This document shows, piece by piece, positions 1 through 39,842 of a stretch of 39,842 bases of DNA. Position 1 is the stretch's first letter; the number at the start of each line of letters is the position of its first letter. Origin of the DNA: Christensenellaceae bacterium (GTDB lineage Bacteria; Bacillota; Clostridia; Christensenellales; Borkfalkiaceae); NCBI GenBank assembly GCA_045644785.1, contig JAZRHN010000027.1, positions 1 through 39,842 on the forward strand, given 5' to 3'. Under the pieces are notes generated by a model. It did not search any database. It saw only the letters and a program-made list of their open reading frames with translations, and had not been told where the DNA came from. Made by a program: the position numbers and the translations under genes.

Positions 1-140
1 TGGTGGGCAGGGGTGGAAAGGCACGAATACTATATATAGTAAATAAATATGCAAGTAAACCACAATATATAGTATATTTTTAATTGTAGTAACATTTTAG
101 TAACTTTTTGTTGATAAATTACTATTAAAGTTTACTAATT
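1..140. repeat. Terminal direct repeat, copy 1 (identical to 39703-39842)
   Basis: Compared base by base with the window end. It includes the last 16 nt of the integrase ORF, so it is a circular overlap rather than an att repeat. Confidence 0.95.
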
Positions 141-1246
141 ATTGCCAATTTATCGTCTTCGTAAAGGTGTCCGTAGGTTTTAATAACTTGTTCGACAGTA
201 TCTCCGATAAGGTCTGCAACTACCATAAAGTTTGCGCCTAAATGCAATAGTCGAGAAACAAAAGAGTGTCGTAAATCGTGTATGCGAATTTGTTTAACGC
301 CTGCAATATTGCAATATCTTACGAAATGGTTTCTAACCGAATTTTCGTGGATAGGGTCTTTACCACCAAAAAAGAAATCGCCTTTATCTAAACGATTATA
401 GTTTTTTAGTTCTTGTTGTAATGTGGGGCAAATTGGTGTTGCGCCAGCCTTTTCGTTTTTAGTTGAAGTTATAAGGTAGGGTGCGCTTAACACTTTTCTA
501 TTATAGGTTTTATTGAAGATAATTTTATCTTCTTTAATGTCGTTAGGGGATAGGGCAAGGATTTCGCCTTTTCTTCTTCCCGTGTAAAACATCATTGAAA
601 ACATACAACGATACAAGGGTTTATCTACAACTGAAATAAACTGCTCAAATTCTTCTTTAGTCCAAAATTGCATTTCGGTTTTAGGAATACGTCTTTTAGG
701 TTTCTTTATATCAAGCAAAAAGTTTTTTGTTCCGTAACGTTCCGAACACCACGAAAGGAAAGCCGAAAAATGAATGCGCGTGTTTGTTAGATATTTATAG
801 GAATAGAAGTCGTTTGTTTTGGGGTTTCTTGTTGCCCATAATTTATCTTGCCAATCAAGAAGTGTTTCTTTTGTAAGGTCAATAAGTTTTGTATCGCCTA
901 AAGGTTCATAGATAAACCTTTCAAAAGTTTTTTGTTTGTCGTATATAGACGATTCTTTAACTTGGTTTTGTAACGATGCAAAGTATTTTAACGATAATTC
1001 TTTAATGGTAAACGCGATTTTGTTTGCGCTCTTTTTTAATGGGTTATTCTTTACAAGTTCGCAGTTAGAAATAAAATCAAGGTAGCCTTGTTTTGCTAAG
1101 GTTTTGTTTGAATAGCCCGATAATTTTTTTTGCTTTTCTACACCGTCTAAAGTAACAATACGAAAAATTACGTCATAAACTTTTCCGCGTTTTGTTTGAC
1201 GTTCTTGTAAAGAGTATTTATTTGATGAAATGTAGTATTGTGGCAT
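125..1246 (-). CDS. int: Tyrosine recombinase / phage integrase
   Basis: 373 aa. The C-terminal catalytic signature is visible (GRRKGE..., HDLRHSF, TYGHLY). Position next to the repeat-rich non-coding att-like region. Confidence 0.9.
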   Translation of the reverse strand: MPQYYISSNKYSLQERQTKRGKVYDVIFRIVTLDGVEKQKKLSGYSNKTLAKQGYLDFISNCELVKNNPLKKSANKIAFTIKELSLKYFASLQNQVKESSIYDKQKTFERFIYEPLGDTKLIDLTKETLLDWQDKLWATRNPKTNDFYSYKYLTNTRIHFSAFLSWCSERYGTKNFLLDIKKPKRRIPKTEMQFWTKEEFEQFISVVDKPLYRCMFSMMFYTGRRKGEILALSPNDIKEDKIIFNKTYNRKVLSAPYLITSTKNEKAGATPICPTLQQELKNYNRLDKGDFFFGGKDPIHENSVRNHFVRYCNIAGVKQIRIHDLRHSFVSRLLHLGANFMVVADLIGDTVEQVIKTYGHLYEDDKLAIISKL

Positions 1247-1336
1247 AGGTTAGTTTTCGTAGATATTGTAATTTGGTTCATCTAACTTTACATAGTAAAG
1301 TAAATCAACCTTATTCAAAAAATATCTTTATATTTA

Positions 1337-1915
1337 TTAATTTATAAGTGTTAAATTGTTGTTTTGTGCATAATAATTTAGCGTTTTAATTAAAAGTTCA
1401 GGAACATCAAAATTTAATTGTGTTTCGTTTAACGGATTTTCTAATGAACCATAATTTTCAAGGCATAATAATAGATAAATTTTATCCATAGCCTTTAGGA
1501 AGTATGTCTTGTGGTTGTCTGAAAGGGGTGGGTTAAAAGATTCTTTTATATCTTCCCAAAAATCTTGGTCTTTTCTTAACTTTTGATAACTATAATCGGT
1601 TTCAATAATGCAAGCCAAAATGGTGGTTGACATTATTCCAAAATGTTTATTATGCACATTTTTTTCGTTTTTCATTTCTTTGAATTCTTCAAGTCCAACG
1701 TCATAAACTAGGTCAGACACTCGTTTGTGGTTAATAAAAACTCTATTTTCGCGTTGAAAATGTTCAATAGCCATTGAAATATAATGGTCTATTTGCGCTC
1801 TTACTTCAAGTTTTACATCAGGTGTGGAGATTTCAACTGTTTTCCATTGTATTGTTGATGTTGGTGCGGGATTGGGATTGGGGGCATTATTTTTTTTATT
1901 TCTCTTAAATAACAT
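1337..1915 (-). CDS. Hypothetical protein, co-oriented with and 14 nt downstream of an XRE gene (lysogeny-side accessory gene)
   Basis: 192-aa ORF with an AAAGGAAAA RBS-like sequence before the ATG. No family recognised. Confidence 0.6.
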   Translation of the reverse strand: MLFKRNKKNNAPNPNPAPTSTIQWKTVEISTPDVKLEVRAQIDHYISMAIEHFQRENRVFINHKRVSDLVYDVGLEEFKEMKNEKNVHNKHFGIMSTTILACIIETDYSYQKLRKDQDFWEDIKESFNPPLSDNHKTYFLKAMDKIYLLLCLENYGSLENPLNETQLNFDVPELLIKTLNYYAQNNNLTLIN

Positions 1916-1929
1916 AGTTTTTCCTTTAA

Positions 1930-2337
1930 TTATTCCGTTTTTAGTTTAGTATAATATTCGTGAACTGCTAAAAGTTTTTTTGTATAAGCAAGTTCAGTTT
2001 TAGTTTTTTCTAATTCCTTTTCAAGACTGTTGTATTTATCTAAAAGTAATCCGTAATCGCTAACAACTAAATTTTTCTCTGCGTTTACTTCTTCAACAGT
2101 TTCTTGTAATTCGACAACCGTTTCTGTTGCAACCACTACTTTTGTGTCAGCAAATAGGTCATCAAGAGAGCAACCTAAAACCTTACAAATAGGTATTAAG
2201 GTTGTCATATAAGGGTTGTTGGTATCTCCTGAAATGATACGGCTGACAGTTCTTTCAGGCAGGTTTGACTTTTCTGCTATTTGCTTTGTAGTCAAGCCTG
2301 CCTTTTTTTTGAAATCTTTTAAGTTTTCGTTCCACAT
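1930..2337 (-). CDS. XRE-family HTH transcriptional regulator with C-terminal coiled coil
   Basis: HTH segment LTTKQIAEKSNLPERTVSRIISG. I prefer the internal ATG at 2337 (AGGAGA RBS at about 2348-2353) over the track start at 2430. Confidence 0.8.
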   Translation of the reverse strand: MWNENLKDFKKKAGLTTKQIAEKSNLPERTVSRIISGDTNNPYMTTLIPICKVLGCSLDDLFADTKVVVATETVVELQETVEEVNAEKNLVVSDYGLLLDKYNSLEKELEKTKTELAYTKKLLAVHEYYTKLKTE

Positions 2338-2390
2338 TTGTTGTCTTTCTCCTATGATAAACTTGGTATAAAAAATTTTATAAAACCACC

Positions 2391-2420
2391 TTGAAATGTC
2401 CGTTGTTTTTTGTATATAAT
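2391..2420 (+). promoter_or_regulatory. Candidate promoter TTGAAA-18-TATAAT driving the 45-aa ORF
   Basis: TTGAAA at 2391-2396 and TATAAT at 2415-2420, read directly from the sequence. Confidence 0.4.
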
Positions 2421-2448
2421 TCAACCACAAAACAAGGGGGAAGCCTAA

Positions 2449-2586
2449 ATGAATGAATTAAACAAGATGAAAATAGAATTGATACGCAAACTTTTAGATG
2501 CCAAACTTTCGCAAGAAGAAAAACAAGATGTCCTAAAGAAAGCGAAAGAAATTGTATCACGCGATAAAAAGAAGCCTTGCAGTTAG
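2449..2586 (+). CDS. Small 45-aa helical ORF (MNELNKMKIELIRKLL...) divergent from the XRE gene
   Basis: Below the ORF-track cutoff. AAGGGGGA RBS-like sequence upstream, candidate promoter upstream, terminator hairpin at its 3' end. Confidence 0.35.
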   Translation: MNELNKMKIELIRKLLDAKLSQEEKQDVLKKAKEIVSRDKKKPCS

Positions 2587-2601
2587 CAAGGTTTTTATTT
2601 T
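2573..2601. terminator. Bidirectional intrinsic terminator (CCTTGC-agtta-GCAAGG, followed by TTTTTATTTT)
   Basis: Stem at 2575-2580 / 2586-2591, T-run downstream, A-rich upstream. It lies between convergent gene ends. Confidence 0.55.
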
Positions 2602-2954
2602 CTCTTGCTAATTATATAATCTATATAGTTTGATAATTCTTTTATTTCGTCAGCGTTAAGTTGTTTTATTAATGTCATAAGTTCGTTATCTTCTGAAGAA
2701 ATGGACATAGATGTTTGATTATTATCATAAGAACAATGCCCCAACAAATAGAGTGTGCTTACATCTAATTTATTAGCAATAAGGTTAAGTGTTGTCAAGT
2801 CGGGTTCAGATTTTCCAAGTTCCCACATTCTAACAGTGCTATCGCCTTTATTAACAGCAACACCAAGTTGTTTTTGGGTAAATCCTTTTTGCTCACGCGC
2901 AAATCTAATTCTTGTGCCAATAGAATCCATAAAAATTTTATTTCTATTTCCCAT
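2595..2954 (-). CDS. CI-like XRE-family repressor
   Basis: HTH segment FTQKQLGVAVNKGDSTVRMWELG. AGAGG RBS. Divergent from the Cro-like gene across the operator-rich region. Confidence 0.8.
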   Translation of the reverse strand: MGNRNKIFMDSIGTRIRFAREQKGFTQKQLGVAVNKGDSTVRMWELGKSEPDLTTLNLIANKLDVSTLYLLGHCSYDNNQTSMSISSEDNELMTLIKQLNADEIKELSNYIDYIISKRK

Positions 2955-2994
2955 AAAAACCTCTTACTTTCAATAATATTGCTGTCAAAAACTA

Positions 2995-3022
2995 ATTATA
3001 GCAAAAATTTTGCTAATTTCAA
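2995..3022 (-). promoter_or_regulatory. Candidate leftward promoter for the CI-like gene (TTGAAA-16-TATAAT on the minus strand)
   Basis: The plus strand shows ATTATA at 2995-3000 and TTTCAA at 3017-3022. The operator at 3000-3014 fills the spacer. Confidence 0.45.
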
Positions 3023-3042
3023 GAAAAAAATCAACAAAATGC

Positions 3043-3071
3043 TTGACAGCAATAAAATTGCGGTATATAAT
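3043..3071 (+). promoter_or_regulatory. Consensus rightward promoter TTGACA-17-TATAAT (PR-like)
   Basis: TTGACA at 3043-3048 and TATAAT at 3066-3071 with a 17-nt spacer occupied by the operator at 3048-3062. Another operator sits just downstream at 3081-3095. Confidence 0.6.
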
Positions 3072-3095
3072 AATTGTGCAAGCAACAAAATTGCT

Positions 3096-3522
3096 GTTTT
3101 GTGATTACAAAAAACCACTTGTTTGCCCAAGTGGGAAATTGTAACAAATTTTTTTACCTTTATGCTTTGCAATCAACAAATCTTTTTTGTAGTGTTTTTT
3201 TCGCAGGTCGTGCGATACAAAAAAGTGTTTCTAATGTTTTTACGCAGTTCGTGCGTTAGAAACAACAAATGTTGATGTAGTAAGACAAATTACTACTTCT
3301 GTAAAGTTAGTGTTGCTTTGGCAGTTTGTGTCTGCCAACACCATAAGTCAACACAGTTACCTAAAGGAACAAAGGTGCGACATTAAAAACTTAAAAAGTT
3401 TTTTCATAATATCACCGCCTTTTATGGTAAGTTAATTTTATTGTTGCAACGATAATAATTTACCATAAAAACACAAATCGGTCAACTATATTGCTAGCAA
3501 AAATATAAAAAGGAGAGTATTT
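3096..3522 (+). other. Long non-coding, hairpin-rich leader between the PR-like promoter and the Cro-like gene
   Basis: No ORF with an RBS. Inverted repeats at 3115-3134, 3227-3262, 3277-3296, 3310-3341, 3385-3403 and 3420-3470. Direct repeat CGCAGKTCGTGCGWTA at 3202-3217 and 3243-3258. Confidence 0.5.
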
Positions 3523-3711
3523 ATGAATCTTAAAGAATTTAGACAAAGTAAAGGTTTGTCGCAAGAACAGTTTGCGATAAAGATTGGTGTTTCATATTCT
3601 ATGCTTGTAAAAGTAGAGAATGGACGTGCAGGTGCATCTAAGAACTTTATGGATAAGATTAAAAAGGTATATCCAGACATTAGTATAGATAAAGTTTTTT
3701 TTGCCCAATAA
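3523..3711 (+). CDS. Cro-like XRE-family HTH protein
   Basis: 62 aa, LSQEQFAIKIGVSYSMLVKVENG, AAGGAGAG RBS. First gene of the rightward operon. Confidence 0.8.
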   Translation: MNLKEFRQSKGLSQEQFAIKIGVSYSMLVKVENGRAGASKNFMDKIKKVYPDISIDKVFFAQ

Positions 3712-3712
3712 T

Positions 3713-3727
3713 AGCAATAAAATTGCT
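3713..3727. promoter_or_regulatory. Fifth copy of the AGCAA-N5-TTGCT operator (AGCAATAAAATTGCT)
   Basis: Perfect half-sites immediately after the Cro-like stop codon. Confidence 0.45.
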
Positions 3728-3751
3728 GTAATTAATACAAGGAGAACAAAA

Positions 3752-3964
3752 ATGGGATTAACTGACAAGCAAGTAGAAAAAGAGATTGAGAAGTTACAAG
3801 AATCGCCTTATGTGAAGTTGGCGAAATTGGAAGAACGAATCCGTTATAAGAGAAGACAATATTTATATTGTTTAAGGCAGTATGAGAAAAAGGGTAAAGA
3901 ATTAGCGGATTCAGGGATAACGATTGAAGACTTAAAAAGGATAGACAAGGAGAGTGACAAGTGA
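3752..3964 (+). CDS. Hypothetical protein (70 aa, charged and helical)
   Basis: The ATG at 3752 has an AAGGAGAA RBS. The track start at 3701 would run through the operator site. Confidence 0.6.
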   Translation: MGLTDKQVEKEIEKLQESPYVKLAKLEERIRYKRRQYLYCLRQYEKKGKELADSGITIEDLKRIDKESDK

Positions 3965-4182
3965 GTTACGAAGAAAGGGAAAAGATGTTTTCCAAAGACT
4001 ATTTAACGATTAAAGACTTGCAAGACCTATTAGGGCTACCGTATCAAGTTGCTGCAAGGAAGATGCGTGAGATTAAGTTTAATTACGATAGATTGGGAAT
4101 ACAGGGCAAAATTCATATTGAAGATTATTTCGAATATTTCAATATAACTGACAAGCAAAGATATGTTAAGGAGAGAATATGA
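3961..4182 (+). CDS. Excisionase-like / MerR-type HTH DNA-binding protein
   Basis: 73 aa. The segment YLTIKDLQDLLGLPYQVAARKMREIK resembles Xis-type HTH. GTG start with an AAGGAGAG RBS. Confidence 0.5.
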   Translation: MSYEEREKMFSKDYLTIKDLQDLLGLPYQVAARKMREIKFNYDRLGIQGKIHIEDYFEYFNITDKQRYVKERI

Positions 4183-4358
4183 TTACGAAATGCACAAGGG
4201 AACAAGGAATTAAAGCAAAGGTAAAGTTAGGCATTGAATTAACCAAGCAGGAAGAAAGTTTTTATTTATTGTATTACGCAAACTACAACGAACGTTGCGA
4301 GTATATGAGAAATAAGAAAGGGGGAAAAGGCGATGAAACTTTACGAGCAAATCACTAA
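4179..4358 (+). CDS. Small hypothetical protein (59 aa, MITKCTREQGIKAKV...)
   Basis: Below the track cutoff. ATGA stop-start overlap with the upstream gene and an AAGGAGAG RBS. Confidence 0.4.
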   Translation: MITKCTREQGIKAKVKLGIELTKQEESFYLLYYANYNERCEYMRNKKGGKGDETLRANH

Positions 4359-4761
4359 AAAAGGATTAACAAGTAAAAGTTTTGCGGAAGCGATAGGAAG
4401 CGATGCACCAATGGTAAGTAAATTTACTCATTACAAATGTTTACCGATACCGCCAACACTAAAGATTATGTGTGATGTGTTAGGTTGTAATGCCGAAGAT
4501 ATTTACTCTAGCGAAGAAATGTATTACGCACCGACTAAAAAGCAAGGGCAAAATAAAAAAGCCAACAATTATAAACTAACTGTCTGCTTACCGAAAGAAG
4601 CCAAAGCGTTTTTTAAGAAGGCATTAAAGAAGTGTGGTTATCGCGATATTACTGATTGGATATTACACTGCTACGCAAGGCTACAAAAACGTTATGAAAT
4701 TATTTTAACCGCTGAAAGAGAAAAGGCTCTCCGCGATAGCGAAAAGCCCAAAGATTGTTGA
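4333..4761 (+). CDS. HTH-domain protein (XRE-like N-terminus)
   Basis: LTSKSFAEAIGSDAPMVSKFTHYK is HTH-like. RBS-like AAGGGGGA upstream. Confidence 0.6.
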   Translation: MKLYEQITKKGLTSKSFAEAIGSDAPMVSKFTHYKCLPIPPTLKIMCDVLGCNAEDIYSSEEMYYAPTKKQGQNKKANNYKLTVCLPKEAKAFFKKALKKCGYRDITDWILHCYARLQKRYEIILTAEREKALRDSEKPKDC

Positions 4762-4833
4762 ACACAGGACGCGTGTTCGGATTAAAAACATTTTAGCAAA
4801 TTAAAACTTATATGTCAAGGAGATTTATAAAAA

Positions 4834-5094
4834 ATGGATATGAAAGAATTTTATAGAAAGCAAATGAAAAAGGCAAGACTATTGCTAGATATGGCAACGA
4901 TAGGTTATCAAGCAAAGGTAAAAGAATTAGGACTTAAACTTGTAGAAAGCACGGAAGACAATTCTGACGACATTATTGAGCAAATCAAGGATATGAAAGA
5001 AGTTATTGCCGATGTATGTAAGGATTTAGGATACTACACCGAAAATTTTGTAAAAGAAGGAAAGGAAGAAAAAGATGAAAGAGAGAACGCTTAA
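4834..5094 (+). CDS. Hypothetical protein
   Basis: 86-aa ORF with an AAGGAGA RBS. Confidence 0.6.
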   Translation: MDMKEFYRKQMKKARLLLDMATIGYQAKVKELGLKLVESTEDNSDDIIEQIKDMKEVIADVCKDLGYYTENFVKEGKEEKDERENA

Positions 5095-5392
5095 GTTTTT
5101 TAGAAAAACGGGCGAAATTTGGATAAACGGCGAATGGGATGGTGATGAAGGATATGATTTTAATTACACGCCCGATACTGACGATTTAGAAGATGCGCTT
5201 GTATCTATTGTTACCGAATATTATTTCGGCGAAACTATAAACGAAAATCCAGCGCTTGAAAAAGATTTAACCGAAAAGGTTAGAAATCTTATACAAGATT
5301 GTGATTTTGGCGATGCGCTTGCCGATTCGTTTGAAGAAGATTTAATTGCTTGGTTTGATACCGAAGCACAAGAAAGTGAAACTAACGATTAA
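5075..5392 (+). CDS. Strongly acidic hypothetical protein
   Basis: 105 aa, visibly very rich in D/E. RBS present. Confidence 0.6.
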   Translation: MKERTLKFFRKTGEIWINGEWDGDEGYDFNYTPDTDDLEDALVSIVTEYYFGETINENPALEKDLTEKVRNLIQDCDFGDALADSFEEDLIAWFDTEAQESETND

Positions 5393-5401
5393 GGAGATAT
5401 T

Positions 5402-6034
5402 ATGATTAAGAATTTTATTGAGTTGTCAAAAGTAGAAGTGCCTATTACTAAAAAACCGACATTTGCTTACAATAAGGCAAAACAAAAGTTAGAGCAAAAC
5501 GGAACGGTTGACACGCTTTCGTGGGCGGATTGTTTAACTTGCTTATATGATAACGGTGCGGAAAGAGTTGTATTTGAAAATGTGTTAAATGAAAATGGCG
5601 GTTTACTCTTTAAGGACGAAAACAACGCTATTTCTATTAAGGTATTTGTAGAGATTGACGGAGACCGCAGGGAAATCTTCTATCCTGTTATGGACGGTAT
5701 GAAAGACGTAACACTTGAAAAGTTATCTCAAAGCGATATTTACAACGCTAAACAAAGAGCATTTGTAAAATGTGTTGCGGTAAATTGGGGTTTAGGTATT
5801 CATTTATGGAAGAAAGACGATAACCCCGACACAGTTATTAAAGAACGTGAAGAAAGTTTAGCCGAACAGTTTAGAACACTTGTAAACGAATCCGTTAAAA
5901 AGTGCGGTGGTATCAACGAAATGCTTGCTCACTTAAAAGGTGTAAGTCGTAAGCGTATTGAAGAACTTATCGAAGTTGCAAAAGAGATTGACGGAATTGT
6001 AAAAGTATTATCAAAGGTAAGCGAAAATGATTAA
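5402..6034 (+). CDS. Single-strand annealing protein, DUF1071 / Sak3-like (Rad52 superfamily)
   Basis: Family-typical motifs LSWA..., YPVMDG, and RAFVKCVAVNWGLGIHLWKKDD. Followed by an exonuclease gene. Confidence 0.7.
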   Translation: MIKNFIELSKVEVPITKKPTFAYNKAKQKLEQNGTVDTLSWADCLTCLYDNGAERVVFENVLNENGGLLFKDENNAISIKVFVEIDGDRREIFYPVMDGMKDVTLEKLSQSDIYNAKQRAFVKCVAVNWGLGIHLWKKDDNPDTVIKEREESLAEQFRTLVNESVKKCGGINEMLAHLKGVSRKRIEELIEVAKEIDGIVKVLSKVSEND

Positions 6035-6626
6035 AAATCAAAATCGTAGTCATTGGTTTGGTGCTTCTGACACTTCAATGATAATGGGAAATTGGGAAAC
6101 GGAAAGTTTCAAAAATTGGTGGCTAGTTAAATTGGGTGTAATGAAAAATAATCTATCAAGTTGGGTTATGGATTGCGGAAACATTATGGAAATACCGATT
6201 ATTCGTTTTATCGAGAAATTGGAAAAGCAAAAAATCCATATAGGCAAGCGCCCATATTATAAGTTAGGTTTGCGTTTGCGCTGCAATTATGACGGACTAC
6301 GAAAGAACGAAGTTGTAGAGATTAAAACATCAGGGGCAGGGTTTAAGAAAGTGCCTAAAAACTATTGGCAACAATGTCAGGTGTTGATGTATCGCAAGAA
6401 AAGAAAATACACATCGTTGTATCTCTACTATATGACCGATGCGGACTACTTAAATCCCTATTTTCCCGATATTGACAAAAACCGCCTTGTAAGACACAAA
6501 ATAATGTTTGATAAGGGTTTTATCGACAACGAGTATTTACCGCGTTTAAGGTATCTTGCAAGGTGTCTAAAGGCGAAAATAATGCCAAAGGTGGAAGATT
6601 ATGTTCAGTATTACAGTAAAAAATGA
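6027..6626 (+). CDS. YqaJ-like PD-(D/E)xK recombination exonuclease
   Basis: WFGASDTSMIMG near the N-terminus and D...VVEIKTS. Paired with the annealing protein. Confidence 0.75.
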   Translation: MIKNQNRSHWFGASDTSMIMGNWETESFKNWWLVKLGVMKNNLSSWVMDCGNIMEIPIIRFIEKLEKQKIHIGKRPYYKLGLRLRCNYDGLRKNEVVEIKTSGAGFKKVPKNYWQQCQVLMYRKKRKYTSLYLYYMTDADYLNPYFPDIDKNRLVRHKIMFDKGFIDNEYLPRLRYLARCLKAKIMPKVEDYVQYYSKK

Positions 6627-7119
6627 AAATGACTTGTCGAAAGCGCTAACACAGGTGGCAAATCTTGCGCCACAGTTACCGCAAAGAATTTATGACGTAG
6701 AAATTAAACTGCATAAGGAAAGGCGAAGCCTAAACGCCAATGCTTATTTTCACTCTTTAGTGCATAAGATTGCCGAAGTGATGAAGATAGGAAACGATGA
6801 ATGTAAGATACAACTTAACCTAGAATATGGGTCGCCTTTAAGGATTGATGAGGACACATTGTTTGCCTTGAAAGTGCCGAAAGGTGCTGACGTGAAAAGC
6901 GTTGTCAAATATCCGAAATGGGTAAAAGAAACAATCGATAACGGAAAGGTTGTTGATGTGTATATGGTTTATAAAGAAACACACACGCTAGATGTTAAGG
7001 AAATGGCAAGGCTAATAGACGGTGTTGTATCTGAAGCACAAGAGTTGGGGATAGACACTAGAACGCCTGCGGAAATTGCGGAAATTAAATCTTTATGGGA
7101 AACGGAGAGATTAAAGTGA
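6601..7119 (+). CDS. NinB-like recombination mediator
   Basis: ERRSLNANAYFHSLV resembles the lambda NinB RSLDQN motif. C-terminal THTLDVKEMARLIDGV...ELGI resembles the NinB tail. Confidence 0.55.
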   Translation: MFSITVKNENDLSKALTQVANLAPQLPQRIYDVEIKLHKERRSLNANAYFHSLVHKIAEVMKIGNDECKIQLNLEYGSPLRIDEDTLFALKVPKGADVKSVVKYPKWVKETIDNGKVVDVYMVYKETHTLDVKEMARLIDGVVSEAQELGIDTRTPAEIAEIKSLWETERLK

Positions 7120-7394
7120 AAAGTATTATAGGAAACGAAAAGGTTTGTTGGGTGTGCGGAAGAACTACAAACATTCATAAACATCACATTTATTTCGGCG
7201 CTAACCGAAGTATAAGCGAAAAAAATGGTTTTACAGTTTATCTTTGCGGACATCATCACAACTTATCGAACGAAGGTGTGCATTTTAATAGAGAGTTAGA
7301 TTTAGAACTTAAAAGGCTATGTCAGACAATCTATGAAAGAACTCACACGAGAGAAGAATTTATGAAATTAATAGGAAAAAATTATTTAGATTAA
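7116..7394 (+). CDS. Zinc-binding CxxC/HH protein (HNH-like fold possible), function unknown
   Basis: CWVCG...HKHH...LCGHHHN...GVHFN. I prefer the GTG at 7116 (GGAGAG RBS, GTGA overlap) over the ATG at 7095. Confidence 0.5.
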   Translation: MKSIIGNEKVCWVCGRTTNIHKHHIYFGANRSISEKNGFTVYLCGHHHNLSNEGVHFNRELDLELKRLCQTIYERTHTREEFMKLIGKNYLD

Positions 7395-7403
7395 GGAGAA
7401 AAT

Positions 7404-7790
7404 ATGAACAAAGTTTTTTTAGTTGGAAATTTAACGAGAGACCCTGAACTTAACGAAACGCCAAACGGCGCATCGCTATGCAAATTTGGCATTGCGGTAT
7501 CAAGAGACTATACGAACGGAGACGGAACAAGAGAAAGTGATTTTTTTAATATCGTTGTATGGCGCGGATTGGCTGAAAATTGCGCAAAGTATTTAACGAA
7601 AGGCAATAAGGTTGCGGTGTGTGGAAAATTGGAAACGCGCTCTTATGAAGATAAAGACGGTATTAAGAGAAACGTAACCGACATCGTTGCAAGTGACGTA
7701 GAGTTTTTAACACCAAAACAACAAGGCGAAACTATCACAAGAGAAAGACCGACTTTAACACCGATTGATGACAATCAACTTCCGTCCTAG
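7404..7790 (+). CDS. ssb: Single-stranded DNA-binding protein
   Basis: OB-fold SSB signature (VFLVGNLTRDPEL..., FFNIVVWRGLAENCAKYLTKG) with an acidic C-terminal tip DDNQLPS. Confidence 0.9.
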   Translation: MNKVFLVGNLTRDPELNETPNGASLCKFGIAVSRDYTNGDGTRESDFFNIVVWRGLAENCAKYLTKGNKVAVCGKLETRSYEDKDGIKRNVTDIVASDVEFLTPKQQGETITRERPTLTPIDDNQLPS

Positions 7791-7801
7791 GTGGTGAGGA
7801 T

Positions 7802-8374
7802 ATGAATTATAGACAAGTCATTGCGATTGAAAACAAAAATAAAAAGCGTTTAACCGACTTGTTTGGCAATATTCCTGATACTAGCGGTATTTACATTTTA
7901 ACGCGTAGAGAAAATGGTTTTAAGTATGCCTACATAGGACAAGCAAAACATCTTCTAACGCGGTTATCACAACACTTGGTAGGTTATCAGCATATCGACT
8001 TAAGCCTAAAAAAACACGGCTTGAAAAGTAAAGATAATCCATTCGGGTGGAAAGTTGATTTTATGGAATACCCCGAAGACCAACTTGACTCTAGAGAGCA
8101 GTTTCTAATTAAACAATACGCTAATGTCGGCTGGCAATTAAGAAACAAGACCGCAGGCGGACAAGGCGAAGGAAAATTCGAGATTGCGGAAACTAAAGAG
8201 CGAAAAGGTTATCGAGACGGATTGCTGCAAGGTTATAAAAACGCGCAAAAAGACATATCAAAGTTATTTGATAAAAACCTAACTTTTGGTATTAATGGCA
8301 CAACGAATAAGAATAAAGAGAAAGCGCTGCAAAAGTTTAAGGATTTTTTAGGGGGAGAAGATGGCGGAATATAG
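7802..8374 (+). CDS. GIY-YIG domain nuclease
   Basis: SGIYILT...YAYIGQAKHLLTRLSQH matches the GIY...YIG...R pattern. Confidence 0.7.
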   Translation: MNYRQVIAIENKNKKRLTDLFGNIPDTSGIYILTRRENGFKYAYIGQAKHLLTRLSQHLVGYQHIDLSLKKHGLKSKDNPFGWKVDFMEYPEDQLDSREQFLIKQYANVGWQLRNKTAGGQGEGKFEIAETKERKGYRDGLLQGYKNAQKDISKLFDKNLTFGINGTTNKNKEKALQKFKDFLGGEDGGI

Positions 8375-9098
8375 AAAGGATAAATTTTATTGGTTTAAGT
8401 TGAAAGATGATTTCTTCAAACGCCACGATATTAAAATTATTAAATCTATGCAGAACGGAAAAGATTACGTTATTTTCTATCTTCAGTTGCTATGCGAAAG
8501 TTTATCGCACGAAGGCAAGTTAAGGTTTAATGAAGAAGTTCCATATAACGAAGAAATGCTTTCAGTTATAACCGACACGAACATAGACGTTGTTAGGTCG
8601 GCGATGAAGTTGTTTAGGCAGTTAGGACTTATTGAAGTTATGGACGACCAAACAATTTATATGACTAAACTTCAAAGTATGATAGGTAGCACTACAATAG
8701 GTGCTGAAAAAAAGCAGATTCAATTAGATAGAAAAAAACAAGAATTATTAGGGGGTGGAACAAAGGTGGAAAATTTTCCACCAGAGATAGAGAAAGAGAA
8801 AGAGATAGAGATAGAGATAGAGAAAGATAATAATAATTTAAATAATAATAAACAAACATACATAACTAACGGCGTTGCGTTGTTTAATGCAATTCTTGAA
8901 GAAATTAGGGATAATATCACACCGCTTGCTTATAAATCATTTATCGGAAAGATAGAGTGTGTCGGAATAAACGGAAATAGAATCGTAATTAATAGCATTA
9001 CACCAAAAATGATAGATGATAATTATGGCGAGATAATTGTTAAGGCAATAAGAAAGGTAAGCAATAGCGAGTTAGTTGGGTATGAGTGGGGAGAGTAA
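8361..9098 (+). CDS. Phage replisome organizer (N-terminal domain family)
   Basis: FYWFKLKDDFF...MQNGKDYVIFYLQLLCESLSHEGKL is typical of replisome-organizer N domains. There is an internal low-complexity EIEKEKEIEIEIEK segment. Confidence 0.75.
   Translation: MAEYRKDKFYWFKLKDDFFKRHDIKIIKSMQNGKDYVIFYLQLLCESLSHEGKLRFNEEVPYNEEMLSVITDTNIDVVRSAMKLFRQLGLIEVMDDQTIYMTKLQSMIGSTTIGAEKKQIQLDRKKQELLGGGTKVENFPPEIEKEKEIEIEIEKDNNNLNNNKQTYITNGVALFNAILEEIRDNITPLAYKSFIGKIECVGINGNRIVINSITPKMIDDNYGEIIVKAIRKVSNSELVGYEWGE
8765..8862. other. Candidate replication origin inside the replisome-organizer gene
   Basis: Perfect 18-bp palindrome GGTGGAAAATTTTCCACC (8765-8782), then GAGATA/GAGAAA iterons (about 8784-8828), then an AT-only stretch. 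Confidence 0.4.
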
Positions 9099-9102
9099 GG
9101 TT

Positions 9103-9351
9103 GTGAAAAATAAGTTGTTTGTGTGTAAGGAAAAATACAAAAATAATCGTTGCTATATTATAACAACGTGCAAGAATAGGGCAAAGTTTCTTTTTTATTT
9201 AGAGTATAACGAGTGTAAGTTTGAAGATATTACTTGCAATCTTGTAGAAGGTGTTAATGTCAAAAATCAAAAAGAGCAAATGTTAAAGGAAACATCGCCG
9301 TTTATTAAGAGTTTAGGGATAGGTTCTAAAGATGCAAATATCAATATTTGA
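9103..9351 (+). CDS. Hypothetical protein (Cys-containing, 82 aa from GTG 9103; the track ORF starts at 9076)
   Basis: ORF with a GGGGAGAG RBS-like sequence before GTG 9103. The start is uncertain. Confidence 0.45.
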   Translation: MKNKLFVCKEKYKNNRCYIITTCKNRAKFLFYLEYNECKFEDITCNLVEGVNVKNQKEQMLKETSPFIKSLGIGSKDANINI

Positions 9352-10255
9352 CGGTTCAATGCCTTTTAAGATAGATAAACCGATAAGGCTTATAGAGTTA
9401 TTCGCAGGCTATGGTAGTCAATCACTTGCGTTAAAGTATTTAGGTGTTCAATATCAACACCACAAAATAAGCGAGTGGGCGGTAAGGTCAATTCAAGCGT
9501 ATAAAGATTTACATTTTAGTGAAGATACTACCGATTATTCTGACGGACATAGTATTGAAGAAATTAAAAACTTCTTAAAAGGTAGAATAAGTTACGATTA
9601 TTCAACGCCTGCAAGTGATGAAAGAATAAACAAAATGTCTGAAACAGAATCAAGAAAGATTTTCAGTAATATGGTGTGTTCGAAAAATTTAGGTTCTATT
9701 ATGGGAATTAAAGGCGAAGAATTAGAAATAACCGATACCGATAAATACTGCTACATAATGACTTATTCGTTTCCTTGTCAAGATTTATCAAGTGCAGGCA
9801 AAGGTGCAGGTATGGGTAGAGATAGCGGAACACGAAGCGGTTTGTTATGGGAAGTGGAAAGACTGCTTAAAGAAACACCAAATTTACCACAAGTGCTTTT
9901 AATGGAAAATGTGCCTGAAGTAATTGGAACGAATAATATTAAACATTTTGCACAATGGGTAGAGTTTTTAGAAAGGTTAGATTACAAGTGCAAGTGGGGC
10001 GTGTTAAATAGTAAGAATTTCCAAATACCGCAAAATAGAGAGCGATGCTTTATGGTTAGTGTTTTAGGAGATTATTATTACGATATGCCTGAAAGTTGCG
10101 GACTAAAACTTAAACTTAAAGATGTGTTGGAACATAACGTAGATGAGAGTTTTTACTTGTCGGATAGGATTGTAAACTACTTTGAAAACCATAGCAAAGA
10201 GTGTGAAGAAAAGGGAAACGGTTTTAGGTTTACCCCGACTGATGGGGGGGTATAG
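9332..10255 (+). CDS. DNA (cytosine-5)-methyltransferase, N-terminal catalytic portion (motifs I-VIII), ending 2 codons after a G7 tract
   Basis: FAGYGS (motif I), SFPCQDLS (IV), ENVPEV (VI), QNRERCF (VIII). Reads GAT GGG GGG GTA TAG at 10241-10255. Confidence 0.85.
   Translation: MQISIFDGSMPFKIDKPIRLIELFAGYGSQSLALKYLGVQYQHHKISEWAVRSIQAYKDLHFSEDTTDYSDGHSIEEIKNFLKGRISYDYSTPASDERINKMSETESRKIFSNMVCSKNLGSIMGIKGEELEITDTDKYCYIMTYSFPCQDLSSAGKGAGMGRDSGTRSGLLWEVERLLKETPNLPQVLLMENVPEVIGTNNIKHFAQWVEFLERLDYKCKWGVLNSKNFQIPQNRERCFMVSVLGDYYYDMPESCGLKLKLKDVLEHNVDESFYLSDRIVNYFENHSKECEEKGNGFRFTPTDGGV
10244..10250 (+). repeat. Poly-G tract 1 (G7)
   Basis: Counted in the sequence. Lies at the frame junction at the end of the MTase N-terminal ORF. 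Confidence 0.95.
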
Positions 10256-10317
10256 GTCGGACAATAACAACGCGAGCAGGCGGACGTATGGACGATAACT
10301 ATATCAAAGAATTATGA
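10252..10317 (+). other. TRD-like module 1 (IGRTITTRAGGRMDDNYIKEL), read only if tract 1 gains one G
   Basis: Manual translation of the frame starting at 10252. Ends at TGA 10315-10317, which overlaps ATG 10314-10316 of the next ORF (ATGA). Confidence 0.4.
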
Positions 10318-10511
10318 ATAAAAAACTAATTGCGACTCTTGAGAAAGAGAGAGAAAAAATAATTAAGGGGGGGCAGATAGGGTATATAGATTGCTACAAC
10401 AAAACGATTTACAATGACGGGATTTGTGGAACAATAACGACAGGCGTAAGTTTTAGAAATCAATCCTTTATCATCGAATATGACGTTAGAACAAATAGCG
10501 AATTGGAATAG
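10314..10511 (+). CDS. MTase TRD-like fragment, module 2 (..GICGTITTGVSFRNQSFIIE..)
   Basis: 65-aa ORF with no RBS of its own but an ATGA overlap upstream. Contains the G7 tract in frame (KGGQ). Confidence 0.4.
   Translation: MNKKLIATLEKEREKIIKGGQIGYIDCYNKTIYNDGICGTITTGVSFRNQSFIIEYDVRTNSELE
10367..10373 (+). repeat. Poly-G tract 2 (G7)
   Basis: Counted in the sequence. Confidence 0.95.
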
Positions 10512-10686
10512 CCGACAAAATCCACTTGAAAAGGTTTATGGCAAGGAAAGTATCGCACCTACAATAACAACAAGGGTTGCAGAAAGTATAGGGGGGGGTA
10601 TAAATGCATCTACAATTCTTATATGCGAAGATTTTAACGAAATAAGAAATTTGCGAGATATATACCGAACGAAATATGAAAAGTAA
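10480..10686 (+). CDS. MTase TRD-like fragment, module 3 (..VYGKESIAPTITTRVAESIGGG..)
   Basis: The frame is open from 10450 and there is no RBS before ATG 10480. Contains the G8 tract in frame. Confidence 0.35.
   Translation: MTLEQIANWNSRQNPLEKVYGKESIAPTITTRVAESIGGGINASTILICEDFNEIRNLRDIYRTKYEK
10591..10598 (+). repeat. Poly-G tract 3 (G8)
   Basis: Counted in the sequence. Confidence 0.95.
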
Positions 10687-10846
10687 TATAAAAGTTTGGG
10701 ACGGCTTTAATCAACAAATACGCAAAGATAGTTCGTGTGTAGGAACGATAACACGGAACGTAGGTGCGGACTTGAAAAGAAACGGACAAGGAATTATTGA
10801 GGGGGGGTGGATATGGAAGATAGAAAATATAGAATACGCAAATTAA
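10676..10846 (+). CDS. MTase TRD-like fragment, module 4 (MKSNIKVWDGFNQQIRKDSSCVGTITRNVGADLKRNGQGIIEGG..)
   Basis: 56-aa ORF found by manual translation (below the track cutoff). A +1 G change in tract 4 would fuse it to the motif IX/X domain. Confidence 0.35.
   Translation: MKSNIKVWDGFNQQIRKDSSCVGTITRNVGADLKRNGQGIIEGGWIWKIENIEYAN
10801..10807 (+). repeat. Poly-G tract 4 (G7)
   Basis: Counted in the sequence. GAGGGGGGG lies 5 nt upstream of ATG 10813 and could also act as a Shine-Dalgarno sequence. Confidence 0.95.
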
Positions 10847-11061
10847 CACCAAAAGAGTGCTGGCGTTTAATGGGTGTGAAAGATGAAGATTATGAAAAGG
10901 TTGCAAAAAATCAAAGTAATTCAAGTCTTTATCACTTGGCAGGCGACAGTATAGTAACAAGTTGTCTTATGGCGCTATTCGGGGAAATGACCGATATTGA
11001 CTATAAGGGAAAAATTAAAAAATTAGCGGAGAGTTTAAGAGATGAGAAAGAAAACGATTAA
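10807..11061 (+). CDS. DNA (cytosine-5)-methyltransferase C-terminal portion (motifs IX-X)
   Basis: YRIRKLTPKECWRLMGV (motif IX) and LAGDSIV (motif X, GNS-like). The start may be GTG 10807 or ATG 10813. Confidence 0.8.
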   Translation: MDMEDRKYRIRKLTPKECWRLMGVKDEDYEKVAKNQSNSSLYHLAGDSIVTSCLMALFGEMTDIDYKGKIKKLAESLRDEKEND

Positions 11062-11263
11062 ACAATTTGAAAAAGTAGTGGATAGTATAGAAAAAATAGA
11101 GGCGTATTTAGTGGCGTTAGATAACAATATGCCGATAGGCGAGTTAGCAAAAAAACTTGTAATGCAAGAGTTTTGTTGTAACTGCACAAAGGCGATGCAA
11201 CAATTAAGCCACTTAAAAACGTTAGTAATTGAAGATATTTCGGGGGTAGGAGATGAAAAATAA
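11042..11263 (+). CDS. Hypothetical protein
   Basis: 73-aa ORF with GGAGAG upstream. Confidence 0.55.
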   Translation: MRKKTIKQFEKVVDSIEKIEAYLVALDNNMPIGELAKKLVMQEFCCNCTKAMQQLSHLKTLVIEDISGVGDEK

Positions 11264-11696
11264 CAGATGTGTAAAATGTAATGCAATTATTCCTGAAGGC
11301 AGACAAGTTTGCCCGAATTGTGAGGAGAATACAATGAAAGAGTATAAGAGAATTACAAGAAGAACAAAACTTGGCAACCCTTACATTGATTATAGTGAAA
11401 TTGATTTAGATGCTTTGGGTGTTATAAGACATTTTGCCGACATTGAAGATAAAATCGAGAACGGAACGCTTATTGAGTTGCCTTGTAGGTTAGGACAAAC
11501 AGTATATCGTATAAGAAGAAAGCCATATAAAGCCGTTTTAGAAAGATTTGTTGTAAATATAACATATTGTTATGACTATAAAGGACAACCTATGTGGCGA
11601 ATATTTACTACTACGGAAGATATACTTGGCAAGACCGTATTCCTAACCAAAACCGAAGCCGAAGCAAAATTAAAGGAGTTGCAAAATGAAACATAA
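11253..11696 (+). CDS. Hypothetical protein with N-terminal zinc ribbon (CVKC...CPNC)
   Basis: 147-aa ORF with a GGTAGGAG RBS. Confidence 0.6.
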   Translation: MKNNRCVKCNAIIPEGRQVCPNCEENTMKEYKRITRRTKLGNPYIDYSEIDLDALGVIRHFADIEDKIENGTLIELPCRLGQTVYRIRRKPYKAVLERFVVNITYCYDYKGQPMWRIFTTTEDILGKTVFLTKTEAEAKLKELQNET

Positions 11697-11886
11697 AAAA
11701 TTATTAGGGGTAATTTTATTGATTTTTTCAATAATTTTGTTGTTAGGTTTAGGTGTAGCAATAGGTTTTTATAATCAAATTGTGGAAATGGGTTTTGAGC
11801 CGACTGCTTTATTCTTTTTTGTAGGACTGCTATCGTTTTCAGGAATAATATGCGGTGGTGTGCTTGCTTTTACGGAGGGTTTATAA
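11686..11886 (+). CDS. Small membrane protein (two hydrophobic helices)
   Basis: 66 aa, LLGVILLIFSIILLLGLGVAIGF and ALFFFVGLLSFSGIICGGVLAF. AAAGGAG RBS. Confidence 0.55.
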   Translation: MKHKKLLGVILLIFSIILLLGLGVAIGFYNQIVEMGFEPTALFFFVGLLSFSGIICGGVLAFTEGL

Positions 11887-11887
11887 A

Positions 11888-12088
11888 ATGAATGATAACT
11901 TAAAACCTTGCCCCTTTTGTGGAAGCAATAAAGTAGAAAAGATAGAAAGAACGGGTTGGGGTGTTGGAACTCTTGTAAGAACAAGAATAGAATGTAAAAA
12001 TTGTGGCATAAAGACACGAATATTTTATAGTTACGAAAAAGATACTGCTGAAGAATATTGGAATAGGAGAGTAGAAAATGAAAGATAA
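11888..12088 (+). CDS. Lar-family restriction-alleviation-like protein
   Basis: LKPCPFCGS...CKNCG...AEEYWNRR matches the Lar-family pattern. ATG 11888 has a GGAGGG RBS. Confidence 0.55.
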   Translation: MNDNLKPCPFCGSNKVEKIERTGWGVGTLVRTRIECKNCGIKTRIFYSYEKDTAEEYWNRRVENER

Positions 12089-12479
12089 AGAAAAGCAGAC
12101 TATAAACGAAATTAAGCGAATCATAGACGATAGGTGCGAGGCAGAATTAGGGCAAGTACACGCAAACAGTAAAGACGGAAAAGTTACTAAAACAGTTGAT
12201 ACAATTTTAATAGCGAAAGATATTTACAAATACCTATATGAGAAGTTTGAAAAAAACAAACAGGCAATGGCATACCGTATTGTAGAATTAGAAAAATTAC
12301 TTGATGCAAAATGCGATAGGTGTATTGAGCGTGAACGCAAGGAAACGGCAGAGAAGATTTATTTACAAGCAAAAACAATAGTGGATAATACCAAATATAT
12401 TGTTCAAGGTAGAGAATATTTGCATATTGACGCTTTGAAAGAAATTATAAAGTCTTGTGGTGTTGAAATAAAGGAGTAG
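12078..12479 (+). CDS. Hypothetical protein
   Basis: 133-aa ORF with a GGAGAG RBS. Confidence 0.6.
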   Translation: MKDKEKQTINEIKRIIDDRCEAELGQVHANSKDGKVTKTVDTILIAKDIYKYLYEKFEKNKQAMAYRIVELEKLLDAKCDRCIERERKETAEKIYLQAKTIVDNTKYIVQGREYLHIDALKEIIKSCGVEIKE

Positions 12480-12520
12480 ATTATGAACAAATTAAAGATT
12501 GAAAGTTTAGGAGAATAGTT

Positions 12521-13252
12521 ATGAAATATATAGGAGCAAAAACAAAGATAGCAAAGGATATTGTGCCTATTATACAAAATTATATTGACAATAATAATAT
12601 TGAACTTTACATAGAGCCTTTTGTTGGGGGGTTTAACGTAATTGACAAGATAAAGTGTTATAAGAGAATTGGTAGCGATATTGATTGTCTTGTAACTGAT
12701 TTAGTAATTGATTGCAAGAATAACCCAAAACTATTAGTAAACTTGCCTGAACTACCAACGAGAGAACATTATTACGATGTAAGAGATAATGCCGAACATT
12801 ATAGTAATTGGTATAGGTCTGCAATACTTTTATTTGCAAGTTATAATGCAAGGGTTTATGGTGGTTGTTATGGGGCATTTGCTAAAACAAAAGACGGCAA
12901 AATTAGAAACTATTTTCAAGAAGCAAAACGAAATTTTGAAAAACAATTACCTTTATTGAAAGATATTGAAGTTCAATGTAAAGACTATAAAAGCGTTTAT
13001 TGTGAAAATGCCTTGATTTATTGCGATATACCTTATAAGCAGAGCATAGGTTATTCTACCGACTTTAAGCACGAAGAATTTTATGATTGGTGCGAAAAAC
13101 AAACAAAACAAGGTAACATAGTGCTTGTTAGTGAATACGAAATGCCTGAAGGTAGATTTGAGTGTATTTGGCAAAAACAAGTAAAAACACATCAAAACAA
13201 TAGGAATAAACTTGATAAGGTTGAAAAACTATTTATTTGTAAAGGAGAATAA
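12521..13252 (+). CDS. DNA N6-adenine methyltransferase (D12/Dam-like)
   Basis: MKYIGAKTKI N-terminus, EPFVGGFN (motif I), CDIPY (DPPY-like motif IV). Confidence 0.8.
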   Translation: MKYIGAKTKIAKDIVPIIQNYIDNNNIELYIEPFVGGFNVIDKIKCYKRIGSDIDCLVTDLVIDCKNNPKLLVNLPELPTREHYYDVRDNAEHYSNWYRSAILLFASYNARVYGGCYGAFAKTKDGKIRNYFQEAKRNFEKQLPLLKDIEVQCKDYKSVYCENALIYCDIPYKQSIGYSTDFKHEEFYDWCEKQTKQGNIVLVSEYEMPEGRFECIWQKQVKTHQNNRNKLDKVEKLFICKGE

Positions 13253-13253
13253 T

Positions 13254-13769
13254 ATGAAAATCGAAAAAGTGAAAGAGATTAAAGAGAATTTAGAAGAAGA
13301 AATTAGTTTTTCAAAAGAATATGACCTTGAATTTAGGCGTATGTCATCAGACACTTTACAAGAGATTCTAACCCTAATCAACGAGTTGGAAAACGAGAAT
13401 GAAACTATAAAATTTAATATGCAAGAAACTGAAAAAGCAAGTTTTAACATTAACCAAATGAACGGAAATTTAGTTTTAGAAAACCAACAACTTAAAGACC
13501 GAATTGCCGAGCTGGAAAAGGAAAATGAAAGTTTATATGACAGTTATCACAAAGGCTATAAAGTAGGTTATGAATATGGAAAACAAGACGCAGTTTCTTC
13601 TGATAGAGCAGAAAGTGACAGTCAAACAAGCGAAACAACTCAAACCGATTATAAGTTAAAACAGTTTGCCGAAAGGTTGAAAGATAAAATGATTGTTCAT
13701 TATCCGTCAATTATAGAAAACATAGACGAAACCTTAAAGGAGTTTATAAATAAAGGAGTAAAAAGATGA
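13254..13769 (+). CDS. Coiled-coil hypothetical protein
   Basis: ATG 13254 has an AAGGAGA RBS. Heptad-rich sequence. Confidence 0.6.
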   Translation: MKIEKVKEIKENLEEEISFSKEYDLEFRRMSSDTLQEILTLINELENENETIKFNMQETEKASFNINQMNGNLVLENQQLKDRIAELEKENESLYDSYHKGYKVGYEYGKQDAVSSDRAESDSQTSETTQTDYKLKQFAERLKDKMIVHYPSIIENIDETLKEFINKGVKR

Positions 13770-14068
13770 AGAAAATTTTAGTTTTAATAATAGCAGTAGC
13801 AATTATGTGTTTATCACTTGTAGGGTGTAAAAATGAGCCTCATTGGTCGTATCAAGCGTGTATAGACGAACTTGTTACGGACGAGAAATCTACATATACG
13901 GTTAAAGAAATCGAGCATCAAGAAGTTGCAATAGGCGATGAAGAAATATATTGTTTTGACATAATAATAACAACAGAGGGCGAATCTATTAGATATTGTT
14001 GTTTCGCAGTTGTTTTAGGTGGCGAAGTTTCTTATGTTGATTGCGATGAGTGGGAATATTGGGAATAA
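13766..14068 (+). CDS. Putative lipoprotein
   Basis: Signal peptide with lipobox MKKILVLIIAVAIMCLSLVGC. Confidence 0.65.
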   Translation: MKKILVLIIAVAIMCLSLVGCKNEPHWSYQACIDELVTDEKSTYTVKEIEHQEVAIGDEEIYCFDIIITTEGESIRYCCFAVVLGGEVSYVDCDEWEYWE

Positions 14069-14081
14069 CGAGGGGTAAACT

Positions 14082-14522
14082 ATGATTCCAATATCAAAAC
14101 AAAACTTACAGCCGACTATTAAAAGTAATATAAGTTACGTTAATAGTATAGATGAGTTTGAGAAAATAAAACTTGAACCTAACGAAATAGCGATAAGATT
14201 TGACAACTTTAATCCGTGCTTTTATATGCGCAAGTGTGATAAGGACGGTAATTATTCCGACATAGATATTTACTTTTACGACCCGTTTGATACAAAGTTA
14301 AAAAGCATTGAAAGGCAAATGTTTGAACAGAAATGTAGAGATGCAGGACTTAACAAAATTAAAACACTTATTGCCTATATGTATTTCGTTGAAAACAAAA
14401 AACCTAAAGAAATATGGGAATATCTTTTGATAAACAAGATAGCCGATTATTCTTGGGATTACGTGAGAAATTTAAGGGGGATATTAAGAAAGAAGTTATT
14501 CTTAAACGAAATTAAATCGTAA
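14082..14522 (+). CDS. Hypothetical protein
   Basis: 146-aa ORF with a GAGGGG RBS. Confidence 0.6.
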   Translation: MIPISKQNLQPTIKSNISYVNSIDEFEKIKLEPNEIAIRFDNFNPCFYMRKCDKDGNYSDIDIYFYDPFDTKLKSIERQMFEQKCRDAGLNKIKTLIAYMYFVENKKPKEIWEYLLINKIADYSWDYVRNLRGILRKKLFLNEIKS

Positions 14523-14552
14523 CATTTTTGCCTAAAATCATAACATTTTTGA

Positions 14553-14580
14553 TTGCAATTTTTGCCTTTTTAGTTATAAA
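14553..14580 (+). promoter_or_regulatory. Candidate promoter TTGCAA-16-TATAAA upstream of the Gly/Cys-rich gene
   Basis: Read directly from the sequence. Flanked by direct repeats TAACATTTTTG (x2) and ATTTTTGCCT (x2) in 14520-14568. Confidence 0.35.
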
Positions 14581-14675
14581 ACAAAGCCAACAAAATAGAC
14601 AGTTTTATTCTACCATATTTGTAGAGTATCGGTGCGCAAGGTATTCGAAAAATACAAAAAAAGGAGAATAAAATT

Positions 14676-15242
14676 ATGGCAGAATTTGCTTCAAAAGGCG
14701 TTGCAGGTTCAGGTTTAGGACTTGGCATCGCAGGAACAGCGTTAGGTTTATTAGGTAATGGACTTGGCAATATGTTAGGCGGTTGGGGGAACGGCGGTTG
14801 CTGCAGTGAAAACACTATGGTAAACCGTTTTGAACTTAACCAGTCAGGAACTATTGCAAAGTTAGAAAGTGATATTGCATTAAGAGATGCTAATATCTAC
14901 AACGACCAAAAACTTTTAGAAGTTTACAAGTATTTTGACGGACAAGTAAAAGACATACGCGCGACAATATGCGCTAATGAAAAAGAAAGCGCCGTTAATA
15001 ATGCAAAAATCGAAGGCACGTTTGCGGTTCTTGGCGAAAGAATTACGGCGCAAAACAATCAATTTATGTGTGCGCTTAATAGAGAACGTGACGAAAGATG
15101 TTGTGCAGACAATTCAATAGTAACCTATGCAAATGCAACTTTCTATCCGAAATTAGTGGCTGACGTAACAGCAGGCACTACTACAACGGCACAGCCTACC
15201 TATAACCCAATTCCTAATTGCGGTTGTGGTTGCGGAAGATAA
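14676..15242 (+). CDS. Glycine-zipper / cysteine-rich protein of unknown function
   Basis: 188 aa. N-terminal GVAGSGLGLGIAGTALGLLGNGLGNMLGGWGNGGCC and C-terminal PNCGCGCGR. Strong AAGGAGA RBS. Confidence 0.65.
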   Translation: MAEFASKGVAGSGLGLGIAGTALGLLGNGLGNMLGGWGNGGCCSENTMVNRFELNQSGTIAKLESDIALRDANIYNDQKLLEVYKYFDGQVKDIRATICANEKESAVNNAKIEGTFAVLGERITAQNNQFMCALNRERDERCCADNSIVTYANATFYPKLVADVTAGTTTTAQPTYNPIPNCGCGCGR

Positions 15243-15301
15243 CAAGCAAAGTTGGTGGCGTGGTGTAACAATCGCGCCACTTTACTTAAAGGAAGTGTGT
15301 T

Positions 15302-15631
15302 ATGTTTGTAAGTGCAGAACAAATCCATAAAGGATTACATAGTTACATAGACAAGGAACTTGTTGCAAAGGCAGGGCAAGGTAAAAAGTTTTTAATATTA
15401 TTAGTTGAACCTTTGATAAAAGGCACGGTAAATAACTATATAGAAACTTATTCAAATGCCCCATTAACTAAAGAATTATTTGATGAGAATAAAAACGTCA
15501 ATTTAGATATGTTATATGATATGGCAAAAAACGCAATGTCAAAGAGTGGTTCTATCACAATGTATGGAATCGTTTTTGACGGAACTGATGTGACAAAGTT
15601 ATATAGTTATATAAAGGGGGAAATGTTATGA
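15302..15631 (+). CDS. Hypothetical protein
   Basis: 109-aa ORF with an AAGGAAG RBS. Confidence 0.6.
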   Translation: MFVSAEQIHKGLHSYIDKELVAKAGQGKKFLILLVEPLIKGTVNNYIETYSNAPLTKELFDENKNVNLDMLYDMAKNAMSKSGSITMYGIVFDGTDVTKLYSYIKGEML

Positions 15632-15945
15632 AAATATTAAAAGATATTATTGCTAAAATGGACGATACACTTGAAGAAATAGAATGGTATGCCGAAAAAG
15701 CACATCATTTAAGAAGTGAACACAAGCCATTAGCAGATACTTATATTAAAACGGCAGAAATGCACGTTGATATTTACAAGATGCTACACGAAAGGGCAGT
15801 TGCGTGTATTGAAGAAGAAAAGGCAAAAGGCGTTCCTGTTCCACCCGAAATGAAAGCCATTTGGGATTATGAGCACGAAAACCTTGTAAGAGATTTTGCA
15901 AAAGTAAAGTATCAAATAGAAGAATATAAAAAAATGGGCTATTAG
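15628..15945 (+). CDS. Hypothetical protein
   Basis: 105-aa ORF with an AAGGGGGA RBS and start/stop overlap. Confidence 0.6.
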   Translation: MKILKDIIAKMDDTLEEIEWYAEKAHHLRSEHKPLADTYIKTAEMHVDIYKMLHERAVACIEEEKAKGVPVPPEMKAIWDYEHENLVRDFAKVKYQIEEYKKMGY

Positions 15946-15961
15946 CCCTTAAGGAGAAATT

Positions 15962-16279
15962 ATGAGATTAACCGATAACAAAAAAGCAATAGAATTAAAC
16001 GAAAGAGCAAATCACACTCACGCCGAGAAGATTTACTTAAAACTAGCCAAGTATGAAGATGCGGAAGAGAAAAAAAACCTTTTCACTAAAAACCAAGTTA
16101 ATGCTGCGATTACAAAGTGCGCGGAAACACTAGGAAACATTGTCAAAGTACAAATTACTAACGAGATACTATTAACATTGGTAGCCGAAGTAAAAAAGAA
16201 AGAAACGGACGGCAAGGTGGCTTTTAAGGACGTTGAGAAGATTGCGAACGAAATAATTAAAAGGGTGGCAAAGAAATGA
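15962..16279 (+). CDS. Hypothetical protein
   Basis: 105-aa ORF with an AAGGAGA RBS. Confidence 0.6.
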   Translation: MRLTDNKKAIELNERANHTHAEKIYLKLAKYEDAEEKKNLFTKNQVNAAITKCAETLGNIVKVQITNEILLTLVAEVKKKETDGKVAFKDVEKIANEIIKRVAKK

Positions 16280-16641
16280 CAAAGTATGAAGTGAGAGATA
16301 AGTTAAGCGAATATTATAACGCGTGCCGAGAGGTAGATTGTTTGGCGAAACGATTGGAAAGGTTAAAGGCAATATCAGTGCCTAACAACGAAACTAATCA
16401 AAGGATTGAAGAAGTTATCAATCAATACAATAACGCGGTTATGGTAGCCGATTCTAGACTTGCAAGCACATTAGAAATAATAAATAAACTTAACAATACT
16501 GACGGAGACATTGATTTATTGTATAAATATCATATTGACGGATTGTCTGAACGCGCTATATCGAAACAGTTGCATTTGTCGGTTGATTACATAAGGATTA
16601 AACGCTGGCGAGCATATCATAAACTATCGAAATTAATATAA
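16276..16641 (+). CDS. Putative late-gene transcriptional regulator (sigma-70 region-4-like HTH; ArpU/RinA-like)
   Basis: The C-terminal LSERAISKQLHLSVDYIRIKRWRAYHKL resembles a sigma region 4 HTH. Located immediately upstream of the packaging genes. Confidence 0.5.
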   Translation: MTKYEVRDKLSEYYNACREVDCLAKRLERLKAISVPNNETNQRIEEVINQYNNAVMVADSRLASTLEIINKLNNTDGDIDLLYKYHIDGLSERAISKQLHLSVDYIRIKRWRAYHKLSKLI

Positions 16642-16646
16642 AGAAG

Positions 16647-16675
16647 AAGCCCCAAAAAAGGGGCTTTTTTATTTT
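16647..16675 (+). terminator. Rho-independent terminator (AAGCCCC-aaaaaa-GGGGCTT followed by a T-run)
   Basis: GC stem at 16649-16653 / 16660-16664 followed by TTTTTTATTTT. Confidence 0.8.
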
Positions 16676-16709
16676 AAATTTTTTGTAAAAAATAGAGGTT
16701 TTAGGAATT

Positions 16710-16759
16710 GATACGAAATGATACGAAATGATTCGGATTGATACGAAATGATACGAAAA
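16710..16759 (+). repeat. Five tandem 10-bp repeats GATACGAAAT (the third is degenerate, GATTCGGATT)
   Basis: Read directly from the sequence. Ends 8 nt before TATAAT at 16767-16772, which has no -35 element, and 46 nt before the small terminase ATG. Confidence 0.9.
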
Positions 16760-16804
16760 ATGGACTTATAATGCAATTATAAATTTCTTACAAGGAGAAT
16801 AACA

Positions 16805-17245
16805 ATGAGAGGCAAGGCGTTACCGCCTGAAGTAGTTGAAAAGATAAAAGTATGTGTTGCAAGTGGAATGTCATATTTGGAGACATCAAGAGTTAATGGT
16901 GTTGCGGATAGTACAGTACACGATGTAATGAATAGAGTGTTTGCCGACAAGGAAGAGACTAAAAGATTCGAGAAACTGCGGGAAAAGAAAAAAAGAGAAA
17001 TAGAAAAGAAAGCAAATGATGACTTTGACAAAATGATGAAGAAGAGTTTTGAAGAGTTATTTGAAGGTTCGGTCAAAGTAATAAAGCGTGCAATTAATGA
17101 AGAAAAGTTGACACCAAGAGAAGCAGTAACGATTTTAGGAACGACTTTTGATAAGAGACAAGTTATGACAGGCGGAAAGACTGCTAATGTCGGATTAAGT
17201 TTTGAAGACGTAATGAAAGAGATAAACAAGGGTAGCGAATATTGA
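16805..17245 (+). CDS. terS: Terminase small subunit (putative)
   Basis: 146 aa with an N-terminal HTH-like segment (MSYLETSRVNGVADSTVHDVMNR). Immediately precedes and overlaps the large terminase. Confidence 0.6.
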   Translation: MRGKALPPEVVEKIKVCVASGMSYLETSRVNGVADSTVHDVMNRVFADKEETKRFEKLREKKKREIEKKANDDFDKMMKKSFEELFEGSVKVIKRAINEEKLTPREAVTILGTTFDKRQVMTGGKTANVGLSFEDVMKEINKGSEY

Positions 17246-18903
17246 CAACACAAGAATATATCGAGAAGTTTTTGAAGATAAGAACTAAAGATATGCAAAT
17301 AATTCCGTTTAAGTTAAACAAACCGCAAATGAGATTATATAACGCGATTAAAAACCAAGCGGAACAAGGGAAACCTATTCGAATGATTGTGCTTAAGGCA
17401 AGACAAATGGGATTCTCAACATTAACGGAAGCGATTATCTTTAAGAACTGCGCGACAAAGAAAAATATTACGGCAGGTATTGTAGCGCACGAGTTAAGCG
17501 CAACAAATAACCTGTTTGAAATGTTTAAGAGATATTATAACAATTTACCTGAACCATTGAAGCCCGAAATGTTAAAGAGTAACGCGAAAGAGTTGGTATT
17601 CAATAACAAGGATAACACAGGTTTAGATAGCAGGATTCAGTTGTTTACTGCAGAGAGCCGAGACGGATTAGGGCGTTCGGGAACATTTAACTTATTGCAT
17701 TTATCAGAGTTTGCGTTTTGGAAAGACCAAAAGACAACATTAACGGCGTTATTACAAACCGTGCCTGACGATTCGAACAGTATTGTGATTATCGAATCGA
17801 CCGCTAATGGTTTTGACGACTTTAAGGAAAGGTGGGATAAAGCGATATCAGGCGAGAGCGAATATATTCCCGTCTTTTGTGCTTGGCACGAGTTGGAAGA
17901 ATACACGAAAGAGCCACCTGAAGATTTCAAGCCTACGCCCGAAGAAGCGTCTCTAAAGGCGTTATATGATTTGACGGACGGACAACTGTATTGGCGAAGA
18001 ACAAAGATTGCAACTACCTTTAATGGCGATATAGACCAATTTAAGCAAGAGTATCCTGCAAGCCCCGAAGAAGCGTTTATTGCTACGGGAAATTGCGTGT
18101 TTAACAAAGCATTAATTATTCAAAGACTTGCGGAATTAAGGAAAGTAGAACCGCTTAAGATAGGGCGTTTCGAATACAAAAAGGAAATCATATCTAGAGA
18201 TGTTTCTAGAATAACCGATATTAAGTGGGTTGACGATGTAAGCGGAGAGATAAGTATTTACGAACTTCCCGAAGTTAACGAGAAAGGGCAAAAGAAACCT
18301 TATGCGATTGGTGGAGACACCGCAGGGGAAGGAAGCGACTACTTTACTGCAAAAGTTATAGATAATATCACGCAAAAGTGTGTTGCGACCTATCGCAAAC
18401 AACGAATAGATGACGATTTGTATGCCGACCAAATGTATTGCTTGGGAATGTATTACAACGAAGCAATCATCGGAATAGAAACAAACTTTAGTGTAGCACC
18501 GACAAACGAACTTGTAAATCTAGGGTATTCGAATCTATATATGCGAGAGCAGGTTGATACGATTTCTAACAAGTTAGTTAAAAAATATGGTTTTAACACT
18601 AACAGGATAACAAGACCGCAGATAATAGCGGACTTTAAGGCTTTATTTAGAGAGTGTCCCGAAATAGAAAGTGACAAAGAGACTTTAAGGGAAATGCTGA
18701 CGTTTATTACGCACGATGACGGAAAGGAATCGGCAATGGACGGGAAACACGATGACTTGGTAATGGCGGACTGTATTGCACACTTTGTAAGTAAACAAGG
18801 AAGTTTTACTTGGACGAAAGCGGAAAGTAAAGAAGAATTTGACATATTAAAAGAATTTAAGGTTAGCGAACCTAAACAAGTTGGAGGGTTTATCGAGTGG
18901 TAA
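17242..18903 (+). CDS. terL: Terminase large subunit
   Basis: Walker-A-like VLKARQMGFST, Walker-B-like NLLHLSEFAFW, and nuclease motifs IGGDTAGEGSDYF and KHDDLVMAD. Confidence 0.9.
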   Translation: MTTQEYIEKFLKIRTKDMQIIPFKLNKPQMRLYNAIKNQAEQGKPIRMIVLKARQMGFSTLTEAIIFKNCATKKNITAGIVAHELSATNNLFEMFKRYYNNLPEPLKPEMLKSNAKELVFNNKDNTGLDSRIQLFTAESRDGLGRSGTFNLLHLSEFAFWKDQKTTLTALLQTVPDDSNSIVIIESTANGFDDFKERWDKAISGESEYIPVFCAWHELEEYTKEPPEDFKPTPEEASLKALYDLTDGQLYWRRTKIATTFNGDIDQFKQEYPASPEEAFIATGNCVFNKALIIQRLAELRKVEPLKIGRFEYKKEIISRDVSRITDIKWVDDVSGEISIYELPEVNEKGQKKPYAIGGDTAGEGSDYFTAKVIDNITQKCVATYRKQRIDDDLYADQMYCLGMYYNEAIIGIETNFSVAPTNELVNLGYSNLYMREQVDTISNKLVKKYGFNTNRITRPQIIADFKALFRECPEIESDKETLREMLTFITHDDGKESAMDGKHDDLVMADCIAHFVSKQGSFTWTKAESKEEFDILKEFKVSEPKQVGGFIEW

Positions 18904-19184
18904 GTAAAAAATATTTGCTTGAATTAATTAGAGAGCAAGACAAGAAGATTAAAGAACTTGAAGAGATTGTTCTTGATTATAGAGCATCTTGCGATAGAGA
19001 TGCAGAGATTAATGATAAGAGGACAAGTCAAACTTTTAATGCGTTAGTCGCGTTAAATAAGAAAATAAACGCGGTAAGCAAAAACGAAGGTAAGGAAGAG
19101 AACGACATAATAAATAAGTGGTTGACTGATGACCGAGTAGAAGAGGTTCAGTCATACCTACACAAAGGGGTTAAGCAATGTTAA
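18897..19184 (+). CDS. Hypothetical coiled-coil protein
   Basis: 95-aa ORF (GTG start) between terminase and portal. Confidence 0.5.
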   Translation: MVSKKYLLELIREQDKKIKELEEIVLDYRASCDRDAEINDKRTSQTFNALVALNKKINAVSKNEGKEENDIINKWLTDDRVEEVQSYLHKGVKQC

Positions 19185-21172
19185 GTCAAGAGCAGGCAAG
19201 TCAAATCTGGAAAGAATATGAAAACGGAAGAGGTTATCAAGCAACGTTAGGACTTGACCGAATTGTGCCTTTATGTGTGGACTTTTACGAAGGTAAGCAG
19301 TGGGGAACGATTAAGAAAGGGACTGAAAACTTTCCTAGACCTATAGTTAATTTTATAAAGATGATAGTAGATAACAAGAGGGCGAATTTAATGTCATCGC
19401 CTTTAAGGATAGTTTACAAATCGGATAATCCTAGCGAGATAACGGACAAGTTTAACCACTTTGCGGACTTTTGGCAAAAGGAAGCGCAAATCAAGTATTT
19501 AGATAGTGAAGCAATAAAGCAAGGCATTATTAAAGGAACTTACATCTATCACTACTATTGGGATAACGAAGCCGTTGGTAGAAGAGGCAAGGTTGACGGC
19601 GCATTAAGATGTCAACTTATCGATTTAAGAAACATTGTCTTTGCAAATCCGCAAGAAAAGGACGAGCAAAAACAGGAATGGATAATCATTGCATCTAGGG
19701 CAACTGTTAAAAGCGTTCAAGACAAGGTTGAGGGTAGCGTTAAAGATTTAATCGTGCCTGATAATGAAAATTACGATTATGACGGACAAATCGACCAAGA
19801 CGGAACGGAAATGGTAACGGTTTTAACTAAATACTACCGCAAGGACGGAGAAGTGTATTTTGTTAAGTCAACCAAGCAAGTTATGTTAACCGAAGAAATG
19901 TCACTTGCTCCTGATTACAAGAAAGCGTATGAAGCGGTTGAAGAGAAACTGAAGGAAACTAGCGAAGTAGATAGTACCAATCAAACGCCTGATATTCCCG
20001 AAGAAAAGGAAGATAGAAAGTATAAAGCAATTTTCTATCCACTTGTAGTAGGAAGTTACGAAGAACGCGAAGGTTCTATTTACGGAATAGGCGAAGTAGC
20101 AGGGCTTATCAATAATCAAAAGACAGTAAATAACATTTTAGCGTTGCAGGCATACGCAACGGAAAACAACGCTTTTGGAAAGATAGTCGTTAAAGGCGAT
20201 GCTTTAGGCGACCAAGTAATAGATAATCGCCCGGCGCAAATACTTTATGACTATTCTAGAACTAACGCACAAGGTATTTATCGATTAGCCGACCCACAAA
20301 TGTCTGAAATGCCTTTAAGAGAAATTGAAACGATTATGAGTTTATCTCGAAGCGTTACAGGTTCTACTGAAGTAATGAGTGGCGAAGTGTTAGGTAGGAA
20401 TATGTCGGGGCAAGCGATTGCGCAATTACAAAGTCAAGCGTTATTGCCTACCGAAGAGAAACGTCAAAGACTACAAAACACCAAGTTAAAGCAAGGGTTA
20501 ATTATGGAAATGTTTTTCCGCACCCATTATGACGAAGATAGAGAGTTTACCTATACGACTAATGAGAATAACGAAGAAGTTATTAAGAGCGATTTATTTA
20601 ACGCAAACGAATATACGGACGAATTATTCGAGATTGTAGTAGAAGTTACCGCAGGTACACGTTCAAGTGTTTCGGGTGATATAGCGATGTTAGATTTAGC
20701 ATTACAAACCAAAGCAATAGACTTCTTAACTTACATCAACCTTTATCCGACCGATGCGTTAAGTGATAAGTCAAAACTAATAGAAGAATTAGAAAACACG
20801 CAACAAGGCGAAAATGCCCAATTAAAGGCACAAAACGCACAACTAAACGAACAAGTTAAGAAACTTGCTGGCGTGGTTGCAAAACAGGACGAAGTAGTTC
20901 AGAAAGCAATTCAGTGCATAAGAGGGTATGAAGGATTGCAACAACTTGCAGTTAAGCAAAATGCCGAGTTTGGCGAGAAGATTCAAAACGCTAACAAGCA
21001 AATGAAATTGCAAGATGACTATATAAAGCAATCGGAAGTAGAGAAACAAAACTTATTTAATAATTCGGGCGATATGTTCAACCGTATGTGGAGTTATATG
21101 TCCGAAGAAGAAAGGGCAAGAGCGATTGCCGATATGAATACACAACAAGTAAATAAGGTGCAACAGCCTTAA
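19178..21172 (+). CDS. Portal protein (putative)
   Basis: 664 aa. Size and position directly after terL, before scaffold and capsid. Called mostly on synteny. Confidence 0.7.
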   Translation: MLSQEQASQIWKEYENGRGYQATLGLDRIVPLCVDFYEGKQWGTIKKGTENFPRPIVNFIKMIVDNKRANLMSSPLRIVYKSDNPSEITDKFNHFADFWQKEAQIKYLDSEAIKQGIIKGTYIYHYYWDNEAVGRRGKVDGALRCQLIDLRNIVFANPQEKDEQKQEWIIIASRATVKSVQDKVEGSVKDLIVPDNENYDYDGQIDQDGTEMVTVLTKYYRKDGEVYFVKSTKQVMLTEEMSLAPDYKKAYEAVEEKLKETSEVDSTNQTPDIPEEKEDRKYKAIFYPLVVGSYEEREGSIYGIGEVAGLINNQKTVNNILALQAYATENNAFGKIVVKGDALGDQVIDNRPAQILYDYSRTNAQGIYRLADPQMSEMPLREIETIMSLSRSVTGSTEVMSGEVLGRNMSGQAIAQLQSQALLPTEEKRQRLQNTKLKQGLIMEMFFRTHYDEDREFTYTTNENNEEVIKSDLFNANEYTDELFEIVVEVTAGTRSSVSGDIAMLDLALQTKAIDFLTYINLYPTDALSDKSKLIEELENTQQGENAQLKAQNAQLNEQVKKLAGVVAKQDEVVQKAIQCIRGYEGLQQLAVKQNAEFGEKIQNANKQMKLQDDYIKQSEVEKQNLFNNSGDMFNRMWSYMSEEERARAIADMNTQQVNKVQQP

Positions 21173-21225
21173 ATAAAAAATTTATTCCCAAGTAGGGTGG
21201 CGAAAGCCTAAAAGCAAGGAGATTT

Positions 21226-22062
21226 ATGGAAAATCAAAACATTTCTGCGCAAGAAACCGTTGAGACCACTGAAGTGACTACTAATGAAGTGGACGAGGAA
21301 GTCGTTATCGCAGAAGACGACGGGAAGGAAGTAGAACAATTATTTACCGATTCTGAAGAGACTGAAGACAATGCGGAAAGCGAAACCAAGACTGAAGAAA
21401 CTGAAGAAAAGGAAGAGAAGCCAAAACAAAGCAAAGAGAAAAACAAAGAGTTTGCCGAAAAACGCCGTGCGGAAAAAGCAAAGACTGAAGAAACCGAATT
21501 AAGAGTGTTAAAGGAATTTGTAGGCAAAAATCCTTACACTAATATGCCTATCGAAACGCTTCGTGACGTCAAAATTTATAAAACTATGAAGCAAATCGAA
21601 AAAGACGGTGGAGACCCAGTCCAAGACTTTCACAAATACGCTGGTTTAGAAGAACAAAAGGCGATAGATACTGAAAAGTCACGCGCGGAAAACATCAAAA
21701 AAGATGTTGCGGAATTTAAGACGGCATTCCCCGATGTTAACTTAAACGAATTAAGTCAAGATAAAGACTTTGTAAAATTCTCGAATAAGTTACTCGGTAA
21801 AGTTTCACTTAAGGAAGTTTACGAAGCGTACAAAGACGTTAAGGATAGCCTTAAGGTTAATGCGGAAGAGTCGGCTAAAAAGGAAATAGCAAAAAAAATC
21901 GCAAAGGATAATACCTCTGCTGGAAATTTAGCGACATCAGGCAATGCCAATGCGCCTATGTACACGCTAGAACAAATCGGTAAGATGAGCCGTTCCGAAA
22001 TCGATAAGAATTGGAAAGACGTTGAAGCATCTTACAACTATTGGCAAAAACACAAAAAATAA
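21226..22062 (+). CDS. Scaffolding protein (putative)
   Basis: 278 aa with an acidic E/T-rich N-terminus and helical character. Lies between portal and capsid. Confidence 0.55.
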   Translation: MENQNISAQETVETTEVTTNEVDEEVVIAEDDGKEVEQLFTDSEETEDNAESETKTEETEEKEEKPKQSKEKNKEFAEKRRAEKAKTEETELRVLKEFVGKNPYTNMPIETLRDVKIYKTMKQIEKDGGDPVQDFHKYAGLEEQKAIDTEKSRAENIKKDVAEFKTAFPDVNLNELSQDKDFVKFSNKLLGKVSLKEVYEAYKDVKDSLKVNAEESAKKEIAKKIAKDNTSAGNLATSGNANAPMYTLEQIGKMSRSEIDKNWKDVEASYNYWQKHKK

Positions 22063-22080
22063 TTAGGAGATTAAAAAATT

Positions 22081-23001
22081 ATGGCATACGAAAATTTTAT
22101 TTCAACCGTAGAAGCAAAGAAACTTTTAGATGAAAGAGATAAATATCTCATTTTAGCAGACCACTGTACCCGTGAATGGGAAGGCGAAATCAAAAAGAAA
22201 GGCGATTCAGTTACTATTAAGGGTTTAGGAAGACCTACTATTTATAGCCTTAATGCTAAAGGCGATTATACCGCTAACGGCGTTGGTACTGGTAGTGTAG
22301 CAGGTAAAGGTAAAGACGTTATTCATAAGGGCATTCCTTCTGCTGAAGAACTTACCACTTTTGAAAAGAAATTTGAAGTTAATCAAATCGCAGTATTTAA
22401 CTATTTAGCAGGCGATATTGACGAACAACAATCTTCTTTCAAGGGTATCGTTGATAGAGCAAGACCCAAGACTGCACAAGATATTGCTGCATTACAAGAT
22501 GAACGCGTAAGAGACGTTATTATTGCAGTAGAAGAATGCAAAGCATACGAAAATGCAATCAAACTTTCTTCTGGTGTAGCAGGTTCAGGCGAAACCAATA
22601 TTCTTGATTTCGTAGATGAAGTTGTTATGCAATTACGTAATAACAACGTAAAAGATAGCGAAGAATTATTCGGCGAATGTTCTCCTGCTTTCTTACGTAG
22701 ATTAAAAGTTGCATTAAGAAACATTGATACTAACAATTCTAAAATCGTTCGTGGTAGAGAATGTACTTCATATAACGGCGTAAACTTCTTTATGGCTAAT
22801 GCAATGGTTAAGGGTGAAGATGAATATGTATTCATTAGAACTAAAGATTCAGTAGCGTTCTTTGACCCCTTAACGAAGGTAGAAGCATATCGTCCTGAAG
22901 GCGGTTTCGCTGATGCAATCAAAGGCTTCAACTTATTTGATGCTGGCGTTGTTGACGAAAAGGCTTGTAAGTTTGCTAAAATTAGCGGTTACGCAGGTTA
23001 A
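22081..23001 (+). CDS. Major capsid protein (putative)
   Basis: 306 aa with a strong RBS. Followed by a strong terminator. Called on synteny. Confidence 0.65.
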   Translation: MAYENFISTVEAKKLLDERDKYLILADHCTREWEGEIKKKGDSVTIKGLGRPTIYSLNAKGDYTANGVGTGSVAGKGKDVIHKGIPSAEELTTFEKKFEVNQIAVFNYLAGDIDEQQSSFKGIVDRARPKTAQDIAALQDERVRDVIIAVEECKAYENAIKLSSGVAGSGETNILDFVDEVVMQLRNNNVKDSEELFGECSPAFLRRLKVALRNIDTNNSKIVRGRECTSYNGVNFFMANAMVKGEDEYVFIRTKDSVAFFDPLTKVEAYRPEGGFADAIKGFNLFDAGVVDEKACKFAKISGYAG

Positions 23002-23014
23002 GAATAATAGAGTT

Positions 23015-23057
23015 GCAGGGAAGGGAGAAAATCCCTTCCTATGCAATTTTTGTTTTT
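23015..23057 (+). terminator. Rho-independent terminator after the capsid gene
   Basis: GCAGGGAAGGGA-gaaaa-TCCCTTCCTATGC followed by AATTTTTGTTTTT. Confidence 0.7.
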
Positions 23058-23068
23058 GGAGATAGGAA

Positions 23069-23812
23069 ATGACGATTGGGGAAATTAAACTCGAAAGTTT
23101 GCGTTTAATGAGCGCGAACGATGAAGATTTAAGTGTAGAAAATCTTGATGTTTATAAGCAAGACGATAGATACAAGGAATATCTTGACAAGATGCACGGT
23201 GCAATAAACCGAGCAATTTCAAGATTTATGATTTATAAGGTTATACCGACAAAGACTGCCGAAGTGATGCCGTCACAAGGGGAAACCTTAAAGCAATACT
23301 TAAAATTTAATTTGAAAAAGATTATACCCGACTTTGGCAACTTGGAAAGGGTAATTTACATAAGCGAACGCGTTGTTCCTAATGTGGACTTTGAAAGCGT
23401 TACGGACGGCGTGATTTTAATTCCGTTTTCTTCTAACTATGTGTTTAAGGGTGTGGCTGACAACTTCCCCGAAACATCACAAGAAGGAAACGCGTATAAC
23501 GTAAATGGCGTGTGTAAGTATTGGAATGGTAGCGAGTGGGAAGAAGTTAACGAAGACGAAATGTTTAACATTGAATACGCGCCTATATTAAAGCCGATTA
23601 CGGCTACAACTGATAATAGCGAAACGCTTAATATTCCCGAAGCGCTTGCAAGGATTATTCCATATTTCATTAAAGCGGAATTATACGAGCAAGACGAACC
23701 CGAGTTATCGGCGACTGCTAGAAATATATTTGAAAGTGCTTTAACGGAATACGTTTCCTTTGGTATGGCAAGAAAGCAAAGGCAACAATACGTTAAAAAC
23801 ACGATGTTATAG
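23069..23812 (+). CDS. Hypothetical virion protein (head-tail adaptor position)
   Basis: 247-aa ORF with a GGAGATAGG RBS. Function assigned on synteny only. Confidence 0.5.
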   Translation: MTIGEIKLESLRLMSANDEDLSVENLDVYKQDDRYKEYLDKMHGAINRAISRFMIYKVIPTKTAEVMPSQGETLKQYLKFNLKKIIPDFGNLERVIYISERVVPNVDFESVTDGVILIPFSSNYVFKGVADNFPETSQEGNAYNVNGVCKYWNGSEWEEVNEDEMFNIEYAPILKPITATTDNSETLNIPEALARIIPYFIKAELYEQDEPELSATARNIFESALTEYVSFGMARKQRQQYVKNTML

Positions 23813-24099
23813 TGGCAAAGATTAAAGAGAAACTAAAAAAGACTTGGCGTTGGTTAAGAGCAAATGCAATAAATAAAGAAATGATAGTTTATATTCTCAT
23901 TTCGGAATTGATATTTTGGTCGCCGTGTATTGTATGTGCTTTTCTTGCAATAACAGTAAACGCTTGGTGGTGGACGGCTTTTGGTGCGATATGCGCGTTT
24001 TGGGCTGGACCGTTTACACCAGCAGTACCTTTACAAATAGGGCTTGCGGTGTTGATTAAGAAGATATTTAAAAGGAAGAAATATGAAAATAAACACTGA
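23812..24099 (+). CDS. Small membrane protein
   Basis: 95 aa with hydrophobic helices (IVYILISELIFWSPCIVCAFLAI and AICAFWAGPFTPAVPLQIGLAVLI). GTG start with a weak RBS. Confidence 0.45.
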   Translation: MAKIKEKLKKTWRWLRANAINKEMIVYILISELIFWSPCIVCAFLAITVNAWWWTAFGAICAFWAGPFTPAVPLQIGLAVLIKKIFKRKKYENKH

Positions 24100-27000
24100 T
24101 ATTGGTTTGCGTGAGCGTTCGAGAGTAACCTTAAGCGGATTTAAGGGGCTTGATACTTTATCGTCTGTGGTAGATGTAAACGCAATACACGCTACTGAAA
24201 TGCAAAACTTAATATCTAGAGACGGCGTAAATCATAAGCGATTTGGTTGGAAAACGCAGTATAGATTTCGTGAGCATAGTAAATTCCTTAAAATTCTAGG
24301 GATATTTAACTTTACGCTATTTCTTATTGACTTTTTAATTGTTTATGCAAGTTATGAGAAAGACGGAAACAAAGAAAATAGGTTTTATTTAGTGGATAGA
24401 AAAACCAACGGCTATACCGACATAACCAACATTAAATTAGATAGTGAAGGGAATATTGCTTTAGAGAATAATGCACACTTGCCAAGTGAAGTGTCGCCCG
24501 TAGATACAAAAGAACTTACCGATACTGAATGTAAGTGTTTTATAAACGGAAACAAAGCATACTTTATAGGCTGTGGTGATTTTCTTGTTTTCTCTAAATG
24601 GGAAGTGAAAGGAAGTGAATATTTTGAACTTCGTAGAGTTGCGGGAAATGAAGACGTTCATATTCCTACCACGACTGAAAACATTGGTAGTGAAGAATAC
24701 GGACAAAATTACACGCGAATTACTGCCGAAGAAAGAAACCTTTTATCGCCTTATGTATATAACACTTTGTTTGGTGTAGATAATCTAGAAGCGGATAAAC
24801 TTGCGACATATTATTTAGATACGCTAGATGCGACCGATATTGAAGTTAAGATAGAAAATTCCGAAGGCGATGAGATTCTTTTAACGCTTGATAAAAGTGC
24901 TGCGGTTGAAGACGGAAAAGTAAGAAACGAAATCAAAATAAAGAATAGCGTTAAGGAAAGAATAACTAACGGCTCTACGTTTAATGAATTAGAAATTGAA
25001 GTTGGAGAGCATAAGTGGGAAGAAAATGGCGAATCAGGAACAAATCTCTATGAGATTTTGCTTGATGTTGCAAGGATAACACCGTCTACGCCTGCAAGTG
25101 TTCGTTTGGCGACACTCACAAATGGTGGCGAAATATATCTTAAACCTGCGGTAACTAAATACTCTGAATATATAGAGTGTTATAGGGAAATGTTTGGACC
25201 AACACACGGAAGGGTTGCATATTATAGAAAGCCCGAAAAAATGTCTTACTTGGTGCTATATAAACTAAACAACAATGTAGTTGAATTGGCAAAAGTAAGT
25301 GAAAAAAGTGTTAGTTGTAGAGTAGCAAGCACAAGTTTTAACCAAAGCAAAACAAGTATAACACTCGAATTTGAAATAGATTTTAACTTGGGAAAAAATA
25401 CTTACTATTACGATAGCAAGGAAAAACTGGAAGTAGAATCTAGTAGCGTGTTAGAAATAGTTGCAAATAACGTAACAAAATTAACTGATAGCACAAAGCA
25501 ATATGAAGCGGATTTTGTTTTTCAAAAAGGAATGCTTTACATTAAGGGCGTAGCAAATAAAGCAGATGCGTTAAAACCATTAGTGCCAGATGTTCCTAAC
25601 ATACAAGTTAAACTTACTAGACCTTATGATGCAACGGTTATAACGTCTGCAATTAAAGCGTGTGAGTTTGGTGCACAAGGTGGCACGGATAGATTATTCC
25701 TAGTAGATAGCACAGGTAATACTATACGTTGGAGCAAAGACGAAGATTTTACTTACTTTGGCGACAAATCGTGGTGTGTATGTGGAACTTCCGATAAGAG
25801 CATAACGGGTATGGATAGGCTAAACGATAGTACGTTGCTTATCGTAAAAGAATACTCTCCAAGAGAGCCGTCAATATTCGTAATTACGGGTAACATTGTA
25901 ACAGGCGAAAAAGAAGGTGGATATATAGATTACTCTGCATTGTTTACACCGCACGGCTATCAAGTGGGTATGGGTGCGGTCGGAGACATAGTCAACTTTA
26001 ATGGCGATTGCCTTATGGTTGCCAAAGACGGATTATATGCCGTTGCATTAGGCGAAAATATGACAGTAGATGCGAGATATTTATTGCATCGTTCTAGACA
26101 GATTTCAAATACGCTAGAAAAGTTTGATTTAGCAAAAGCAAAATGCGTGTCGTTCAATGGTAAATTCTTTTTAGCGGTAGGTGGAGAGTGTTTTGTAGCC
26201 GACAACAAATACACTGCATCATTTAAGGGCGATATGCAAAACGCCGTAAATTACGAGTGGTGGCGTTGGACTAATATTCCCGTTAATGTTTGGGGTTTTG
26301 TAGATAACGAGTTGTGGTTTGGAACTGAAGACGGACAAGTGTGTGCGTTTACCGACAAATTCTACGATGAAGTTTTTATAAATCTTTATGCAGGACTAGA
26401 TGCCTACGAAACTGTTAATGGCGAGATAGTTGCGATAGACTTAAACAACGATATTAAGGCGTATAAAGGCGATATTTTAACGCCTACTTGCGATTTTTAC
26501 GGAAAGATTACTACCGATAAATTCGAATTTGTAAACGGCGAAACAAGGTTTTATTTACCGCTTAACAATTATTCGCCTAATGAAACAATTTATATAGGAA
26601 GCAAGTCTTATCAAATAACTAAAACCGACTTATATTTTTCGATAGGTGAAGAGGTAGATTACGCGGTAAGTGGAAAGAAAGTGACTTTCTATAAGAACTA
26701 TAAAAACAAAGAATTAATTGTAACTGAAGTAAATGATGAGGGTGTTGTTAAACTTAAAGACAAAGAAGATAACGAGTTTGTTGGTGCAAGTGTAGAACTT
26801 AATCCGGCAATAAAAGATTTTACTGCAACATTAAGTCATAAAACGCCTGTTGTTGCAAAGTGGGTTAGTGGTGCTACCGATTTAGGGACAAGAGTATATT
26901 CAAAATCACTCACATACCTGATTTTGACGGGAGAAAAAGACCTTGCAAATCGCCTTAAATACGGACTTAAAACAAGGTTTACCCATAGGGATTATGAGTT

Positions 27001-27214
27001 TTTAAGGGCAAATAATGACTTGGATTTTGAAGGGTTAGATTTAAGCACAGTTTCGTTAGACTCGGAATTTGCTTCTTCGTATTCAAGAAGATTAAACATA
27101 AGAGATGTAAACTTCTTAATGTTCTACTTTATGTCGGATACGGCGGAAGATATTGCAATTAATTCAGTACAAATAGAATTTAAACTTTATAAGCGAAATA
27201 AAGGGGTAAGGTAA
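24083..27214 (+). CDS. Large structural protein (1043 aa; tail/nozzle or spike candidate)
   Basis: Long ORF with an AAGGAAG RBS in the morphogenesis block. No family recognised. Confidence 0.6.
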   Translation: MKINTDIGLRERSRVTLSGFKGLDTLSSVVDVNAIHATEMQNLISRDGVNHKRFGWKTQYRFREHSKFLKILGIFNFTLFLIDFLIVYASYEKDGNKENRFYLVDRKTNGYTDITNIKLDSEGNIALENNAHLPSEVSPVDTKELTDTECKCFINGNKAYFIGCGDFLVFSKWEVKGSEYFELRRVAGNEDVHIPTTTENIGSEEYGQNYTRITAEERNLLSPYVYNTLFGVDNLEADKLATYYLDTLDATDIEVKIENSEGDEILLTLDKSAAVEDGKVRNEIKIKNSVKERITNGSTFNELEIEVGEHKWEENGESGTNLYEILLDVARITPSTPASVRLATLTNGGEIYLKPAVTKYSEYIECYREMFGPTHGRVAYYRKPEKMSYLVLYKLNNNVVELAKVSEKSVSCRVASTSFNQSKTSITLEFEIDFNLGKNTYYYDSKEKLEVESSSVLEIVANNVTKLTDSTKQYEADFVFQKGMLYIKGVANKADALKPLVPDVPNIQVKLTRPYDATVITSAIKACEFGAQGGTDRLFLVDSTGNTIRWSKDEDFTYFGDKSWCVCGTSDKSITGMDRLNDSTLLIVKEYSPREPSIFVITGNIVTGEKEGGYIDYSALFTPHGYQVGMGAVGDIVNFNGDCLMVAKDGLYAVALGENMTVDARYLLHRSRQISNTLEKFDLAKAKCVSFNGKFFLAVGGECFVADNKYTASFKGDMQNAVNYEWWRWTNIPVNVWGFVDNELWFGTEDGQVCAFTDKFYDEVFINLYAGLDAYETVNGEIVAIDLNNDIKAYKGDILTPTCDFYGKITTDKFEFVNGETRFYLPLNNYSPNETIYIGSKSYQITKTDLYFSIGEEVDYAVSGKKVTFYKNYKNKELIVTEVNDEGVVKLKDKEDNEFVGASVELNPAIKDFTATLSHKTPVVAKWVSGATDLGTRVYSKSLTYLILTGEKDLANRLKYGLKTRFTHRDYEFLRANNDLDFEGLDLSTVSLDSEFASSYSRRLNIRDVNFLMFYFMSDTAEDIAINSVQIEFKLYKRNKGVR

Positions 27215-27216
27215 TT

Positions 27217-28317
27217 ATGGAATACAAAAAGAAATTAACACAAGAAGACATAGAAAAGATTTTGTCGGAAGGCGTAAAGAATATGCCCCAAAATCCTGCT
27301 GCGCAAGGTTATAAGCAAGAGCAAATTCGTGGATTTTTCTATATTCCTGAAGAAAAAATTCTTCTTAAGATTATGGAAGTTGAAGACGGAATTGCTGAAG
27401 CATTAAAAGAAATTGTTGCAGGTGGTGGAGAAGGCGGTGCATCAACCGATGTTCAAATCAACGGTGTAAGCATTACAAAAGACGGTGTAGCGAATATTCC
27501 CTATGCTTCAGGGGATAAAGCAGGTCTTTTTACGAGTAATGCTGCTAGTGGTATATTTATAGACGGGAATTCGGGATTTGGCTCAATCGTTGCTGCAACG
27601 ATTGCAGCAATAGATGCTAAAACACAAAAATTTCAGCCTATTGTTCCAGCAAACCTAGATTATGCAGTTAAGGTAGGTATAACCACTAACACTGAAACGC
27701 TTTCGCCCGAAGAAAAAGCGGCTGCGTTGGCGTGGTTAGGTGCTGTTTCTTTACAAGATGTTGACGAAAAAATAGGAGAAGCAACTGCAAACAAAGTTGT
27801 AAAAAGATTTACTGGTGGCAATATCTGGGTACCTTCAGTTTCATCATATAATGGTGCAGCAACAAGCAAATACTATGTTGACAATTTACCTGACTATATT
27901 CCTGCCGAACAAAAAGCAAAATGGGAAAGTTGGTTAGGCAGTAGTGGTGGTGGCACAGGTGGTGGAAGTCAACTTTATTTACACCAAGTGCCAATTCATT
28001 TTACAGGATATGGAAGCGATACACCTGAATTTACTTTAATATTAAACGTATTAAGTTCTCAATCTACTGCTTATGGTAGTGAAACTTCAATAGAAACATT
28101 GGTAAATGACACTTTTAACAAAATCGTTTCTTTATCGTTTGTTAGCACAGAAATTCGTTTTCAAGATGCTATTGTATCTTCATTTATTGTTAAAAATGAT
28201 GCGTGGACTTTAAGGTATATACAATCAGTTACGCAAACTGAATATACGCTTTCCGGACCTGTAGATTATGAAGGTCATAAATTAGAAATTATGACATATA
28301 CACCTACACCATTATAA
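27217..28317 (+). CDS. Tail fiber / receptor-binding-like protein (putative)
   Basis: 366 aa with Gly-rich linkers (GGGEGG, SSGGGTGGGS). Position is distal to the large structural protein. Confidence 0.4.
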   Translation: MEYKKKLTQEDIEKILSEGVKNMPQNPAAQGYKQEQIRGFFYIPEEKILLKIMEVEDGIAEALKEIVAGGGEGGASTDVQINGVSITKDGVANIPYASGDKAGLFTSNAASGIFIDGNSGFGSIVAATIAAIDAKTQKFQPIVPANLDYAVKVGITTNTETLSPEEKAAALAWLGAVSLQDVDEKIGEATANKVVKRFTGGNIWVPSVSSYNGAATSKYYVDNLPDYIPAEQKAKWESWLGSSGGGTGGGSQLYLHQVPIHFTGYGSDTPEFTLILNVLSSQSTAYGSETSIETLVNDTFNKIVSLSFVSTEIRFQDAIVSSFIVKNDAWTLRYIQSVTQTEYTLSGPVDYEGHKLEIMTYTPTPL

Positions 28318-28330
28318 AGGAGAATAGACT

Positions 28331-28540
28331 ATGCAAATTTGGGAAATTCAAAACAAAATAAGAAATCTTAAACAAGAACTTGAAAAATACAAAGAAGATG
28401 TCGAACAAGTAGAATTATTTTCTATGGAACGCACCGACTATGCGACTAAAAAGGCTCGATGTGTAGAGATAATTTTAGAATTAAGAGAACTTGAAAAAGA
28501 ATATAAGGAGAGAGTAAAAAATGGGTTTAAAAACAACTAA
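28331..28540 (+). CDS. Hypothetical coiled-coil protein
   Basis: 69-aa ORF with an AAGGAGA RBS. Confidence 0.55.
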   Translation: MQIWEIQNKIRNLKQELEKYKEDVEQVELFSMERTDYATKKARCVEIILELRELEKEYKERVKNGFKNN

Positions 28541-28859
28541 TTATGTATCAAAAACTTTAGGAGTAAATTTACCTACTGCTTATGCAGTATTATCTACTTT
28601 AATTGTTGAAAAAGACAATAGAGTTAGGGCGATTTTTAGTATTCAAAACACTAGAGAAAACACGCAAGTTTTAGCACCGATTGACAAGGTAGAAATCAAT
28701 TTTATTTGGGATAGATTGGTAAATCCCGTTGCAAAGGCTTATGAACTTGCCAAAACCGAAATAAAGGAAGTTGAAACTTTTAACGACAAAGGCGAAGTTG
28801 TTATTGAAAAAGTAAACGGCGTTCTTTTTGGTTGGGATAACGATATTGTAGGAGAATAA
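28521..28859 (+). CDS. Hypothetical protein
   Basis: 112-aa ORF with an AAGGAGAG RBS. Confidence 0.6.
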   Translation: MGLKTTNYVSKTLGVNLPTAYAVLSTLIVEKDNRVRAIFSIQNTRENTQVLAPIDKVEINFIWDRLVNPVAKAYELAKTEIKEVETFNDKGEVVIEKVNGVLFGWDNDIVGE

Positions 28860-28862
28860 TTT

Positions 28863-29414
28863 ATGAAAAGAAGAATATTGTTAATTAGCATAGTTTTTGC
28901 CTTAATGTTTGCCTTTTCTTTGGGTAGCGTAAGTGTATATGCTAATGAAGTGGAAGATGCCGAGATTGTTACTGAAATTGAAGATGAAGACGAGGTTGAA
29001 AGTTATGTAACAAACGTAACTGAATACATAATCGCAGGCGTTTTAGGTTTACTAGGAACGACTGGTGTTGCGGTGTTGTTTAGAAAGCAATTAAAGGGAC
29101 TAATAAATCGCATTTTAGACGGAATTGCGGCGATATGGAAGAATAAAGAAAATGCCGAAGAAGAACTTAATGCTATTAAAAACAACGTAGATAGCACGCT
29201 TGCAAGTCTTCAAAATGTAAAGGAAGAACTTGTCGATACTAACAAGCACGAATTTGAAGCGTTAAGTAAAAAAGTTAATCTTTTATGTGAAGTTGTGTTG
29301 TATATGGCAGGCGGATTAAAAGAGTTAGTGGTTAATGGAACTGCCGAAAGTATAAGCGATGTGTTAAAGGAAATTGACGGGGAAGTGATTGATAATGCAA
29401 GTAAAGAAGTATAG
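28863..29414 (+). CDS. Secreted or membrane-anchored protein
   Basis: N-terminal signal-like segment ILLISIVFALMFAFSLGSVSVYA plus an internal hydrophobic helix. Confidence 0.6.
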   Translation: MKRRILLISIVFALMFAFSLGSVSVYANEVEDAEIVTEIEDEDEVESYVTNVTEYIIAGVLGLLGTTGVAVLFRKQLKGLINRILDGIAAIWKNKENAEEELNAIKNNVDSTLASLQNVKEELVDTNKHEFEALSKKVNLLCEVVLYMAGGLKELVVNGTAESISDVLKEIDGEVIDNASKEV

Positions 29415-29850
29415 CAAAGTTAAAATGTTTTTTCTTTACGTGTTAAGCGTAATAGTAAATTTAGCACCTTTAATTGTAGTGTTAGTAGTTAATTGGGAAG
29501 TATGCACGAAGACAAGGCGCGAAGGGTTGGCGATAACTGTTACAGGCGCGGTGTGGACGTTATTTTTAATAGCAACTATGTTAGGCACGTTACCGCACAA
29601 AGTAAATAGAGCAGTAAGTATAACGGCGGTATTTTGCGTGTTGGAATTAATGAAACCGTTACTTAAATATATGTGCGTGTTTGCAGGTGCTGCTGCGATT
29701 GGTGCGATATTAGACGGGCTAATTATTAGACCGATTATAAAGAGATATGCGGAATTAAGGGTTGCTTCGAAGACGGCTGATTTGACTTCAATACAAGTTA
29801 AGGAAGCAATCAAGGAAGCGATGAAAGAAGAAAGGTCGGGTAGAGTATGA
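29389..29850 (+). CDS. Multi-pass membrane protein
   Basis: 153 aa with several hydrophobic helices. The start is uncertain (ATGs at 29389, 29395 and 29425). Confidence 0.55.
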   Translation: MIMQVKKYSKVKMFFLYVLSVIVNLAPLIVVLVVNWEVCTKTRREGLAITVTGAVWTLFLIATMLGTLPHKVNRAVSITAVFCVLELMKPLLKYMCVFAGAAAIGAILDGLIIRPIIKRYAELRVASKTADLTSIQVKEAIKEAMKEERSGRV

Positions 29851-30818
29851 GAGACGGCAAAGTAAAAGAAGTAATAAATAATAGTTTTGGCTATATTGTT
29901 GTTGCAATCACTTGTATTTTATATGTTTTAACGACTGTGTTTGTATTAGATGCAACAGGCAAAACTGTTGACCAAATTATAGGTGAAGGCATAATCGCCT
30001 TTTTAATGGGTATATCAATCAACTACTTGTTGAGTATTCAAGGTATATTAAATGGTATGCAAACCGATGACTTACAAGCAACGATGAAATTATATGCAAG
30101 CACGGTTATTAAAATAAGCCCGATTATAAATAAACTTGGCGAATGGTGTCATAGGAAGAATAAACTAACTTATGAGAGGCAACGCACCAAGTTATTAGCA
30201 AGGGCAGGGTTAAGATATAGCGATTGTTTTGAAGAAGACGGAACGGCTAAAATTTTTGTTTTTTCTTATGAGAAAGAGCCTACTTGCAAACAAAAGTATA
30301 GTGATAAACTTTCAAGACAAAGAGAAAAAATAAGAGTTAAAGCGGTTAAGCGTAAAAATCAAGAAGCAAAGAAAGACTATAATTTTAAGCGTAAGTGTTA
30401 TTGGCAGTCAGTAAAATTAAAACTTACCGAACTTTACCCGAACGACTTAACGAGTGAAGGCGGTAAAAAAGATGACCCGAACTATTATGGACAAACTATT
30501 GATGAATATATTTTGGAAAGTAATGGTAAAACGATTGTTGCAAAAGTGTTCTTGGCTTTAATTTTCGGTGTTTATGGGTTTAGGCTAATTGAAAATTTTA
30601 GTTGGATAAATCTAATTTGGACAGGGTTTCAAATATGTACCTTCTTATGCTTTGGTGTAATAAAAATGCGAATGTCTTATATGTTTATCACGAATAGTTA
30701 TCGTGGAAGAATAATTAAAAAGATTGATAACTTGGAAGAATTTGATGCAGACACCGATAGAAATGTTGTTCAAGTAGAAGAAATTAAAAAAGGAGAAAAT
30801 GAAGATGGCAACCAATAA
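29847..30818 (+). CDS. Multi-pass membrane protein
   Basis: 323 aa with N- and C-terminal hydrophobic helices and a basic middle. ATGA overlap with the upstream gene. Confidence 0.6.
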   Translation: MRDGKVKEVINNSFGYIVVAITCILYVLTTVFVLDATGKTVDQIIGEGIIAFLMGISINYLLSIQGILNGMQTDDLQATMKLYASTVIKISPIINKLGEWCHRKNKLTYERQRTKLLARAGLRYSDCFEEDGTAKIFVFSYEKEPTCKQKYSDKLSRQREKIRVKAVKRKNQEAKKDYNFKRKCYWQSVKLKLTELYPNDLTSEGGKKDDPNYYGQTIDEYILESNGKTIVAKVFLALIFGVYGFRLIENFSWINLIWTGFQICTFLCFGVIKMRMSYMFITNSYRGRIIKKIDNLEEFDADTDRNVVQVEEIKKGENEDGNQ

Positions 30819-32055
30819 AAATAAACCTTTAACAGAAGAAGAATATTACGCTAGAGGGAATCGTGTAGATTATCAAACATACTTAAACGACTTTTGGAAG
30901 ATGTATGCTAAACAAAATCCTGATATTAAAAATGGGCATTCTATCGATGAAGCAAGAAATGATAAATTTTATAATTCTAGCGCACAAAAAACTTCAACGC
31001 CTATTACAAATCAACCAAGCACTAACGGCGGATATACAATGGAAGAAGTCGTAAGTGTCGAGCAAACAGGCGAACTACCAAAGGTTGAAGAAAAACCTAA
31101 AAGCGTTTATGACACTTATATGGAAGAAGCGCGAAACATATATAATCAGAACGTAGAAGATAATAATAAGGCTGCTGCAAATCAAGCAGCAATCGCAGGC
31201 GCACAATATAGAGAACTTAATAGAAATATAGGAGAATTAAATAAGGCTAATGGTAGGGCTAATACTGGTTATGCTGGCGACACTTCAATCGATGCTTACA
31301 ATGCTTATAGGAATAGTGTTAATGCAAGTTATTCTAACGCTAATAAGACAAATAACGACTTGTATTCTTATTACTTAAGCGAAGTTGCAAATTTACAACA
31401 AGCAAAAGAAAATAAGGAATACCAAGATAGAACGCTTGCTATGGAAGAACAAGCCTATGCTGACAACAAGGCAACCAATGTGTTGTTTGAAGTTGACAAC
31501 ATTTTATCGCAAGAAGGTGCTTACAATACTGACGGAACTATTAATAGTGAAACGGGTAATAAGATTATGGACTACTTAAATGCGGTATATGAAGGAGAAA
31601 TTCCTTCTGATGTTCTTGCAAGGTTAGGAACTAAAAACGGATTTAAGGATTGGGTAAATGCTTACAACGAAGGTAACGATAAGAGTTACATCAACGAACA
31701 CGAAAATCCATTAAAAGTATATGGCTTGCCGACTGAAGAAGGTTATCGTGGAGCAAATAACACACAAGGCAAAGTTAATGTTCAAGGCTTTGGTACAACT
31801 GATAGACCTAGAAACGATATAGATTTATCTATTGGCGGTGTTGAATATGATTTAAGAATGGGCGATTTAGCAAGTGACACGGAATCAAGAGCATTAGATA
31901 AAATGTTTAGAGATAAGCAACCTAAAATGACCGCTGTGTATAATGGATATATTTACATTGTTGACCATAGCGGAAATTGGCGCAAGATGTGGGGCGATAA
32001 GAACACTATAAACGAAGCGGTAGATGCTTATATTAAGGCATATCAAGGAAAATAA
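30799..32055 (+). CDS. Hypothetical protein (418 aa)
   Basis: AAGGAGAA RBS. No recognised domain. Confidence 0.6.
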   Translation: MKMATNKNKPLTEEEYYARGNRVDYQTYLNDFWKMYAKQNPDIKNGHSIDEARNDKFYNSSAQKTSTPITNQPSTNGGYTMEEVVSVEQTGELPKVEEKPKSVYDTYMEEARNIYNQNVEDNNKAAANQAAIAGAQYRELNRNIGELNKANGRANTGYAGDTSIDAYNAYRNSVNASYSNANKTNNDLYSYYLSEVANLQQAKENKEYQDRTLAMEEQAYADNKATNVLFEVDNILSQEGAYNTDGTINSETGNKIMDYLNAVYEGEIPSDVLARLGTKNGFKDWVNAYNEGNDKSYINEHENPLKVYGLPTEEGYRGANNTQGKVNVQGFGTTDRPRNDIDLSIGGVEYDLRMGDLASDTESRALDKMFRDKQPKMTAVYNGYIYIVDHSGNWRKMWGDKNTINEAVDAYIKAYQGK

Positions 32056-32071
32056 AATAAGAGAGTAAAAT

Positions 32072-35000
32072 ATGTATAATCCTCAAGAATTACAAAGAAA
32101 GGCGCAACTTAACTTACACGGCGTTGATAACAACGCACAAACGAACTTAAGCAACAATGTAACGGCAACGAGTGAAGAAAACGAGCAAGGTTGGTTTACT
32201 AGAGGGCTTGCAACGGTAGGTAATGTTGTAAGTAACATTTTAGAAGGCGCAATCAAGTCAATGGAAGGCGGTATCGATGCTACCGCTATGCTAGTTGGGT
32301 TATTTGGTGCGGACGTTGACGATTTTGTAAGTTACGATTTTACAAGCGATATTTTCGGAACTGATGAAGAAAACGAGGGATTGCTTGATTGGACGTGGGG
32401 CAAGAATTTAGAAGCCACGTCTTATTGGGATAACGATACAATGGTAAATCAAGTGGCAGAAGGCATAGGCGGTATGTTACCGTCTATTGCCTTAAGTTTT
32501 ATTCCTTACGCCGGACCGATACTTTCTAAAGTAGGGTTCTTTGCAGGTGCAATGGGTAACGCATCTGAAACCGCGTTAAAGGAAGGTTCGTCTTATGAAA
32601 AAGCACTTGGTTATGGTGCTTTAAGTGGTGCGATAGAATTAGGAACAGAGTTTATCGGTGGTCGTGTTGTAGGTAAAGGCGGTGGAGAAGCAATAAATAA
32701 AACATTACTTGGCAAACTTGCTACTAGAACAGGTGCTGATAAGGTAATTTCTAAAGGTGTTGGAAAAGTGGCTTACAATTTTGCATCGGAAGGTTTGGAA
32801 GAAGTTGCTGCGGACTTATTAGATGTTGCTAATAGAAGAATCACAGGTGTTGAAAAAGATGCCAAAGTAGATTGGGCGCAGTTGCCGAAGACGTTTGTAG
32901 TAGGTGGTGCAGTTGGTGCGGTTCTTGATGGCATTCAAGGTGGTGCATCGGCTATATACAATAATAAGCGTGGTGGAAAACACTATGTAAGGGTTTCGGA
33001 AAATTTGGAAAATATTGCTAACACTAACAAGGCTTTAGCGTATTTGCAAGAATCGAAATCTATTTCACAGGATAAATTAGATAAGGCGGTTATTAGGAAC
33101 ACCGAAAGAACTATGGATTCTTTAGAAGAAATCTCTAAAGAATTTCAAGCAATGACTGCCGAACAAAGAAAATCGGCATTTGAAACATTAAGAGAAAGCA
33201 CGTCATTCATAGATAACGCGCTTAATAGTGACGGAACAATTAAAGAAAGTGTTCTCGAAAATTATTCAGATGTTGTAAATAATGGTGCGAAGTATAATGT
33301 TTCTAGCAATTTATTATACAATACTACCGAAGTGGAAAACGATATTACTGATATAAATAAACAAAAAGAACTTAATATCGAATTATCTGACACTACTTTT
33401 GATGCCGAACAAAGAAAGAATTTTGCAAAGATAAATAGAAATATTAATCTTATTAGCAAAAAGACTGGCACGGAATTAGAGTTGGTAGTATTTAAGGATA
33501 ATAAAGATGTCAATGCGTTTATAGATAATAATAGAATTTATATAGGCGAAGAACACTTAAAAGACGGAAAGTGGGCAAAGTATTTGTCGCACGAAATTTC
33601 TCACTTTGCTAAAGATAGTAAAGAGTTTAAGAGTTTTGCCGAATTTATTGCTAAAGATGAAAAGGCATTAATGGACGCGTTTAGCAAAATTATTAATTCT
33701 AGGTATGATTTTACTTATAGTGAAGTTAAGAGTATTGTTGAAAGAATTAAAAACGGAAATGTTGGTTTACTTACTGCCAAAGAAAACGCTATTTACGATG
33801 AACTTGTTGCACACGTTGCCGAAGATTTGTTTACTAATGAAGAAAGCATTAATCGTTTAGCAAGAGAAAATACTACTATTGCGCAAAAAATACTTAATGC
33901 TATTAAAGACTTTTTGGCTATTTTTAAGGGAACTAATGCGGATAGAGATACTGTAGTTAGATTAAGAAAAGCCGAAATTCTTTTTGAAAAGGCTTTAGAT
34001 TCTATCGGTAAGGAAGCCAAAACAGTTGATGTTTTGGGAGAAGATAAGGTTGGCGAAAGCAAAACGGATAAGTTAAGATTTTCAAGGAAAATAATTGATA
34101 ACGCTATTGATAAAGCAATTAAGCAAAAAGGCAATTTAGAAGAGAAATATAATCAGATACGTGTATCAAAATTTCCAAATGATGTATCACGAATGGTTGC
34201 AAATGCATCAAATGGGGAAATTAATCTATCGGATAAATATGTTGCTATTAGTGGATACGATATTTGGCACGAGTATCAAAGACATAGTAACGTTGAAGTT
34301 GAAACTAGTAGAGGGCAAATACCTTTAACTAACGATAGTATAAAAGAAGCAGTTGAGGCTATATACTATCCTGATATGATAGAAAGTTTGTTTTCTACAA
34401 ATGGAAATCCAAAGCAAAGAAAAAGTTTTGCATACGCAAAAAAATCCCCTCACGGTTACTACATTGTGGTAGAAGCGGTAGGGGGAAGAAGGAATCCGAA
34501 TGTTGTTCCTGTAATGATTCTTAATTTTAGTGAAACCAAGTGGAATGAGATGATGTCTAATGATTATACGCTTGGGGAATTATTGTATGAAAATGATGAA
34601 AGTTTAAAAAATTCACTTAATATTGAATTTAATAAAAAGAACCGAGTTATTGTGGCGCAATTTGCTTCAAAAAAAGCCATTGCTAATACTCCACATTCTC
34701 CTCAGTTCAATAATATTTTATCACAAGATAATGATATTGTCAATAGAAATGAAAAATTTTCTTTTAAGCATAATGATGAAATTCCCGATTTTGATACAGT
34801 AGAAAGTTTGGATAAATGGTTTGATAGTTTGTCTTTTAAGGAATTGCAAGAACTTGTTTCTGAAATTGAAGAAGATATTAAAGAAGTTAAAGTAGAACAA
34901 CTACCAATATCTAAACAAGAACGTCGAGAAATTGTTGTTAAAAGATTATACGAACAAGGTACTTTAAACAAGTTTGTTACTAAAGTAGTTAAAAGTAAAC

Positions 35001-38000
35001 CTCAAATGGAAGACTATTTTAGAGAAACAAAAATGAATAACAAGTATAATCCTTTGATGCCAAGTAAAGCCGATGAGTATGTTGTAATGTTTCACGGAAC
35101 GCCCGAACAATTTAACGAGTTTGATACCAAAAAGGTTGGTAAGCACGGTTCGGTTATGGGTAGTGGTTTATATTTTACTAGTAATTATTCTTATGCAGAA
35201 GATTATAAAGAATATGACGATGGTAGAGTAATTGCATCTATATTAGATATAAAGAAACCCTTATCTAGGAATAAACACGAGATATCAAAAGATGAATTAA
35301 AAACCTTTATTAAAGAAGTTGTTGATGCTACTGGAGAAGATTTCTTATCTAATTATGGTGATGTATATTCGATTGGTTACGATAAGTTATTAGATAATAC
35401 TGCTGCGAAACTGCTTGATTATTGGTCGAATGATGCTGATTTAATAGAAGATATTTATGTGGCAAGCAGAATGGATTTTGATGAATTTCATAATGGCTTA
35501 ACTGAAGTTTTAGGCTATGACGGAATAATCGCTTGGAACAAAGCGGAAGGAACACAGGCGGTTGTTTTTAGGTCAAATCAAGTTAAGGAAATATTTAACT
35601 ATAAGCCTACAAAATCTAACGATATTCGTTTATCACGCAAACAAAGTGACGGAGAAGTAACCAAAAAACTTGCAAACTACACAAGAAAGAAAGTATATAG
35701 CAAGGTAGAAGCCGAAAGAACTATCAACACTATACTAGAAAGCAATTTCGGTTTAGAAGATTACAACGTAGAAATTTCGGGAAAGACCAAAGCGGAAGCG
35801 GTTGATGAACTTTGGAAGAACTTTAACACTTTAGATGCAGGCAAGAGAACGGGCGCTGCGAATAAGATAGCCGACTACATAATTGACAACGCGGTTATGG
35901 AGAGTTATTTTGCCGAAGCGGAAAACGATGTTTACACCGAAACGATTGATACTTTAAGACCTTTCTTACATAGCATTGATTTATCACACATAAGAGAAGA
36001 AGTCAAATATCGTGGCGACAATAGTGTGTATTTATTATGGGGAAAGAAAAAGGGCGAAAGTGGTATGACTGCCGACCAAGTGGCGCAAAGACTTGGGGAA
36101 CAAGGTATTAGGATTAATGCCGAAAATGAAGCGGACATTTTCTTTGAAATTGACGAAATGTATCGTAAGGCAGTTAAAGAACTTAAAGCCAAGACCGAAG
36201 AACAAGTTAAGGATTACTTAAGTGCGGAAGATAGAAAGCAACTTCGTGGCGATATTGCAAAGGCAATTTTAAGGGGCTATGAAGAAAATGGTAAAAAGTC
36301 AAAGTTTGCCGAAATTGTAGAAGAACAATCTAAAAACGCAAGAAAGTGGAAAGAATTATATTACGAAGAAAAAGGGCGTAATAGCGCGGAAAGTAAACTT
36401 CTATATCAAGTGCAAAAGATTAGGGATATACACTTTGGCGATTTCCAAAACGCTTCACAAGCGGACAATAAAATCTTTAGGGGTTCTATTGAGAAGTTAT
36501 CGGCAATTAAAAATCGTGGCGACTTAAACAAAAGTGGCACGCGTAGGATTATTGCAGGATTAAATACTTGGTATAATGAAGAAAATCCATTGCTTAATGG
36601 TAGATATAGTCAAGAAATATCTACTGCCCTTAATCAAATTGCATCTGGCGAAGGTAATCTTACTACTGCCGAAATTAGAAACCTAACGGACGTAGTTGCT
36701 TATTTTAGACATTTTATAGAAACCGCTAACAAGATTTATCGTGCAGGTAAGTATATCGATGCTATGCCTATTGCGGAAGATTATGTTCGTAAGTTACACG
36801 ATAATGAAAAAATACAATTAGGAACAGTTGGCAGAGTTTTTGATAAAACATTTAACAATTCTAGAGCAAACTATATGGAAACCTTTAACGACCCGATGAC
36901 AGTTGTTCGTTATATGGATAAATACGATAATGGTTTCTTTACTCAAACTATGGAAGAATTTAGAGATTGCGCGGTAAACGCTGCGATTCTAGAAATGGAC
37001 TTAAACGCACCACTTGAAGATTTTTATAAGAAACATAAAACTTTCTTAAAAGATGCGGGTAATCGTATGATAAACTATAATGGCGTGCAAATCCCTGCTA
37101 TTGATGCGTTTAATTGTTATATGGCGCTTAATAGAGAAGAAGGTATGCTTAAACTTGCGTGGTCTGGCTTCAAATGGGTAGATAAGAAAGGTAAGACTAC
37201 TAGTGTTGACGGATTTGTAACTGATAGTGATTTTGGCTATGAAACAGTTAAGTTCTTGGCAAATGAAGTTCAAAGCGAATTAGAAAAGCAATTTACTGAA
37301 ACCGATTTAGAGTATATTAAAATCGCGGAAGACTTGTTTAATAATCGTTGTAAGGAATTGAAGAAAGAGAGAGACTTATCTCGTTACGGCTATTCTAATG
37401 TATCTGACAATTATTATATTCCTATTGCAGTAGCAAACGTTGCAAAAAGTATTGACGTTGACGGGTGGCAATCTGAAGTAGATAGAGTAAGTAATTTATC
37501 GTTTAACAAAGCAACTGTAAAAGGTGCTAAAAACGAAATGCTTATCGAACCGCTTAATGTTGTTTTAACTAGACATTTAAGAGGTATCGCACAGTATTAT
37601 CACTTGTCAAATGCGGTCGATAACTATGACATTATATATAATATGGATACGGGCGGTAACAAAAACAAGGTTATTAGCGTAAAATCCGAAAGTAAAAATG
37701 TATGGCAACACGGCGAAGAGTATATGGAAGAAATGCTTTCCGATATTCAAGGAATTAAGAAAGGCAAATCAAGTAAAATGTTTGGTTTTGTTCGTAGCAA
37801 CTACGCGAAATATCAACTTGGCGCAAATCCAAAAGTTTGGTTTACTCAATTATCGTCTTTCTTTGCTTCAACGAGTATTTTAGATTTTTCTTCGGTAGTA
37901 AAAGGCTTAGGTGTTAGTGCTGATGATGTTGATGTTTATTGTAGGCTTGCCGAATTGCGTAATAGTGATGATACCGCTGCAAGGGCGCAAGGTAACTTAA

Positions 38001-39538
38001 GTGATACTCAAGGCGACGGTGTTGTATCTAAGGTAAGTGATACGCTTATGAAACCTATTGGCGCTATGGATAGGTTTGTTATTAAAAAATTGTTTGGTGC
38101 TTGTCAAGTGCAAGTGCAAAAAGATACAGGGCTTAAAATAGGAACTGAAGAAAACAAAGTTAAGGCAGGCGAATTGCTTAAGAAAGTTATTCTTGAAACG
38201 CAACAAAACGCTATTGCAACGGAACGTTCAATGGCGATGCGCTCTACTAGCGAACTTATGAGAACGCTCACGATGTTTACTTCGGATTCTATGAAAGTTA
38301 TCGGTAGGGTGATTGATGCTTATGGCGAAATTACAATGTTAAAGGCAAGAAAGAGAATAACTTCTGATAGCGCCGAACTTGCAAGACTAGATGCCGAATT
38401 AAAGAGAGCAAATAAAAAGGCATTAAAAGCAACTGCATCACTTGTTACGCAGGCGGTATTTATGGCTTTAATTGCACAAGCATTTAAAACATTATATAAT
38501 AAGGACGATGAAGAAGAGAATATTGTTGAAAATATGACGGTAGATGCAATCGGGAATTTGTTTGGTGGTTTACCTTTATTCAAAGATGCTTATGCTAAAC
38601 TTGTTGAAGGCTATGATTTTGACGGCTATCAATATTCTGCGTTTAATGACTTATTAGATTCAACTTCTGATATGCTTGATTTGGTAGGTGCAATCTTTAA
38701 TGGCAGTGCTGATTCAAGAGATTTTGCACAAAACATTAGAAAGTTATCGTATGCTATCGGTCAATTATTCGGTATTCCCGTAAGAAACGTATATAATGTT
38801 GTTTTTGGTTTAGTTAATAGAGTAAGTCCCGAAACGGGTTATAAGTGGAACGATAAATTCTACAAGCAATCATATTCTAAAGACTTAAAGCGAGCAATTA
38901 AAAACGAAGACGAAGAAATGATTGCAACTATTGCAGGCTTGATTATGGACGAAAATATTGGAAGTTTTGAAAATTCGGCAACAAGAAAAGAAATAAGTCG
39001 TCTTATCGGCGCGGAATACGATGTTCTTCCGCAATCCGTTCCGTCAAGTGTAACAATCAATGAAGAAACAATTACTCTCACAGGCTCACAAAAGAAAGCG
39101 TATAAGGAAGTTTATTCGCAATCTATAACCGCGATAGACAAACTTGTATCTACTAATGGATATAAGGTTGCAAGCGATGATGCAAAGGCAAAAGCGGTTA
39201 AATACGTTTACAAGTATTATTATTACGAAGCACAACAAAAAGCATTAAATATCGAATTGGATAGCAAGTTGTATTTATTCGGGCAAGTTATTCCTATTGA
39301 CAAAATGGCTCTTATTTTGGCAGAAGTGCCTACGATAGCCGACAAGTCAACGAATAAGAAACAAGCCGTGCAAAGATACTTGCAAGGCGCGAAATTAACC
39401 GCTACACAAAAATATATGCTTATGGGTTACTTTGGATATAAGAATACCAACGGCAAGAGTGCAGTAGAAAGCACGATTAGCAAAACTTCACTTGCTAAAG
39501 CGCAAAAAGAATTGCTTTTAGAAAAATGTGGATATTAA
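32072..39538 (+). CDS. Giant polyvalent protein (2488 aa) with metallopeptidase-like, RNase-like and ADP-ribosyltransferase-like segments
   Basis: Uninterrupted 7.4-kb ORF. HEISH (HExxH) at nt 33590-33604. ..ISGYDIWHEYQRH.. at about 34250-34285. VVMFHGTPEQFNEFD ... GSGLYFTSNYSYAEDY ... AEGTQAVVFRSNQVKE at about 35080-35600. Gly-rich hydrophobic N-terminal region. Confidence 0.75.
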   Translation: MYNPQELQRKAQLNLHGVDNNAQTNLSNNVTATSEENEQGWFTRGLATVGNVVSNILEGAIKSMEGGIDATAMLVGLFGADVDDFVSYDFTSDIFGTDEENEGLLDWTWGKNLEATSYWDNDTMVNQVAEGIGGMLPSIALSFIPYAGPILSKVGFFAGAMGNASETALKEGSSYEKALGYGALSGAIELGTEFIGGRVVGKGGGEAINKTLLGKLATRTGADKVISKGVGKVAYNFASEGLEEVAADLLDVANRRITGVEKDAKVDWAQLPKTFVVGGAVGAVLDGIQGGASAIYNNKRGGKHYVRVSENLENIANTNKALAYLQESKSISQDKLDKAVIRNTERTMDSLEEISKEFQAMTAEQRKSAFETLRESTSFIDNALNSDGTIKESVLENYSDVVNNGAKYNVSSNLLYNTTEVENDITDINKQKELNIELSDTTFDAEQRKNFAKINRNINLISKKTGTELELVVFKDNKDVNAFIDNNRIYIGEEHLKDGKWAKYLSHEISHFAKDSKEFKSFAEFIAKDEKALMDAFSKIINSRYDFTYSEVKSIVERIKNGNVGLLTAKENAIYDELVAHVAEDLFTNEESINRLARENTTIAQKILNAIKDFLAIFKGTNADRDTVVRLRKAEILFEKALDSIGKEAKTVDVLGEDKVGESKTDKLRFSRKIIDNAIDKAIKQKGNLEEKYNQIRVSKFPNDVSRMVANASNGEINLSDKYVAISGYDIWHEYQRHSNVEVETSRGQIPLTNDSIKEAVEAIYYPDMIESLFSTNGNPKQRKSFAYAKKSPHGYYIVVEAVGGRRNPNVVPVMILNFSETKWNEMMSNDYTLGELLYENDESLKNSLNIEFNKKNRVIVAQFASKKAIANTPHSPQFNNILSQDNDIVNRNEKFSFKHNDEIPDFDTVESLDKWFDSLSFKELQELVSEIEEDIKEVKVEQLPISKQERREIVVKRLYEQGTLNKFVTKVVKSKPQMEDYFRETKMNNKYNPLMPSKADEYVVMFHGTPEQFNEFDTKKVGKHGSVMGSGLYFTSNYSYAEDYKEYDDGRVIASILDIKKPLSRNKHEISKDELKTFIKEVVDATGEDFLSNYGDVYSIGYDKLLDNTAAKLLDYWSNDADLIEDIYVASRMDFDEFHNGLTEVLGYDGIIAWNKAEGTQAVVFRSNQVKEIFNYKPTKSNDIRLSRKQSDGEVTKKLANYTRKKVYSKVEAERTINTILESNFGLEDYNVEISGKTKAEAVDELWKNFNTLDAGKRTGAANKIADYIIDNAVMESYFAEAENDVYTETIDTLRPFLHSIDLSHIREEVKYRGDNSVYLLWGKKKGESGMTADQVAQRLGEQGIRINAENEADIFFEIDEMYRKAVKELKAKTEEQVKDYLSAEDRKQLRGDIAKAILRGYEENGKKSKFAEIVEEQSKNARKWKELYYEEKGRNSAESKLLYQVQKIRDIHFGDFQNASQADNKIFRGSIEKLSAIKNRGDLNKSGTRRIIAGLNTWYNEENPLLNGRYSQEISTALNQIASGEGNLTTAEIRNLTDVVAYFRHFIETANKIYRAGKYIDAMPIAEDYVRKLHDNEKIQLGTVGRVFDKTFNNSRANYMETFNDPMTVVRYMDKYDNGFFTQTMEEFRDCAVNAAILEMDLNAPLEDFYKKHKTFLKDAGNRMINYNGVQIPAIDAFNCYMALNREEGMLKLAWSGFKWVDKKGKTTSVDGFVTDSDFGYETVKFLANEVQSELEKQFTETDLEYIKIAEDLFNNRCKELKKERDLSRYGYSNVSDNYYIPIAVANVAKSIDVDGWQSEVDRVSNLSFNKATVKGAKNEMLIEPLNVVLTRHLRGIAQYYHLSNAVDNYDIIYNMDTGGNKNKVISVKSESKNVWQHGEEYMEEMLSDIQGIKKGKSSKMFGFVRSNYAKYQLGANPKVWFTQLSSFFASTSILDFSSVVKGLGVSADDVDVYCRLAELRNSDDTAARAQGNLSDTQGDGVVSKVSDTLMKPIGAMDRFVIKKLFGACQVQVQKDTGLKIGTEENKVKAGELLKKVILETQQNAIATERSMAMRSTSELMRTLTMFTSDSMKVIGRVIDAYGEITMLKARKRITSDSAELARLDAELKRANKKALKATASLVTQAVFMALIAQAFKTLYNKDDEEENIVENMTVDAIGNLFGGLPLFKDAYAKLVEGYDFDGYQYSAFNDLLDSTSDMLDLVGAIFNGSADSRDFAQNIRKLSYAIGQLFGIPVRNVYNVVFGLVNRVSPETGYKWNDKFYKQSYSKDLKRAIKNEDEEMIATIAGLIMDENIGSFENSATRKEISRLIGAEYDVLPQSVPSSVTINEETITLTGSQKKAYKEVYSQSITAIDKLVSTNGYKVASDDAKAKAVKYVYKYYYYEAQQKALNIELDSKLYLFGQVIPIDKMALILAEVPTIADKSTNKKQAVQRYLQGAKLTATQKYMLMGYFGYKNTNGKSAVESTISKTSLAKAQKELLLEKCGY

Positions 39539-39546
39539 AAGAAAAA

Positions 39547-39576
39547 GGGCTGATTAATTTCAGTCCTTTTCTATTT
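39547..39576 (+). terminator. Rho-independent terminator after the giant gene
   Basis: GGGCTGA-ttaatt-TCAGTCC (one G-U pair) followed by TTTTCTATTT. Confidence 0.6.
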
Positions 39577-39826
39577 GGTAATATTTAGTAACATTTTTTA
39601 GTAACAAAATAGTGTATAGTAGGGTAAAATAGGGTATAACATAGTAATAAAAAACGCTCATTTTCAATCATTTTTGACTAAAAACAAGCGTTTTTTAAAT
39701 AATGGTGGGCAGGGGTGGAAAGGCACGAATACTATATATAGTAAATAAATATGCAAGTAAACCACAATATATAGTATATTTTTAATTGTAGTAACATTTT
39801 AGTAACTTTTTGTTGATAAATTACTA
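39577..39826. other. Candidate attP region (repeat-rich non-coding DNA downstream of int; continues as 1-124)
   Basis: TAGTAAC pairs at 39586-39605 and 39789-39806. TAGGGTA x2 at 39620-39636. ATATATAGTA x2 (= 32-41 and 65-74). An isolated GC-rich island at 39703-39730. Confidence 0.4.
39649..39696. terminator. 10-bp inverted repeat AAAAAACGCT ... AGCGTTTTTT (possible bidirectional terminator)
   Basis: Arms at 39649-39658 and 39687-39696 with a 28-nt loop and T/A runs on both sides. Confidence 0.4.
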
Positions 39827-39842
39827 TTAAAGTTTACTAATT
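39703..39842. repeat. Terminal direct repeat, copy 2 (identical to 1-140)
   Basis: Exact 140/140 match to the window start. Confidence 0.95.

Follow-up and report, generated by a model that had tools for sequence, protein, structure and literature searches.

A phage C5-cytosine methyltransferase locus with one poly-G tract in each of four overlapping reading frames: putative switches of methylation specificity

The window, i.e. the whole stretch of DNA analysed (39,842 nt), contains a C5-cytosine methyltransferase locus whose target-recognition region is spread over several reading frames and carries four poly-G runs. This raises the question of whether the gene is broken or wrongly read, or whether its divided state is itself a working arrangement. 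The original prediction was of a phase-variable, split and combinatorial phage C5-methyltransferase. Comparative data support this proposal, but the anatomy, in which the tracts were taken as the dividers between modules, has been revised.

A scan of the window places the four runs exactly where they had been noted: G7 at 10244–10250, G7 at 10367–10373, G8 at 10591–10598 and G7 at 10801–10807. These are the only runs of at least seven G in the 39.8 kb, and all are inside the methyltransferase locus, within 564 nt. The longest G run outside these tracts, and the window's sole other G6, is at 12626–12631, in a PF02086 Dam-like methylase gene; there are no C runs of five or more in the window. 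Mononucleotide shuffling of the window (2000 replicates) gives on average 0.67 G runs of at least seven, with a probability of 0.004 for four or more. GGG is the rarest Gly codon in this genome of 35% GC (10.3% of Gly codons outside the locus), and only one of 46 Gly-Gly dicodons elsewhere is GGGGGG. The tracts are real and non-random. The word ACAATAAC(A/G)AC, also noted originally, recurs at 10261, 10431 and 10561.

The locus consists of four overlapping ORFs, with one target recognition domain (TRD) and exactly one tract per ORF: motifs I–VIII plus TRD1, TRD2, TRD3, and TRD4 plus motifs IX/X. The features are as follows.

9332–10255, plus strand: ORF1, the alpha part, 307 aa as assembled (PF00145, E 2e-38)
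10244–10250, plus strand: tract 1, G7, at the core/TRD1 boundary
10252–10317, plus strand: TRD1 (IGRTITTRAGGRMDDNYIKEL), frame 1, assigned by homology to in-frame TRDs
10314–10511, plus strand: ORF2, 65 aa, the TRD2 cassette (MNKKLIATLEKEREKIIKGG-QIGYIDCYNK..CGTITTGVSFRNQSFIIE)
10367–10373, plus strand: tract 2, G7, in frame within ORF2 (ON)
10480–10686, plus strand: ORF3, 68 aa, the TRD3 cassette (MTLEQIANW..PTITTRVAESIGGGINASTILICE)
10591–10598, plus strand: tract 3, G8, in frame within ORF3 (ON), where it codes for the conserved TRD3 tripeptide GGG
10676–10846, plus strand: ORF4, 56 aa as assembled, TRD4 (DGFNQQIRKDSSCVGTITRNVGADLKRNGQGIIE) and then an out-of-frame tail
10801–10807, plus strand: tract 4, G7, at the TRD4/motif IX boundary, OFF (unfused) as assembled
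10807–11061, plus strand: the C-terminal half, motif IX (RIRKLTPKECWRLMGV) and motif X (AGDSIV), PF00145

Profile searches bear out the proposed assignment of the two halves. ORF1 contains motifs I (FAGYGS), IV (FPCQDLS), VI (ENVPEV) and VIII (QNRERCF) and can be aligned with M.MpeI and M.HhaI. The C-terminal half, which contains RKLTPKECWRLMGV and AGDSIV, covers PF00145 profile positions 272–322 (E 5e-7). Catalytic motifs I, IV, VI and VIII, with IX/X after a variable region, mark the predicted product as a C5-methyltransferase, and a conceptual chain of core, TRD1 and C-terminal half aligns end to end with M.MpeI. The C-terminal half can be read from GTG 10807, from ATG 10813, or as a continuation of ORF4 when tract 4 is G8; a public collection lists the 82-aa product from ATG 10813 as a called gene, and there are many stand-alone homologues of 82–130 aa. 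A GAGG is 10 nt upstream of ATG 10813, and its position is compatible with tract 4 being a candidate Shine-Dalgarno-like element for this start.

The original description of the four TIT(T/R) modules and of their frames is correct. TRD1 aligns onto the M.MpeI variable region and is 76–84% identical to in-frame TRDs of single-chain homologues. The TRD2 module is in frame in two proteins (P0116 and P0108), minus an IKGGQ insertion, and ORF2 homologues are also found as stand-alone ORFs of 64–72 aa. The ORF3-type module forms the beta-subunit N-terminus in relatives, and profile searches also find it within longer proteins; in P0123 and P0124 it is fused to another TRD plus motifs IX/X. TRD4 shows 55–83% identity to in-frame TRDs of many single-chain homologues. 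The module types of the window occur side by side, in frame, in intact single-chain homologues of 450–650 aa. Judged by these homologies, the modules are genuine TRDs of four distinct types. The suggestion that modules 1 and 2, and modules 3 and 4, are alternative versions of one element is ruled out by this co-occurrence in single chains.

What divides the region is for the most part not the homopolymers. Only two of the five frame changes are at tracts (tracts 1 and 4), while tracts 2 and 3 are in frame inside their own ORFs. The remaining three are stop–start junctions without homopolymers, at 10314, 10480 and 10676. TRD1 ends at TGA 10315–10317, which overlaps ATG 10314; the ATGA start of ORF3 is 30 nt upstream of the ORF2 stop. 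The ATGA-type junctions are conserved, and at each of them the other two frames are closed within 8–30 nt, as is seen within ATGAATAA at the start of ORF2 and within ATGAAAAGTAA at the start of ORF4. None of the tract-length combinations tested yields a single ORF in the window, which indicates that the split is hard-wired and not a state of the tracts. Among the related loci only three can be restored to one ORF by altering tract lengths, and the window is not one of them. All three internal ORF starts lack a Shine-Dalgarno sequence, whereas one is present at 33 of the 36 further gene starts examined in the window; translation of the internal ORFs is therefore probably by termination–reinitiation coupling.

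Products were enumerated for G5–G10 at each tract, and the slip outcomes originally worked out by hand for all four tracts were reproduced. With tract 1 at G7, ORF1 stops at TAG 10253–10255, ahead of TRD1. Only G8 (or G5) joins TRD1 to ORF1, G8 giving a 328-aa product that ends at TGA 10315, and one added G (G8) best restores homology over the tract, which makes tract 1 OFF as assembled. A change of one G in tract 2 shortens ORF2 to 21–34 aa, and in tract 3 it truncates ORF3 (G7 brings a stop two codons on). G8 at tract 4 gives a 128-aa fusion of TRD4 with motifs IX/X. A unit change in these coding-region repeats toggles between full and truncated products, as at a contingency locus. The state predicted for the assembled sequence is TRD1 OFF (G7), TRD2 ON (G7), TRD3 ON (G8), and TRD4 made (G7), yet unjoined to motifs IX/X. 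A further point, that a deletion between tracts 1 and 4 would be in frame, is correct as arithmetic. It should be pointed out that a run of seven G is short if the tract is to be highly mutable, which counts against reading these runs as switches.

Relatives with tracts are phages and prophages of gut Bacillota, and they show what had been expected of switches: the position of the tracts is kept, their length varies and indels are confined to the repeat. The closest case, L088, is 92% identical to the window, and single-nucleotide indels in the locus are present only at tracts 2 and 4. Its tract 2 is out of register. Its tract 4 is G8, a natural allele of the predicted TRD4–motif IX fusion, which is called as a 131-aa PF00145 gene. 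In L001 the tracts around the same ORF2 and ORF3 are G9/G9/G7/G9, with tract 2 (G9) and tract 3 (G7) both OFF. Four loci (L004, L005, L007 and L027) share 98% identity over 845 nt and differ by indels only at G runs, with G7 or G9 at the position of tract 1. On the other hand, four near-identical contigs from four samples (L092–L095) all have G9 and an identical (AG)9, and consensus tract lengths can therefore be stable. For the conserved GGG tripeptide some relatives use G8, L089 has an interrupted GGTGGGGGG and the tract-free L090 has GGCGGTGGC; as these codons indicate, the tracts are built through codon choice.

Over 71 loci, G/C runs of at least seven occur at 0.90/kb in the variable region vs 0.029/kb in the flanks, a ~31-fold difference; the repeat is over-represented both against composition and against the rest of the genome. 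Loci with an in-gene tract are seldom a single ORF (24 of 26 are not; Fisher p 1e-7). The layout of one ORF and one tract, with overlaps of 4–50 nt, is found in six loci, and L089 has six ORFs and six tracts. When the register is read by homology, 15 of 39 tracts come out as ON and the other 24 (62%) as OFF by one nucleotide. This share of about two thirds is what is expected without selection on state, and it counts against the switch interpretation. The cassettes have dN/dS values of 0.00–0.24 (ORF2, 0.06–0.24; ORF3, 0.00–0.22), also across the tracts in the ON register, and by this measure purifying selection acts on the mini-ORFs. Sequences that diverge by ~25% at the nucleotide level still share the ATG starts and overlaps of these ORFs. 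Other repeats are found at the same boundaries: (AG)9 at the core/TRD1 boundary of L093, in the position of tract 1; (GA)10 directly before motif IX in L031, equivalent to the tract 4 boundary; and, in other lineages, (AGAGC)3–9 in the proximal variable region. Different repeat types at the same boundaries suggest convergence.

Taken together, the conservation of tracts with variation in length, the G8 allele, the enrichment of runs and the purifying selection support the central idea of the original prediction. From sequence comparison, the locus on balance probably encodes a split multi-TRD phage C5-methyltransferase of the multispecific type, governed by several independent contingency switches.

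Four other arrangements of the same facts have to be weighed. The first is that of an alpha/beta methylase of the M.AquI kind, switched in expression or composition at tracts 1 and 4, in which the TRD2 and TRD3 mini-ORFs, lacking Shine-Dalgarno sequences, are non-functional in trans and serve as silent spares shuffled by recombination at the shared junctions. The missing ribosome-binding sites are in keeping with this, as is the AlphaFold2 model of ORF3 alone, in which there is no confident fold (pLDDT 47.8). The cassette content of close relatives differs exactly at junctions: L088 has an additional cassette inserted at ATGAAAAGTAA, the ORF2 cassette is within the array in the window and L001 and downstream of a complete gene in L002 and L096, and in P0123 and P0125 the same cassettes are in-frame fusions. 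However, strong purifying selection acts on the mini-ORFs in their own frames, tracts included, their ATG starts and overlaps persist at the divergence noted above, and a silent cassette has no need of a tract of its own. We consider this explanation unlikely, although less so than those that follow.

The second supposes that the DNA is fixed and the G runs act as slippage sites in expression, one genotype giving mixed products in place of heritable phase variation. Homopolymers can provoke slippage of both RNA polymerase and the ribosome, G GGG GGG matches the formal X XXY YYZ pattern, and the tract lengths of L092–L095 are stable over four samples. Against this, close relatives demonstrably have different tract lengths in their DNA, and these are the sole single-nucleotide indels between them; in other lineages (AG)n and (AGAGC)n take the place of the G runs. 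Such repeats are not expression slippery sites but classical DNA-level phase-variation repeats, and slippage in expression is an improbable account of the locus.

The third is decay: a dispensable prophage methylase would be disappearing by frameshift, and homopolymers are where frameshifts naturally build up. Copies with tracts are mostly not single ORFs, roughly two in three tracts have lost their register, and the nonsense codon in motif VI of L090 indicates that some copies do decay. Yet the low dN/dS of the cassettes does not fit a pseudogene, and frames are disrupted only at repeats, never at random sites. The runs use the least common Gly codon of a low-GC genome and are enriched in the gene, differing repeat types are found at the same boundaries in other lineages, and the ORF boundaries are conserved across many lineages. 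Decay as a general explanation is very improbable. Error at homopolymers that hides one conventional ORF is scarcely credible, even though sequencing is error-prone at homopolymers and the data are metagenome assemblies throughout, since three of the five frame changes are off homopolymers and a single ORF cannot be obtained with any set of tract lengths, the window has 24 A/T runs of 7–8 nt and a plus strand tightly packed with long ORFs, the same ORF boundaries are found in independent assemblies made with various assemblers and drawn from several sources (ENA, Logan, JGI, IMG/VR and GenBank MAGs), and a 62% out-of-register rate far exceeds any consensus error rate.

To return to the split enzyme with contingency switches, tract length would change by slipped-strand mispairing during phage or prophage replication, and gain or loss of one G would flip a cassette between full-length and truncated product. 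If the tracts are length-changing contingency loci, each TRD would be ON or OFF heritably but reversibly. The stop–start junctions would reset the frame, so that a frameshift in one cassette spares the downstream cassettes and the essential motifs IX/X; the switches would in this way become independent and combinatorial. Internal ORFs would be translated by coupling. When an upstream cassette is OFF, its translation ends 60–100 nt short of the following ATG; this should reduce the coupling and leave the switches less independent. By analogy with M.AquI alpha/beta and with artificial C5-methylase fragments, we presume that the separate products combine into an active enzyme. Against this, no free-standing TRD polypeptide is known to act in trans, and ORF3 alone has no confident predicted fold. 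The benefit would lie in bet-hedging, whereby progeny carry differing sets of m5C marks that may protect from classical restriction in some hosts and, in others, allow evasion of methyl-dependent (Type IV) restriction. A phage population would probably switch each methylation specificity independently and so hedge against the restriction systems of its hosts.

A more far-reaching version is doubtful. The short ORFs could encode free TRD subunits, docking in trans with an alpha/beta core as the cytosine-methylase counterpart of HsdS and other exchangeable specificity subunits; the ATGA junctions, with all three frames closed, would then be evolved frame insulation, n independent switches would give up to 2^n methylation repertoires, and the stand-alone cassettes in L002 and L096 would be add-on specificity subunits.

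The multispecific enzymes of Bacillus phages are single polypeptides without repeats, have tandem TRDs of ~40–60 aa between motifs VIII and IX, and are presumed to give self-protection against several restriction systems. These include M.SPRI, M.Phi3TI, M.Rho11sI and M.H2I (references given through PMC8936443). The locus resembles them as a phage C5-methylase with several tandem TRDs, here four distinct modules between VIII and IX. It differs in that motifs I–X and the TRDs are in four ORFs and not in one polypeptide, each TRD being in its own overlapping ORF with its own poly-G tract, and core identity to these enzymes is only ~31–35%. M.AquI and M.EcoHK31I are two-subunit enzymes, and M.SssI, M.BspRI and M.HhaI show fragment complementation (PMC3404938). 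As in M.AquI and M.EcoHK31I, the split is in the variable region, between overlapping ORFs for alpha (I–VIII plus the proximal part) and beta (the distal part plus IX–X). Tract-free relatives (L009, L012, L033, L067 and L090) are clean alpha/beta pairs with overlapping ORFs, and the window shares with alpha/beta relatives the alpha end and the beta start (MTLEQIANW), beta being further subdivided. M.AquI and M.EcoHK31I have two fixed subunits and one specificity. The present loci have three to six ORFs and several TRDs, each with a putative repeat switch, and an active enzyme of more than two pieces is putative.

Type III mod phasevarions and poly-G tracts are known from Campylobacter, Neisseria, Haemophilus and Helicobacter (PMC8355987, PMC5149525). 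Likewise based on homopolymer, dinucleotide or pentanucleotide repeats in coding regions that switch a methylase by frameshift, these bacterial systems have one ON/OFF switch for the whole enzyme, in a Type I/III gene on the chromosome of a pathogen. In the present case temperate phages of gut Bacillota combine several putative switches in a single C5-methylase locus, and each would gate a specificity module. In phages, Campylobacter Fletchervirus is reported to carry poly-G tracts in its receptor-binding proteins (Sorensen 2021, as described in a citing paper), and there are reports of repeats in T2/T4 and of a poly-G tract in a Bordetella phage methylase gene (PMC12633550). The Fletchervirus and T2/T4 loci are similar in having homopolymers in a phage genome, heritable diversity of progeny being putative in our case, but they affect host recognition or unrelated functions, and the Bordetella phage methylase has a single tract in place of a tract array. 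An array of tract-gated TRD cassettes is described for none of the phage contingency loci compared.

Methylases are among the chief means by which phages counter restriction systems, and they are usually regarded as fixed traits. If the tracts do switch, temperate phages of common gut Bacillota would have a built-in generator of methylation diversity, and one lysate would mix particles protected from different restriction systems with evaders of methyl-dependent restriction. This would bear on host-range prediction, on horizontal transfer in the gut, and on the linking of phages to hosts through shared methylation motifs in long-read metagenomics. The architecture also suggests a general way to fit several frameshift switches into one gene with the downstream part spared. 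Should C5-methylase recognition modules be able to function as separate polypeptides, they might be useful in engineering targeted methylation. Annotation pipelines will label such loci as broken or as pseudogenes, and in the collections searched they appear as many small unnamed ORFs. The tracts in the flanks of relatives fall in genes for PF01555 N6/N4 methylases.

A run scan of the window (39,842 nt, 35% GC) finds exactly four runs of at least seven G, all within a span of 564 nt in the methyltransferase locus. This agrees with the original prediction, which described four G7–G8 runs and no others of that length. The next longest is a G6 at 12626–12631, and C runs of five or more are absent from the whole window. 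Composition leads one to expect 0.67 such runs per window, and the probability of four or more is 0.004 (2000 shuffles). GGG is the rarest glycine codon in the window (10.3% outside the locus), and GGGGGG accounts for 1 of 46 Gly-Gly dicodons outside the locus. Three-frame translation of the locus yields four consecutive ORFs with one tract (T1–T4) apiece, each ORF carrying one target-recognition module (TRD). A tract is termed ON when it is in register for the full-length cassette, and OFF when it is not.

9332–10255, + strand: ORF1, core motifs I–VIII, with TRD1 joined only at G8; OFF
10244–10250, + (coding) strand: T1, G7
10314–10511, + strand: ORF2, TRD2, with T2 in frame; ON
10367–10373, + (coding) strand: T2, G7
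10480–10686, + strand: ORF3, TRD3, with T3 in frame; ON
10591–10598, + (coding) strand: T3, G8
10676–10846, + strand: ORF4, TRD4, with motifs IX/X joined only at G8; not joined
10801–10807, + (coding) strand: T4, G7

ORF1 matches PF00145 (E 2e-38) and has the motifs FAGYGS, FPCQDLS, ENVPEV and QNRERCF; for 10807–11061 the match is to the motif IX/X end of that profile. A conceptual fusion of core, module 1 and C-terminal half can be aligned over its full length with M.MpeI (E 3e-39), and also with M.HhaI. The proposal that poly-G runs split the enzyme is correct as to the four tracts and the two methyltransferase halves, but not as to the anatomy: of five frame changes, just two fall at tracts, and the remaining three are at ATG 10314, 10480 and 10676. 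The ORF boundaries close all frames. Each of the three internal starts reads ATGA, which provides a stop in the +1 frame, and a +2-frame stop follows within 8, 30 and 11 nt, respectively. With all three frames stopped in every inter-tract segment, one ORF is impossible at any combination of tract lengths. The slip outcomes predicted by hand were all reproduced computationally. The three internal ATGs lack a Shine-Dalgarno-like motif; of 36 further starts checked across the window, 33 have one.

Homopolymer miscalls as the source of the broken frames are rejected, since changes of ±1 at every G/C run of at least six gave one ORF in only three loci, of which the window is not one. Programmed frameshifting at the junctions is also rejected: the step from ORF1 to ORF2 is +2 in the window versus +1 in a related locus (L001), there is no stop or rare codon in the zero frame, and both alternative frames are closed at each ATG. 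A shufflon-like mechanism is dismissed because the sole recombinase among ten ORFs scanned is the integrase at 125–1246.

Protein searches with the conceptually fused protein return thousands of homologues. The best are intact proteins of 450–650 aa (query coverage 96–100%), in which the same modules are adjacent in one shared frame. TRD1 (..TTRAGGRMDDNFI..) is present in most intact single-chain homologues and TRD4 (DGFNQQIRAD..GTLTRN.GADLKRNGQGIIE) in many. TRD2 and its leader are found in two homologues (P0116 and P0108), minus the five poly-G-encoded residues IKGGQ. TRD3 (MTLEQIANW..PTITTRVAESIGGGINAS..) constitutes the N-terminus of beta subunits, i.e. the motif IX/X part, such as the 168-aa P0123, which consists of TRD3, TRD4 and motifs IX/X in a single frame; single-chain enzymes contain more distant TRD3 versions. 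By homology, the modules of the window are real TRDs of a large multi-TRD phage methylase family. As the same modules lie side by side in homologues, they are four different specificity modules, and the initial pairing of modules 1/2 and 3/4 as alternatives is not upheld.

The split itself is a family trait. Clean pairs of alpha (motifs I–VIII) and beta parts, with overlapping ORFs, are seen in five tract-free relatives (L009, L012, L033, L067 and L090), and a collection of 1.8 billion cluster representatives commonly contains proteins of 82–130 aa that match the motif IX/X profile end, some with a TRD in front and some lacking one. M.AquI and M.EcoHK31I are natural two-subunit C5-methylases, and fragments split in the variable region complement (PMC3404938). 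In L090, an in-frame stop at ~2610 replaces the ENV glutamate (..ILLM*NVPEV..); either some copies have truly lost their function or translation continues past the stop.

Sequence comparisons also indicate that the cassettes are portable. In the window and L001, TRD2 belongs to the array; in L002 it follows the complete gene, and in L096 it follows an intein-containing gene of 898 aa. L088, a relative from another sample, has one entire cassette more than the window, placed precisely at the junction sequence ATGAAAAGTAA. The stand-alone TRD2-type mini-ORFs (L002 5342–5536 and L096 2501–2707; 64–68 aa) have an in-frame G7 tract and lie directly past the methylase stop, with an 8-nt overlap with the otherwise complete gene via ATGAATAA. 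The L096 methylase gene (1–2508) is of the intein/Hint type, with a faint LAGLIDADG match in addition. Intein/Hint domains (PF14890, PF13403) are present in several homologues of 820–970 aa (P0026, P0032, P0037, P0073, P0113, P0115 and P0119).

Megablast of the locus against 50,697 GenBank phage records gave no match, and relatives were therefore found by protein. Exact-pattern scans of IMG/VR with conserved ORF2 and ORF3 DNA were also without a match; the ORF3 pattern occurs in one JGI metagenome contig, L091. In a 15-billion-protein collection, the window lineage is represented solely by the window, L088 and one 619-nt contig, and neither exact hypothetical G8 product is present. The MAG contigs that bear the prophages point to gut Bacillota as hosts of the relatives, with Christensenellaceae, Eubacterium, Blautia and Erysipelotrichaceae among them.

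L088 is 92% identical to the window at the nucleotide level and has T1 G7, T2 out of register, T3 G8 and T4 G8, as well as an extra cassette with G6. Its single-nucleotide indels relative to the window are, within the locus, only at T2 and T4, and the G8 at T4 fuses TRD4 to motifs IX/X in a called 131-aa PF00145 gene. The same ORF2 and ORF3 recur in L001, where the tracts are G9/G9/G7/G9. There the first and last ORFs stay open across their tracts (ORF1 is ON by homology, the last ambiguous) and the two middle ORFs are OFF. L089 has six tracts in six consecutive ORFs, L091 five ORFs and L002 three.

Four IMG/VR phages (L004, L005, L007 and L027; ~49% GC) are 98% identical over 845 nt and have indels solely at G runs: lengths are 9/7/9/7 at the core/TRD1 boundary and 7/6/6/6 before motif IX, and there is also one G5/GGGCGG site. 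Downstream of their first tract (~3910–4200), two frames are open for ~100 codons and encode different TRD-like modules, AHTIKTEGGYRP..NFIIE and ..CRTVDTKGTNGVVE in one and ..TTANTIMARDCKSFGNQ... in the other. Tract length in these phages may thus be a choice between alternative TRDs, beyond ON/OFF.

A survey of 71 non-duplicate loci with 452 kb of flanks gives 0.90 G/C runs of at least seven per kb in the variable region versus 0.029 per kb in the flanks. The gene contains a tract in 26 loci and is not a single ORF in 24 of these (Fisher p 1e-7). When the state of each tract was called as the length that best restores homology across it, 15 were ON, 24 needed ±1 and 9 were ambiguous. The ratio of 15 ON to 24 OFF is close to the one third to two thirds expected for free switching, and any consensus error rate would fall far short of the out-of-register proportion.

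With the tract translated in its ON register, pairwise dN/dS comes to 0.06–0.24 for ORF2 and 0.00–0.22 for ORF3; comparison of the window with L088 gives zero non-synonymous changes in ORF3 at a dS of 0.22. The conserved GGG of TRD3 is written GGGGGGGG in the window, L088 and L001, GGTGGGGGG in L089 and GGCGGTGGC in the tract-free L090. These comparisons show that the tracts are built by codon choice and that the cassettes are under selection. Low dN/dS together with frequent frame disruption only at repeats is a classical contingency-locus signature, and argues against decay.

In conceptual translation, repeat length decides for each ORF between a full and a truncated product, and related genomes differ there. 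Slipped-strand mispairing would make each TRD switchable independently, and the stop-start junctions would keep an upstream frameshift from affecting motifs IX/X and the cassettes that follow. The internal ORFs would be translated via coupling and the pieces would assemble into an active enzyme. The benefit might be bet-hedging, i.e. protection from classical restriction versus avoidance of methyl-dependent restriction. A weak point is that coupling should be weaker when the upstream cassette is OFF. Another is that four near-identical contigs from four samples (L092–L095) have identical repeats; the identical contigs L096/L097 likewise show no tract polymorphism. TRD peptides that act in trans are a more radical possibility, for which we know of no precedent; AlphaFold2 gives no confident fold for ORF3 by itself (pLDDT 47.8, 11-sequence alignment), which is a weak point for this reading.

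Singly, all the elements have precedents: phase-variable methylases, multispecific phage methylases, split C5-methylases and poly-G tracts in phages. The literature covered, which leaves out most subscription journals, yielded no multi-TRD phage C5-methylase with poly-G or another repeat, and no account of the elements combined, with frame-insulated TRD mini-ORFs in an array and a separate repeat gating each one, in gut-Bacillota temperate phages.

Other lineages have different repeats at the same functional positions, which looks like convergence: (AG)9 at the core/TRD1 boundary in L093, (GA)10 directly before motif IX in L031, and (AGAGC)9, (AGAGC)6 and (AGAGC)3 in the proximal variable region of L041, L077 and L072, respectively. 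(TG)7 and (AC)7 are found at other sites in the gene in relatives, and non-homopolymer repeats have ~8 times the density in the gene that they have in the flanks.

Same-strand runs of at least seven G in the relatives' flanks number nine; five are in PF01555 N6/N4 methylase genes and one is in a stand-alone TRD2 cassette. G7–G9 tracts are present in PF01555 genes adjoining the C5-methylase at L002 6784, L005 2310, L044 5677, L057 7046 and L074 1231, the last being out of register. The G6 of the window is a codon-aligned GGGGGG in a D12-class/Dam-like N6-adenine methyltransferase gene (12521–13252; PF02086, E 2e-12), and might represent a tract, short or just emerging, within a second methylase. 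L002 has a G10 (1229–1238) in a 317-aa ORF (971–1924) without a Pfam match, and L093 has (AG)8 (465–480) at the split of a PAPS-reductase-like gene (PF01507) into 249–512 and 493–1170; gating by repeats may therefore extend to other genes associated with DNA modification.

The window has no tRNA gene. Long ORFs from 3.7 kb onward are almost all on the + strand and the integrase is on the − strand; the + strand has a strong purine excess (G 8557 versus C 5488, A 14674 versus T 11123). The replication module includes a GIY-YIG-domain ORF (7802–8374; PF01541, E 3e-6) directly upstream of the replisome-organiser gene (8361–9098). At the right end of the structural module is a single 2488-aa ORF (32072–39538) with only weak matches to PHROGs that have no assigned function, presumably a tail or host-interaction protein.
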